Assembly: GCA_965649825.1 (NCBI GenBank)
Contig: OZ287710.1
Span: 372,001 to 436,000 of the forward strand
Source of the DNA: Penicillus capitatus
Taxonomy: Eukaryota; Plantae; Chlorophyta
Length of the DNA stretch: 64,000 nt
Reading direction: 5' to 3'
Shown: piece after piece, positions 1 through 64,000 of the stretch
How positions within the stretch are numbered: position 1 is the first letter of the stretch
How the letters are laid out: each line of letters begins with the position of its first letter
Translations under genes and position numbers: made by a program
Notes under the pieces: model-generated
Seen by the model: only the letters and a program-made list of their open reading frames with translations
Databases searched by the model: none
What the model was told of the DNA's origin: nothing

Positions 1-967
1 AAATTCTGGACGGTAAGGCGCCGGATGGTTCCGCGAGTGAAAGCACGCCTAATAACAATGACAGAGAAACCTGTCTGGTCGTGGTCGTTCTTCTTACATT
101 CTGTTCCCGTCTCGTGACTCGGAGTATCGCTTTTTGAGTAGACGTTTATTTCCACTCTGCGAATAACTTGCATCCTGCCGATGAGAGCTGCTCATGTTAA
201 TGGTCACAGCAGCAATCACTTTCGGCGATCTATCTGCGACCGGAAGCATTAACGGCATCATTGCTGCAAGTAACGGAAGGATCGACCGGACAACGGAATT
301 CTGTCTATGGAGAGAGACCCTCCTTTGATATCAAACGACAGTCGCGGTACCTTTATAGCGCGTCGTTGTCTTACAATGCACATAGAAGATCAGAGGCTTC
401 CGATGCTGTGTCTCCTCATTCAATGAGCTCAGATCTGTTTAAGGATTCTCCTCTTTAATGCGTAGCTCAACATACAGCTCGCCACTATCCAAAGACAAGA
501 AGATCGTCAGAACTATGGAACGATCAGCGATGATGGATTAACAGAGAGGCAACAAAGGTATAAGAAGTCACACATCAGTTACATATGCTGGCGTTAAGTC
601 ACACTTTCATACCATCAATTGTCTGTTTCGCCAAAAGCATGCTGAATGTCTCAAGTCGTTCTTGTCGTGGAAACAGATGCGTTATTAAAAGATTATCTGA
701 CGTTCTCTCTCAACAAAGGACATGAGATGTGTTGTGCCAATAAACAGCAACGGTTACATGGGTCTTGGTAATGGAACGATGACTTGCACCACCATGTCAC
801 AGAAGTCCAAGCGGCAAACACTGCACATTCACAAGAATCGCACAGTGGCATTTGCGTCATACGTCAACCCAGAATTGCTGCACAATATAGATCACGTCCA
901 ACTCAGGCCCTTTGGACTTATTGCGAATGTATCAAAGCGGAACACGCAACTTTATTGCGAAGAATGA
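1..967 (+). CDS. 3' portion of an unidentified multi-exon gene (partial)
   Basis: Protein-like open segments (VTAAITFGDLSATGSINGIIAAS, LNIQLATIQRQEDRQNYG, terminal ORF 722-967) separated by intron-sized gaps. No family recognised and exon structure not resolved. Confidence 0.3.
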
Positions 968-979
968 AATGCCACCCTG

Positions 980-3900
980 TTACCTACCCAGAACCGTCCA
1001 GTCATATGCATAGCCTTTTCCCAGTGATGGGATGCATGAAGCGAAGGATTCTTGAATGCCAGTATCCATTGAGACGAGTTCGTCATAGTAATTCCACGGC
1101 TTGATAAAGAATTGAGAACCAAAGTTCGAGATGAGAGGAACATCTTCTGCTCGAGGGATATGGATGAGTCCCATCATGACCCAGGCCACCAAGTCCTCTT
1201 CGATAATTTCCTCACCTACGGACTCGGAATCAATGGATCCATGAGATCTCGTGTAGCAGCGTTACCATTCAGATAGTCATCCAATGATGCTATCGGTTTT
1301 GCTGGAGCTACCATGTCATACACTGCTTCATGGGCGAACAATTCTGCCTCTTTCCTGCATCACCGAATCAAAGTGGGATAGAGGAGCGATTTACAAAGGA
1401 GACGATACCTTTGGGCAACAGCCAGATGGTACTTTGTCCACGCTGCTGCTTTGGTGAAAGGATGTGTATCGGGTAGCAATTGTCTGGCAGTCATACCGTG
1501 CATAATAGCATACCCCCTCGGTTCTCCCCACCTAAGACAGGCATTCATGCTTTGAGCATTAGAGCAGAACGTGTGGATGGCATACGGATTGGTGAATTTT
1601 TCATTCACGAACGTGTGGACAACGGTACCGGGATCACGAATCAAAAACCCAAATTCTTTCTCCAATCGCTGTCGCTCGATATATTTAACGATGGATGCAC
1701 TGTGCCATGGTGGTGGAGAAGATCCTGTCCGTTCGGCGCTTTTCAGAGCGTCTTCCCAGGTGCCGACCTTTACTGACTGCAAACACAACCTATTACGGCG
1801 GACCTTTCTAAGGAAGATGTAAACCTGCCGGCGCACACTGTTCTCTGTTCCCAGTATATCCAAATCGACCTTCCAACCCGAAAGATGATCATGTAGTGTG
1901 GCCGTGGTATGTCTGAGAGTAAAGGAGAGTCATCACATCGTCGATCAACTGAAATCTATTTCACTTGTGAACACGTGTCCCAAATGGCATGTCGTTGGAA
2001 GTCTGTCCCTGGATGTCGTGGAAGGTTGCTAACATATAGCCTGCCAATGTCGTCTCAACCTAGGAGACTCACACTTACAAGAAAGAACGTCACATTCTAC
2101 ATACCTCAATGCTGGCATCTGGTTTGAAACGAATGCTGTAGAGGTAATCATAGTTCCCTACAGTGCCAACAGTGCGAATGACCAATGCAGAACGACGAAC
2201 AGCGTCTAGATGTGGTCCCTCCGTCCCTACACTCCTGTATCTCTCATAGCAATTGCCTTCCGCTGAGCGAACCGTTGATATGGGTATGTCTCCATTCAGG
2301 TGTCTGTCCATCTTCTTCAAAGATGCAGAGAACATCGGGAACGGTGCGGATGGATCCTGCATGGCACTCATGTGACATCCGTCCGAGTGCTTTACAGCAA
2401 CAAGATGGACGGCTGGTCTCTGACCTGATAGGAACATTTTTGTCATGGGAAAGTACTCAGCGGTTTCTGGACAGTCAATCCCTCGGCGCAATGGCAGACT
2501 GGTCACACCTAACCAATGCATTCAAGAATGGAGCTTAGATGTGCAAACGGCACCTATTCCGAAGTAGCTGTCCATGTAAACTGTTTGTCCCCCTCCGGCA
2601 TAGCCACTGTATGCAACAAATTGATCCTGCAGTGCCAGTTCATATACAATCCGATTCCCTCGGAAACGAATGTCGTGAAACACAATTCCTAAACAACAGT
2701 CAATGGCCGATCCATTGTTGCATTGACAAGAATTTGGGCACCCGTTGCCAGTCGAATTGCGACGTGACCTTCCCATCCAAGGTGCTCAAACTTAAAGCCA
2801 TTTCCAGATCCTACAGTAGAAGTTTCTTTCCAGGTCGGAGCAAAGATACGCGATCGACCTTCAGATTCGGATTTGGTCACGAAGCGCTGCCCGTCTGGAT
2901 AGAACGTTCGTGGGCCCGCTCTGTCTCCCCCGTTGCGCACCCTGATATGCACACATCATCACAGCGTGAAGGAGAGAACCACTATCCTTGCATCACCTGG
3001 TGCGTCCATTGGTACGAGACCAGCTTTCATCATAGTTATAATCTTTCCAATCTTCTGCCACACATTTTACGAGGTCTCCCTTCGAATACGCTGCCAGGAG
3101 TGCCTCTGCTGAATCAAATGGTCCCTACTCAGCCCCATAGATCTTCAGACATGCAGACAACGGAGACGCACTTGATGGCAGTACTCAAAATCGAATGCCT
3201 TCCAGTTCTCCTCGTCTTCATTCTCTTCATCGATCTTGAAGGAAATGGGAACAGAGTGAAGATTCATCTCGTCAGATCCTCCGCGTCGTGTTTTGAAGAA
3301 CCATTGAATGTGGAGTATCCTAATCCGAAAATAGATGCTGTTAGAGATCGGATGGGGCAGTTAGTTGTCAGTCCACCTCTTAGACGTGTTGCGGTCAAGT
3401 GCTGGGGATGAAAGCCAATCAATCAATCCTCGGCCGCATTCTTCTTCGCTAGCCGCTCTGATTTCCGCATCCGAATTGTCCCATCCATAACACCATCCGA
3501 CAGTATCTTTGAATATCTGCCTGAGCTTGTACGCTTCCCGTGTGACAACGGCGCCTGTCCATGTAACGCTGACAGATTCGGCCGGCCGCTTGTAGAAGAG
3601 GATTTCTGAGAGACATGAGATAGCAGTAGGGAGACAGAGCCTACATGATCATACATACATACCTCCATCTTCGCGGAGCTTTAGCATCACAACGCCTTCT
3701 ACCGGACTGTCATCTCCACCTATCCCAATCTCCGACTCCGGTTTCTTATCGCCGATCTTCAGCGGCAACGGACCGACTTTGTACTCCATAACGTCCTTTG
3801 GTCTGCTCTCCGAACGAACGACTGTCACTTTTGCGAATCTTTCAGGCACGGGTCCTTCCGCATCCAGGTAAACAAGAACTTCGGCCTTGTTGGGTTCCAT

Positions 3901-4255
3901 CAGCTCGACGCGGTGCACAAAGTTCGGACCCGCCGTCGTCGGCAGCGGTTGGCCTTTGGCTCTCGGTGTGTAATACAATCCCACTTTGTCGACAAGAAAG
4001 GCCAAAACCTCTTTTGATTCGTCTTCTGAGAGCTGATTGAATACGCGCCATGTCTCAGAGGAGTCCGGCTGAGTAACAAGGCAAGGGTCAAGAGGGTTTA
4101 GACGATCGAGACTGCCTCACCTTATCGGCATTCGTAGCGTCGGCACTGTTAGGAGCGACATCGCCGGATGATAGGTCTCTATCTTGCGTTAGAGACTGGC
4201 ACAAGGTTTTGGGGAGCCATAGCGCGAGGATCAGCAGAAGGACTTTCCGCTGCAT
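980..4255 (-). CDS. Secreted copper amine oxidase (TPQ-dependent), multi-exon
   Basis: Signal peptide MQRKVLLLILALWLPKTLC. Active-site Asp in YMDSYFG, TPQ motif TVGNYDY, Cu ligands LHDH and HIPRAED. Short GT-AG introns join the frames. Confidence 0.93.
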
Positions 4256-4515
4256 TTTGGCGAGGAAAGCTGCCACCGTCTGAATGTTCGAATAGGCAGT
4301 AATGATGCGACAGGTTTTCCTCTAAAGACCATTCTCGATGAATATCCCCACACACTCAATCCTTTATCCTGCCTGCCTGCACACGCGTGCTATTCAAAAC
4401 AAATAGAGTCCGGATCCTGACAGAATTACAAAGAACGTGAAAGGACGGATTCAATAAAACAATGTGGAAGAAGTCGGCGAAAGGCAGTGAATGCTGTGAG
4501 AATGCTTGTCGTTGT

Positions 4516-6255
4516 CTAGATCATGTATCTGAGTTGCTCACAGTTCCTGTTGGCCATCAAACAAATCACTTGTTCTGCCATTCTGGGATCGATGGTCTGT
4601 GCGACATAGCGGTGATCCAACTCTTCTAATGCGTACGACGACTGTAGAGATGTTCGGCCGTTGCAGAATTCACTAAGTCCGTGGTATTGAATACCACCTC
4701 GCAACTTTGTTATGACTGGCGAAATTGCTGCTGCTCCTGAACACTGAGAGACTTTGGAAAAGAAGGTCCCAAACGCATTCTCTTCTGTCTCGTCCTCTGT
4801 AAACTCTCCCCGACAGACATATGTCACATCTTCGTACGCAAACCACTCTCCATTGCACATGACGTATGCAGATCCTGGACTCCAAAGATTCTTTAAGCAG
4901 ACGGTTGGATTTGATGGGCCGATTCTTACCCAGTTGGTTGAATTGGACGGTCGCGGACAGCAGTCCGTTGCAATTCGATGCAAAGGCGGAGCCTCTTCCA
5001 TTGCACAAAACATCCATCCAGGCTGATGGTTGATTCGATGCCGATGAATGATGATCATTGGTGTTTGTACTGCGGGTCATCTGTTTCAAGTGATACTCCA
5101 GAACGGTGGGAGATACGTCAGAGATTTTGACATTTGTTGAGTGGTCTGTTATGACGGAATCAAAAATCGCGGCTGCCACCCGACGAGCCAGATCCGGATC
5201 GCGTTCAGCAACTTTCTTAAAATTCTCGGCCACAGGATCGCTTCTCTCAGGCTCGCTCTCAGCATAGCGATTCTCTGTCCTCTCTGGCTCGTAATCTGTC
5301 CAGCAATGACAGGATCATTCGTCAGGACACTTCTTAGCAACCTTACTCTTATTAGTCTTCGCCGTCCAGTTGAAAACCTTATGATTTGCAGACGCACACG
5401 ATTCTGCGAACATGCCAAACCATGAAGGGAAACGGTTGGAAAGACGACAATTATGCTCACTATCTGCACACATGCAAAGTCCCTTCTGTATTCGGATGCT
5501 CTGCTCATACTCGCACGACATCTGAACACGGCCAGACAACAGGTATGGTTCCTGAGAGGACTTCGTCTGGAGCTTCCTGGAAAGAAAGAACTTATGACGA
5601 CATGAGTAGGCACTATGGAATGTATCTGTCATCCCAAATGTCATCATCGTCTCTCCTTCACTGGATCCTGACTCGACGGGTTTATACACACGCATTTCTT
5701 GATTTTGCTCAAACTGTCCGTCACACAAAGTCCGAACTTCAGCCCCACCACGACCATACTGAGTGTTATTGCGAAAGGATCCAATGCAATTCACAAGAAT
5801 CTTCGTCTCCAAGATGTGTCCGGCGGCAAAGTACTGAGAGATGAAGCAATCGCTCTGCGGAGACACACGATTCTCACATGCCCATGAGAGAGAAGAAGCT
5901 GACCATGAAAGAGCCAAAACAGTTTCCTTCATCCCCGGGAATGGGTCGATAGTTGCACGTCTTGGTGCATGAGATAGTGGCATCAATGACGTGATTGGGT
6001 GTCTGTATGTGCTGGAAAGCAACTTCTGGAGGACTGCGATTCCTAACGGCCTCTTGTTGCTGTGTGCTGTGTCCAGATTGCCATCTGATGTCTTTCCATT
6101 TTTCAAATCCTATCCAAACATGGTGTGTCGGTGAATGCCACTCGAGGAGACAGACAAACGCATGAACCAGATGATCTTGAGGACGATATGTTCGGTACAC
6201 TCAACAATAAGAGTAAGAAGGAAAAGATAAAAAAGGCTGACGATACGGCGTTCAT
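4516..6255 (-). CDS. Cys-containing secreted or membrane-anchored protein of unknown function
   Basis: Hydrophobic N-terminus MNAVSSAFFIFSFLLLLLSV. Exons join through ~50-58 nt GT-AG introns (e.g. 4875-4929 links the two overlapping ORFs). Start could extend to 6492. Confidence 0.6.
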
Positions 6256-6859
6256 TGATGCTGTAGCATTGTCGTCCGTGCGACGGAGACTTGCATTCTT
6301 AACCGTTATCAGTATTTCGTTGTGCCGCGCCGGAAAGTACAGCGCTGTTCTGTTATGACATGCCTTAGCACAAACCTTTTGTCGACTTCGTCCTGGACTG
6401 TTGTATGAACACGTTGAAGAGAGGATTGTGGTAGGCCTCTGGTTACGAGGATTCTGAAGTGCAGCTGTGCGTGACGATGGTGTTGATACCATGCCTTCTT
6501 CATCCTGATGCTTAAGCAGGAGGTGGTTGAAAACAGTCTCCGAGAGTTCAGGAACTGAAACTGCTGTATATCAAGCGTCGATCGAGTCGTGCTGACAGGC
6601 GTCGCCTTTAGATAACATCCAACTGAGATTGAACGCCAGCTTCGTTGTGCATTGCAGCAGCAAACTGAGATTACCGCTTACGGCCACAACCCATTGCTCA
6701 CAGTTTTTTCGAATCAACTGTCGTTCGGGTCACGAACGAACGACAGTCTTCTCTCATTTTCCTCGTGTTTTTTGATTTCTGTCGATCTGACGTCTTTTCT
6801 CGCACCAAGCATCGTCTCTAGGAAAGGCGCGCCTATTTTTTCGCAGATCGCCACACTCA

Positions 6860-9800
6860 ATGTCAAGCACGGCGCTATACTCTACATCAACGATCTCAGA
6901 TGATGTCTCCGAAGAAGTCCGCCGCACTGAGAACATCAAAGCGCTTGTCTCTAACTCGTATGGGATGACACAATTTCTTGCCAGGACGCTTATGTTGCCT
7001 TAGTCTATCTGTGTGTCGCACGTCGGTTCTTCCAAAGTATCTCCGCGTGAAACAGGGAGAGGAGAATCTACGGAAGCCTTTTAAATGTCCAGTACGACGT
7101 ACGTCGTTGGGTTCGGCAGATCTGCGGAGACGCATTGCTGCGCGACGCACATTTGTACCGTGGGCCAAGAAACAGCCCTTTCGCCTATCTCTTTCACCCG
7201 AAGTCGGAACAGAACAAGCACCATCCGAATCAGAGTCGGACGAAGAGGAGGAAGAGACGGCGCCAATTGCAGCAGATAAACAGACTGATCTTCCCGTGGG
7301 AGCATCGAAACCAGTGAAGCGTCCAAAGAGTCATCAATGCATTCTTAGGACGGAGTAGAGCCTTTGATCCTGTGGGAGTCTGCGGATGAAGACGCCATCA
7401 AGGAGAAAGTGGAGGTGGATTCTATGCTGACGCAGTTTCTGAGACCACATCAACGGGAAGGCGTACAGTTTATGTTTGAATGCGTGACGGGTCTTCGTCC
7501 CTTTGAAGGACAAGGTATCCGAGCAAACATACCCTTGCCTGTTTACCGGGACATGGACACATCATGTACAGGGTGTATATTGGCGGATGATATGGGATTG
7601 GGGAAAACACTTCAAGGAATAACGTTGATGTGGACATTGCTACGACAAGGAGCAGATGTTCTGGGTGGCAAACCCATAGCAAAACGAGCCATTGTGGTGT
7701 GCCCAACGAGTTTAGTGTCCAACTGGGAGCAAGAATGTGTCAAGTGGCTCAAAGTTTGGTTTGGGGTGCACTTCAGACTCCCGCCAGCAGCTGCCGTCTG
7801 TTTCATCAGGGACGCGCCTCTGTGTTGGGCCTGAGCGAGACGTCGCGCGAAATGGTAATGGCTGGATTGGATGATTTTCTCAGCAAGAAGAATCCTTATC
7901 AAGTCTGTCATTCGGATAGCTACACGGAGATCGGACAGATGTTCTCCAGGTGCTCGTCATTTCGTACGAGACCTTCAGAATCCATGCTACGCGATTCAAG
8001 GACGAACATTCCTGTGATCTCTTGCTGTGCGATGAAGCTCACCGATTGAAGAACGCAGGCACTCTCACAAACAAAGTTAGGCTATCTCTGCCAGCAAAGG
8101 CCGACTATTGAAGATCGATCATTCTCAGGCATTGGCTGGATTGGCATGTAAGAGACGAGTGTTGTTGTCCGGGACACCCATGCAGAATCACTTGGACGAG
8201 GTGATCCCTTTTGTCAAAGGGCCCTCGGCAATCGTGTTTGTTTCCAGTTCTATGCTATGGTCAATTTCTGCAATCCGGGAGTTCTGGGTACGAGAGGAAA
8301 TTTCCATAAGTACTTTGAGACGCCCATACTCCTTGGACGGGAACCGGATGCAGCAGAGGAAGCTGTCGGACTGGGGCAGGAGAGAAGTGAAGAGCTGAGT
8401 GCCTTGGTGAACGATTTCATTCTGCGCAGAACGAATGATCTCCTAAGCAAACATCTACCTCCGAAGGTCTCTCGCCACTCGCTGATCCTTTTGAACCTAT
8501 CTTGGACGAGGCAGATCATCGAGATCGTGTGCTGCAATCTGGAACCCCTACAGAAATCGCTGTACAAAGCATTCTTGGCCTCAACAGCAGCCAAACGTCT
8601 CGTTGATGGAAATGCAAAGGGTGCTCTACCTGCCATTACTGCCCTAAAGAAGCTCTGCAATCATCCGAAACTGATCTATGACGAGCTCTACAGCGTGGCC
8701 GACAAAAAGAGTAGCTCAAACGGATTTGAAGTGCGTGCATCAAATCTTCTCTCTGGTGCCAGTGCATTCATTTTTACCATTGCTGTTGTTCTAGAAATGC
8801 AAAGACTTGCTGCCTCCTGGATTGTTCGGTCGGAGCTCCAGAGCCATGCCTGAGGATTGGATATCGCATTCTGGAAAGATGACGTTGTTGGCTAACATGA
8901 TGGCTATTCTGCGAAATGAGACTCGGGATAGGTGGCATCCATCCTTCCAATCTCCTTCATTTGGCTTCGCTAAACAGGATTGTCATTGTCTCAAACTATA
9001 CGCAGACATTGGATCTGATATCGATTCACTGCCAAGAGAAGTCTTACCCAGTGATTCGATTAGATGGCTCTGTTTCCATCAAGAAGCGACAAGAAATGGT
9101 TCTGCAATTCAATAATCCCAAGAACGATGAATTTGCTTTCCTTCTCAGCAGCAAAGCTGGTGGATGTGGATTGAACTTGATTGGTGCCAACCGACTCGTG
9201 TTGTTTGATCCAGATTGGAATCCGGCCACAGATAAACAGGCAGCAGCACGGGTAGGGAGGTTTCCATTAGTTTTGCTTGTTCTTGTGCAGCCTCTTCGCC
9301 TTTCTATCACGAATTGAGGATTTCACGATGAGAAATCGAATATGAGGCCACAGTGAAATCGAGACAAAAGCGAGATGTCGCTATCAATCTGTCGATGTCT
9401 AGAAATATCTCATACAGTGCGATTGACATCATTGTTTTTTGTGTGATAGGTTTGGAGAGATGGACAGAAGAAATTTGTGTACGTGTACAGATTTCTCTCC
9501 ACTGGAACCATTGAGGAGAAGATTTTCCAGCGTCAGTTGTCGAAAGAGGGTACACCTTTGCAGCATAGCATCCCACACATCCCTCATCACAAGTGTTGTT
9601 TTTAGGCCTTCAGGGTTTGGTGAATAAAAATGGAAAGGCAGCTGCCAGTGCATTGAGTGCAGAAGATTTGAAGGATCTCTTCAGCTATCAAGAAGACACC
9701 ATTTCTGACACTTTCATCTCCATGTGTTGTCCGCGTCTTGAAGAAGACGATGCTGCTTCGCCAGTAGACCCCGTCTATAAGGAACAAGTCTGTTTGTTCA

Positions 9801-10227
9801 TCTTTTGCAAGGACTGCAAATGACATGTTCATAGAGGGGTAAGCCAACTGAGGATGATCTGGTGAACTGGAGTCATCATCCTAATATCGACACTGTCAAA
9901 GACGATACCATGAAGAAGGCTGGAGCCGATATCGTGTCGTTTGTGTTCACCTGCGATGTGGAAGGTAAGGAGATTGAGCCAGAGGAACCGGAGAACGAGA
10001 ATGTACTTGATCAAAAACCGGCCAGAAGACATACAGTGCTCGGTATTCGTGATCGCAGATCTGGACTCTTGAATGAAAGACCACTATCCGTTGGCCTCTC
10101 CAAACGACTGAGTCTGCAAATACCCCTAGCAAAGCGCAGTACCATCGGACTCGGCAAGAGAAAGACAGAGAACGGCGACTCTGAAGGACGTGACCAGGAA
10201 GAAGCACATCGGCCTTCTGTCAAGTGA
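6860..10227 (+). CDS. RAD54: RAD54-like SWI2/SNF2 DNA translocase
   Basis: N-terminal ENIKALV..RKPFK..RRTFVPW. Motifs [69 protein letters not shown]. Confidence 0.95.
9288..9419 (+). ncRNA. Candidate intronic box H/ACA snoRNA
   Basis: Lies in the 198-nt RAD54 intron 9252-9449. Hairpin 1: GCCTC/GAGGC, TTCG/CGAA, TTTCT/AGAAA. Hinge contains ANANNA (AGACAA 9362-9367). Hairpin 2: GAGATGT/ATATCTC. ACA at 9414-9416. About 132 nt. Confidence 0.65.
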
Positions 10228-10346
10228 GAGATGGCAGTATGTCTGTAGAATGACGCTGACATGAATACGCATCCAGGCGAAAATATGACGTGGTCGTCAT
10301 TGACGAGTAGGGACGGTTGAAGAGAGACACACAGGGTTTGATTTCA

Positions 10347-10351
10347 TTACA
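10347..10351 (-). terminator. TGTAA polyadenylation signal candidate for PPD3
   Basis: TTACA on + strand 34 nt past the PPD3 stop. UGUAA is the established chlorophyte poly(A) signal. Confidence 0.4.
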
Positions 10352-10384
10352 CAGCTCGTCATGGTTCTGTGTGCGTAAGAGGTC

Positions 10385-11140
10385 CTAAACTTTTCCAGCT
10401 GGTGGTTTGAACGAGTTCATAATTCTCTGAATATCTGCTTGGTATTTGGCATAGTCTGTGTCTGTGCACTGAGCCGTGAGTGTGTAGAGTCGATTGTACG
10501 TCCCATCGAATCTAAGAGCGATCAGAGAAAGCAATCTCTTCGCTTCTTCATTTGGTTTCTTCAGTAAGTACTCGATGCTGTACATTCCTCTCTCGCTCTT
10601 GGCAGAGATGAGATCCGCCGTCTGCACGTCTTCGTTTCGCATCTGCCGCAGCCGAGATCCACGAAGGAGATAACGCCGATCCATGGAATTCACCAAATTC
10701 GCTCCAAATTCTTCAACAGTGCCAAAGCTTCCCAGTTTGGTGTAATCGGCTCCGGCGTTATTGATAAGCAGCGTGACATTCACATCTCTGGGTAGCACAT
10801 CTTCGGGATACCACACCAATGTGCGTTCTGCAACAGACACCTTGTTCTTCGACTGGGCCTCTGATCCTGTCCAGTTGCTGGGATAAGACAAGGCGAATCC
10901 GGCAGAGAGATCTTCATAGTCGATCAGATCCTCTTCTGCAAGCGCAGGAACAGCGCCTTCCAAAAATGAGATTACACTTAGAGAAATCGCTCCTTGAAAG
11001 AGGCGACGTCTCGGCAGCGATCTCTCTCCCGTGCGCGAGATCTGAGTCTGTGAATAGGAAGAGCATTCGCATCTGGAACAGGAGGCGACAGTGTTGCGGG
11101 ACTGTCGACCGAGCGGAGATCGCAGACTTATCATGTGCAT
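10385..11140 (-). CDS. PPD3: PsbP-domain protein (PPD3-like), thylakoid lumen
   Basis: Transit peptide, twin-Arg RRRLF, hydrophobic stretch and ALA cleavage site. PsbP motifs YTKLGSFG and RLYTLTAQC. Single exon. Confidence 0.85.
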   Translation of the reverse strand: MHMISLRSPLGRQSRNTVASCSRCECSSYSQTQISRTGERSLPRRRLFQGAISLSVISFLEGAVPALAEEDLIDYEDLSAGFALSYPSNWTGSEAQSKNKVSVAERTLVWYPEDVLPRDVNVTLLINNAGADYTKLGSFGTVEEFGANLVNSMDRRYLLRGSRLRQMRNEDVQTADLISAKSERGMYSIEYLLKKPNEEAKRLLSLIALRFDGTYNRLYTLTAQCTDTDYAKYQADIQRIMNSFKPPAGKV

Positions 11141-11227
11141 CGTCGCATTAAGACAGCAAAGGTGAGCATTAACTTGGAGACGCTCTCCTGCACGCGATAC
11201 TCCCTTGAACGCTCTTGAGAAACAGAG

Positions 11228-12213
11228 ATGTCAATGAAATTGTCCCTTGCTCTCAGAACGCAGCCGCGTTGCTTTCCTCCCCAACGAACGCCATACCATG
11301 ACAGACTGTAAGCAGTGTCGAAAGAGATCGTATCCCTGCTGAGTATAAATGTTGATATGAAGGACTTGTAAAGCAGGAGAAAGGTCATTGCGTTTGCCAG
11401 GAAGTCCTGGAGAGACGGCAGATCAGGCGGTGACTGCTGCACAGACTGCTTTAAATGACGGCCTCACAAAACAGTGCATTGAATTTCTGCCACCTCTCAC
11501 AGGCGCAACAGAAATCGATGATTGGTAAGGCACGACGGTATTCAATCTGCTGCAGATCCCCACCACAAGATGGGTTGTTTTCAAGGCCAGGCGGCATTCA
11601 GCAAATGTTCAATGCCATTCTGCCAACAGTGGAGCGCTTCTTACTGGGCGTCAAGAGAATAGACGCCCTGCAATGCACATTGCAATCTCAGATGCTGGAG
11701 GAAGGCGACGCCACTGCCTTCTGGAGTGGTGAGCATCTGAAGGCCCTTCTCTTTCCGACACCCGAAGCTCTTCTCAAAGCCAAATCCATGGATCCCCAAG
11801 ATGCCAAGCTCTTTCTCCTGATCAATCCGCAGTGGCAAGAAGGCCAAGTTATCTCAGACTTCGGTTTTGGCCAAAGAAAAAAAGATATCGAATCTTTTTT
11901 GGGAGACTTCCAGTACACGTACTTCCTCAAGACGTACAGAATCGAGGGACTGAGCATACGGTTTGTCTTGCCTAATCGAATCTCCTGGCCTTCTCATGTT
12001 CAGTACAGTGTTCTGAGGTGTTACCCCAACGACTGGTGCATTTTACTGGCTGACAACGAAGGCAAGGAGATCTGTCTGAGCGAAGACAAGGACAGACCAA
12101 ACTATAAACGCATCCAGAAAGTGCTTCAAGAAAAAGGACTGGTGTCCGGTACTCTGTTTGAGAAGCTGAAAAAAGAGTTCGATTTCAACATCCAATCCAT
12201 TAGAGATCCCTGA
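11228..12213 (+). CDS. DUF1995-family plastid protein
   Basis: Spliced product reads LPGSPGETADQAVTAAQTALNDG..IDDWPGGIQQMF..LLFPT..LLINPQW..DFGFG..VLRCYPNDW. Transit-peptide-like N-terminus. Confidence 0.75.
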
Positions 12214-12333
12214 ATAGAGATTTCAGTATCGATTTTGGCTCTGCAGGGAGGGGGTTCTATCATGTACTGCGTCTCCGGTTAAAGTATCGCGACACCGCAT
12301 CTGTTTCAGGTTGTGCTTTGAGCGTGCGTTGTG

Positions 12334-15300
12334 ATGGATTTGCGCTGTGATGAGTCTTTGTCTGCTGAGGACATGGACGTCGACCGCTCAGAAAGCTCGA
12401 AGGAAGAGGAGGCGTACTGCGTCGAAAGGACGACGCAGAAAGCCTCTTTTCGCACGTCCCTTCAGCCAAGAGGTCCAGAAACGCAATGCTGTCGTGCGGA
12501 ACGCGCAGCAGACGCCGTTTCCGTCAAGCGGCCCATCGACACGCCCAAGCCCATCTCTTCACCCAACGCCAAAGCGCAGCGGACCTGCGACCCAAGTCAG
12601 CGAGACGGTGCGATGACGAAGGGGATTGACGCGTCTGTCTTTCCATACAGACGACAGTGCGACACTCACTCGTTTGGTTTCTGATCTGCTTGAAGTGCGC
12701 CATCCGACCATGCCTATCTGCACACGCGTCTGGGCGAGGGTTTGAGTTGAAGGCGTTCGACTTGACAGAGCATCCATGCCGTGTCGTGTGTTAGGTCATT
12801 GGGTTTTGCGACTGGCCCAGCGTTATATGGGCGTTACACCTCTGTCCGCGATCTCAATGGCCAGAACTCATCGAGAGCTACGCTCCTGGTATGGCCGTTG
12901 AGTTCTGCTACAGGATAGCAGAAAGAGAGAATGATTTAGGGAAGGTGATGGTCTTGTTTTATGGCGAGAGGACAATTATGTGGGTCAATCACGGCAGGCT
13001 TTATCCAATCGACGACAATCAAGAGAATAGGATCAAAAATTTGAACAAATGGGGAGAAAAGAACGCACAGTAAGATCGTGCGATCTCGTAAAGTCAGGAG
13101 AGAGTTGGTGGTGATAGGGGCAATCTTGTGACAGCCGCGCTGGATGAGTTGAATTACTCCTATGACGATGTCCTGTCGGAGTTGGAACGCCTGCAGCATC
13201 CCAGTTCGCTCTGCGTTTCGGCATCGAATGAAACAGTGCCGCCAGAAATGTGCCAAAGCTGCCATGAATTCAACGTGGATGTCTTCTGTGAGAACTGCAA
13301 GCAAGGATGGCATACATTGTGTCTTAAGCCACCTGTCCTGCGGAAACAGAATTTCAAGGAAGGCGAAACGTGGATCTGTCAAGCATGTGGTACACAGAAT
13401 ACCGTAAGGATAGAACCTTCACCTTTCCTTCCAGAACTTCAGCAAATGTTTCCTAGGTACACATCGAAGAGAACGAAGAAGAGGAAGGAGCGAAAGAAGA
13501 GAATGGAGAGGCCAGTGGCTTGACGCCTGATTGGATCATTCATGCAGCAGCGCACGAGGTGTTTTTGCTTGAGGTATGCTTGCCATACACACACGTCCTT
13601 GGAATAACGCTTAACGGATGCCCATGTGTCTTTTTTCTACCTTAGAAGCCAGCACCAGAAAGAAATTTCATTCCTGGACTGCTGGATCCTTGCACAAACG
13701 ATAAAGCGAACCCGAATATCCCTGCAGAAAAGCTCTATGACAAGAATGATAATGGACTGAAGCTCTCAAATCCGTGGGCGGGATACTATGTCATTCTCAA
13801 CCCCGATTACAAATCGCAAGTTGGTTACCTACCCATCCATGCTCCTACGATCGACGGACTGTGTCTTTCCTTCCTGTCAGGTTCAATGGAGATTTGTCAA
13901 TCGCGCGATCGATGAAGTTGAGAATGATCGTGTCCCTGCTGTGATCTTGATCTGTCGAAATTCGACAGACACTGCCTATTATCAGAGACTCAGGCCATAT
14001 CCACGTGTCTTGCTGAGACGACAATGCGTGAAATTCAAGAACTATGAAAATACGCCGATTGGATTCGGCATTGTCGTCTTCTGTGTGGCCAAGAGGAATT
14101 GGAAGAAGCTTTATTGTCGTTTCTTAGATGCCTTTTCTCCTTACGGAGAATCAAACATGCCAATCGATTTGAGTTTGTGCTTTCTTTTTTCCGAGAAAGA
14201 GACGAGAGCTGACTGGATGTCGTGTGCAGAGACTCTGCAAGACAGAGATTTCGTGGCATTGACACAACGCATACATGAGCAGGCAGCCATGAGCTATCGA
14301 GATCATTGGATGCAGTGCAATGCATGTAAGAAATGGAGAATTGTACCGTATGAAGTCTTTACAGAATTCAAAGACAAGGAATGGCAATGTTCAGATCTCA
14401 AGTACTGTTGCTCTTGCAGCCTGCCTCTCATTCTTGAACGAGATACCACATCCAGATCGAATACCACATGCCTCACTCTTCAACGCAAAGTGGAGGTCAT
14501 GGGAGTGACATACGCCAGTGGGGTGGACAAAGGTGTGGAGAATGTAGTGGAGATGCCTGAAGGAGTGGAGCATACCACCAATGAACAGAATTTAATAAAG
14601 GAGTCTGACATGGGAATGCAGGATGCAGCACCCGAAGTATGGCACAATCTTTGGCAGCACGTCAGGGGTTTCTCGCCATCCAGTATGATGTAGATGAGAA
14701 AATCGCGTCTCCTCAAGCGACAGGGGAGGATCTTACAAATTTTGCGAGGAGGATAGCCTGTCAGTCGACGCTGTCTAAATTGGCCAATCTTCCACCAAGA
14801 AGCAATGTCAAAATCATGCAAGCCTTGGATGTCACATCAGAGAGTAAGATTCACCAGAAGGATCTGGCACTAAGCTCTCTCGAGCTGGCACGTCAAGTCA
14901 GCCATTACGTTGTGTCATGAAGGACAGCCATTGAATATATGTATGCTTTCTAGGCACGGATGGCTGCGAATCGAGCTTATCTAAAAGGATTGGGGAAGCA
15001 GCCAGCAGCCATTCACAGAGGAGAGGTCGAGGCGCTGTCGGCAACTAATGGCTTGGTGCTGGATGCTGCCAGAGAGATTGCTAAGAAAGCCAAGGTGGCA
15101 GAATTAGAATTGCAGGTGATCGATGAAGGACACAATCATGATCGCCTTTGTCGTTGGCCTTTTTCGATTTCCTGTTGTCTGTAGTATCAAAAGACGCGGC
15201 GCCAGTGTGAGACCCTGAAGAGAAAACAACAAATCGAGATCAGCCGTTTAGCAAAGCAACTTGAAAAGAAAAGAAAGGAGGAAAGAGATGCCAAGCAAGC

Positions 15301-15379
15301 AAAAGAAATTGCGCTGGCTGCAGTTCAAGAGCTGGAAGAAAAGGTGAAGAGACTGAGGGAATCAGGAGAGTGTATTTAA
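12334..15379 (+). CDS. Chromatin protein: PWWP-like + PHD + Dam-like DNA N6-adenine methyltransferase domain + zf-CW + coiled coil
   Basis: PWWP-like RVWARVIGFCDWPS..VLFYGERTIMWV. PHD CQSC..CENCKQGWHTLC..WICQAC. MTase TPDWII..LLDPC..NPNIPA..NGL..W..VILNPDY..W..AIDE..NSTDTAYYQRL. CW WMQCNACKKWR..WQC. Confidence 0.8.
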
Positions 15380-15812
15380 TGGCTCCTGCTGTTACTTCTT
15401 GACAGCAGGACCGTATATGTGATACTTATTGTTCCCTTGCCCTTTTCTGCTTCAGATAACAAGTGCATCCGTATTTTGACCTTGGACGCGAACCTCCTAT
15501 TTATTCAATGTAGTGCATGATGAAGTAAATTTCCAAAATCCTGCACCGAACTGCGAGACACGATGCAAAATGTAATCCTCTGGATCTTGGCATGACGATC
15601 AAGGGTTGGCCGTTTTCTGATCGGTCGTGGGTAACTTTGGCAGGGGCTGTTGGCGAAGACAAAGAGATGGAGTCTGTCAGTCACTCATATTCATGGCATT
15701 GCGTATCACACATCTATCTGTTCTGTGTCCATCAAACGAATCAGGAGAATCATCTGCCAACAATCATGGCCAAAGAATGAAGAATGCCAAAGAATCCAGA
15801 TGAATGGCCTCG

Positions 15813-17199
15813 TCATTTTGAAGCAGTCTCTTTGAGTTTTAACATCTCGGGCAAGCTCGGCATATAGAAATCAGGATGCGTTGCATTCTCTGGACTCAAT
15901 AGCTCTGCTTCTGTTGTCACACCTGCATGAACAGATCACCCAGGAATGACAGATCTGTGATGGCGGGTTCATACCAGAGAGAACCAGACATGTGGTCAGA
16001 CCCCCGTTCTTTCCGAACAAGATGTCTGTGTCTAATCGATCGCCCACCATGCAGATCTGTTCACGTTTCAGCTGGAATCTGTCTGCGATGTTCTTCAACA
16101 TGAAGTCAGCTGGTTTTCCAACGATGGTCGGTTCTCGTTTGGTGGATCCTCTGATGGCACCCACCATACAACCACCGCCTGCCCACTCCTGGGCATCTGT
16201 CAAGTGTGTCACAGCGTCTGTATTGGTCGCGATGAAAAGACATCCAGGATTCTCTCTGATGCAGAGTGTCGCGTATTGGAGCTTGTAGTAATTGACATAG
16301 CGATCAAATCCCACCACAACGGCGCCCACGTCCTCATCATGTTCCATTTTGTATCCCTTCGACAGTTGGATAGATTTTTCGCCGTCGTCGGGACCACCCA
16401 GGTACTGAAAGTTTTCTAATTCTAGCTCTTCGAGAATACCCACTTCGCCGATGACGTAAACTTTCTTGTTGCGATCGAAATCGATATCACTGAGATAGGC
16501 GGCTGCAGCAAATGATGAAGAAAAGATCTCTTCCTGAAAGAAGGTCTTGTGTCATAAGCGGGCATGGAAGGACGTCATCACTTACAGGTGTGATATCCAG
16601 TCCAAGATCTGTGAATTTTTTCACGTACCCTGCACGCGATTTGGTGCTGTTGTTCGTCACAAAGATAAGTTTTTTCCCCTAAACACCCGTCACATCATTA
16701 TGCGTGAGCTTATCTTCTGGAGATATCTCCTCACCAGTGATCTCAGATAGTCCAGTGTTTCTGGGACATCATCAATTAGACAATCTCCTCTCCATATGAC
16801 GCCTGTTACGAGAAATGTCGGTCATGGGTGTATACGCATCAAGTGCTCGAGCAGTCTGACCGTCACAATCGAAGATGAAGCAGTCGACGCGGTCCAACAG
16901 ATCGCGGATGTCTTCCAAACTCGCTCGCGTGGCTGTGCACAAAGTATACGATCAAACAGCCTGAAAGGATGTCAAGCAGCGCGTTTACGCGTCGGCGTGG
17001 ATCCGTTTGTCTCCACGGCTGAAGCGGTCGCCGTGACATGCATACGCGGTGCAGCTTCCTGGTGAAGCGGTTTCGTATTGTCTATGGAAGTTCGCACATG
17101 TCTCGGCCGAGATGCGCCCAAACGTTGCGAGCGCGTTGTTGCTGTTCGATTTGTGTGTACGGCGCGAGAAGACGGAGGGGTAAAGACAGACGACTGCAT
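15813..17199 (-). CDS. PGLP1: Phosphoglycolate phosphatase (HAD, PGLP1-like), plastid
   Basis: [64 protein letters not shown]. Transit peptide present. Confidence 0.93.
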
Positions 17200-17376
17200 T
17201 CTGAGGACGCACGAATAAAGAAGAACGAAATCTCTCCGGTGTATTGTCAAACGATATCATTACATGGCGAATGATCATAAGGTTCCATCGATGCGACAGC
17301 AAAGAGAACCTATCAAACGCATGAACATGTCCTGAAGAAACGACTCGAGATGGGTATGTGGAATGCGAGAACCCAA

Positions 17377-18390
17377 TTATTCTCTTTGAGGGAAGAAAGC
17401 AAAGTAAACAGACGGATAAGTCGCCCTCGTAACCGACACAAAGACATGTGCGATCGTCACCGGCCACAGATTGTCCTTCAGCAAAGTCGTCGAGAGACTC
17501 CAGAATGCTCCTTGAGCAAAGGCGGCGAATTTTACGGATCCCGGTCCTCTTTGCAAGATACCAAACCATCCAGAGGAGCCAACAATGCCAAACCATGCTC
17601 CGAGATCTCTACCCATTTCTTTGAGCAAGAATCCTCTGTACACGAATTCTTCAATGACAGGTATCAAGACGTGACGCAGTAGAGTGAATTCGATATTGTC
17701 GGATTGCGTCTCCTCGCCAAAGTACTCCATGTACGTTGCCCATTGCATGGACATCCCTGTGATCCAAAGAGTACTCAAGCCAAGGAGAACACCCTGAAAG
17801 AGATGACGCCATCCAAAAGGGTATTGCTGAGATGGAGAGAAGACAGGCCCTCCTTTGTTTGTTATCATGAGCAACAGTCCAAGCAGTTTGTAGCTGGACA
17901 TGAACGCCGTTGTCACGTAAAGGACGAAGAATTCAGAGATGCGCAGGAGGCCAAGGTGATAAGCACCAATCACGAATCCCATACGGATGACATCGATGCT
18001 GACCTATACAGGGATCAGACGCCTATGGTATGATGACAGAATATTCAGGTTTACTCCGGCAGAGATGATGTTGTAGGCGATGAACATCATGACAGCACGA
18101 AGTGGCCACTCCTGGGCAGCACCATTCTTATAGGGACAACGCGAGGGCTTCGATGTGTCCGCTGCTGTTGCATGCTCACAAGGAGCAGCGCCCTCTGTTT
18201 TGTACTGCCGTGCGAGATGGGGGCATTTCTCAAGTGCCTCTTCGAAACTCACCCCCTCCGTTCCTGGGTGGGGTGCTTCGCTGAAAGTGGTGTGCTTGTG
18301 CTCTTCTGGATGAGGTGACTCGGGACGCGGCGCAAAAATATTCTTCGTTTCATAATAGAGACGACGGGCTGTAGCAATGCAGGTTGACAT
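17377..18390 (-). CDS. CPBP/Abi (CAAX protease-like) membrane protein
   Basis: Motif EEFVYRG, several TM segments, AH motif near the C-terminus. A 51-nt intron joins the two ORFs. Confidence 0.75.
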
Positions 18391-18674
18391 AATGACGTCA
18401 GACGCGCCTTCGAGCATCGATTAACAACACTGCCTGTCACGCTAATTCTAATAAAAGGTGTTGTGTCTGGCGATGACCCCGACAGTTGTAACAATCACGA
18501 GAGCCATAGCCTGAGAGGAAGAAACCCTCCAGCGACCACAGGGGACAGGAACAAGTCAACAGGTACACAAACACGTGGGATGTCACTAATCGATAGAAAA
18601 CAGTAGTGCTTTATGTTTCAACATCCACTTTACATCAGTACAGCATAGAGGAACTCTTCTGAGCGCTGAGCTCG

Positions 18675-20007
18675 TTAAGACATAGGAGAGTAGCCACCAC
18701 GACTGCTATACAGATAAGCGTCTGACTGTCCCTGACGGGCGATGTTGTTGAATGGAGGAAAGTACGTCGCGTCATCTAGAAGAGTGACATTATTCATTCT
18801 TTGCACGAGAACAGGAGAGAGACCGCACTTGAGACATTCGTTGTCGATGCTGGCGCCGAAATCTGTGATACCAACTGATGTTGAGTCCCTGTAGCCCCTG
18901 TAGCAGTGCAGAGATCCTCATAAAAAACCGATGCAATCAGTAAGGTTCGCACCCTGAACAGCGTGTTGAGAAGGCCGTCCATAAGCGGGAGGGCAGTTCG
19001 TCGGAGAAAGCGGAAAATTGTCCGACTGCGAGGACGGTGTGGACGGCTGCGTGGTGATGTGCTGCGGCCCTGTGTATGGTGATGAAGACATGGAGCCATG
19101 TCTCAAAGGCATTGGCCGTTTGGTCTCGCTGTCTGCGTTCCTTTCATCGGAAAGTCGTGCGAATATCATCCGATTCTCATCAGGAGAGAATGTAGTGTTT
19201 AGCTGTCCGACAATTAACGCACCACCCTGCTGTCTGCTTCTACTCGTCGGAACACTGGACTCACTGGAAACCTCGCTAGGGGGCGGCGATGCAAACTGGG
19301 CCGGAGATGGGAACCCATCAGAGGTCATGGTACTACTCGTGATCGTTTGCAGCAAAGTTGGTCTTTCCTACAAAACGAGCACGTCATGATGATGCCCGTC
19401 CCATGTTCCCCACGACGAACGTTATTATTCATTGTGGTATTCTGACCATTCTGAGATGCAACATTGTCCGTGCCGTTCAAAAAACCAATCTGCACTGTCA
19501 CTCTCCCAACCGTTTTCCCATTTTGTTTCAATTCATTCGGCCGAAGATCCATGGTGGGCAATGATGCAGGGGAAATCCGAAAAACGATCTTGCCGACCTA
19601 AACAAGACACGCTCTTTAGGCATGTAAACACGAGGCTGGACTGTCCACTTACGGTTTTCTTCGTGAGTTTTCCGAACATGCCGTTCTGTATAATCTTAAT
19701 GCAGATTTCTGAAGACTGAGCAACTCCGCTTTCGAGCGCCCTACGAAAACCTTGTACATGGCACGGGGCGCTTCTCGAGGTTGCGGCTTACATAGTAGCA
19801 GCGGTAAAAGTGAAGTCTCCGTTCTGGTAGTCGCTTACAGGAACTTCGAATCCTCGGTAAGTTCTGCGAATGTACATCTAAAGCGACGCAGTTTCGACGC
19901 GGCGTGAAAAGAACCACTAAACTCGCCTTTGCAAACAGATTGTCTTTACTGCGCGGCGCGACATTATCCAGCTGAACTTTGATAAGTGTAATGGAGACAA
20001 GCGACAT
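18675..20007 (-). CDS. C2-like domain protein with Ser/Pro-rich tail (3' end uncertain)
   Basis: Spliced N-terminus LVSITLIKVQLDNV..MYIRR..EICIKIIQNG..VGKIVFRI..GKTVGRVTVQIGF has a beta-sandwich C2 pattern and needs a GC-AG first intron. Confidence 0.55.
19878..19926 (-). other. GC-AG intron (49 nt)
   Basis: Donor AAG/GCGAGT, acceptor TTTAG. Splicing restores the frame LFAK-MYIRRTY. Confidence 0.65.
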
Positions 20008-20130
20008 GGTCTCGTTTACGTTGGCGTTCCTGACGGCGGACATCTCAAAAACGACGCGAAATGCTCGAAGAACAATTTTATCCGTGCTGTTCCTGATGAA
20101 ATCACTCGTAGGGTGTGTCACCACTCGTCG

Positions 20131-21035
20131 CTATCGCAATGCTTCCGGTGTGGTATTCACTGAGAATCTCCCGTTATCGAGCAGCTGCGGGTCTTCCTCT
20201 GTTACATCAAGAACCTCCAACGCCTTTCTCAACTTGACCCCAGTAGCGTCAAAAATCTCCTGCCGAACGCATGGGACAGCGGGCTGAGCACTTGTATCGG
20301 CACTTGTCAACGAAACTGGCAGCGATGAAGTGAGGGACAGATGAGATGGTATAGAGACAACTTACACCAGGAAAAGCATCCTTTCTGCTCGGGTCCGAGA
20401 TGGAGAGGGAGTCCCTTCTTCAGCTCAGAGCATCTCACTTCCAAAAGGGTCAGGTCCATGTTGGGGTGCCAACTCAGACGTCGCGTCATGTAACGGTCCG
20501 ACCAAATATGGAACGGGCCCAGTGCCGCGGCAATGTTGGTATCTCTTGTGCGCCACATCCCTGTCACATGGGCCAGCACCTTCAAAACTACTCCATCCTC
20601 TGTGCGATTTTCCGCTTCCTGATGCACAACACACGACACGGTGCTCGCGGACGCGCTGAACAAGGGCATGTCATACCGCTGTATAGATTTCGCGGTACTC
20701 TGGCCGAAGGAGTTCTGCGTCGAGGTGAAACGCCGTCGGCTGAATGAGAAATTCGGCAGATGGCACAAGGAAACGCGGTTCGCGAATTCCTCCCTTTCGC
20801 AACAAAATCTGAACGCGGAAGAAGGTTGAGGATGGTGTGAGTCCGTCGCCATTGTCACCGTTTGTTTTCCCAACTTGAGAGCGGCGACCGTAGAGGCCGT
20901 TTCTTTAAGCACCCACACTTTACGCGGCAACTGAACCGTCAGCGACGCACAAACAAGGCGGTGTCGAAATGGCACACGGTGCGAAGCTGGGCAGCGAACT
21001 ACTGCCCTGTTGAACATTTTGTGCGTCACGGACAT
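20131..21035 (-). CDS. DUF1802-family protein, probably organellar
   Basis: After splicing: LKETASTVAALKLGKQT-ILLRKGGIREPRF..QPTAFH..HIWSDRYMTRRLSWHP..GCFSW. Confidence 0.8.
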
Positions 21036-21091
21036 TTTAATGCGTCAATGCGTGCGTGCGTGCACAAGTTTCCGTTTCATGCACAATACCA

Positions 21092-23061
21092 ATGGCGGAC
21101 AGAGTGTCGTTCTTGACGTGCTTACTTTTTTCTATGGCGATAGGCTGTTCTCTGTATCGGGCAGAGGAAGACACGTGTCCGTTGAGTGACATGGTAGAGA
21201 ATGAAGTACCCTTCAGTGCGGGGGAAGAGCATTGCTTCACAGTGGAGCGACTTCTCTCAGAGACAACCCTAAAACTGTTGCAGCTTGAGGAGCACATTTC
21301 TACCCAGAGTCGTCGAATAGACCTTCTGGAACGGCGTCTGGCAGAGAATGTATCCCCTCCCTCTGTTCGCGCATCGACAGACGACGAGGCTCCGTCCACG
21401 AATGCATCGACCCGTGTGCTTTTTTCGGAGTCGTCGTAGTGACGACCAGAATTGTTATAGCAGATCGCAGATATGAACGGCATCCCCAGGGACCCTCTTT
21501 CAACAGGACATTGCTGCGTCGACGGCAAACCTTCTACGATTCCTTCAAGCTCCTCTCTGTTGTCAAGACGGACGGAGAGCTGACCTCATTGACCATGGCA
21601 GCATCGAAAATATCGGCAGAGGATAAGAAGGAAGTGGAATTCTTTGTCCTGGGCGACGCATTGGGCAAAGTCTATGCTTTCAGTCCACATGGTGATCTGA
21701 TGGCCGAGTATGATACAGGTATACTTTGACGACATGACTTGAATACAGGAGTGAGATGTCGCTGTATGATGGAAGGAACAAACAGCTCGGTCATCGGATT
21801 GTCACACTATCACGTATCGAACAGCGCTTCAGGCATTGCCACATGCCATTCCAACGGAGAGATCCTGCTCCATCGAATAGAAACTACAGCAAAGTACATT
21901 TCTCGACGTGCAGACTATGGAGCCAAGTTGTGTGTCGGCAGTGAGCTGGACGACTCGCTAACAATAGAGAGAATCGCTTTCAATGGAACGCTTTCATGGA
22001 ATCTCACATCTGACCACACGCCAACTGCCGTATTCGCAACCAAGTCCTCTCTTTTAAGTATTCCATTGTCCCACATCAGCATCGCACGGTGTAGGACGCA
22101 ATCCGTGCGGAAGTTTCTGGTTAGTTATGCAGATGGCCGACTGCTGTTGCTTCGTACAAATGGAACGCTCCTGCGAGACATGACTTTGTCATCACAGCTT
22201 TTCGATATACGCACAGGTATGTCCTCTCTGTGCCACATTCTGATTGGTGGACAACAGGGTTCTGCTGTTAGAAAAGAACTATGTTCTTCTCGGCCACAAG
22301 GATGGGATTTCAATGTACGTCAGAGGCAGAATCAAACGCCTGAATTGCACTGGGGATGAGCAGATCGACTTGAAATCTTTGGTCTTCGATGTTGATCGGT
22401 CGAGCCGAGCTTTCGGAATGACATCCCATAATGAGCTTCTTATGTTTTCTATGAGCCCGGAAGGAAAAAATTGCAAAGCGAGATATCTGCAGATCTCTTC
22501 ACATAAAAATGATACGCTCCGTGCTGCAGATCCGTCATCGGGTGACCATCCCGCTGTCTGGAGAGCATATCAAGCTGCGGTCTACCAAAGGCTACATCAT
22601 GTTGAGCACGACACATGAGTTTGCACTCATCAATGTGACCTTGGCAATGAGAGCAGGTCCGCGGATTGTGATGATCGAGCCACAATCGCACCTTTCTGAA
22701 GGTTTTGGCTACCAGGTGCTCGACGGCAATATACTCTCGTTTGTTGTCGCTTGACATTCTGCTGGAGTAGGTGGAGACTGTTTCATTTCCTCAGCTTTGT
22801 GTGATGCCCTCGGGAGACATCTTCACGGCAATGCACTTCTCCAATGGCATTTTGGCGACTTTCCACGGTCTTCTCTCCACACAGCCCGTTCGCGAGCTTA
22901 TCTCAGTGGAATGGATGTACCGTCCACTCTTCTTTCTCGCCTTTATCATTGTGGTCGGATGGAAAATGTGGAGAAAGGACCGCAGAGGATTCCTCCCTGA
23001 CGAAGAAGAGTTTGCCGAACGCCATGCCAGGAGGAGGAGAGATGCAACACGGGGGTACTAA
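21092..23061 (+). CDS. Type I membrane protein resembling plant At1g75140 (signal peptide, coiled coil, propeller-like region, C-terminal TM)
   Basis: FYDSFKLLSVVK, FFVLGDALGKVYAFSPHGD, TCHSNGEILLHRI, FSNGILATFHGLL, WMYRPLFFLAFIIVVGW. Confidence 0.7.
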
Positions 23062-23104
23062 ATCAAGTCGATCGACATCATTGTTTAAAGATCATAAAGA
23101 TGCG

Positions 23105-23109
23105 TTACA
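23105..23109 (-). terminator. TGTAA polyadenylation signal candidate for Rab5
   Basis: TTACA on + strand about 136 nt past the Rab5 stop. Confidence 0.35.
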
Positions 23110-23244
23110 CATTTCTGGTACGGGCGGGAACAAGGTTTTCGAGTCACAATCGTCAATGACATGGAATCGGCAGCGAGATATCGCCATCCTTAGGCTGCTT
23201 GTATGCATACATGCAGACAAGGATCCTTCAAGAGAAAACCGGAT

Positions 23245-24035
23245 TCAGCAACAGGAGGACTTCTGAACAGGTCTGTTTGAGGAATCCAGAGGCAAAGGGG
23301 GGTTCGGAGGCACGACTTGGACTCTTGGTAATCTTTCAGCAATCTGTTCAAACAAACGATCCACGTTTGTTCCATCTTTTGCCGATGTCTCCATAAAGAA
23401 CAGTCCATTCTCGTCCGCATACGTCTGAGCCTCTTCCGTGGACACGCGACGGGTATTGCTATCATTCTTGACCAAATCACATTTATTCCCGGCCAAGGCC
23501 ATGATCATGGCTGCATTGCCAGTCATCTGTAGCTCCTTCACCCACTTTTTCGCTCGAACAAAGCTCTCGGAGCTGGAGACATCATAGACCAGTATTGCTG
23601 CAGCTGCTCCTCTGTATACCACAGGGGCGACCGACCGAACGGTCATGCAATCGGTACATCAAAGGTGTATTGGATGTACCTGTAGTACATAGGAGCTAGA
23701 CTGTGATATCTTTCCTGTCCAGCTGTATCCCTATCAAATAGACAATAGATCCTGAAGGTCTCTGTGGCATTGAAACGTGACCGACCAGATTTCAAATTTG
23801 ACGTTGTGTTCTGGGAGGAGCTTTGTCAAGAAAGCGGCGCCAATTGTCGACTCCTACAGATAAGACATGTCAAAGTGCCGAATCGTATTCTCGCACTTGT
23901 TTAGACGCTGGTACGCACTTGATAGTCGAAAAACTGTCCTTTTACGAACCGAAGCACCAAGCTTGATTTGCCGGAACCCATCTCTCCGAGGAGCACCAGC
24001 TTGGCGGAGTGTTGTTGCGCGAGGTCCGGCATCAT
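23245..24035 (-). CDS. RAB5: Rab5/RabF2 GTPase
   Basis: [64 protein letters not shown]-terminal CC. Confidence 0.96.
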
Positions 24036-24240
24036 CCACTGAGAACGCACCGTAAATGAAACTGAGAACGAACGAACAAACACACAAGCAATGTGATGCA
24101 AAGACGAGAACAGTTCGGGCCGCACAAACAAACATCAGCATGATGACGTAAACATGTTAGATCCATCCGCCAGCTGAGTCACGTCATCTGCGTTCATTTT
24201 TGCCCGGGGCAGTCAAAGTGCCTGTCTCACAATTTTGCAG

Positions 24241-26358
24241 ATGTTTGCTGATAGACCTCTTTCGCAAACGCGACCTACACAGTCGCTCTCACGCAACTCC
24301 GTGGTGCACCGATGTAGATCCAGTAGTGGAAGGCGGCGTTTGTTCGTTCGATCGGTGGCAATGCCCATGCAGCCGCCCACTTCGAAACCTGCAAAGCGCA
24401 GCAAGGTGGAGACCATTAAAGAAAGAAGTGATTTTTTGCGCCATCCTTTGATGCAAGAGCTCGTCAACGAGAACCCATATATCAACGAAGAAGCCATGCA
24501 GCTGATGAAATTCCATGGAAGCTATCAGCAAGACCATCGAGAGAAGCGCGCTTTTGGACAGGGAAAATTCTATCAGTTCATGATGCGTACTCGACAGCCC
24601 GCCGGAAAAGTGCACTGGCAACTTTACGTGGTGATGGATGATCTGTCCGATCAAGTGAGAGCAATGATTGATATCGAGTCGTTTGTCATTTTCTGAATGC
24701 TACCGCAGTTTGGGAGTGGGACACTTCGACTGACCACGAGACAGACGTTTCAATTGCATGGTGTTCTGAAACAGGATCTCAAAACAGTCTTCTCGACGGT
24801 GATCAAGAATATGGGTTCTACTTTGGGCGCATGTGGAGATCTGAATCGTAACGTCATGGCTGCATGCGAAGTCTATGCGAATCGACCCGAATATCAGCAC
24901 GCGGCCAGATATGCAAGAGACATTGCGGATCTCTTGGCACCCCAGTCTGGTGCCTATTACGATGTCTGGTTGGACGGCGAGAAATTTGTTTCCGTCTACA
25001 AAGAGGTAAGAAGGAAGCCTACACAGGCGGATGGAGCAGTCAGCAAGATACTGTTCTTCTTCTAGGATCCAAAAGTGACAGCTGACCGTGCGTTCAATCA
25101 GCATGGGACGAATTTTGATGCCAGTCCTGAACCCATCTATGGCACGCAGTTCTTGCCGCGGAAGTTTAAAGTCGCTGTGACGGTTCCTGGAGATAACAGT
25201 GTGGATTTGCTGACCAATGATATCGGCGTTGTGGTTATGTGCAACGATCAGGGTGAGCTTGAAGGATTCAACATCTTGGTTGGTGGAGGAATGGGACGTA
25301 CACATCGTAACGAGAAAACATTTCCTCGATTGGCCGATCCTCTGGGCTATGTTCCCAAGGATGATATATTCCACGTCGTCAAAGCCATTGTCGCGACACA
25401 ACGTGATTATGGCAGACGAGACGATCGCAAATATGCTCGAATGAAGTATTTGGTTGATGAGTGGGGAATTGATCGTTTCCGCAAAGTGGTGGAACAGTAC
25501 TACGGAAAGGAGATGGAGCCCTTCAAGGTTCTCCCAGCTTGGGAGTACAAGGACTATCTGGGATGGGGAGAACAAGGAGACGGTAAGCTGTATCATGGCA
25601 TCTTCGTGCAGAATGGACGCGTCAGAGGTGGAATCAAGAAAGCGATCAGAGCAGTCGTCGATAAGTTCAAGCTGCCCACCATCATCACCCCCAACCAGAA
25701 TATCATCCTCACAGATATCGAGCCAAAGTGGAGAGAAGAGATCAATAAAGCACTGGCAGACGGGAAGGTGGCACCCGTGGAGGATGTCCACGCCATCGAT
25801 CGTTTGTCTATGGCCTGCCCTGCATTGCCGCTTTGCGGTCTGGCCATTGGCGAAGCAGAACGTGCCCTTCCAGATGTGAACAATCGTATCAAGAAGCTCA
25901 TGGCAAGTACTGGAATCGAAGAGGTTCCTGTCGTTGTTCGGATGACCGGATGTCCTAATGGCTGTGCTCGTCCATACATGGCTGAGCTGGCGTTTGTGGG
26001 CGATGGAGCCAATTCCTATCAGGTATGGGTGGGCGGCGATGCTCATCAGACACGTCTCGCTCAAGTCTACAAAGAACGTATGAAGATTGGAGACCTGGAG
26101 TCTGTCCTAGAGCCTTTGTTCTTCTACTACAAACAGTCTCGCGATGTGAATGAAGGATTTGGAGATTTCTGTGCACGAATCGGTATACAGGAGCTTCAAG
26201 AATACGCAACGGGCTACATCCCTTCAACCAAGAGACCTGCATTGCCTGGAGTGAAGGTGGATGATGTCGTTCTGGAGAGATTGGAGGCCTTGGCGAAGAC
26301 GCAAGGAAAGACGGTGGATCACTTGGTCAACGACATGCTTCAAAAGATGTCGGGTTGA
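24241..26358 (+). CDS. SIR: Ferredoxin-dependent sulfite reductase, plastid
   Basis: [38 protein letters not shown]. Siroheme/Fe-S ligands CPALPLC and TGCPNGC. Two introns. Confidence 0.97.
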
Positions 26359-26413
26359 GTGTGTGGCAGAACAGATTTTGTAGACGTTGAACCGTTTGAC
26401 AATTGTCAGTGCC

Positions 26414-29400
26414 ATGGCGACGAACGTCGAGACGTTCTGCGATCGCGTCGATGAAGTGTGTCGTCTGGTTGACGGCTTAAAGACTGGCACCCTATCTCCA
26501 CATCACGTCGAGGATCGTCTGCAGAAGAGAACGGAGAAGTCGCGCAATGCTGACAGCCAGACTCCCTTGGCTTTGACACCCGAAAGGAAGACCGAGCTGT
26601 TGCGTCAAGTGTCGTTTCTGCCTTGCAGTGCACGCTTCATATTCTGCGGCCTCTCCAGGTCGAAGATCTGAAAGAGCGTCAACAGAAGAAAGAGAACCGC
26701 CGAGATCAGTACAACGCGTATGTTCGCAAAGGAAAGAGAGAAGATGGGTCCACGGACTATCGTCAGTGGGAATTGTGGTGTCCGAGCGACGAAGACGACG
26801 AACTCGTTCGATCTTGCTTACCGAACAGGCCTGAATGCCAAGCGCTAGATAGAGACATGAAAGAGCGCCGGGAAAGGTATGGACAGACGCCGACTATTCT
26901 ATGCGGATGAGGTTTTGACTTCGCAGTCAGTTGCGGAAGCGACAAGTGGCCGAAAGAAAGCGAACGGAAGGCAATGTTGCTTTTCGCGCTGGACAGTTCT
27001 CGGAAGCATACCGTCTCTACTGCCAAGGACTGGAGGTGCAAAAGCATGACATGCGATTGCATTCCAACGCCGCTATGGCGTCTCTTCAAACAGAATCCTA
27101 TAGCCAAGCGATTGATCATTGTGATCAGGTAGACGTCTCTGCTGCTGCCGAATCCAGAAAATGCAAAAGGGTCTGCTCAGGTGACAAGAATAGCGACCGG
27201 GCTACTGAATGATCCCGGACATCCACTTCGTCTCAAAGCCCTATGGAGACGGTCTGTTGCTCAGAAAGTGTCCATCGTCGATGAAACTACCCAAAAATGA
27301 CGCGTCTTGTGGCTGCTCAGCGACTTGGACGCCGCTCCGAAGCAATCTCGGACTTGGAAGAGCTTCTGGTTTTGGAGCCAATGAATAAACAAGTTTGTAT
27401 GATCAGTCAGCCTTGTCCATAGAAGTCTTCACTACATAGGCACAAGAAGAGGTGGATTCGCTCAGGAATCTCGCTAGACTTGAAAAGCAAGAGCGCTCTC
27501 TCCACGACACCGTTCGTGCAGAATGACGCCTGCGTTGGAAAACGGGACCTACTGAACTCTTTGTTTTCAAGGGAGAGGACGACGTTTTATCTGTCGAGCA
27601 AAGACGATGCTGCGAAGTGCGCCAATGGCTCAACCATCTCGACAAGAAATCCAAGCGTAAGATCCTCGTCGAGAGCGCCAATTGACCTGTTCTCAGTCTC
27701 TGCAACTATGACAGCTTCTGTTCGCGGATTGTCCTCGACGCTCTCGAAGAAAAACCGAGAAGATGCTTCTATAAGAAAAGGACTCCTTGCACTTGAAGGT
27801 CACTATGCACCATTTAGCATTACAATTCTCTATGCTCAAGATCCTCACGACAGAGCTACTCGAAGAAGAAGCCTGTCGACGTGTCTTTCGGCAAAGTCAC
27901 GGCGTTCAAGTACTCACTGGCATCTTGATGGCCGAAAGAGAACATGTATGGTTATGATACATCCCTTGTCATCACTCTTGAAAACGCATAGATGCTGACG
28001 TTCGTGTGTGCGGTCCTCTGCAAAGCGACTCTTTATCCTCTCGTTATCGAAGACATCACAGAGTCGACAGCATTGCTGGATTTCGCCAGAAGAAGAATCG
28101 AAGAACCAACAGAACTGCAGGGCAAAGCCTTGTTTCAATTTCTGAACAGCGTTACTCGAACTTCAGAAGGACGTCGTCGACTTCTTGCGAGGGTACTCCC
28201 TGTCCAGTCGCAATCGTTGAAGGCGCTGTGCGAGTCTATTAGTCATACAAATACAGAGGCAAGATGCTTTCCATGTAGACATGCACATTCTAAGGAATCT
28301 GTTGTTTAGGATGATGTCAGGGTATCCATCATCTCACTTATCTGTTCTCTATGCCAAGATCAAAAAGGAAGAAATCACTTCCTTAAGGAACGTGTATTTC
28401 TCGACCGTTTGGTGGAATTAGCATCGAAATGCTATCAAACTCCTATTCTTGATAACAACACTGCTCGTGTTCTTCTGGAATGCACGAATCTCCTGTCGTC
28501 TCTGACTGGTACTGCAGCCGTGAGAAAAAGGATCGCTATGTCTCAGGACATTCTCTGGGGGATTGCTCACCACATGCAGCATTTTCTGCAAAGTGAAGCT
28601 CTTAGCTCTATCACAAATGTGTCATTCGTCCAGTAGGTGATCAATTTGTTGAATTGTATGCTTTGATTGCGCTGTTAGCAAATTGTCTCCTGTATCCTTC
28701 TTGCACACAGGCAATCCAAGAACAAGGAGAGCGCATTGCAGTGAACGTACACAAGATCTTAGCTTCCATTAAGTGTCCTCCGAGAGTTAAATCGGCAGCT
28801 CTGTTGGCATTGACTCGATTGACAACGGAGGGAAGCATTCTCAAAGTACAGAAGAAAACCCGGCAATCTTCTAATAACTTGACTGGTGGAGACTCTATGT
28901 TCGGGTGGATTTTTGGAGACGACAGCAGAATTACTAAGAACCGCAGAAACAGGCAGTGAAGAATGGAACTCAGACATTGAAGTAAAGATTCGAGAACACA
29001 TCGCTAACTTGTGGGCTCGAATGGCAATATCCCACCAAGATATCTTAACAGAAATGGCACAGAGAGGAATTCTAGCCATCTGCCAAAAGGTTTTTGGAAT
29101 AGACGAGAGAGAATTGTCTCTTCCAACTGTTCTTTTATGAAGGTCTTGGAAGACAGGGGAGAGGAAAGTGTATTGGGAAACGCACTGCTGATTCTTTCAG
29201 AATTTGCAAAGAATGACGGTTACAGAGAGCAGCTCGCTGAGGAGACACTGATGCGTCGACTCCTCGGTAACCAGCCTTCGTGATCATAGCACTCCAAATC
29301 CGTCTGCATAGATATTGCGACACAGGGGAACGGGAGAATCTGCACCAATGCTGGTATCTGTTTAGCACGCATGGCGGAACATCCTGTCGTGTTGGGTTTC

Positions 29401-29460
29401 ATCAAAAAGCATCACGGCATCGAGATCCTGCACAAATGTGCAGGACAGCTGAAGCAATAA
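26414..29460 (+). CDS. TTC12: TPR + ARM-repeat protein, TTC12-like
   Basis: TPR repeats (RTEGNVAFRAGQFSEAY, SNAAMASL, KALWRR), ARM-like helices, and C-terminus NAGICLARMA..KHHGIEIL matching the TTC12 end. Confidence 0.7.
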
Positions 29461-29780
29461 ACTCCCTAGACTGTTCTTATCCTGATGCTGATCCGTCTCC
29501 CTTGTTGTCGACCTCGAAAATTCACATGTCCTGCCTACAGTATATCTATCTGTTGAGTATATATCGCACGTATGAGAAAAAAGAAGAAGTTGGTTAATGG
29601 ACGAACGGATCATGCACTTTGCATTTTATGCCCGTGGTGCTATCTATTGTATCTCCCGTTCGATTTCCTTGCGGTAAGCTCCGTGTGCGCCGTCGAAATC
29701 AGAACAGAAGGACACGAACTCGACAAAAACACATCAAAGCACACTACGCATTGTTCCACGCGCTTCACCGGCGAGGTCGA

Positions 29781-32265
29781 ATGGAGATGCAAGTCTTTGT
29801 CTCTAACGATGAAGAAAACCCTTCTTCGAGTGAGAGACGACCACTTCTTTCATCGTCGGTTCCCCAAAGCAATCAACCGAATCTTAACAGACCCCATTCA
29901 GAGAGCCAGGTCCTTTCTTGCAACGTTATCAGCAGCAAATCCCATAGATTTTGTAGAAGGATGTGGGATCATCGATTCTCCAAAGCGATCAGCTGGATCT
30001 CAACGGACCGTCTTCAGAGAGCCAGGTCCTTTCCTGCAACGTTATCAGCAGCAAGCCCCACAGATTTTGTAGAAGGATGTCGGCTGCTGTACATCGAGAG
30101 GAGTGGCATCACTGGATCGTCGTTTTTTCTCGCGTCTGTGGCGTTTGCTCTGCATTCTAAAAGCCTATCCTGCTCTCATTCTCCCTCTGATTTCAATTCT
30201 GAACGCCCATGTCATTTCTAGAGGTGAGCATGCAGTGGTCAATCACTATAAGGCCTGATGATTTGTGTGGCAGTGGGTGAGGTGCCTGGAAAATTCTATG
30301 CTGTGTTCCTGAATTCTGATCGGCAGGCTCTATGGTCCCTCATCTGGGAGTCCCTGGTGCTGTTTCTAGCAGCCACTGCGATCTATGCCACTATGAACTT
30401 CATTGCAGAGATGTTTGCTTTCCTTTGGAGACGAAGATTGACTTCATACCTGATCGATCGCTACACACAGGACCATGCTTTTTACTGGTTGACAGACGTG
30501 GATAATCCTGATCAACGACTGGCACAGGATTTAAACCAATGGTCGCAGACAGTGGCCGAAATTCTTAAAGACTTGGCAGCAGTGCCATACAACCTCATTT
30601 ACTACACGATTCAAGTGCACGAGAGGCTAAATTCTTTCAAGGTCCTTCTAGCAGTTTACTTGTGGTTCTTTACCGGTACCTTCGTTCTAAAGTGAGAGAA
30701 GGGTGGGTTTCTACAACCAGAGAGCCCCTGCCTGCTTTCAGGTTTTTAATTGGTCCCTCCGCCAATCTCATTTTCGCTCAGGAGATGGAAGAGGGCAACT
30801 TCCGCGAGGCTTTGATGCGATTGAAGCATTACAAAATGGAAATTGCAGCCAGTCGAGCGGATGAGATTGAAAGGGAGGGTCTACATCGTCCTCTACACTC
30901 CGTCCTCTTCTATCAGTTGAGAGTCGTGTTGTGGAATTTCCTCATCGTATTCACTTCCAGGGTAAAACACTGTTTGCTCTCGAGTGGTTGTAATGTAAAT
31001 GCTGCAGGCCTCATCATACATAGGTACATTGATCAACTACGCCTGCATTGGTCTGGTCATTTTTTCCGGTAAGATCTTGCCGATGATCATCAAAATGATC
31101 AGTCTTTTGGAAGGTGGGTTCTCGGAGACGACGGCAGGCGATTTAACCAAACAGATATCAAACACATCTTTCTATCTTCTTATGCTTGTTAACGGTCTTT
31201 CCACAATACAATCCTCTTCGCAGAAGTTTTCCGAACTCACAGGTGGCATTTCCCAAATCTTCTACAACGTGGTCCGTTATCCACTCATCTGTTTATGTTC
31301 TGTAGGATTGACACCGAGAGTGGCTCAGCTTATCGAGCGATCGGAAGAAGTAAATTGCGAAGAAAAGCGACAAAAGGAGAGAGTAAGAGAAGCATGTTCT
31401 ATCTGTTCTCTCGTGTGTTTACGGGAGATGTCTATAGAATCTGAATATGCCTGATCATTCCAAGACATATCTCAGTAAAGACAGTGGCATCTCTCTGAGA
31501 ATACATCAGATGTCCTGCTGGACATATAGTCACCGGCTCATTGTTCGGCATCTGGATGTGTTGCTGAGGAAAGGAGAGAGTCTGCTGATAATGGGTCCCA
31601 GTGGTGTGGGCAAATCCACGTTCCTGCTTGCTCTGATGGATCTCTACGAAGACTACGAAGGCGATATCGAATTTCAACCCCCCGATAGTGTCATGATGCT
31701 CCCGCAAGCAAGCTAGCCAGCAAAATCAAACATGGACGCCACTTGAATGGCGATGCTTGCAGCGTGCTGTTATTGCCCCTGGACGAACATTAGCTGCTCA
31801 GTTAGCATATCCCAAAATCCATCTAGAATTGTCAGACGATACAATCATGAAGCTGTTGGGAGATGTCGGTTTGGATGACACTGTCCGAGCTTGGTGTGGC
31901 ACAGACTTGTCGACAGAGAGAAAGTGGGGCCGCGTCTTTTCAGCAGGAGAGCTCCAACGCATTGCCCTCGCGAGAGCTCTACTGCACAAGTAGGTGCTCA
32001 ATTCCAGTCCATCTTTGGCGCATGAGCTCTGTGTGGTGAAAGACCGAATGTGCTGCTGCTGGACGAAGCAACTTCAGCAATCTCTGCTGAATTGGAGAAT
32101 CGGATCTATATGAAGATCAAGGAAACAGGCATGAGCGTTGTGAGTGTGGGCCACGGGATGTCACTTACAGCGCACCACGACTGGATTCTCGACCTTCACG
32201 GTGATTGTCAAGGATCGTGGACACTAACGCGGAAAGAAGATGGGAGACAAACAGCTACGAGTTAA
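29781..32265 (+). CDS. ABCD4: ABC subfamily D half transporter, ABCD4-like
   Basis: LDRRFFSRLWRLL, VGEVPGKFY, WRRRLT, DNPDQRLAQD, EGNFR. Walker A GPSGVGKST, signature SAGELQR, Walker B LLDEATS. Confidence 0.85.
29850..30080 (+). repeat. Tandem duplication, 116-bp period, containing two near-identical 47-nt introns
   Basis: Introns 29910-29956 and 30026-30072 differ at 4 of 47 positions. Flanking exon peptides are similar (QSNQPNLNRPHSESQ / QSDQLDLNGPSSESQ), both followed by KDVG. Confidence 0.9.
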
Positions 32266-32407
32266 ACGAACGCGTCACATTTTCTGCCGGGACAATGTCT
32301 GAATGAATTTTCTCTGTCTTGTCATCATCTTTTTCCGCTCGCCGAGCATGAACACGTTGCCCGTGAGCAAATCACTGAAGAAGATGCACCATTGACAGAA
32401 CTGCTGC

Positions 32408-33651
32408 TCAAGTTTCCACCTTTTCAGCTCCCTCGTCGGCTTCAATCTTCAAGGCATCGTTCAATGTTTCAGCCTGAGCGCCCTGATTTCCACTCCGGCG
32501 ATTTGTTACCCCATCAGTGTCGTCTCTGAATCCAGTCGCCACCTCCATAGTACTCTGTACATGCAGATCCTTATCCTCCACTCCCTGATCGAGACCGTTC
32601 TTTCTCTTCTCCGGTGCTTCTAACTGGAACGCATTCTCATGTTTTGTTTTCGACACTTCCTCAACTGCAACGGCATTGCTCTTCGCAATCTCTTGAGATT
32701 CATTCTCTTTTTCGCTTTGTACATGCGTCGCTGTTCCTTCGGAATTCTTCGCGATCTCTGTGTGTCCATCAACAGTCGTCGTTTCTGTATTGACTGAGAG
32801 AACATTCGTGAGCATCACTAACAAATGTTAAACAGACGTACCTGTTGTTTTCGCCGGGACGGTCGCAGTACTTGTCTTGGCTTGCTGCACATTAGCTGTC
32901 GCACTCTGAGAATGAACATGTCGCACAATAACACGGTCGGAAAATGCAAAGAGCACTTGATGCATCTGTATCTGTGTTGCCAGTGCATTGATTTGCGTCC
33001 TTGCCGTTTTTAGGTCATCTTCTAAACCAGTAATCTTCTTCTGTTGCAGTTCTGTCTTTTCCATGAGGTCCTTTTGGCAGGATTCCAATCTACAAGATAC
33101 GCATACGAATCGAACAAAGGTTCCACGGGATCTGTGGGCCTAGACTTTGACTCTGTCTCCGATTTCAGCTGTTCCAGCTGGTTGTAATCACGAGAAGCAT
33201 GTTCATTCTTCTTGGCCAGTTCACTAGATTTAGCCTAGATGTACCATCCATGAAATCAACCATCCATCCATGCTTGTCTGTCATCTCCCCTACCGCCTCT
33301 TTCTCGAGAGATGCTGTCAAGTCTGAGATGGAGGATTCCCGTTTGATCAAATCCGATTCGAGTTCCTGTATTTTGCCTTGTCGGCTGCTGAGAAGAACTC
33401 CCCCCTCGACCAGTTCTGTATTTTTCTTGGACAACTCCCTTGAAGGAGAACAGCATCGAAAAGTCACAACAGAGAATTCAGAGGGCAAGAGTCAACTCTC
33501 TTAGCTGCTGGTTTATCTGCAGCAACTCATTGACTTCTTTCTTCCAGTAGCGAAACGTCACAAACAGACAAACGGCCAACGAGATAACGGCGCAGAGATA
33601 GACGCCGTTGGTCTTGGCGTGTGGTCGATGCTTGTGATGCACCGGGAGCAT
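32408..33651 (-). CDS. Type II membrane coiled-coil protein (golgin-like)
   Basis: Short basic N-terminus, TM VYLCAVISLAVCLFVTF, then a long heptad-rich region and acidic tail. Confidence 0.6.
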
Positions 33652-34011
33652 ACTTCGAATCCGTCGATATACCGAACTCTCAGAATATCAACGGACGTAC
33701 ACGTAGGGAGGTCTCCGGTTACCAAAACCGTACACTTCCCTTCCATACATACGGTACTCGGAGCCCGGCAATGTACGGGTGTGCAACCCTCAGTTAGCGA
33801 ACAGTCACGTTCACTTGGTGGTTTTGCATTTGAGGCTCTGTTGTTTTCGATAGCACTACTATTGAAATCGATAACAATCCCTGCCTGCATTCAATTTTTA
33901 GTCTCGACGTTTGTCACTCGCGGACACACACACTACTGTTGACGCTTCCGACAGGTATTATCCTGTACCCACACGACTGTTACATCACTCGCATCTTACA
34001 GGAGATTTGGG

Positions 34012-34589
34012 ATGAACCGCAGTCGACAGAGCGATGCCGAGTTCTGTTTTGAGGATCTGTTCGAAGACGACGACGACGACAATGTCAATGAAACAAACCC
34101 GTCTGGTCCCAGTTACACCTCTGCGGAAAATACGTCGACGGCTGACGCAGAGAACGGGATTTCTGCGTTGACATTGACGTTTAAGAAGTTACAGATGGAG
34201 GAAAACGAACAAACGAATCTTGCTGACGATTGGAAGAGGGATGTCGAATTGAAGTGGTCATCTATTCATACTCATGCTGACATTCCGACTCGACTGGTAG
34301 CCGATTGCCATCAAGAGATAAATGTGTGACGAAAGTGTGACAGGGATCGTCTGCACCTGTGAGGATTCCTCAGAGAAGTCTGACATGGTCTGCTCATAAC
34401 ACGGATCGTCTGCAGCAGATTAATGAAGATGGGGACGTCGAACTGCAGAGGGCAACAACATTCGTGCCACCCCATCTGACCGTCGAGCAACCAGCCATTC
34501 AGTTCTCTCTCAATTCAGGCTTAGCAGAGAAGCGAGCAATGTTGAAGGCACGCGAAAAAATCTTAAGTACGGATGACATCTCTATTTAA
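34012..34589 (+). CDS. Senescence regulator S40 / DUF584-like protein
   Basis: SSAPVRIP..W, FVPPHL, FSLNSG, KAREKIL. One intron. Confidence 0.7.
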
Positions 34590-34924
34590 CATTCAAAAGA
34601 TGTGACGGTGGATAACCGTAGGTTTTATTGAGTCGGATGGTCAGACATTCGCGGAAACATCCGATTTTCGTATTCCAACTGGAGCACCCAGTGGTTTGAG
34701 TCGTGAGTTTGGTGGCGACACATCTTCTCGAGTGGTTTCTCGACCACCAGCTGCTTAGCCGTTAGCTTTTTTAGTTCAGACTTCTATTCCTTTACACAGT
34801 TTCGGTCGGGCTTTACGGAAAAGAGGTGACAAAACATCCGTTTCCAGAGACAGTTTACGGTCCTTCTAGCAGTTGTGGAACAATGGAATGGCAAGCCATC
34901 TGTCATCACCTCCGTTGAATTGAG

Positions 34925-36737
34925 AATCACTTTATACGATTTGGAAGTTGTCAAGAGGCACTGAGCGCAACACGTTGATCGCTTTTGAAGCACTCGCATT
35001 TTACTTTTGGAAGTGGAAACCTGGACAGCATTATTTTCATGTCCATGGTTTCTATCTCATGACAGAGTTCGATGGTTCTTATGCAGTCCCGACTCGATGG
35101 ACATAGTTTTTTGATTATCGTGTGTTGGTCTCTTCTCTGCAGAAGTGGTTAAACATTCGCATAAATGGACATGGGCATGTTGCATTGCGTGAAATCTTGG
35201 AAATCATCGTGCCAGACGTAAGCCCGTTCCATCTGCTCAGTATGCAGAATCCCTCCAATCGCGGCGTCGCCTACCATGGATGCATCGTCCTGTCGCGCGC
35301 AATGGAAAAAGTTTTGCTCGTCAAGCCACAAGGATGTCCGTCGTGGTGCTTTCCACTTGCAACTGTGCTGCCTTCTTTGCGAAGCAAAGGATCGTATGAT
35401 CGGCGCATTTCTTAGGACAAACGAACGAACGGCATCGAAGCCGCAGCAAACGCCGTCCACGATCAGACCGGCGTTCATGTACTCGACTCGATAGATCCTG
35501 ACGTCTTTGTTGAGGTGCGTCGCCACACGTGCACTGGGGCCGTTGGCGGACTTTCCGAACTGTGAGTGAGACAGGTTCCTTTTCCTCCAGGGGCTTCTGA
35601 ATTGGCCCGACTGTACATCGTCCACAGTGCTCCGAAGAAAACGTCATCTCCTTCACAATACTCGACGATCGAGGAGGTCGCATGGAAAGATTTTAGACCA
35701 ATTCTAGAACTCCCAGATGGTACGCCCTTCGAGGAAGAGTCAGTCATGCCCTTCTTGAAGGATCTTCGTCAATGGGTGTTGAGGTATAGTAGTAATATTT
35801 CGGCTGATCCATGCCAAAGTGCGTGTTCTTCCAGACATCACCATCTTCGGGCGAGGGGGGACCCGCAACTCGGCAGAATCATTTTGTTCAATCGCCGACA
35901 CCACTCTGGAACTCTACCGAGATCTGTTTTGGCCTCTGCTCTTCAAAACAACGACGTGTGTTGCCCTCTTTTAATGATATTATTCGGTATTTGAGGCAAG
36001 AATTGTGTTCAGTTGCCCGATGCAGAGTATACGATATTCACGCCTTCAGAGGTCATGCATGCAGACGATATGGTTCCACGCTTCAGTCAACCAACATTCG
36101 CATGCACCCTTACTCTTTCACACTTAAACCTTGGTCTGACACCAGGTGATTTTTTTGATCTAATGCAACGGGCATGAGAACCATGTGATAGAGATTTGCT
36201 ATCTGGATGAAGAAGATGCGAAGGAAATGGCAGCCATGAGTGGCATTCTATATCTCTCTGGCGGCATCGACCAGCACTCAAACTACTTTCATTTTGCCCC
36301 AATGCGAAGTTCTCCTCCGCACAAGCCTTTCTGGAATGAGATGGTTGTCCTCTGACGGTTGGCATTCATGTCATTCCTTGTGCTGTTAGGTAGCAGAGTA
36401 TGCAAAGAGATGCAGAGAAGGTGCTCTGCTGAACGGGAACATGAGTTATTGGCAGAATCCCGGTCACGACATGATCCCACGCAGCAGTGTTCTCCAATAC
36501 AAAAGCAGTCTCAAGACATCTGTCTCGGTCCTGGAAGACTTCTGTACCAAGAAGAACTTCACGATCAAATTTGAATTCGAGGTTAGGTCTAAAGGATTCA
36601 TCGGATTGATCACTATCCCTGAACTGGGACTCAATCGGTTTGATGGAGCACTGAAGGAACACAAGCGTGACGCCAAAGAGAATGTGGCCATGATGATGTT
36701 GGACATGTTGAAGGAGAGAGGGATGTACGTTGTGTAA
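34925..36737 (+). CDS. DCP2-like degenerate Nudix domain fused to two dsRNA-binding domains (5' end unresolved)
   Basis: GCIVLSRAMEKVLLVK..SWCFP..ARLYIV..IEEVAW parallels DCP2. Introns 35365-35415, 35784-35834, 35956-36012, 36146-36191 and 36344-36389 are phase-consistent and join two dsRBD-like units. Confidence 0.65.
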
Positions 36738-36784
36738 CCGGCTCGACATACGGTTTCTTGTATATACCCGTGACAACGACGCCC

Positions 36785-38266
36785 ATGTTTCGAAGTCTCA
36801 CGCTTCTCCGTCGCTGCATCGCGACCTCTTTCACCGAGGAGAGACATGTTTCACTGACGGTTATGCTTGAAGCGACCTTGGGTTCACGCAAGTGCTGGCT
36901 GGCGCAGACGGTGATAAAATCGGGCAGTTTGGCCCCAGTGACGCCTCGCGCCACGCAGTACTTGCACGAATGGAAGAAATCGCGTGCTCCCAACGGACCC
37001 CTAATCTCGGCTGCCATTCAAGAAGCAATAAAGCTGAAGAGATTATCTCCCATTTTTTGGAAGAAGTTCAAACATGGACCGTTTAAACCCGAACAGCTCA
37101 AAGCTTTGGACATGAGAACTTTAACATTCCTCTACTATGGACTCTGCTACTTCTCCTCCAATAACCTTTTTCCTGAAACAGTGAGACACGCCATCTGTTC
37201 TTTTAAGGCGAACGATGTGGATTCAGGAAAAGAACGCGGAAGGCAGACATCTTGCATCCAAAGTACTGGAAGAGATCTTAAGTCTGGATCGGTTTCTGCA
37301 GTTTGATAACAGGCAAGTTGCATTGCGTTTGCTTCTGTACTTACCAAATACGCCAAAACCATTGTAGACTTACTGTGTCTCATGTCTTGCTTGGCATGGC
37401 CATGACAGACGACGTGGACTCTGAACGCCTACAGAGAATGAGTTACAAAGTCATGAGTCGAGTGAAGCGATTGCATCCTGAAACTCTGGTCGATGTGCTG
37501 TTCTCATGGGCAAGGCTGGAGTGGGATAAGGCAGAAGATTTGGTAGTCCTGTCCGAAGAGGCGAGATTGCACAAACAGTTCGTTTCTGCAAAGCACCTTG
37601 CACAAGTGGGTTTCCTGTTGTCGTCATGCTCGTGGTTTAACGTCTGTGCCTAACGTGCAGGGTATTTGGGCATGGACGAAGATCGGTCACACATTTGAAG
37701 AACACGTAGATGAATTCCTTACCCAACTCGTAGAGAGTGAGAAGGTGAAGGATCTGTCGGCCAATGACATAGGTTTAGTTCTCTCATGCGCCGGACAGTC
37801 GAATTTGAACGATCAACTGCAGCACGTCCTTCGTCATTTCTTCTCAGAATTTGATCTATCAGAGTGCGATAGTTCTGATCTTATCAGGATATTCATTGGA
37901 ATGGGACGGTTACCTTCTCAGGAAGCCAGTGCATTGAATGCTCTGATTGAGGAACTGGGAACGTTTCGCTGCCTCCGCTGGTTTCGAGCATCTGATTTTG
38001 TGTCTGTATTGAATACATACCTCATCACAGGAGCAAAGAACGACGCTTTTGTCGATCGATTGGCTTTCGAGGCTGGACAGGCCAAAAAAATGGCTCAGTA
38101 CTCAGTTAAAAGTCTATCCAGAATGCAAGAGATGTTATCAGATGTGGGGATGCAGAAGAATGTCATTCAGATCTTTGCAAACGAACTGTCGCGGAGAGAA
38201 AAGTCACTGAGAGGTACAAGTAGACGAGGTGGCCTGTCCCATGACGCCGATGAGCAACCGAAGTAG
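36785..38266 (+). CDS. Organelle-targeted helical-repeat protein (OPR/FASTK-like, putative RNA-binding)
   Basis: Arg/Ser-rich presequence. Repeated units such as PETLVDVLFSWARL, AKHLAQGIWAWTKIG, SDLIRIFIGMGRL. Confidence 0.55.
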
Positions 38267-39057
38267 ATACATATGGTTAAATCCTGATATGCAGCATTGT
38301 CAATACAACAGATGCAAGCAAGATCTTGAAATCAACACACACACCCATTTGAATGGATACATGCAGTTTCATTGGTATTACAAACGAAGTTGTTATCGTT
38401 GTCCAAAACAGCGTGTACAAATGTGTCCATTCTGAGAGGCGTCGTTGTATGTGAGTACTATGGTGCCATCCGCAATGCCACAAGTCAGTTTCAAAATGAC
38501 CTTTACAGAGCTAGCTCTTATTAATAGACAGTTATGCTCTCGGTTGTCAGCGTCTTGTTCAGACAGCAATCCTGTAATCAAAATGATAGACTAAATACCG
38601 GCTCTGTCGCTTCAGTAAGTAAACAAATGGAAATAATGAACCGAAGCTGCAGAAGATAGACATGAAATTAAAAAGAAGGCCGATCGATACCCATTCCGCC
38701 ATGTTTGGCACTCAGCAAGAGGCTCTTGTCGTCTCTCCTTCTTATCCACACTTAACAGTGTGACACGCGCGGTTTCGTTAATGATGATGAGGGTTCCGAC
38801 GATTCATTTTCATTTGCAGGAATACCCATCACTCGTCTCTGAGGGCTTCTGCTTGTTCTGAGGAAGTGCCTTCGACGACTAAGGAAGCCCTTGAGAGATG
38901 AGAATGGTTGCGGCTGCTCAACCGATGATACGGTTGCAAAGCATTGCATGACTGGTTTCTCTTCAGATTCCTTCATTGTCGGACTGGGACGTCCAGAAAG
39001 TCTTTCTCGTAGAGAGTTCGTTAAGGCTGTTAGGAAAGTCCTTCTGTTCTCTTCTTC

Positions 39058-39338
39058 TTATGCTCGTTTTGCCAACACGCTTTCGCAGAGAGAACATTCG
39101 GGAAGAGCGGGACCGGGCATGAGACATGTTGCACAGAATTTCGCGTCGCAGTTTGCACAGACGCGTTTCCAGATGTCGCGCCGACCGCACTTCCAACAAC
39201 AGGATTTGCCAAACGGACCAACGCTGGACCTCCTCTTGCTAAAGAACCTGTCGCTGTCAGCAATGTGCCGTTTAGCTGCGAGCCGAACCTTGAGGAAAGG
39301 GTCATTGTGGCCACGGTATTTGAATTCTTCGAAGTCAT
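39058..39338 (-). CDS. Small FYVE-like 8-Cys zinc-finger protein (or interrupted longer gene)
   Basis: CWKC-x9-CANC-x4-CATC-x9-CSLC, then TAA at 39058-39060. The same frame stays open to 38752. Confidence 0.5.
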
Positions 39339-39621
39339 GGCACAGTTCTGGACGCAAACGACGTGTTCACTCTTTTAGTGTTTCTGCGACCGGCTCCAGA
39401 CACTGTGACACGGCGAGTCTTTTCACACGAGGCGACGCGACGCGACGCGGAGAGAAACCGATACGTTCAGAACGAAGATCTACAATACGAGAAGCTGTCC
39501 GTCAGCGAAGATCCAAAGCGAATGGTGAAAAACAGCCTGAAGTCCCATAACGGTTAATTGCTTTCGAGAGACTTCTGATGACAGTATTATTAGGAAAAGA
39601 ACACGTGGAGGAAAACATGGC

Positions 39622-41700
39622 TCAGCACCCATCTGTCCGTGTTGAAATCACGAGTGTGGTCTTTCCGTCATCGACGACCTCGGCCTCCTTCTCGCAATTG
39701 GCATCCACTTTAGCAGTGCGAACTGCATGAATGGACACTGTACCACTCACGGCACCCGATACAATAAGGAGTGGATCCCTAATGGGGCTGTCCTCGGCCG
39801 AAACAAACACCAGACCTTCTGGATCGATATCTACAAGTTCCTTATTGTTGTAATGCTCGGCCCATGTCTTTCCATGTGCACCTACGATGCAGAGGTGATT
39901 TGGTGATTGCATGAAACACAGGAGATTGAACCTGGGTAGTAGGTGGACTGCCAAACGGGAGAGAGAGGATCAGAGGCATCATAGACAAAAATAGCACCTC
40001 CTCTCTCGAGACTGACACAGACAACTCGACGGTCTGACAAGTTTCCCACAGCCACAGCTTCAGGCTCTGGTCCCCTGGATGTCGAACGTACATCAGCTGT
40101 GTCATTTGGAATAGCCGTCAATGCCATCGATGGAAGCTCAAGCCCATCCACCTCGGGGACTGACCCGATGGACAGTGACTCCGGGCGTTCTCTTTCTTCA
40201 AAAGCAGCGGTAATCAACTCGTCCAAGACATCAGCATCAATAAGCGTGTTGGATTCGAGGCTCGCCTCAGCAGTGTCGGCTGTATCTGTGGGAGGTTCTA
40301 GACAGAAGCTGTCCACTGCATCTGCATTGAAGGCCCATGGCATGAAGGTTCCCATGACACGTTCAAAATCATTTCCACTGTCGTAAACTTGTTCCATATT
40401 GCTAGCTTTATAGATCGACCAGCTGCGGCCACCATACGTCACCAGTCTACAATAAGGGGATATCTAACAATACATGGGCGAGTCAAGAAGCGCTTTACCT
40501 GTCATATATGTTCTCGCCGTCTTCAGTTTGTCCGGCAATTCCATCGACGATGCTGATTGGCAAGGTGCCAAGACCATTTGGATCGGCCAATGCTTCCACC
40601 GTCTCGTCCGGAATGTCTTCTGTTCGATTGGCGAGTTCAGCACCATCGACATACTCAATCCAGCTTGGAATGCCCTGGTGGTCTTCATCATACTCTTTCT
40701 GATCTCCTTCATTGGCAGTGATAATGAAATCTTCGCCTTCATGCGAGAAAACAGCAATAGCATCTGGTTGAAAGACTGAAAATACTCCACTCCACGATCG
40801 CAGGACACCAGGTCCATCCGTCGCACTTGTGTCCAGTGCGTTCTGTTTCTGACTTAAGTCCTTCTCGCCATAACTTGTGATTGACGTAAAGCGATTGGTC
40901 TCCAGATCCAACACAGCCACGGCATTATTCTCTTGCAGATTCACAAAGACAGTCTTGCCGTCTTCGGATACAACAACTTGTTCTGGTTCTAAATCTTTGC
41001 TTAGTGTTTGACTGGCCATCATGGACGGTTTCAATCCTTGTCCTCTCCAGATCCAACGGACGCCGTTTTTAATGACACGCTCAGTGTCATCATTGAACGA
41101 TGTGAAATCGACTGTCTCTACAGCTGCCTCCCCTTTCTCCAGTTTCTTCATATCAATGATAGAGACAGATCCCTCTGGGTTAATGAATTTTCCTTTTTTG
41201 GTCATCCCTGCTTCACCTTCGTTGGCAACAAGGAGCTTGCTGCACTGTGGAGTGAAGGCAATAGAATCTGGCAAGGCACCAACCTCGACTTCGTGGAGAA
41301 GCTCGAGTCCATTGTCTTCTGTATACGGTGAATAGATGAATACGATTCCTGGACTGGACTCTGGATTGGCTGGCATTGTGGCAGCGATGTAACCGCCACA
41401 ATGCGCGACATCTGTTACCTCGCCAGGGATTCGTGTTGTAAAGACGACGACAGGAATCACAGGGTTCGAGATGTCAATAACGCGGAGTTGTTTATTCCCT
41501 GAGACATAGACATAAGCAGTGGCAGGGTCGTAAACAAGCTGTTCGGCTGCAGCGTCTCCGAAACAATAAACCTCTCTGCCACTCTCGTCGAATTTAAACG
41601 GCAGGTAAACTTGGGAGAGTCGTTCCAGAATGATTGGTTCAGTGCGGACTGTTACAAAGAGCAACGCAGAAAAGAGAATCCATGCAGGTGTCAAGGCCAT
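39622..41700 (-). CDS. MSP130 / choice-of-anchor I alkaline-phosphatase-like secreted protein
   Basis: Signal peptide. AAEQLVYD, VGALPDSIAFT, LVANEGE, NPEGSVSII, LEPEQV, VNLQENNAVA, QPDAI, TANEGD, YGGRSWSI, GPEPE, DPEGLVFV. Confidence 0.85.
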
Positions 41701-42017
41701 TTGATACGAAAACGAGACGAAAAGATGCACTCAAGATAACAACAGCAGCCGCGACTGTCCGCATCTCTGACAAACGACTTTGAATATTCGGTGAATCTGA
41801 ATGTAACAGAGAACTTCAAGGAGAACCGTTGTTGGTCGGTTTGCTTGAAGTCATCATCGCTAATTCATCTACTCACTCAATCTGTTGGAAATGTAGCGTC
41901 CAATCCGTTGTTCATAGCCATCGGAAGCGGTTTGGTGTCATGGTAACCACATCGGCGCGCTGACCATCAGCCGTGACGGGTGCTAACCTCCGAGTCAACT
42001 TCCTGCATCGGGTTCTG

Positions 42018-44043
42018 ATGCCAGAGATGAACGGATCAGGCTATAGAGCAAGCAGTTTAAAGAGGACGACGAAAAGGGAAGTAAAACCGAAAATAGGGAA
42101 CGGGAACAAAGATTTGTAGAAGGAAGAGAAACGGCTTGCCGATGACCTCAACCCTATTTTTGTAGAGCATGAGTCGTCATCACCGCAGCATCTCAAGCCA
42201 ACACCGGAATTCGCGAAGGTGATGCTTAGGGATGGGTGGTGGCGATCTCTTCAGTAATCGGCGAAGCAGGTGCTGGTGAATATCGACTTGTTCATCCGAA
42301 AAGCAATAATTCAATGCGTGAAGGCCTATATTCGTCGTCTGGTGCCCGAAAAAGGAGAAGATTTGGTGTGCCTGCTTTAACGGACGATGGCCGTCAAAGG
42401 AAAAATTTGGTGTTGGAGAAGACATATTAGGACAGATTGAGCGCATATGAAGAACTCACTACAGCAACATGACAAGCTACCTTCCTCAAATGGCCGAAAA
42501 GACGACATTGAAGTTATTCAGCTTGTATACATTCTTTTGTAAAATCAGAATCTTCTAACGCGCAGTTATGCATACCTCTAACTTGGTCAAAAAATGTAGA
42601 CCGGGTCTCGTGCGCGACAGGACCTTTTCGTCTGCAAAGGCGAACAAGCAGGATCAGATGAACTCCTCATCCGTAAGAGTCAAACATTTAAAAGAGACCC
42701 CGAGCAATATCTCAGATCCATTGGATTTTCGGTTGAACCACTCTTATGAAAGGCAAGAGGAGAAGATGCAGAATCTTCGTAGTACCAAGTATCGGTGTCA
42801 ACAAAACCGTGAACATGAAAAATAACAACCATGGCAATGATTGTCGGTGCTGCTTGCAGTAAGAAGAGTCTTTCCAATTTCATGAGAGATCGACGATTTC
42901 ATTCAAGAACGGTTGCAAGAAGTATTCGAAGAAAGCGTGAAAATGCACGGCGCAGAAGACAGGGAAAAGAAAAATTAAGGAAAGCCGTAACAAACGGCGA
43001 AAGTGTGGAAAGCGAAAGTACATAGAAGCGGGAACTGTCGACTCCGCAATGACGGATGGGGCAACGGTTTGTCTCTGCGTTACTTGTACACGAAATGTGC
43101 CTCCCAACCGTGTTTTCCCCGACGTAGACAATATTCTCGAAATCCAGAAGACTAAAAGTGCAGAGAAGGCACCCTTACAAGAAGTTTATGTTTGGAGATG
43201 AGGAAACCAATCAAATCCTGCCATATGTGGAATCAAAGCACTATTGCACAGCCACCATTTGCAAATTTTTCGTCAAGAATACAAAGAAAGACCTGAGTTT
43301 GTTGGATTGGATTCGGGAAGAGCGAAGATCGTGACTTGGGCCAAGAAAGACACAAGCGAAAAATTGATTCAAACCGAGTTAAAAGAAGCAAAGCGCTGGT
43401 CATCAAATCCGAGTCGACCTTTCAAACATTTGGTTTGGCCGGAGAATATTCTAGTATAGCATGGGCGTTGTCGTCAACGAGGTACGAGGAAATATCAAGA
43501 ATTACAAAATGACACAAACGGAGACATCATTCCCGACTTTGTGCAGAATGGAGTAGAGTTGCTGCGGATGCGGTACGACGATATCTCGGATCGCTTGACT
43601 CGCAGCGCCACGCAGTTTATTTTCCGTCGCGTCTGAAAGACAAAAAGCAAGGAAGCAGGTGACCGTCGAGGAAATCTTATCTCACTTTCCAACAAATGCA
43701 GCAGTTTGTGAAGGCGGCTTTCGCTGCTTATCAGACCGAATGAAGGCGTCTATCGACGTGCGTTCGTCTGTCCGAAAGGCGTGTTTTTATACACGGCGTT
43801 GTACAGTTGTCCTTTCATAAGATCCCCGCGAATTCTGACCGTTCCGAATCGGATCTTTCGCAAACGTGGAACGACGAAGACGCGAACAATACCGCAGACG
43901 AGAGGGTCGATCCCAGCGTCAATGCTGTCGTCGATGTTGGTTCGCCGCATGATGATCACTGCGTTCACGGCATACTTTTATATCGAGCGCGAAAGCCGTG
44001 GTGGAACTCTCTTCCGCAGCGGGCATTGACGATTGTGTTTTAA
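42018..44043 (+). mobile_element. Decayed Fanzor/TnpB-like ORF remnant
   Basis: Stop- and frameshift-interrupted + strand reading, in order: SLQ*SAKQVLVNIDLF, MTDGATVCL (43049), VGLDSGR (43301-43321, RuvC-I-like), and DPSVNAVVDV (RuvC-III-like). Recognised by eye only. Confidence 0.45.
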
Positions 44044-44222
44044 TGGAAAAGAATTGGTCGCGTAAACCCAAAGTGTCGTCTGAATCATCTGTTCTGCGTT
44101 TCCTTGAATTCCATCTATTCCTCAGCCTAAATCACAAAGTACTCGACACTTCGAATGGTAAGAATGTGTTTTCTTTTGAATCGTGTTTTGGTTTCTGTCG
44201 ATAGATAGATACGTTACCGTAC

Positions 44223-44227
44223 TTACA
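44223..44227 (-). terminator. TGTAA polyadenylation signal candidate for CCT1
   Basis: TTACA on + strand about 50 nt past the CCT1 stop. Confidence 0.4.
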
Positions 44228-44275
44228 GAAGCGTTTCAACTTCGCACCCACCCACCCATGATCCAATTTATTCAC

Positions 44276-46293
44276 TTATCCTCGCATCTCTTCATCCTTT
44301 GGAGGATCGATGCGAATCAGATCGTCGACGCGGAGAATCGTGATGGTCGCTTCTGTTGCGAACTTGAGCATCTTTATCTTGGCCATTGCTGGTTCCAACA
44401 CCCCGGCTTTGACACTGTCGCGCAACGTGCCTTTCACCAGATCCAATCCATAGGTGGCCAAATTCTTCTTGTCCGCTTTGGTCTGAGCTGCATGGTGATA
44501 GGCGCGCAGACGGGCCACTAATTCAGTGGCATCCTTGGCAGCATTGACAGAGAGTGTCTTGGGAATGACGAGAAGCGCATCTGCAAATTCGGCAATAGCC
44601 AGTTGCTCTCGCGATCCCAGAGTCGTGGCGAAGCTTTCCAGGTAGACGGAGAGAGCTGTCTCCACGCAACCGCCTCCCGGAACCATAGAACCCGATTCCA
44701 AGACACGCTTCACAATACACAGGGCGTCATGGATGGAACGATCGATTTCATCCAGCATGAAATCATTGGCTCCGCGCAATAGAAGTGTCACAGAACGTGT
44801 ACTCTTGCAGCCCTGCATGCAGAAATCAGTTCATTTGAGAACTAGAGGAGAGTGTGCTGGACTGAGCACCTTGATCACAAGGATTTCGTCGTCGGCCACT
44901 TGCTCTTCGTAGACTTCATCAGCAGATCCAAGCCAAGCAGGATCGAACGTCTCTTCTCCTGCGGACGGATCTGATTAACCAAATAAGCTTCATCGTTGAA
45001 AACGAACCTTCCATATCCGCCAAACTCACGACAACTTCAGCTCCTGTTGCTTTGGCAATACGTCTGTATGAAAAAGGGTGTGGAGAATTGAATGATAGCC
45101 ATTGCCAACTATACCTACCTCAAGTCATCCTTAGGTACTCTTCTCACAGCAATGGATTGAGATTCCACAAAGTACTTAAGACATGTATCATCGATGCCTG
45201 AGACAGACAAGACTCAAATTCATTGTCTGCCGCTGGATGAAAGTTCAATTGGATCGCCTTTTGTTGTCAAGACCACATTGGCTCCTGCATCCAACATCTT
45301 TTGTATGCGCACTTTGGTGATGTCCATTTCTTGGTCGCGCAACTTCTCCAACTCAACCGGATCTGTTACAACAATGGAAACTCCCAACTGCAGTCGCGTC
45401 TTCTGAAGGTTCATATCCAAACAGGCGATCTTGGCCTGAGTCACTCGATTGGGCATGCCCTGAGCTGCTCGACTCTGCAGAAGAGCATATCCCTTTAACA
45501 GCATCCTCGATTCTGACCTAATTGTTGACATGGATGCTCACTGGCAGTAGACTGCTCTCCTTTGTCCCTTTTCCGTGTGCCTTAAGCACGTTTACAGATT
45601 TGATGGGATATGTGACATTGCCACTGTCGGACGTATATTTCACAGAAGTGATGGCATCCACCACCAGTGCTGCAAAGAAGTCCTCTTCAGCCGAAATGAA
45701 TTTGGAAGACATGGATGTCTTGGCGGCATTGATCAACACATCTTTGCCAAGTTTTTCATTTCCAATAGCCAACTGTTCTTCGATGAATTTGCATGCCTTG
45801 ATGCTCATGCAGTCACATCAGACACATGACAAAGGCAGACAACCACACCTCTTTCAAAGCCAGTTTGTAGCCGCTCATGATGCTGGTTGGGTGGATCCGT
45901 GTGCGAATCAAGTTGTTTGCGCGTTTTAATAATTCCGCAGCAATGATGACCACAGAGGTGGTCCCGTCTCCGACTTCCTCGTCTTGCAGTTCAGCCAAGT
46001 CGACCAGTACTTTGGCGGCGGGGTGCTCCACTTCGAGGAGTTTCAGAATCGTCGCCCCATCGTTCGTGATCGTCACATCACCGATATCGTCCACGAGCAT
46101 CTGTGACGCAGCGATATGGTTCAATGCCTTCGAGAACACGGGTTGTATCGACCTTATCGAGACCAACAGGTCCGAGAGAAGACTTGACGATATTGGCAAT
46201 AGCCGCGACGGCTGTCACATTCTGCGTGCGGACATCTTCGCCCGATTGGCGCTGTCCATGAAATTGTAGACGCGCAGGTGCAGTCAAGGCCAT
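44276..46293 (-). CDS. CCT1: Chaperonin CCT alpha subunit (TCP1)
   Basis: [65 protein letters not shown]. Seven introns. Confidence 0.97.
45198..45257 (-). other. GC-AG intron (60 nt) in CCT1
   Basis: Conserved LTTKGIDD requires removing GCGATC...CTCAG. The unspliced frame hits TGA. Confidence 0.85.
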
Positions 46294-46498
46294 TTCCTTA
46301 AATCCAGAAACAACAAAACCTCATTATTACATTCCTAGATTTCATCACAATTGTGACAGGATGTCGTCCTTGCTGGATGTCTCTGACAAAAAAAGGACCC
46401 TTAAAGGGCGAGGATACGCCGTTGGTTGACGGAGCGTCTCCGGAATGTGCGTTAAATGCTTTAAAGATTTGCATTATTGTGGATCTGCGAGGAGTGCG

Positions 46499-47981
46499 AT
46501 GCAGTCGAACCACCACGACGGCGACACATCTGATGCAACACCGGGTTCCGATGTCCATCAATCATCTGCCTCTGACCCCCTCGTGTCGGCCCATGCAAGC
46601 AACGAAGAGGCCAGCAGAGTAACGTCGAATGGCAGTAGAGCGATGCGCCTCAGGGGAGGGACAGCCCAAAGCGGGAGATGTCACCCAACACGCAATGAAG
46701 AGACACCAAGCGCGTCACATGTCGAAGCAGAATGCACTTGGCGCCAAGGACGCACTGCCTTGGGAAACGACACCGAAGAAGACGACGCCGTGGAGAATGG
46801 CACTCAAGAGCAGCGTGTTGAGTCGATGGGGATGGAAAGCAAAGAAACGTCACCGCGGACAGCAGAAGGTCTTTTGAGTCGACTGTGGCCGAGTGCTGTG
46901 GCCTTCGACTGGACGACGCCGTGCTTTACGGCACTGGCAGCGAAGGTGACGCGTGTTGGCGAGGAGATCCGTTTGGCGACGGGTCGGGACGGAAAAAGGC
47001 CTCACGATCGTCGCTCTACAAGACTGCCGATGAAAGAGCGGCGCGAAAAGAAGCGTGTCTTGAGGGAGTACCTGAAGCGAAGCGGTAAGTCGATCGGAGA
47101 GCTGTTGCAGGTGTGGCTCCCTCTGCTTTCTCTGTGTGGCCTTTCTGACTTCGCATTCGCATTCGAAGGAGACTCCGTTAACCTTAAAGAGCCTCAAAGA
47201 GCAAGAAGAATGGATGAAGTGCCTCGATCTGTACTGTGATCCTCGACAAAATGGCAAACAAGGACATCTCAAGAAAACTCGCACGGAGTCAGGTCTCTGC
47301 TGTTTTCTCACAAGAGGGCACAGTCACCTATCTGTCTGCGATTGTTAGATGGATTTTCTCCATTGTCTTCGAAGAAGTATCGGAAGAGATCTTTGGAAGC
47401 AGACGGCAACAAAACACTAAGGCACAGAAACCCAAAGGAATACCCAGGTTTGCAAGATTCTGCACTGAGGACAAAGACATTTCTTGTTCGTGTGTGAATA
47501 GCAGTCCGCCTAAAAGAACTGATAGATGCCGGCTTTGTGGAAGCGAGGGAGAAGGCAGTGACATTCTCCTGTTCAAATACCGAGTACGTGGCGGACTTGA
47601 CAGACAATGGGAACATTCACTTTCAAAGTATGCTGATACTTTGCAAGATGGAACGATGCCTATTATCTTGTGTGTCAACAGACCAAGAATTTGATTCGGC
47701 TGAGGCCTTTGCACACCATATACAGCAGATGGCGGTACCGGCTACGCAGGTGAGGGATAGACGTTCAAGATTGGGATGTGCGAACGGTCTTGTCACAGGG
47801 AAATGGCGATGATAGCGATGCATGGAGACGAGTCACTCTGTTCGGTCGGTCACTAGATTCTTGGAGACACGATCTTCTCGCCAAGAAAACAGGGACAGCA
47901 TCTATCGCACGGCCAGTAACAAATCTGGAGTTTGTGGGTCCGGAAGATTGCATGGGAGACGGCCATGCGGGTGAAACATGA
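46499..47981 (+). CDS. RAMA-domain protein with low-complexity N-terminus
   Basis: Spliced C-terminus VRLKELIDAGFVEA..YVADLTDNGNIHFQNQEFDSAEAFA..DAWRRVTLFGRSLDSWRHDLL parallels the MPND RAMA domain. Confidence 0.7.
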
Positions 47982-48066
47982 GGCAGTGATCCGCAGAGAT
48001 GAAAGAATAATTCGTGGTGCAGTTGATCTAGCAATCAGCTAACAATGTACCCAATCAACTATCTCA

Positions 48067-48805
48067 TTAGACAGTTCCCACGCTAAATGAATGCATGATT
48101 GCTTTGACGGCTATAGACATTCCCACAAGAGCGCCTAGTCCAACAAGAGGAGTGATTTGCCGCTGAGTTGTTTCCTCCTCTTCATAGATCTGCTGCAATA
48201 AACTGAGAACACCAATTCCAAAAGTCTTGACTGATGGCACAAGATAAGAACGGCCACGACGGATATTTAGAGCTGCTGTGCCGACGGCACTCAAGGTATG
48301 TACGATGAGGAGGCCGATCGAGAGCTGCTGAAGCCACTCTTCTGTCTCTAAACAGCAACAGAATGATCTAAATGGTCAGATATTGGCGGAGACAAGGCCG
48401 ACACCTTGTGTGATGACTCCAATCCGTGTCCAATCTCCTGAATACGCTGCATCGATGATCATCAAGTTAATCTGTTTGTTCAGCACACACTTTGCAGAAA
48501 TTAAAAAGGAAATGTTCTCACGGTGTAGACGATTCCTTGAAGGACAACTTTGTAGGCGTCAGATTGCGTCAATCTAAAAGATCACGTATTCCATAGAACG
48601 GCACAGCGACACACCCGCTCATACTTTTTGAAATCTGTCGAGGTGTCGTCGTTTTTCTGTCCCTTCGCCGACACGCTATATCTGTGACGGAGTTCTGTCC
48701 GCGACTAGAGAAGGTCGTCACGGTCGGGATCCGAACAGCGGTTCTGCAATACACTGCAGGGGTGTTGCCTCGAATGCAAAGAGCTGCCCCGTGCAAACGA
48801 TCCAC
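48067..48805 (-). CDS. Conserved green-lineage plastid membrane protein, unknown function
   Basis: Transit-like N-terminus, motif IIDAAYSGDWTRIGVIT, TM segments. Four ~50 nt introns give a consistent frame. Confidence 0.7.
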
Positions 48806-48966
48806 GAGGGAACATCAACGGGATGTTGCTTCTCCATACTGTGACATCCAAAACGGAAACACGCATGACCGAAGACAGCATTGCACAGCCGACGAAGTAA
48901 CACGTCACATCATCGACGACACATTCAGCAATCGATTTGTCTTGAAATACTACCTCCCTCATTGAC

Positions 48967-51900
48967 ATGATGGATGGGAAGGGATACTCGAAGCTCTTTG
49001 CCTTTTCGAATGACAACGAGGCTTTCTCCGTCGATCTCTTTCGAGGCGGATTCAATCTGGATGATTTCCTCTCCGCTCTGTGTCGAGAAACAACGGCGGA
49101 AAAGGAAGAAGGCACTTCAGTGGAGAATTCGCTCCATCCATTAAACAAGACGACAGCCACGAAGGAGAAAATCATCAAGCTCCTTGAAGATTTCAGAAAG
49201 TGGTGGACCTGTTAGAGTTTGAGTAGACTTGCAGCAGAGACTGAATGCAGAACAGAGTCGAGGTTGAGGAAATTGCATCAGAATGTGACAGAGCAGCTTC
49301 ATGAGGCACAGTCTCAATTGGAAGCGGAACAAGAGCAGTACAAGGTGCATTTGATGCAACAATGGCAAGAGAACAAACTGCGTTTCCAAGGGTGTGGTGG
49401 AAGTGATCGATCGACAGTTTGCAGATCTGCGTCGAGACTTCTCAGTGGTGGACACCAAGATTACTAACTTTGGGCAGATTGGTGCACGGATCGGAGAGCG
49501 TTTAAAAGTGTGTTCATGTTCAACTGTAACACTGTCTACTTTTCGTGTGCTCTAGCGTTCGTCTGAGAGACAGACACGCGCCGAGAATGCGTTGGAATTG
49601 ATCAAGTATCTTGAAGATTTTAGCGGCGTGAAAGGTATGCAGGAACAGATGGATTTGTGGGAGGCTAATCGAGGATGCCTGTGTGTTATTCTAGGAAAGG
49701 ATGACTTCTCTTCTCTGCCGAGAATCTTCACTGATGACAGCTGTCTTCCTCAAGCTGCCGTGCGACCGTTCATAAAATCATTCTGCTGTCAGATTGGATG
49801 TGTTCGTGTAGGAGGTGGCACAGAAACTGCTCCGTTTAACATCGGAATTGCTTTCTGCAAAAGCACGTCTGAATGAGAACTCCACTACACCGCCGGAGAT
49901 TGGTTCGCTTGAGTATTCTATAAAGGCCTTACAGGAATACTGCAATCATCTGGAGAATCGTGTTGTCAGTCGTTTCGACTTTTGTACCAATGCGAAAGAT
50001 GAGCAAGGAATGAAAGAGTGTGCAGACATTATGGCCAAGCTCGATAAGGAGACGATCCTGGTTCAGGTATCTCCTGTGCTGGATCAACATGTTTGGAAGG
50101 CTTGTCTGAATTGCTAGAGGTACATCTGCTCACGACCGATGTTTATTGACTTGAAGGAAGTACAGAGGAATCAGAGCAGTTCGATAGCAATGATGGATCT
50201 TCAGGTTTGCATTCGCTCATACAGAGAAGGATAAACACTTCATCGGGCTGTGTTCTGCAGACAATGTACAGAGAGATTCTCACAACTGTTAAGCATGAAG
50301 CGCAGGTCGTTGAATCCGTCTTTCCATCTTCGCACCGTGCCATGGAGGTGTTTCTGCAAAGGTGATCAAAATCCATCGCTCTCTGTCTCGTGAGCATATC
50401 TCTCACTGATGTCGACATGATGGGTAACAGGGTGCTGGAGCAGAGAGTGCGATCAGCATTAGATGCGATTCTTGTGGAACCTGAAGATGGTGCCGAGCCA
50501 GAAGAGATCAGAGATTTTATCAGGTTTGCCAAAACAGACTCGAAATGATGAGTCAGCTAGCTCACACCGAAATGAACAGATTGGTCGCTCAAGTTTACGA
50601 GAAAACACACACCCTGGCGATTAATCTCGAAAGAGTGACAGCGGATCATCTTGATCTGATTGAGCTGTGTGATGGACTCGTTTCTGAGTACATTGGCAAT
50701 TACCCTCAGATCGAACTCGATTGGCTGGCACAGATGAAACGGAAACAGGTCGAATGGGTTCCATACACACCATCTTCACATGAATGTGACACTTACCGTA
50801 TCATTGCAGGATTCTCTGTCTCCTGAAGGAGCTCTGGATGTCAATGCCATCATGATCTTTATTGAATGGAATAAGGAAGCTGTACAGAGGTACGTCATGT
50901 TCACGAGATCTGTCGCCTGACAGTCATGAGTGACCAGATGCAAGGCTTTGAGTTCACAGAATCTCGTTGCTCCCCGTGTGAGACAGATCTTTCATTCGAG
51001 TACGTACTACGAAGCAAACCTCGGTTGCCTGTTGGAGCAAGCAGCTCGGTGAGTGCATTTATTCTTCCGCATCTTGTACGAAATTCAAACGTCTCAAGGC
51101 ACATAATGAAAGGACTGAGGAGAAGCTTTGAGCAGTACGAAAGCAACTCGACTGCCCTCATCTCATCCAACACAATCCCTGATCTCTCTAACAAAGCGAT
51201 ATCGACAGCAGCACAGAATCTGGTCGATCGTGGGGTATGTTATATAGATGTCGCAGGATGACTGCCTGATGGGTGTCCAATTTTGCAGATTGGTCACACT
51301 TTTCTGGCTGTCAGTCAAGCAACACAGATGATAGAACATCTTCAGATGCACTACAAGACAAACATCGAAGGTTACGTGGCATCCTCAGTGACAGAATCAG
51401 CCGCGTGTAATTCTGGACTGTTGACGCTGATTCGTGCCATCGAGGAGAAAGTACTGGAAGGTCTCGACAACGGACTGCGTCTTTTCTTTGGACAGGTGAA
51501 TTGTCGGTGAAATCTAAGAAACCAGTTGCTTCCCTGCAGCTATTTTCAGATCGAAAGGGTGCTGTCAGCAGAGCAGAAGAAGAATGAATATCGGCCAAAT
51601 GCCGGAACAATGATGGTTTTTGATCGCCCGACAGTTGCCTGCCAGCTTGTCTGTGCTCTTCTGGATGCCATGAGACTCGGCGCTTCTCAAAACATTAAGC
51701 AACCCAATCTTGGTGCATTCTTGGAAGAGGTCATCCCACATCTTTCTGGCTGCCTGCTAATCCATCTTTCTGTACAGGCCGGCTACGAAGCCAGTGCTTG
51801 TCTTTCTCTTCATATCACACGGTTTACCTTCTCTCCGGCAGGGGCCTTACGTTTGAAGAGAGACATGGCTGCTTATATTGACACAATCCGAGAATTTGAG

Positions 51901-52175
51901 TCCACTGAGACACTAACTCAATTCGAAACACTTCAACAACTCGTAAATGTCTTCATCGTTGCTCCAGAGAGTCTCGTTGGGTGAATCTTATCATGCTCAT
52001 GTTCACTTACACTGGCCAACACTTATGTTGTCTCAGTTTGGTGGATGGCAGTCTGCGTATGAGCCACAAGGATGCTCTGAAGTACGTCCAATTGAGGGAA
52101 GATTTCAAAACGGCGAGAGTCGATGGCCATTCATTGGCACAGCTCTTTGCATCGGAAATGAACGAGTTCGATTAG
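48967..52175 (+). CDS. SEC10: Exocyst component Sec10 (EXOC5)
   Basis: VDLFRGGFNLDDFL, ELIKYLEDF, LENRVVSRFD, DRPTVAC, FSPAGALRLKRDM, VNVFIVAPESL, QLREDFKTA. Confidence 0.88.
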
Positions 52176-52392
52176 AGTACAAAGTATTCAGGTCGCAACG
52201 TATAATGATTAAAGAACACCGTCTCCATTTCAATGCCGTGATTCAACAGCCTTCATTCCACAGGCTGTTCGTTCACAATTGAATTCTTGTAGTTGCCCTG
52301 ATCAAAGTGTCCATATGGCTCAGGGCGCACAAAAACAGTACAGGGAGCATTTCCCTCTTCAAGGAGGAAATGCACTTCTTGCCTGTTGAACC

Positions 52393-54167
52393 CTAATTCA
52401 AATCTGATTGACAGGAGTCAACCACTTCAGACACAAGGCTTTGCAGAAATGCGACTTGTGCACTGCTCGAATCCATCTTATTGTCTTCAAACCCAGTAAT
52501 CTGCGATTGCACGTCATTCTGGCTCTCTGAATCCTGAAGTGCTTGCGATGCTGTCATGCAAGCAAGGTTGATGCCTTCTTCGTAGCGCTGAATGCTGTTC
52601 AGGTTCAGTTTGGATGGTGCATAGACAGCTTGCGCATAGAAGAACGCAGTTGTCAGTGCCACAACAACAATCGTCACAATCCACCCGACAAACACTTTGA
52701 GAAGCAAAGGCAGATTAATCCCTCGTCGTCCTTCCACTAGACCCACTGCAGTCGTTGATCCCACCTAGACCCCATTCATGCTGATTGCTCGAGGCAGTCT
52801 GTCCGTGGCATTACTTGACAGTGGGTTGTGGATAATGGAATGCCATAGATGGATCCAAATGCGATCACGGTGGCTGTGGCAAACTCCATGGCGAATCCTC
52901 TAGCCGGGGAAATCTTCACCAATTTCACCCCGATGGCACGAATGATGGTGTGTCCATATATCGCCAGTCCTATCACGATACCGCCGCCTCCAAGCACCAG
53001 AATCCACATAGGCACACTGGAGTTCTCTGCTACACGTCCATGGCGATAGACGCTATAAACAGCTGCTAAGGGACCAATAGAATTGGCAACATCGTTTGCT
53101 CCGTGCGCAAAGGAAACACATGCAGCCGTGAAGACCTGTAGATAGGAGAAGCAACGCTCTGTCGAAGCATCAAATATTTCAGACTGTTGATGGACGGCAT
53201 TCACTGTTTCATCTGACTCTATGACACCATGCACATCGGTCTCTAGTGTCTTTGCTGCCAGAGACAGATACGAAGAAGAGGCCTCTGCGTCCTTTTCTGG
53301 GTTTCTGAGTGCAGGAGAGACGGACATCTCACTATCATTTGTCTGCACCAGAGTCTGTCTGTCTTCCACGGCAGATCTTTTCTTCAACCAGGGAATAAAC
53401 TTCCACCAAAGCAGCACGGCTACGGTGATGCTGACAGACCATGCGATAAGACTTGACCATCCAAATCCCAAGACGTCGGATATTGATTCCTTTTTGCCAT
53501 GGTGATGAACTTTCTTCTTGTCAAACCCAACCAGACAAATGTAGTAGACGTTTATCAGACATGCCAGGCCCACAAGGAATGGGAAGAATGTCAGAGATTT
53601 TTCGAACGATCTTTCTGCACGAAGAATGAATGTTCGAACAAACAAGAAGAGACCGACTGCCAGACATCCAGCCAGAATTGGACTGGTGAGCCACGATGCA
53701 ATGATGGGGACGACCCCTTCGAATTTGTCCAGTCCAGATTTAGAGCCGTCGTATTCAAACCACTGGACAGCACTCCACCCATGAGCAACCAATGTGAACC
53801 CAATGACGCCTCCGATGGTGGAATGGGTGGTAGAAACCGGAAGCTCGAGGTAACAGGCGAGTAGAAGCCAGAGGCCGGTGGCTGCAATGACACACATCAT
53901 ACCATACATCAAGAGCTCTGGCTGAGCATCAAATCGCTTTGTATCGACCAGTCCATGCGATACCGTTTTGGTAACGTCCGCTCCGAGGAGAACGGCACCG
54001 GCGAATTCAAAGACGGCAGCGATGGCGACTGCCTGCACTAAGGTGACAGATTTTGCGCCGACGGACGTCGCAAATGCATTGGCCACATCATTGGCACCGA
54101 TGCCAAAAGAGGTAAAGAAAGCAAAGAAGATGCTTGCTATGAGTATCCAGAGGTAATCGTTCCACAT
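52393..54167 (-). CDS. PiT-family (PHO4 / PTB-type) Na+/phosphate symporter
   Basis: FGIGANDVANAFATSVG, ELPVSTTHS, SFAHGANDVANSIGP, GIPLSTTHCQ. One intron. Confidence 0.95.
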
Positions 54168-54404
54168 GGTTCGTGCGCAGCTGTGAATCGCTACAGGTGA
54201 GGTGAAGAATGATGGGACGTTGCTCTTGCCGCCACCCACCGATCTGAACAGGAATATTCGCGCCTGATCGCGCCGACAAAGAAATTTCCAACATGCGAGC
54301 CATGTTTTTACATTGGACAATGAAGTGCAGAAAGTCGACTTTTAGTATCAAACGATGATCGGAATCTGACTTTATGACATACCGAATAGAAAGCGATTAT
54401 GATT

Positions 54405-55682
54405 CTACAGAGCTAACAACTTCTGTAGTTCACCAAGATTTCGTGGTTGGTGTCCAAGAGCCTCTTCCATTTTCTGACGCGTCTTTCTAAACGGAACAGC
54501 ATCGTCATGTAACATGGGAAACAAGAAGAGTGGAGCGCGTACTTCATGACAAGAGGAAATTCCATGTAGGTGGCCTTCATGTCTAACCATGTCTTGTCCA
54601 AAAGAGCAAACATGATGCAGAACAAATGGGAAAAGAGGTTTTCTTCGACATCGAGCAGCCGAAGGAATCCTCGTATATGAGATGTGTTTCGAGTCTGAGA
54701 AGGATCTCTCAGTTGCAGCATTTCTGTGAGAGTGAATGTGAGATTGACACCAGCCACTGCAAAGGGATATTCCCATTCTGCCCTTACTCCATCGCTCTTG
54801 TTCATGAGCTTTTTAAACAGGACAGGGCGCAGGTGATGTAGATCCAACAACGATTCCAGAGCCAGCAGGCCTCCACCGCGAAAATCTGTTGCGGGATCCA
54901 TCCCCTGCGCGGCAATGAGATCGGCAGTCGTATGCAAGCATGACTTGCCTGCCATCCCATCTCTGTCCACTGGGCAGACTTCTGCCCATTCCATGGAGTA
55001 TCGGGAAATGCAGCATGCCACAGCTCCTTTAGTGCATTAACGTGTTCTTTTGAATCACTGTCAAAGGGAATCTGGCATTGATACCACAGAGCCCTAAGTC
55101 TTTCTTCCTGAAACACAAATAGCAGCCCCCATTACCAGCAGTCCTTACTGGATTTTGTTTGTACTTGGTTATCTGTCAAGCTTTGCTGTTTAAATGGAAA
55201 AATAGCAGCCAGCAGCGCAGCTACACGGCATAACACCTTTCTCGTCAAATCTAAGAGTGAGAGAAGAGGACATCGGAATCCAACCGACAGATGTGCTAGT
55301 GGGAGACAACAAGGCAAGAGGAGTCCGTACCGACGATGATTTTCCATGCGGCGGTGATGGCATCGCACAGTTTATTTTGTCCTTGCTCGACATCTTTTGG
55401 TGTGCTTGTCTCTTTGCCGCTTTTATATGCATACTTGTCACTGGCTCCAGGATGTAGTTCCTCCTGAAGCAGAGGCGCGCGGACATCCGATTCTAAAAAT
55501 CCATCCATCTCATGGACGCAGACAGCGTCTCTGTTAACAACGCACTTGCGGTTGAATCGACTCCGAAGCTCATGAAGAACGAGATTATTACGTGACTGAC
55601 TCAGCGCCGAGACGAAGGAAGTCGTATGCGGTATCCACGCGTCCATATACGGTTCATCTACGGTCGGATGCAGGACAGCCAT
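54405..55682 (-). CDS. ELMO-domain (ELMOD) protein
   Basis: WTEMGWQGMDPATDFRGGGLLALE, WEYPFAVAGVNLT, WLDMKATYMEFP. Confidence 0.9.
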
Positions 55683-55836
55683 TTTCTGAATGGCTGACTG
55701 ATCCGATCCATCGAGCTTTCTTGTACAGGAGGTTGTTCATCTAATTGTTGGCGAAAGCACGCCATCCACATGGCTTCATCAAAAACGTACTTCAACCTTC
55801 GTCGGATTGAAATGGGAGGCGAGTCATGAAGCAGTC

Positions 55837-58550
55837 ATGAACTTCATGACGATACGCTGTTGCACAGACGAGGAGTCGGCATCCAGTGAAGAAGAAGCGT
55901 TGTCTGACGTGGATGACAGCAACATTCCCAACAAGAAAGTTATTATCCTTGGGGCCGGCGTGGCTGGAATCTCTGCTGCGTTGTTCTTAAAGGCACGCCC
56001 TACCATTTCGGTCTTTCTGTTCGAACACGACCTGTGTGATGTAGAAGCACAATGTTGATGCGGTGGTGTTGGAAGGGCGCGATCGAATTGGTGGGCGAAT
56101 TTACACAGACTATCACAGCTTTAGTGCTCCAGTCGATCTCGGGGCTTTCATCATCACTGGTACTCAATGATGTGATGCAGGTTATTGTCAGATGGGAAAC
56201 GACACGTAGGTGCGGATCCAGACCCGAGTCGAAACAGCGCATGTGATCCGTGTGGACCCATATCGCGCCATTTTGGTCTGGGACTGCATTACCTAGACAG
56301 TCGAACATTACCCATCTATCATGAAGTGTACAAGCAGACACCCATTCCACATGACATCGACAGAAAAAGTGCATTGTACGTGTCTTTCGCATTGTTCTGG
56401 GCTTAAACATGTCATAGATTGTTTGATCGCATTCTGGATGGTATCGCTGACCTGCAATCAGACAGTGAGGATGTGGTCGTTGCTGTCGATGATGCTCGCA
56501 GTCTGGGAGAACTGTTCACTCAATGTGTTGAGGAGTACGTTGACAAGATCGAGATGCCCAAGGAGCAGACCTCTCTAACGGATACTCATCATATTCTTGG
56601 CAGTACCATAGATACCAGTGATCTTGAACTGGTGGAGGATATACATGGCGTCAAGACTCCAACATCATCAACTTTAAAACAGAAGCGATCAACTGGTGTG
56701 GACGATGATCCAGATCCTCCAGCCAAACAGGAAAGAGATCCAAGCCCAATCAGAAAGAAGCTCAAAATCACATGTAGAGGACAGAAAGATGTCGTTCTGG
56801 ATGTTTACACAAAGAGCAAGACATCCTCCGAAAGTGCAACACAATCACCACAGGGTGTCAAAACAATGTCATTAGCACAACTGTGCCCGGCAGAGAAAAT
56901 GAAGAAAATGCAAGAACTGAAAGAACCTGCACAGATCAAGGACTCGAAACCAGCGCAACAAAAAAGCGACAAAGCAAAGGCCACAGATATGCACAAAGAG
57001 AGTCCAAAAATGAGCAATATTCGAAGAGGTCTGCTCTTAAGGCCAAATCTATGAGTTCTATGTTTGTACTTAATGTTCCGTTTCAGGGCGTGGGCGACCT
57101 CCCAAGAATCCATTGACCCAACCGAAGATCGACTTTGGAAATGGTCAAGAGACAAAGCAATCGCACCATCTAACTCCAGCAGGTCGAATGCACACATGTC
57201 CCTCTAAAGATCCAAATACTGGCAGTACTAGATCCTGCTGCCAAAGTGGATGTCGTGATGTGGCACAAAGCTCATCTGGAGTATGGATGCGGAACTTCCT
57301 TGAGCAACTTGAGCAGTGTACACTGGAATCAGGATGAAGACTATGGCGGCTTTAATGGCAGACATGCCATCGTGAAAGGTGTGGCAGCACGAGACAGAGC
57401 AAATTCTATCGACTGACGGTCTCCCTCTGCAGGTGGATTGGCACCCCTTCTTGAAAGATTGAGCATTGGACTCGATATCAGATTAGAGATGATAGTAAAC
57501 AACGTAGCCTACGGTTCGGATGGTGTTCGAGTGACATGTCAAAATGGTAGTGATCTCAGCACATCGAATAACAGGGAATGGATGGTGTTTAGGCGATGTG
57601 TTTGAGGGTGGATGCGTGATCTGTACCCTTCCTTTGGGCGTATTGAAGTCCACAACAGTTACATTCACTCCTCCATTGCCTGCCTGGAAGGAGAGTGCCA
57701 TCAAGAGCATTGGATTTGGAAACCTTAATAAAGTGGTGCTCGAATTTCAATCTGTTTTTTGGGATGCATCCATCGACTATTTTGGCATTGTGCCTAAACC
57801 AAGTCGTCCTTCGGAGAAGACGCATACGTCTGAGCCTGCATCCAACCACAGCTTTTCTTCGTCCAGCACTCCAGGAGCCACATCTGTCGAGAGTCAGTAT
57901 GAGACTGCTGGATTCTGTTTCATGTGGTGCACGGCATATCGTTACACAGGCAAGCCCCTTCTGACAGGCATCGTTTCTGGAAGTATGGCAGACAAGGTCC
58001 AGATATCTAATCTACCTTCCTCTGTCAGCTGTGGCATTGAGGTCTGTCTGCCTTATCAGGTCGAAGAGATGAGTGAAGACAATGTCATTCAGATGGCTTT
58101 GAGCAATCTTTCCTCTGTCTTTGGCGACTGTGTTGCCTCTCTCTTTCTTCGTGGAAAAATGACACGTTGGAAATCGGATGTCTTCTCCAGAGGATGCTAC
58201 ACCTATGTCCCTGTGGGCATGAGTGGCAAGGGATATGAGAATCTCGGCCACCCGATTCTGGGGCATGGATTTGGCGTTCTGTTTGGAGGAGAGCACACAA
58301 ACAAGCAACATCCAGACACCATTGGAGGCGCCATGATCACAGGTGTGTCTCGAACGCCTCCTTTCTGTTAATGCTGTGTGGTATGCCAGGCGTCCGCGAA
58401 GGAAAGAGGGCACTGCACTTGTTGTACGGTCCTGATGCCGCAAAGAGGAAGGTGCAGGTGCCGTCCGTACAGAGGGCTCGTGATCAAGATGCATCTGAGC
58501 TTCTATTTAAAGAAGCAGAGGCAGAGATTGTCCGCCTGCACAGAAATTGA
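55837..58550 (+). CDS. LSD1/LDL3-like flavin amine oxidase (putative histone demethylase), no SWIRM seen
   Basis: [58 protein letters not shown] (catalytic Lys), [14 protein letters not shown]. Confidence 0.85.
55993..56044 (+). other. GC-AG intron (52 nt)
   Basis: Donor AAG/GCACGC. Splicing is needed to join ALFLK to [18 protein letters not shown]. Confidence 0.8.
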
Positions 58551-58716
58551 AGGCATCTGCTCGCTGTTCGCGTTTTTTGGTATCATGATTTTACTTTTAA
58601 AGCCTCATCGCTCGTTACCGAGGCGGAGTTATTATTCAATACACGATTGTCAACGGTTGACATGTGGCTGTTGATGTGACAGTGGACTTGAGCACATTGC
58701 ATCTTTCCATCGCGTC

Positions 58717-59970
58717 ATGGACTCTGTCGATCGCAAGCGACAGAATTCGGCAAAGTATCCATTCCCTTTAACGATCTTGGACCCCAATCGAACTCCATTG
58801 GCTTAGATCCACAGAAGATGACAATCTCGAACAGCTCACTTCTGAGGACAATCCTTCTACTGACGACGATATGTCGAAGGATAAAGAGAGTGCGTCTATG
58901 GACGAAGTAGCAGACGGCCCTGACGATTCAAAGATATCAGACGAAGAGATTGATGCCTCCTTCGGCTTCTTCGATCCATCTGATAAAGACTTCCATTCAC
59001 TAAATGAACTGCTCAAGCAGCAGTTTAAGGACATTGAGGAGTTGACGGTTCCGGAATTGACAGAGACAATCATTCGCCAGGCAGGATCATGAGGGCATTG
59101 TCGGCTATACCTACTTTTCTGCTGTTCGACAGAGCACAGTTGGAAGTGTGGTTCGATGCGAAGAGAGCGACGATGATGGTTTCGTCTTGGGTCTTATTTC
59201 GGTGCTGAATTTTGATCGGTACAAGGACCTGAAGTGCCTAAAGCAATTGATTTCTCATATCTTGAACCAGTGTGAAGATGTCGCAAAGAAACACGTCTTT
59301 GAACAGGTGCTTCTTTCATCTGTTGGCTTAGGGATGGGAATTTCTGCACACAGGTCATGCACTCTTCGAAAGCTGGCTTAATTATCAACGAACGCCTCCT
59401 GAATATGCCACCAAAAATCGGACCGCCACTCAACCAGTCGCTGTTTGAAGAAATTAGCTGGGCACAGGAAGACGAACCCACTGAGGTACATCAATTGCTG
59501 TTATCTGTGATGTGTCAGAGCAACAATCGTCTCATGCATGCACTCAGGAATTGAGAACATCGTTTAAGATGGATGCGTATGTCGTGATGACCCATGTCTA
59601 TCAAGATCCACTAACTGACCCAAAAACCGAGCATCCCTCAAAGAAGAGCAAAGTCCTGTCGGATACAGTGACAGTCCTGTGTCGAACGCTAAGTGTTTGG
59701 TCAGGTCGTTGGACCGACAGGCTACATCTATGTCAAGCCAGAAGATGAGTTCTATCACAAATTCAGCAAAGAATGGTTCGTCATTCCGCGTCCTGACTCG
59801 GAGAGCAACACCGAAGGACTGAAATCTTACCGACTCATTCTGTTCATCACACACGAGTCTGTCACTCAAGCACAGTAAGGACATCGTCTCCGTTTGCGTC
59901 TTGTCACCAGCATGGTGTCGACAGGATTGCCATGGATGCCATCGTCGGCAATCCTGCAAGCGCGATGTGA
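58717..59970 (+). CDS. BCCIP: BCCIP/BCP1 homolog
   Basis: DASFGFFDPSDKDFHSL, VLGLISVLN, LIINERLLNMPP, YVKPEDEF. Last exon inferred. Confidence 0.88.
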
Positions 59971-60014
59971 CAGTCTGTCTGTTCGCTTGCGTAGAGGAGG
60001 ACGTTTTCCAACAG

Positions 60015-61545
60015 ATGGAGGGTTCCGTCCTCGAAGAAAAGCTTCGCAAACTTCAATCGACTCAAGAAACGATTAACGCAACAGCGGATTATCTGATTGA
60101 GAACAGCGCTGAGGCCAAACGGATTGTAAGGACGTGGAATGAAGTAGGGTGCCCTCGCGATATCCTCTCTCTGCGATTGGACACTTGAATTTCAGGAGTT
60201 TACGACTTCGAGTGTCCACAAGAAGCTAACACTGCTGTATCTTGCCAATGACGTACTGCAGCGTTGCAAGACAAACGCGTTTCTCCCTGGATTTCTGCAT
60301 TACCTTCCAAAAGCAACGGCACACCTCTACAAGCACGGCGACGCGAAGATGCGTTGTGCTGTGATGCGGCTAGTTGAGGTCTGGACAGAACGAAAAGTTC
60401 TGAGGAGTCAGGGGATCGCTGCTGTCAGATCACACTTAGAAAAAGTGAAAGACACACCTCCTCCAATCGAAGAGTCCACACAAGAAGACGAATCGATGCA
60501 AGGAACCAAACGTAAGAGAGGCATACATCCCATTCAGGATTGTCAAGAAGAAGTGGAAGAAACAGCACGGCAAAGGGCAGAACTGGAACAAATGAGTGCT
60601 CAACTTGTCAACGATGTACGCATTGCTGACAGCTTCAGTCGTCGACAACAACACTCGGATATGTGGTGTGTAGAGGAAGGTGAATGAGCTGACGAAGGAA
60701 GAGCTGTTGAGGTTGAGCGCCTTTTCTGATCAGCTGTGCACCGCCGTCAAAATGGAAATTCAAGTTCGAAAAAAGATGGTGGATTTGCTGAGGGATACAT
60801 TGACAGAGCAGGTCACACAGATCCTACTACACCTGTATCTGTCCATTCATACCCAACGACATCGATATGGTGTAGGAGGAAGGCTTGAAGAACAGTAAAG
60901 AGATGTTGCGTCTGTGTTTTGTACAACAAGAGGAGATCAAGAAAGCCTCAACTCCGACAGAGAGCTTTCCGACACAGGAATCCTTCAATGGAAGAAGCTC
61001 CATGTCGATTTCAGATGAAAACAATGAAGTGGCCCTGATGCCAACGGAGGTTTCGTCATCGACAGTCAATATCTCGAATCCGAGTGCTCACAATTATCAG
61101 ACTCCTGCTCCGACCTATCCCGCCTCGCTGTTGCCGCCGTATCCGCATGCAGGACCAATGACCTATGCAAGTCATCCATCCGGACAACCAGTCCATACAT
61201 TGGCATTTCCAATGATGCATCCTGACGGGAGCGTTGAGAAATCACAAGAGCACGAGATAACGAACCCTTATCGCCGTGCGCCTCCATTTATGAGACAAGG
61301 GTACATACCAGGTACAGTGTGAGTGATTTCTTTGGACTTAACTCATTTCCTCCTCTGTCGTTGTTTAGACAGTCAGGGATTGCCGCCTGCTCCATATGAG
61401 GCACATGTCATTCATGTATGCCTATCTCCTTTCTGATGCACACTGATCACTGCCAATATAGGAAATGCGCAATCCGTATGGACCTCATTTGAACTATGGT
61501 GGGTATCCGGGACAGTACAACTCTGAGAAAGATTGGCGATCGTAG
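60015..61545 (+). CDS. CID-domain protein (RPRD1/Rtt103-like) with Pro/Tyr-rich tail
   Basis: LEEKLRKLQSTQETI, KLTLLYLANDVLQ, RLVEVWTERKV, followed by a coiled coil. Confidence 0.85.
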
Positions 61546-61605
61546 ACGATTGATTGATTTGAACATGACAAAGACTGACGCAAATTTGTTGTGTTGATGA
61601 TCGGA

Positions 61606-63496
61606 TTATGCGACAGACAGTGTTTTTACCATATAATGTCCTTCAAGATGGTATCCTAGTTTTCGATAGTAATGTCGTGTGCCGACTCCAGATATAACGA
61701 CGAGTTTCTGTGATCGATGCTCCTTCATGGCAATCTCCTCTGCCTTCTCCATGAGTAGCGTTCCGTAGCCTTGATGCTGGAACTTTGTCGTGTCTCGACC
61801 GTGGACAGAAACGGCAGTGCCATAGACATGGAGTTCACGAATAATGGACGTTTTTCCTCTGAGTTCTGGCTGACGTTGTTTGTCGGGGCCTTGACATTTT
61901 CTCAACCTCAACAGTCCAACGAGAATGTCTTTTTGAGGATCTTCATAGGCAAGGAATGTCTCCCAGCTTCCGTTTGCTGAATAATCCCTTCGGATAAGCT
62001 CCACTTCTGTTGGCCTGATTCGATTGTGAATGTCTTGGATGCCCACTTCTCTTGTACGCACGTCGCGGCATCGCAATCCAAATTGAGCCATCCGAGCAAG
62101 AGCTAATTCGCGAAGATTGCCCTTCTCCACTCCAGATGTGACCAAAGGCATCGGGATATCTCGCTGAACACGATAGACACGCACCCATGGGGGCACTAAT
62201 GCCAAGATCCTGGCAACTAGATCCACCAACTGCACATCGATAAAGAGATCATCCACCGATCGCCATGAGAGATGTCAGTCGCACTTTGTCAGGGTGATAG
62301 TTCTTGTAGAGACCCTTCTTCCATAGCTCATAGAGTCCAGTTCCTCGAATGACGAGAGTTGGATAGATTTTCAGTCCATCCGTACGAAAATCAGGATTCT
62401 CGAAGAACTCTCTGAAGCTCTCTATGTCTCTCTCCCATCCAACATTCGGCAGATCAGGCATCATATGAGCAACCACTTTAAATCCAGCATTCTTTGCCAG
62501 CTGGAAACATCTCTTCACTGCCTCTACTGTGTGACCACGATTTGTATCACGGGCCACATCCTCATATATGCTTTGCAAACCAATTTCCAGCCTTGTGCAA
62601 CCGTAAGAGAGCATCTGTGTCAGATGTGGCATCTGGCAGAAATCGGGCCGCGTCTCGATGGTTAGCCCAATGCATTTCGTTCTGCTCTCTTCTGAGTAAA
62701 CGACAGCTTCCTCCACGTTGCGGGATGTGTGGCCTGATAAAGCATCATGGAGGTTGCGAATGAAGTAGTCTCTGTAGTCTAGTGGGAGCGACATGAATGT
62801 CCCGCCCATCAAAATAAACTCGACTTTGTCGACGTTGTGTCCAAGCTTCCTCAGTTGCTCGACTCTGTTTCGAGCTTGAACATATGGATTGTATCTGTGA
62901 AGGAGAGGGTACTGAGGACAGTTAACATGAACACAAGATCACACACCGTGCACGAATGGCTCTCATGCTCGTAGGCTCATATCCTGTGTAAGACTGTGTG
63001 CTGTATTCGAAATCCGAATCGGGTCCCCCTGGACAGTAAACGCAGATGTTCCCAGTGGTCGCAATGTGTGGACATCGATGTGGCTTTGACATGACAGCGA
63101 CAACTGCAATGCCAGATGCTGTTCGAACTGGTTTTGCACGCAACCTACAATGGAAGCGTTGATATTTCGATTGAGCAGATCTTGCAGACAACTGTGGCAG
63201 AAGAACAGATTTGTACTCCTCTGGCACAGCAGCAATAATCTCGACGAGCTTTGGTGCGCGACTCAGTCCATATTTCTTTGTCACCTAATCGGGAAGGCGA
63301 CGTTTTGCATTCTACTACTCTGTCGGGGACCTTTGTTTTGAGATCATTCAGGTCAAGTGTCTGCCCACGAGTCACTCCGCGAATCAAAACGGTGACGATC
63401 TCGGCGACAGCGCGAATTCGATCCTACTACAGCGGGATGTTCTCGCAAACGTCTTTTGATCGATGCACTGCCAACCACCTCTTCATTTTTCTTCAT
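61606..63496 (-). CDS. ELP3: Elongator subunit ELP3 (radical SAM + KAT)
   Basis: [56 protein letters not shown]. Confidence 0.97.
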
Positions 63497-63568
63497 AGTT
63501 CAGCCGCAGTTCGATACAACAGACCCAGTCGACTTTAAACGTCACGTCAAACTCTTTTGTGAAGCCCA

Positions 63569-64000
63569 TCATGCTGAATTGTCGGAATCAATTTCCTCCA
63601 TCGATATGTCGTCATCTGTCGGGCACCGTTTCCTTATCAGGCAACCTACAAGAGAAGTCTAACGTCATCATCTGCAGGTTTGAATGGATGGATGGTGGAT
63701 ACCTTCTTCGTTGTCGTCCGCCTGGGCACGTCGTCTCCTCTTTGGTCTTGATGGAGGTAGACCCTCTATTTCGGCTGGAACATAATCTGCATCTTCATCA
63801 TCCCGATCTGGCAGTTCTTCTCCTGCCAAGAGATGCAGCAGTTCTGGATCGTCTGGTGTCTGTGTTCCTGAGGAATCCGACGCGGTGAACAGGTTTTCCA
63901 TTCCAGATGCCTCCTTAGATCCGTCTATGACCACATTTGCTTCTGTCTGTCGCATTTCTTCAATTTTCTTCTCCTCGGGTCCACGTTCTTTATCTGTCGC
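63569..64000 (-). CDS. 3' end of an acidic, NLS-bearing protein (partial)
   Basis: Open frame from the window edge with DEDADYVP and PKRRRR. Last exon inferred. Confidence 0.45.

Follow-up and report, generated by a model that had tools for sequence, protein, structure and literature searches.

An intact green-algal gene at positions 12334-15379 of the window (the whole 64-kb stretch of DNA that was analysed) encodes a Dam-like methyltransferase core joined to a PWWP domain, a PHD finger and a zf-CW finger. Most likely the product is a nuclear enzyme that uses SAM to methylate adenine N6 in chromatin DNA, a reading that we rate at somewhat better than even. As judged from sequence comparison, the gene is an ordinary ortholog of the already described chlorophyte-type Dam family, so its value does not lie in novelty of kind. 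The existence of genuine eukaryotic 6mA writers beyond AMT1 is a disputed question, and a recent survey reported robust 6mA only in AMT1-encoding species (PMC12695648). Green algae keep, under strong constraint, a phage-derived predicted adenine methyltransferase that is wired to three histone readers in a DNMT3-like order. The window contributes an intact ulvophyte-like ortholog, and the family continues to merit consideration as a possible adenine methyltransferase guided by chromatin.

Gene structure and family membership

The coding region lies on the plus strand and comprises 13 exons that give a 2379-nt CDS and a protein of 792 amino acids with no internal stop. In the hand-built gene model it runs from the ATG at 12334 to the TAA at 15377-15379. 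Each of the 12 introns has GT..AG ends and a length of 43-72 nt. All 13 exons align with the Caulerpa lentillifera ortholog without frame breaks, with 23-85% identity per exon and 79-85% identity in the two main methyltransferase exons.

Exon 1 (12334-12607) encodes a disordered N-terminal region whose DL(R/Q)CDESLS start can be aligned with that of Caulerpa; the corresponding part of the Caulerpa ortholog has a pLDDT below 50 in its AlphaFold model. The PWWP domain starts in exon 2 (12651-12739, 40% identity to Caulerpa) and continues through exon 3 (12795-12888, 58% identity) and exon 4 (12940-13069), which is directly preceded by a 51-nt in-frame stop-free intron. Exon 5 (13118-13403) holds the C-terminal helices of the PWWP domain and the PHD finger, as placed by the gene model and Pfam, and exon 6 (13457-13573) holds an acidic linker and the GLTPDW helix that starts the methyltransferase core, as placed by the gene model and the family alignment. 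The core continues in exon 7 (13646-13819, 79% identity to Caulerpa), which runs from LLDPCTN to NPDY, and in exon 8 (13881-14172, 85% identity) with the QWRF helix, RNSTDT and FKNY. Its end and the first part of the zf-CW finger are encoded by exon 9 (14230-14401; gene model and Pfam). Exon 10 (14456-14636), with a 54-nt in-frame stop-free intron directly 5' of it, supplies the last zf-CW cysteine and a variable linker. In the gene model this linker leads to the start of a C-terminal motif in exon 11 (14684-14896), the rest of the motif and a helix follow in exon 12 (14954-15115, 65% identity to Caulerpa), and exon 13 (15185-15379) encodes a coiled coil and the stop codon.

Three of the introns (12889-12939, 14173-14229 and 14402-14455) are in frame and free of stops, so that comparison alone guided their removal. 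The introns at 12889-12939 and 14402-14455 were placed because all orthologs have gaps at these points. The former has GT..AG ends and matches a 17-aa gap, and taking out the latter raises the zf-CW score from 26.5 to 29.6 bits, which is now above the Pfam threshold. The window also encodes PsbP-like and DUF1995 genes, which are typical of green plastid-bearing organisms, and Rfam and tRNA scans of the window were both empty. No exact protein match to the PsbP-like ORF was on record, and an identity of 73% sets the window apart from Ostreobium.

Searches found 111 relatives, of which all that carry a name are chlorophytes. Caulerpa lentillifera P0001 ranks first, with 52% identity over the full length (814 alignment columns) and 78% in the core; core identity across chlorophyte classes is 50-78%. 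Over its full length the window gene is orthologous to the Caulerpa, Bryopsis, Chlorella, Coccomyxa, Volvox, Chloropicon and marine prasinophyte members. Bryopsis has two copies of the gene, and tblastn found a single copy of the core within the 64-kb window. Two family members, P0098 and P0100, are fused to RAMA (PF18755), a domain linked to adenine-methylated DNA (PMC4738411).

Chlorophyte-type Dam family 1 was described by comparative genomics as usually single copy and confined to chlorophytes, and a role as a chromatin-acting adenine methyltransferase was proposed for it (Iyer, Zhang & Aravind 2015, PMC4738411). The initial annotation had called such fusions known from comparative genomics and biochemically little characterised, and this is borne out; in the literature searched, Iyer et al. 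(PMC4738411) is the sole paper with the term. There is no essential difference between the window gene and this family. Iyer et al. 2011 is reportedly a further source for it. Three details are new: a canonical PHD finger between the PWWP domain and the core; in Ulvophyceae and Trebouxiophyceae, a C-terminal helix motif peculiar to the family, together with a coiled coil; and an N-P-x-[YF] motif in which position 3 or 5 is acidic.

Reader domains and methyltransferase core

The spliced protein is arranged in the order PWWP, PHD, methyltransferase core, zf-CW, conserved C-terminal helix and long coiled coil. The PWWP, PHD and zf-CW matches in Pfam are all at or above their gathering scores, and they confirm the domain order of the initial annotation, which had put the core between these readers. 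The PWWP domain (aa 117-192, 12725-13058, two introns inside) matches PF00855 with E 1.6e-7 and 32.2 bits, and that of the Caulerpa ortholog model resembles H3K36me-reading PWWPs with TM 0.5-0.75. Its family-conserved residues are G119, W132, W137, Y164, G165 and W171 in Caulerpa numbering. The C4HC3 PHD finger (aa 240-286, 13248-13388) scores 24.2 bits on PF00628 against a cutoff of 24 and has sequence matches in the PDB to the PHDs of ORC1b, KMT2D, UHRF2, ATXR5 and AIRE. The zf-CW finger (aa 511-556, with the Pfam match at 511-544; 14304-14495, one intron inside) scores 29.6 bits on PF07496. It aligns to the CW domains of MORC3 and ASHH2 and retains both tryptophans of W-x-x-C and K-W-R, and its W, C, C, W, R, W, C and C residues are invariant across the family. 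Among solved structures, the readers are closest to the CW domains of MORC3 and ASHH2, the PHDs of ORC1b, KMT2D, UHRF2 and ATXR5 and the PWWP of NSD3. In 26 orthologs the CW tryptophans and cysteines, the C4HC3 ligands of the PHD and the PWWP aromatic residues are invariant or nearly so. All three domains thus carry the signatures of histone-mark readers and are predicted to bind such marks.

The conserved C-terminal motif KDLALSSLELARQARMAANRAYLKGLGKQ (aa 662-690, 14858-15001, one intron inside), recognised by family comparison, is present in 27 of the 111 relatives and forms a confident helix in the Caulerpa ortholog model. A profile search with it returned only fragments of the same family, and no match was found in the PDB; the motif appears to be family-specific. 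The LELARxARIAANRAYL stretch of this helix presumably resembles the RPA32C-binding helices of UNG2, SMARCAL1 and TIPIN. Binding of RPA32C was considered and rejected, as the spacing does not fit and neither search gave a match outside the family. Further on, a long helix (aa 712-788, 15065-15364) is a probable coiled coil. Its sequence has a heptad-like pattern and many K, E, R and Q residues, and the Caulerpa ortholog model shows one helix at 731-815 with pLDDT 77-90.

The Dam-like core (aa 314-505, 13523-14288) contains three introns. It is readable only after splicing, as the initial annotation had stated, because it is split over four exons (13457-13573, 13646-13819, 13881-14172 and the start of the next, 14230-14288). 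The same annotation had typed the core as PF05869, a claim that does not stand in Pfam itself: the window protein has no PF05869 match at E <= 1 and the core alone has none at E <= 10. The Pfam gathering threshold is 28.1 bits, and in the family 8 of 30 members match weakly (best E 9.8e-4; best member P0060 with 15.8 bits). TIGR01712 gives weak matches in 6 of 30 members, and the weak matches to both models fall in NPPY-bearing members. The assignment was therefore tested by other routes, and there it held. In hhalign the family profile aligns with four bona fide PF05869 phage proteins, which score 48-117 bits on that model, with 97.7% probability and E 2.5e-12 over 95 columns, and LDPC, DGL..W, NPPY and RTDT are matched motif for motif. 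All 30 family members examined are matched by the phage profile phrog_111, "DNA methyltransferase" (best E 8e-11), and the window core matches it with E 3.2e-9. The window core itself gave no tblastn match at E <= 0.01 in phage genomes; with an NPPY-bearing relative as a bridge, tblastn reached PF05869 phage proteins at E 1e-12 to 1e-34. The window motifs TPDW, LLDPCTN, DNGL..W, NPDY and RNSTDT follow the order of the phage motifs TP, LDPC, DGL..W, NPPY and (S/T)RTDT, and the only departure is D in place of the second P of NPPY. LLDPCTN (13679-13699) is the hhalign counterpart of phage LDPC, which is invariant in the phage proteins and in the algal family, and it is the probable SAM-site strand and loop.

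Structure was predicted on the Caulerpa ortholog as a proxy, whose core is 78% identical and also has NPDY. The methyltransferase fold that the initial annotation anticipated is seen in this AF2 core model (pLDDT 89.8, pTM 0.87). In a comparison of predicted model with predicted models, it has nine BFVD matches at E <= 1e-3 (1e-8 to 5e-4, top TM 0.6-0.68), and those with names are phage N6-adenine or DNA methyltransferases. Against the PDB, Foldseek gave only marginal class-I methyltransferases for the ortholog core, of which E. coli Dam was the best (E 0.049, TM 0.32), and the family profile had no match to PDB sequences at E <= 10; none of the solved structures is close to the core. A profile search of 1.84 billion representatives gave 3290 matches at E <= 1e-3; the best 150 are all within the family, and the nearest prokaryotic clade was not seen among them. 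A word-indexed profile search returned only further family fragments. No relative was found in IMG/VR viral contigs, which gives no sign of a recent giant-virus donor. Neither MT-A70 (PF05063) nor MethyltransfD12 (PF02086) was matched in Pfam scans of the window protein, and NPDY is not of the DPPW type. On these profile and fold comparisons, the homology of the core to the phage Dam (PF05869) family is considered solid despite the sub-threshold Pfam scores.

Motif IV, NPDY, occupies aa 382-385 and maps exactly to 13799-13810, as first annotated; it aligns with phage NPPY in hhalign. Its conservation among chlorophytes holds for three positions and not for the third. In the 105 orthologs compared, motif IV reads N-P-x-[Y/F], where N, P and Y/F are invariant and x is D, E, S, P or A, and an acidic residue occurs at motif position 3 or 5 in 101 of the 105. 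Within the family, Ulvophyceae and Trebouxiophyceae normally have NPDY. Since the third position is free to vary, NPDY is read as a normal, tolerated family variant and no defect, and it is probably catalytically active. The core is the best conserved portion of the protein, with 52 of about 195 positions at least 97% conserved in the same orthologs.

Proposed function and its alternatives

It is proposed that the small core, which would descend from phage PF05869-type Dam enzymes, flips the target adenine into its pocket. There the motif IV asparagine and the proline backbone would hold the N6 amino group while the aromatic residue stacks on the base. The three histone-tail readers may position the enzyme: the PWWP domain is like H3K36me-binding PWWPs that also bind DNA, the PHD finger is like those that read the H3 N-terminus, and the zf-CW finger is of the predicted H3K4me-binding type. 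The C-terminal coiled coil probably dimerises the protein or ties it to a partner. In chlorophytes 6mA is located in linkers between H3K4me3 nucleosomes (PMC12695648), which is the place expected for an enzyme guided by CW, PHD and PWWP domains.

The protein could also be an active enzyme whose main substrate is not DNA adenine, and the readers would then bring it to chromatin RNA, to an RNA:DNA hybrid or to an amino group of a histone or other chromatin protein. We regard this as unlikely, but several observations that count against a DNA adenine methyltransferase can be read in its favour. Robust eukaryotic 6mA tracks AMT1, it is ApT-centred in the chlorophytes tested, and AMT1 accounts for chlorophyte 6mA (PMC12695648). 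Eukaryotic PF05869-like domains from retrotransposons and an endogenised adintovirus did not raise 6mA when expressed in dam-deficient E. coli; a DNA-RNA hybrid is the substrate that the authors suggest (preprint 10.64898/2026.05.21.726589). NPPY-type enzymes can also act on protein, as HemK2 does in methylating glutamine and lysine (PMC7544214). The RNA cap adenine methyltransferase PCIF1 is the sister clade of the algal family in the Iyer classification (PMC4738411), PCIF1-like giant-virus proteins are among the BFVD fold matches, and the unusual acidic residue in motif IV could reflect a changed substrate. However, the characterised or annotated sequence relatives are all phage DNA methyltransferases, and the Pfam scan of the protein shows no RNA-binding domain. 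PWWP domains bind DNA besides histones, the domain order is that of the DNA methyltransferase DNMT3, and the RAMA fusions in P0098 and P0100 also point to DNA.

It is quite improbable that the Dam-like domain has lost catalysis and serves a multivalent histone reader only as a structural or nucleic-acid-binding part. Such a scaffold would fit the departure of the third motif IV position from the canonical (D/N/S)-P-P-(Y/F/W) (PMC7544214), but that position varies among orthologs, including back to P. The canonical FxGxG motif I is absent, but phage PF05869 enzymes likewise have no FxGxG, and their LDPC is invariant here. Iyer et al. (PMC4738411) regarded the DIRS Dam-like domains as inactive, and the eukaryotic Dam-like domains of the preprint had no reported activity (10.64898/2026.05.21.726589). 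However, motif IV is eroded in the known inactive partners of adenine methyltransferases, to NALW in MTA9 and EPPL in METTL14 (PMC7544214), whereas it is kept in the algal family. The invariant asparagine, proline and aromatic residue and the 52 highly conserved core positions favour an active enzyme guided by chromatin over an inert scaffold. That the locus is non-functional, either as a pseudogene or as chance open frames chained by a wrong splice model, is barely credible: the gene model was built from the genomic sequence and its orthologs, it includes the three in-frame introns removed by comparison, and the identical protein is absent from the public protein collection, but the uniform GT..AG introns of narrow size range, the 792 codons without a stop, the unbroken alignment of each exon to Caulerpa and the Pfam domain scores above threshold all argue against it.

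Within the preferred reading of a chromatin-acting DNA adenine methyltransferase, the protein could serve green algae as a second 6mA writer that is independent of AMT1. In this role it would read H3K4 and H3K36 methylation in the manner of DNMT3 and seed linker 6mA de novo, and the AMT1 complex would maintain the mark. The relaxed motif IV, whose carboxylate has shifted between positions 3 and 5, would then reflect a functional adaptation of the pocket. This extension is possible but doubtful; chlorophyte 6mA has no unexplained signal that requires a second writer. If true, eukaryotes would have their first demonstrated case of a chromatin-integrated DNA adenine methyltransferase outside MT-A70.

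Comparison with known systems

The algal core is not a member of the E. coli Dam/DpnM class, which has FxGxG, a target-recognition domain and DPPY; E. coli Dam is a marginal fold match. Phytophthora DAMT1-3 were considered as characterised relatives and set aside, as they are PF10237 and not PF05869 proteins. The DAM domains of retrotransposons and viruses (DIRS, DAM-LTR; preprint 10.64898/2026.05.21.726589) are PF05869-like, have a pocket of the Asn-Pro-Pro type and occur in eukaryotes including green algae. However, they are parts of transposon polyproteins found with a DAM model, whereas the window holds a host gene with introns and chromatin readers. Because of its sub-threshold PF05869 scores, the algal family is probably missed by a DAM-model screen.

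The AMT1/MTA1 complex is the established 6mA writer of eukaryotes. AMT1 occurs in chlorophytes (PMC12695648), and the product proposed for the algal protein, chromatin 6mA close to H3K4me3 nucleosomes, would be the same. AMT1 belongs to another clade (MT-A70) and has DPPW; it works as a heterodimer with AMT6/7, together with p1 and p2, and lacks PWWP, PHD and CW domains. ZCWPW1 and MORC3 have the zf-CW cage tryptophans that are kept in the algal protein, and ZCWPW1 also combines CW with PWWP; they are H3K4me3 readers or ATPases without a methyltransferase domain, whereas the specificity of the algal CW is a prediction.

The phage PF05869/TIGR01712 Dam enzymes, such as Geobacillus phage NIIg9.7 gp54, Staphylococcus virus IME1354_01 and Mycobacterium phage KristaRAM gp98, share with the algal core the order of the motifs TP, LDPC, DGL..W, NPPY and RTDT and a similar predicted fold. 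The phage enzymes are stand-alone proteins of 140-170 aa with NPPY and without readers, whereas the algal core has NPDY, extends to about 190 aa and scores under the Pfam and NCBIfam thresholds.

DNMT3A and DNMT3B belong to an unrelated catalytic family with a different chemistry (C5-cytosine, PC motif) and have no zf-CW. Like the algal protein, they place a PWWP domain (H3K36me2/3 and DNA) and a PHD-like ADD domain (H3 tail) before the catalytic domain. When the full-length Caulerpa ortholog model is compared with the PDB, DNMT3A2/3B3 chains on H3K36me2 nucleosomes rank first (E 1.3e-6) and H3K36me-reading PWWPs come next, and the low global TM with DNMT3A2/3B3 (0.11-0.15) makes this a resemblance in architecture and not in one rigid fold. 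By this analogy, DNMT3A and DNMT3B offer the best comparison for how the algal protein may work.

Gene structure and genomic setting

The methyltransferase gene lies on the forward strand at window positions 12334–15379 and has no long single open frame; its frames are chained through short GT..AG introns. An initial model with 11 exons was replaced after its five closest full-length relatives were aligned to it and two insertions of 17–18 residues proved to be confined to the window protein. Both insertions are flanked by GT and AG. With the two taken to be introns that preserve the frame, the final model has 13 exons and 12 introns, with an ATG at 12334, a TAA at 15377–15379 and a CDS of 2379 nt encoding 792 aa. 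All exons align without frame breaks to the Caulerpa lentillifera protein (23–85% identity per exon), and the observation of the initial annotation, a Dam-like fold that emerges only on splicing, is confirmed. The introns, which span 12608–15184, are all very short (43–72 nt) and have GT..AG ends. Three of them (12889–12939, 14173–14229 and 14402–14455) keep the frame and contain no stop codon, and translation of the plain ORF therefore silently adds 17–19 spurious residues in the PWWP domain, the methyltransferase core and the zf-CW domain. One copy of the core is present in the 64-kb window.

Only 120 nt separate the ATG from the end of the upstream gene at 12213, a spacing that points to a compact genome. 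The two ORFs directly upstream, of the DUF1995 family (11455–12213, +) and the PsbP family (10385–11140, −), have no obvious functional tie to the methyltransferase. Both families are characteristic of species that have green plastids and, together with a nitrite/sulfite reductase (25075–26358, +) and a PHO4 phosphate transporter (52776–54320, −), they fit a green alga. The latter two are ordinary nuclear genes, as are those for a Cpn60/TCP1 chaperonin (44276–44818, −), a flavin amine oxidoreductase (57544–58371, +) and an Elp3-like protein with a radical SAM C-terminal domain and GNAT (61606–62256, −). An ORF fragment with a SNF2-related helicase domain (8257–8853, +), about 3.5 kb upstream, possibly belongs to a chromatin remodeller gene. 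A 411-aa ORF (40495–41730, −) contains an LVIVD repeat as well as a "choice-of-anchor I" domain, both of which occur mostly in bacterial surface or secreted proteins; it may reflect an ancient transfer, or simply an algal family that is poorly annotated. No tRNA genes or Rfam matches were found across the 64 kb.

Reader domains, methyltransferase core and relatives

Three histone-reader domains had been proposed to surround the core, and in a Pfam run on the final spliced model all three scored at or above the curated cutoffs: PWWP (aa 117–192, 32.2 bits), PHD (aa 240–286, 24.2 bits) and zf-CW (aa 511–544, 29.6 bits). The nearest solved structures by sequence are NSD3 for the PWWP domain, the fingers of ORC1b, KMT2D, UHRF2, ATXR5, CHD4 and AIRE for the PHD, and the CW domains of MORC3 and ASHH2 for the zf-CW. 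Across 26 aligned full-length orthologs, the CW tryptophans and cysteines, the C4HC3 ligands of the PHD and the PWWP aromatics vary little or not at all, and on this conservation the readers look functional. Judged by their sequences, they would read the same histone marks as their relatives.

The core, about 190 residues between the PHD and CW domains (aa 314–505), has no Pfam match and yet is the best conserved stretch of the protein, with 50–78% identity between chlorophyte classes and 52 positions that are at least 97% conserved (n = 105 sequences). The PHROG family phrog_111, "DNA methyltransferase", matches 30 of 30 sampled members (window protein E 3.2e-9, best member 8e-11). Members bearing NPPY have weak matches (E ~1e-3) to PF05869, the Pfam phage Dam family, and to NCBIfam TIGR01712 (phage N-6-adenine-methyltransferase). 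A tblastn search with an NPPY member retrieved genes of phages that carry DNA or N6-adenine methyltransferase annotations, and four of the encoded proteins are clear PF05869 members (48–117 bits). The algal profile aligns to these four by hhalign with 97.7% probability (E 2.5e-12), motif for motif at LDPC, DGL..W, NPPY and RTDT. For the Caulerpa core, which is 78% identical to the window's and also has NPDY, AlphaFold gives a confident model (pLDDT 89.8, pTM 0.87) that matches predicted phage N6-adenine methyltransferases in BFVD (E 1e-8 to 5e-4, top TM 0.6–0.68). In the PDB, a profile search with the family found nothing, and Foldseek with the core model found no close relative, the best match being E. 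coli Dam (E 0.049). From the PHROG, PF05869/TIGR01712, tblastn, hhalign and BFVD fold matches, the core is a diverged homolog of PF05869-type Dam, as had been proposed, lying below Pfam's own membership threshold.

A full-length search returned 111 proteins, including many marine metagenome sequences. All the named ones are chlorophyte (Caulerpa, Bryopsis, Ostreobium, Chlorella, Micractinium, Coccomyxa, Trebouxia, Volvox, Gonium, Tetradesmus, Chloropicon, Pseudoscourfieldia, Cymbomonas and Tetraselmis), the top match being Caulerpa lentillifera with 52% identity overall. At this identity the window belongs to a green alga that is related to Caulerpa but distinct from it, probably an ulvophyte. 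Exactly this group was described by Iyer, Zhang and Aravind as the first family of their "chlorophyte-type Dam" clade (PMC4738411). In a literature search the term was found only in that paper and experimental work on the family was not found, in agreement with the initial annotation, which had called such fusions known from comparative genomics and biochemically little characterised. The window gene is thus a new ortholog of a known family and ordinary for a green alga. A 2026 preprint that screened eukaryotes for DAM domains reported mostly retrotransposon copies, and its chlorophyte host clade consists of multiple copies in Chlamydomonadales (10.64898/2026.05.21.726589); that screen probably missed the present family because of its sub-threshold PF05869 scores.

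Some relatives differ in architecture. In two marine metagenome proteins of 1263–1364 aa (P0098 and P0100), PF18755 (RAMA domain) replaces or is added to the usual readers, in line with the Dam-RAMA fusion that Iyer et al. mention for Bathycoccus (PMC4738411). A divergent 318-aa protein from a Logan assembly (P0143) lacks the reader domains and consists of a stand-alone core with NPPF and Pro/Ala-rich tails; its identity to the window core is 38%.

Motif IV among the orthologs

The NPDY reported at 13799–13810 is indeed encoded there, as residues 382–385. Whether it is conserved has a divided answer: the N, the P and the aromatic residue of N-P-x-[Y/F] are unchanging in all 105 orthologs, whereas the third position may be D, E, S, P or A. 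NPD[YF] is found in Ulvophyceae and most Trebouxiophyceae, NPE[YF] in Volvocales, Chloropicon, Pseudoscourfieldia and Cymbomonas, NPP[YF] in Auxenochlorella, Helicosporidium and Tetraselmis, and NPAF in Gonium; NPPY or NPSY occurs in many unnamed members from metagenomes, which are probably marine prasinophytes. By this distribution among taxa, NPDY is the local norm and not a lesion.

An acidic residue alternates between positions 3 and 5 (window 13799–13813 and the corresponding columns of 105 relatives). Position 5 is non-acidic, with one exception, in the 55 sequences with an acidic position 3 (NP[DE][YF]x), it is almost always E where position 3 is P or S (NP[PS]YE, 46 sequences), and just 4 of the 105 are acidic at neither position; these counts ignore phylogeny and, as the sequences are related, represent few events rather than 105. 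Tetraselmis, outside the 105-sequence table, has D at position 5. It looks as if a carboxylate has moved within the catalytic loop, and the scatter of states across classes suggests that this occurred more than once. We know of no earlier description of this alternation.

Proposed function and comparison with known systems

On balance, the gene probably encodes a SAM-dependent DNA methyltransferase that works in the nucleus and targets adenine N6. Multivalent recognition of H3 tails would bring the enzyme to nucleosomes, where it would act on nearby linker DNA, possibly as a dimer formed through its coiled coil. Two reports speak against DNA 6mA as the product. Expression of other eukaryotic Dam-like domains in E. 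coli yielded no 6mA (10.64898/2026.05.21.726589), and chlorophyte 6mA in the species tested is ApT-centred and tracks AMT1, the MT-A70-family writer (PMC12695648), to which any relation of the present protein is conjectural. An active enzyme could instead modify RNA, hybrids or protein, which we consider rather unlikely. An inert scaffold is more doubtful still. The first residue of motif IV is involved in proton handling and the last in base stacking, and both are lost in inactive partners such as MTA9 and METTL14 (PMC7544214); their retention here favours an active enzyme, and the ortholog comparison removes the main sequence-based doubt on activity. With every exon matching the Caulerpa protein, an artefact or pseudogene is hardly credible. 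The gene model, domains, core homology and motif IV comparison support the initial annotation overall, and the family is a well-conserved candidate chromatin-guided adenine methyltransferase outside MT-A70.

The full-length Caulerpa model has four confident domains linked by disordered segments (1–92 and 567–642), a confident short helix at a C-terminal motif and a single long terminal helix (731–815). The motif, VLTALELARxARIAANRAYLxxLG (window 14858–15001, aa 662–690), is a family-specific helix found in 27 of 111 relatives, usually with acidic residues before it and a long coiled coil after it. It has no counterpart in the PDB or Pfam, and a profile search retrieved fragments of its own family only; a likeness to RPA32C-binding helices was not supported.

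The pTM of the full-length model (0.37) leaves the relative arrangement of the domains undefined. In the PDB, this model is matched best by DNMT3A2/3B3 chains on H3K36me2 nucleosomes (E 1.3e-6, with a low TM over about 500 aligned columns) and next by H3K36me-reading PWWP domains (TM 0.5–0.75). DNMT3A2/3B3 and the window protein have in common the order PWWP, PHD-like finger and catalytic domain, and this DNMT3-type order is the best functional analogy for the putative enzyme.

Follow-up and report, generated by a model that had tools for sequence, protein, structure and literature searches.

A green-algal gene joining a catalytically dead DCP2-type Nudix domain to two double-stranded RNA-binding domains

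The window analysed here, a 64,000-nt stretch of the Penicillus capitatus contig OZ287710.1, carries on its forward strand a gene of seven exons and six GT-AG introns of 46–60 nt (51, 60, 51, 57, 46 and 46 nt), which reads as a single uninterrupted ORF of 394 aa once the introns are excised (CDS 35242–36737, stop codon 36735–36737, Table 1). From the N- to the C-terminus, the encoded protein consists of a DCP2-type Nudix fold, a divergent double-stranded RNA-binding domain (dsRBD1) and a conventional one (dsRBD2), that is, a catalytically dead DCP2 core joined to two dsRBDs. An earlier note on this DNA had connected the coding fragments across five introns of 46–57 nt and had taken the gene to be coding from position 34925. 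All five introns are real, but a further one of 60 nt (35515–35574) was also needed, and the first 317 nt proved to be a leader, with the CDS beginning at the ATG at 35242, as judged from indels and lost splice sites in an orthologous locus. A search of the window against Rfam gave no match, and a Pfam scan of its ten largest ORFs revealed no RNAi gene nearby.

Table 1. Features of the gene and its 5' leader, in window positions; L003 is the orthologous locus
Feature	Positions	Strand	Remarks
5' leader, non-coding	34925..35241	+	4-, 2- and 1-nt indels in L003
Upstream ORF, 18 codons	35165..35221	+	MDMGMLHCVKSWKSSCQT and stop; conserved in L003
Exon 1	35242..35364	+	Start codon and first Nudix beta-strands, MQNPSNRGVAYHGCIVLSRAMEKVLLVKPQGCPSWCFPLAT; aligns to DCP2
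Intron 1, 51 nt, GT-AG	35365..35415	+	In-frame TAG inside; splice sites conserved in L003
Exon 2	35416..35514	+	Nudix helix and degenerate box; NAVHDQTG at 35449-35472
Intron 2, 60 nt, GT-AG	35515..35574	+	GAG/GTGCGT...GACAG/ conserved in L003
Exon 3	35575..35783	+	Remaining Nudix fold including Box B-like helix, VMPFLKDLRQWVLR
Intron 3, 51 nt, GT-AG	35784..35834	+	47 nt in L003 (4-nt deletion); 58.8% identity
Exon 4	35835..35955	+	Family motif RHxxLR, linker and dsRBD1 helix alpha1, LPRSVLASALQNND
Intron 4, 57 nt, GT-AG	35956..36012	+	L003 keeps the splice sites; 77% identity
Exon 5	36013..36145	+	dsRBD1 beta-strands with long beta1-beta2 loop (AEYTIF...PTFACTLTLSHLNLGLTP)
Intron 5, 46 nt, GT-AG	36146..36191	+	GC-AG in L003; joining needs a frame shift; 63% identity
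Exon 6	36192..36343	+	dsRBD1 helix alpha2, EEDAKEMAAMSGILYL, and conserved extension, GGIDQHSNYFHFAPM...PFWNEM
Intron 6, 46 nt, GT-AG	36344..36389	+	Joining needs a frame shift; splice sites conserved
Exon 7	36390..36737	+	Linker, dsRBD2 (about 36519-36716, SVSVLEDFCTKK...HKRDAKENVAMMMLDML) and stop codon

As a reference for the gene model and for the selection tests we used L003, an orthologous locus from another metagenome, which is collinear with the window locus (85.8% nucleotide identity) and carries an intact 394-aa ORF with conserved splice sites, intron 5 being GC-AG there. The exons of the two loci differ by no indels and the introns by indels of 1 and 4 nt. Identity to L003 was 76.5% in intron 1, as compared with 84–93% in the exons, and unusually high in intron 6 (42/46 positions), while intron 3 is considered non-coding because of its 4-nt deletion in L003 and its 58.8% identity. 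Intron 2 measures 57 nt in L003, owing to an insertion of 1 nt and a separate deletion of 4 nt, and the junction created by the 60-nt version reads PFPPGAS, matching EFPAGSG of the Ostreobium relative. A 72-nt version of this intron (35519–35590) was rejected, since L003 carries mutations at both splice sites of this version and conserves those of the 60-nt one. The alignment to human DCP2 was slightly better with the 72-nt version. Exon 3, which has zero indels with respect to L003, aligns with LARLYI...PFIRPLRDWLSRR of human DCP2.

The start codon at 35242 is conserved in L003, without indels. An N-terminal extension from 34924 through a putative 57-nt intron (35086–35142) was rejected because of frame-breaking indels and lost splice sites in L003; this is a pseudo-intron, of which both the GT and the AG are gone there. 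A start at ATG 34883 or 34888 combined with a 54–56-nt intron was also rejected, on account of indels and lost splice sites in L003; relatives that begin at the Nudix fold speak against either extension. Within the leader, positions 34924–35085 showed 78% identity to L003, and positions 35090–35220, around the upstream ORF, showed 91.6%, above most introns; the upstream ORF has the same length in L003, with 15 of 18 residues identical.

The dN/dS ratio between the window and L003 was 0.20 overall, at a dS of 0.36, with values of 0.21 for the Nudix domain, 0.32 for dsRBD1 and 0.105 for dsRBD2. The gene is nuclear, functional and of the green-algal type, and it is maintained by purifying selection.

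By sequence and by predicted fold, the Nudix domain is assigned specifically to the DCP2 type. Its best sequence matches were human, Schizosaccharomyces pombe and Saccharomyces cerevisiae Dcp2 (in PDB, phmmer E of 9.5e-11 for the human DCP2 Nudix domain and about 1e-7 for yeast Dcp2), and the top 25 Foldseek matches in PDB were all Dcp2, with TM scores normalised to the target of 0.44–0.83. Neither the PDB sequence matches nor the listed structural matches included the NUDT21 or NUDT16 subfamilies. The AlphaFold2 model, built with a seven-sequence family alignment, was of moderate quality (mean pLDDT 69, as against 33 for single-sequence AlphaFold). A fold search of viral proteins in BFVD returned Nudix hydrolases only and no Nudix–dsRBD fusion.

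In the phmmer alignment NAVHDQTG stands opposite REVFEETG of DCP2, so that the REVFEE of the intact box (GX5EX7REUXEEXGU) is replaced by NAVHDQ; in L003 the box reads NAVNDQTG. The residues at the REUXEE positions are NAVHDQ in the window protein and SVVDKQ, SVVHNQ, LIAEQV, NLAREA, GIVWDF and SAVQSL in the other family members, and the metal-binding glutamates are missing in all seven aligned members, the window protein included. On these alignments the domain has lost its catalytic glutamates. The position of the Dcp2 general base is occupied by T in the window protein and is not conserved in the family. The Box B-like helix is retained (PFLKDLRQWV, the counterpart of PFIRPLRDWL in DCP2), as is RHxELR, a conserved basic motif of the family. 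As to the N-terminal regulatory domain of DCP2 (Box A), even an extended 477-aa model gave no Pfam DCP2 match, and residues 1–95 of human DCP2 gave no BLAST match to the window protein; the domain was judged absent because the relatives begin at the Nudix fold and because of the indels upstream in L003.

The C-terminal domain, dsRBD2, is a solid dsRBD assignment as judged from profiles and the structural model. The model predicts H319–330, E335–341, E344–351, E356–364 and H367–384 with pLDDT values of 88–92, and the family profile of the domain matched the dsRBDs of Loquacious (1.8e-12), DCL4 (2e-12), R2D2 (5.7e-12) and TRBP, over a range of 1.8e-12 to 2.5e-6. With Pfam dsrm (PF00035), the relative P0118 scored 33.5 bits, above the 23-bit gathering score, while the window sequence alone was sub-threshold at 13.8 bits. 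Two contact motifs were found, LED in alpha1 and KRDAK at the opening of alpha2 (K-x-(A/S)-K in relatives), so that the K-x-x-K of region 3 is kept. The histidine of the GPxH loop (loop-2) is absent from dsRBD2 in the window protein and in its relatives, because of which the affinity for dsRNA could be modest.

For the middle domain, dsRBD1, the model predicts an alpha-beta-beta-beta-alpha fold (H168–178, E185–189, E209–215, E220–224 and H231–246, pLDDT about 66–84), and hhalign aligned its profile with that of dsRBD2 in full register (E 5.4e-5, probability 66%). The domain was below threshold in every sequence search: Pfam dsrm gave E values of 0.0012 for P0063 and 0.049 for P0011, both under the gathering score, and the PDB profile search gave the HEN1 dsRBD at 9e-4. 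It contains the family motif C.TC.LPHLGVQ.TPE, and in place of the KKxAK motif it has EEDAK in the window protein and QESAI, IDEAV and similar sequences in relatives. With acidic residues at the positions of the KKxAK lysines, dsRBD1 probably serves for protein interaction rather than for additional binding of dsRNA. A Kelch-repeat reading of AAMSGILYLSGGIDQHS was rejected, since its matches to designed SAKe propellers and KLHL17 are scores of about 5 bits summed over six identical blades, the AlphaFold2 model predicts a helix there, and a lone blade is not a domain.

The architecture is shared with P0119 (Ostreobium quekettii, 418 aa), P0011, P0118, P0038 and P0063 (Sanguina aurantia), and in all of these relatives the catalytic glutamates are missing and the protein begins with the Nudix fold itself. 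The size and taxonomy of the family are based on an exhaustive phmmer search and a cluster look-up; apart from family members, the search returned canonical DCP2-like proteins and a few repeat artefacts only (P0002, P0010, P0012 and P0019, with a tandem motif, ILKIRDGTPFEAE, that matches ILELPDGTPFEEE by chance). No relatives came up in a scan of JGI metagenomes that used the last exon as the query. In databases the family proteins are labelled 'Nudix hydrolase domain-containing', 'hypothetical' or 'unnamed', and literature searches for a Nudix plus dsRBD/DSRM architecture retrieved no description and nothing relevant. On the sequences compared, these proteins form a small conserved chlorophyte family with a shared architecture, apparently undescribed, and the analysis provides its poorly labelled members with an alignment of the family and a curated model of the gene.

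The domain reading of the earlier note fared well at this level. Its DCP2-like Nudix domain without metal-binding glutamates was confirmed by the phmmer alignment, Foldseek and the family alignment, and the fusion to two dsRBDs in one gene by the spliced ORF and the AlphaFold2 folds, with weaker support for dsRBD1. The gene, the degenerate Nudix box and both dsRBD-like segments lie at the places it gave and go well past what chance would produce. Separate transcripts for the Nudix and dsRBD parts, which it had considered, were not what was seen at the family level: in P0011 and P0118, proteins from EukProt Trinity-assembled transcripts, both parts lie on single transcripts. The literature searches agree with its statement that the architecture was unfamiliar.

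We consider it probable that this functional three-module gene encodes a non-enzymatic RNA-binding adaptor, for which a Dicer-partner-like setting is the most probable. We infer the RNA binding, the partners and the pathway as follows: dsRBD2 would bind an A-form duplex; Box B and the RHxELR motif would bring the dead Nudix domain into contact with flanking RNA or a partner protein; and dsRBD1 would make a protein–protein contact. The whole could act in the processing of dsRNA or of small RNAs, as a cofactor resembling the partners of Dicer. A P-x-KR-x-R motif in the linker predicts that the protein is nuclear. The idea of a Dicer partner comes from a single observation, namely which dsRBDs score best against the dsRBD2 family profile.

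Those best-scoring domains belong to Loquacious, R2D2, TRBP/PACT, plant HYL1/DRB and the C-terminal dsRBDs of DCL4. Tandem-dsRBD proteins that partner Dicer have two or three dsRBDs and no other globular domain, and associate physically with Dicer. The window protein resembles them in its layout of one RNA-binding dsRBD and one degenerate dsRBD that is likely used for protein contact, but they have no Nudix domain, and the degenerate dsRBD comes first in the window protein, whose partnership with Dicer is putative. In Chlamydomonas, DUS16 is a dsRBD cofactor of DCL3 and the only one there tied to it. It is reported to consist of an RRM and one dsRBD (Yamasaki et al. 2016). Both DUS16, which works with Dicer, and the window protein are green-algal, lineage-specific dsRBD proteins with an unusual extra RNA-related domain; compared by description only, DUS16 differs in its RRM, its single dsRBD and its lack of a Nudix domain. 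Cofactors of RNA silencing and mRNA decay are poorly known in green algae, and the family offers a well-defined candidate, open to experimental test, for a cofactor still missing from the algal dsRNA pathway or from decay.

The retention of a Nudix fold as a binding module after the loss of catalysis has precedents in CFIm25/NUDT21, a catalytically inactive Nudix protein that binds UGUA RNA, and in NUDT16L1/TIRR, an inactive paralogue of NUDT16, itself a decapping enzyme. These belong to other Nudix subfamilies and neither has dsRBDs. The analogy is functional only; the present family adds a clean case of a Nudix pseudoenzyme kept as a binding domain. With respect to DCP2 (NUDT20), the catalytic subunit of mRNA decapping, the window protein has the same Nudix subtype and a Box B-like helix but lacks the N-terminal regulatory domain, which comprises Box A, binds Dcp1 and supplies half of the cap pocket. 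It has NAVHDQTG instead of REVFEETG, with an unconserved general-base Glu, and carries two dsRBDs in place of the disordered C-terminus. It is not functionally a member of DCP2.

A more specific form of the adaptor, which we hold only tentatively, would be a chlorophyte-specific cofactor of RNA silencing or dsRNA surveillance, in which a decapping core was exapted as a non-hydrolytic reader of the RNA 5' region and combined with a dsRBD pair of the Dicer-partner type. If true, this would link the 5' status of RNA to dsRNA processing and would define a new class of partner of Dicer or of the dsRNA pathway.

Doubtful is the cap- or 5'-end-sensing adaptor suggested by the earlier note, in which the dead Nudix domain would still recognise 5' phosphates or the m7G cap and so tie the recognition of dsRNA to the status of the 5' end. 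The derivation of the domain from a cap-directed enzyme and its retained Box B-like helix and basic RHxELR motif speak for it. However, the m7G pocket of Dcp2 is formed jointly with the N-terminal regulatory domain, as in the Dcp1–Dcp2 cap-analogue structures 5kq4, 5lop and 6am0, all of which are among the Foldseek matches of the window protein. This composite pocket requires a domain that neither the window protein nor any of its relatives has, for which reason cap sensing in the manner of DCP2 is unlikely, and the phosphate- and metal-binding glutamates are lost as well.

It is less plausible again that the protein regulates mRNA decay as a DCP2 mimic that, in P-body-like granules, competes for or scaffolds the cofactors or the substrates of decapping, its dsRBDs targeting structured mRNAs. 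Pseudoenzyme paralogues are frequent regulators of their active relatives, and the fold is specific to DCP2, but both known cofactor surfaces of DCP2, the regulatory domain (Dcp1, Edc1/PNRC2) and the C-terminal helical leucine motifs (Edc3), are missing.

Activity as a hydrolase through non-canonical residues, for example in removing 5' phosphates or the cap from dsRNA, is very unlikely. One acidic residue, D57, is left in the box of the window protein and speaks for it. Against it, the position equivalent to D57 is K, N, Q, E, D or S in relatives, no acidic box position is conserved across the family, and neither is the general-base position, a T here.

Least credible of all, and already largely refuted, is an artefact, whether a decaying pseudogene or an adjacent Nudix remnant and dsRBD gene wrongly joined; the model here was built from DNA alone and a prokaryote-style gene caller gives only fragments for the contig, but against this stand the in-frame, indel-free exons of L003 beside introns with 1- and 4-nt indels, the dN/dS of 0.20, the assembled transcripts of relatives with all three domains, and introns that fit the style of the genome. 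A sulfite reductase gene in the same window has introns of comparable length, at 54 and 69 nt.

A three-frame reading of the + strand between 34.9 and 36.7 kb, with GT-AG introns removed, gave a single continuous ORF with its stop codon at 36735-36737, and the final model contained 6 introns (51, 60, 51, 57, 46 and 46 nt). Introns of 46-60 nt are the local norm, since those of a ferredoxin-type sulfite reductase gene elsewhere in the window measured 54 and 69 nt. The orthologous locus L003, reached via the relative P0003 (a fragment, 87% identical), lies on a 959-kb contig of another metagenome assembly (ENA ERZ26696514) and was collinear with the window across 2.4 kb, at 85.8% nucleotide identity. 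The seven exons contained no indels between the two loci, and 1- and 4-nt indels were found in two introns, as expected for non-coding sequence. The L003 protein was intact, with 394 aa and 86% identity to the window protein, and the comparison gave dS 0.357, dN 0.072 and dN/dS 0.20 (Nei-Gojobori), with regional dN/dS values of 0.21 for the Nudix part, 0.32 for the linker plus dsRBD1, 0.11 for the middle segment and 0.105 for dsRBD2. On this comparison we consider the locus to be a functional gene under purifying selection, and the pseudogene reading was dismissed.

The spliced ORF agrees with the earlier note, which had placed it at 34925-36737 with five introns, while the intron number is corrected to six and the first 317 nt, read there as coding, are reassigned to the 5' leader, because L003 carried indels of 4, 2 and 1 nt upstream of the ATG at 35242 and had lost both the GT and the AG of a candidate 57-nt intron (35086-35142). 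GT-AG was kept in five of the six intron pairs; the window intron 36146-36191 is GT-AG, while its orthologue (L003 4088-4133) is GC-AG, with the donor CAG/GCATTT. For the second intron, both splice sites were conserved in L003 only for the 60-nt version (35515-35574), and a 72-nt alternative with non-conserved sites was rejected. Intron identity to L003 was 59-78%, except in the last intron, where 42 of 46 nt were identical (91%); if this intron were retained, translation would stop after ...FWNEMVVL and the resulting isoform would lack dsRBD2, and it is possibly subject to regulated retention. Within the leader, positions 35090-35220 were 91.6% identical in L003, above most introns, and an 18-codon upstream ORF (MDMGMLHCVKSWKSSCQT) shortly 5' of the start codon was of equal length there, with 15 of 18 residues identical. 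Several additional upstream ATGs were likewise conserved, and the conserved leader and upstream ORF may act in translational control.

Features of the locus and of its surroundings in the window
Feature	Position	Strand	Remarks
Locus CDS	35242-36737	+	7 exons; 394 aa
Upstream ORF	35165-35221		18 codons
dsRBD1	residues ~172-250
Segment after dsRBD1	36219-36343		middle segment
Last intron	36344-36389		46 nt
dsRBD2	~36519-36716	+	residues ~323-388
Downstream neighbour	36758-38266	+	several ORF pieces
'Choice-of-anchor I' ORF	40495-41730	-	411 aa, single exon
Ferredoxin-type sulfite reductase	23300-26360	+	in-frame introns, GT start, AG end
PsbP-family protein	in window		transit peptide (primary-plastid type); RR motif
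DUF1995 gene	in window
PHO4 phosphate transporter	in window
Amine oxidase	in window

When the Nudix part was compared with the PDB by phmmer, only Dcp2 catalytic domains were matched (human DCP2, E 9.5e-11; S. pombe, S. cerevisiae and K. lactis, 2e-7 to 2e-6), with DCP2 REVFEETG lying opposite NAVHDQTG, and the Box B helix was recognisable (PFLKDLRQWVLRH in the locus, PFIRPLRDWLSRR in DCP2). An AlphaFold2 model built from a 7-sequence family alignment had a mean pLDDT of 69, with most of the Nudix core at 75-87, and the best 25 Foldseek matches in the PDB were all Dcp2 (target-normalised TM up to 0.83), other Nudix hydrolases ranking below. By descent, the N-terminal module belongs to the DCP2 subtype of Nudix domains, and the absence of its metal-binding glutamates, proposed earlier, was borne out. 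Neither a Box A domain (Pfam) nor similarity to human DCP2 residues 1-95 was found in the protein, and annotating it as a decapping enzyme would be wrong, since two features that define DCP2 fail in it: the catalytic box is degenerate and no regulatory domain is present.

Searched exhaustively with phmmer, a set of 1.84 billion representative proteins gave 117 matches at E <= 1e-3. About 17 of them are relatives of the locus protein, and the majority are canonical DCP2, as illustrated by P0013, which has Box A and REVYEEIGF. The architecture was shared by P0119 of the ulvophyte Ostreobium quekettii (418 aa; its NCBI fragment, CAD7698016.1, bears the automatic UniRef name 'Nudix hydrolase domain-containing protein'), P0063 of Sanguina aurantia (Chlorophyceae; 'hypothetical protein') and P0038 from a Logan assembly, while P0033 covered dsRBD1 and dsRBD2. 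In P0011 and P0118, ORFs of Trinity-assembled EukProt transcripts, all three domains lie on a single mRNA, which speaks in these relatives against separate Nudix and dsRBD transcripts. Full or near-full members begin a few residues ahead of the first Nudix strand, and the catalytic glutamates are missing from all of them, with SVVDKQ, SVVHNQ, LIAEQV, NLAREA, GIVWDF or SAVQSL at the REUXEE positions. Family signatures were RHxELR past Box B, two motifs in dsRBD1 (C.TC.LPHLGVQ.TPE and ENAAL..LLYL.G..D) and, in dsRBD2, KNAIQ.LKE.CDK. The inter-dsRBD linker of most members contains P-x-KR-x-R (family alignment columns ~430-445), which looks like a monopartite nuclear localisation signal by its sequence; in the window protein the linker is much shorter and KRCR is placed differently (AKRCRE, ~36408-36425). 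All named members are chlorophytes, the nearest being Ostreobium, at 41% identity over the Nudix part. Taken with the primary-plastid-type transit peptide of the PsbP-like protein, this points to a chlorophyte green alga as the probable source of the window.

For dsRBD2, the window sequence by itself gave sub-threshold Pfam matches (Dicer_dimer 0.0016, DND1_DSRM 0.012, dsrm 0.09) and a poxvirus dsRBD match at 0.013. A profile of eight family sequences matched Loquacious (1.8e-12), DCL4 (2e-12), R2D2 (5.7e-12) and TRBP (2.5e-6), as well as DRB2, PACT and HYL1, and P0118 cleared the Pfam dsrm gathering score. Together with the predicted alpha-beta-beta-beta-alpha fold (pLDDT 88-92), these matches confirm the dsRBD assigned earlier; the alpha1 Glu and KRDAK are present and the loop-2 histidine is absent.

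The same order of elements was predicted for dsRBD1, with a long beta1-beta2 loop, and in an hhalign comparison of its family profile with that of dsRBD2 each of the five elements was aligned (E 5.4e-5, probability 66%). In relatives, Pfam dsrm reached 0.0012 (P0063) and 0.049 (P0011), both sub-threshold, and the HEN1-type dsRBD2 model at ~0.003-0.008, and the PDB profile search returned the HEN1 dsRBD (9e-4) and the Dus2 dsRBD (0.03-0.06). Support for the proposed domain was weaker than for dsRBD2; its region 3 is acidic (EEDAK in the window protein, QESAI or IDEAV in relatives) and not of the canonical dsRNA-binding kind; dsRBD1 is probably a divergent dsRBD for which canonical dsRNA binding is improbable. 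The segment after its helix alpha2 (AAMSGILYLSGGIDQHSNYFHFAPM...PFWNE) resembled a single Kelch blade motif (KLHL17, designed SAKe propellers), matches that we discounted as weak scores summed over six identical designed blades. This segment is strongly conserved (middle-region dN/dS 0.11), and AlphaFold2 confidence is low there.

The protein would be a non-catalytic adaptor, with duplex binding coming from dsRBD2. In Dcp2, structures and mutagenesis place the basic Box B region in contact with the RNA body; the dead Nudix domain, with Box B kept and RHxELR gained, may bind flanking RNA or a partner, and dsRBD1, with its acidic region 3, resembles those dsRBDs of TRBP, PACT and Loqs that bind protein. 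A putative role in dsRNA or small-RNA processing was ranked first and one as a decay regulator second, because dsRBD2 scored best against Dicer partners and a Dicer-like protein. Cap sensing, raised as a possibility in the earlier note, is unlikely to follow the Dcp2 mode, since formation of the m7G pocket depends on the regulatory domain (cap-analogue and m7GDP complexes are among the Foldseek matches), which the protein lacks. Residual hydrolase activity is also unlikely because no acidic residue of the Nudix box is conserved across the family. Every conserved metal ligand has been lost, the architecture is conserved and selection is purifying; the locus is a genuine, conserved gene that is open to experimental testing, and its functional role is one that we infer.

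The protein shares its Nudix subtype with DCP2 but not the catalytic box or regulatory domain. By functional analogy it is nearest, in our view, to CFIm25/NUDT21 and NUDT16L1/TIRR, two Nudix proteins that are inactive, and to the Dicer partners with tandem dsRBDs. The sole algal dsRBD cofactor tied to Dicer, Chlamydomonas DUS16, differs in composition, with an RRM and one dsRBD. No description of a Nudix-dsRBD architecture was found in the literature searched and no such fusion in the BFVD viral fold library; the architecture is undescribed, lineage-restricted and assembled from familiar parts.

The window is eukaryotic, with a GC content of ~48% and short introns interrupting ORFs, and its gene content fits a photosynthetic eukaryote; gene calls on its 493,524-bp contig (ENA metagenome assembly ERZ25074695) are prokaryote-style ORF fragments only. 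The downstream neighbour had no Pfam match, and its repeats, judged by eye, look like helical repeats of the FASTK/OPR type known from RNA-binding proteins of algal organelles. The 'choice-of-anchor I' domain (Pfam E 1.8e-38), familiar chiefly from bacteria, occurs in an ORF with a signal-peptide-like start that is syntenic in the orthologous contig (L003 7552-8297) and is possibly an old horizontal acquisition.
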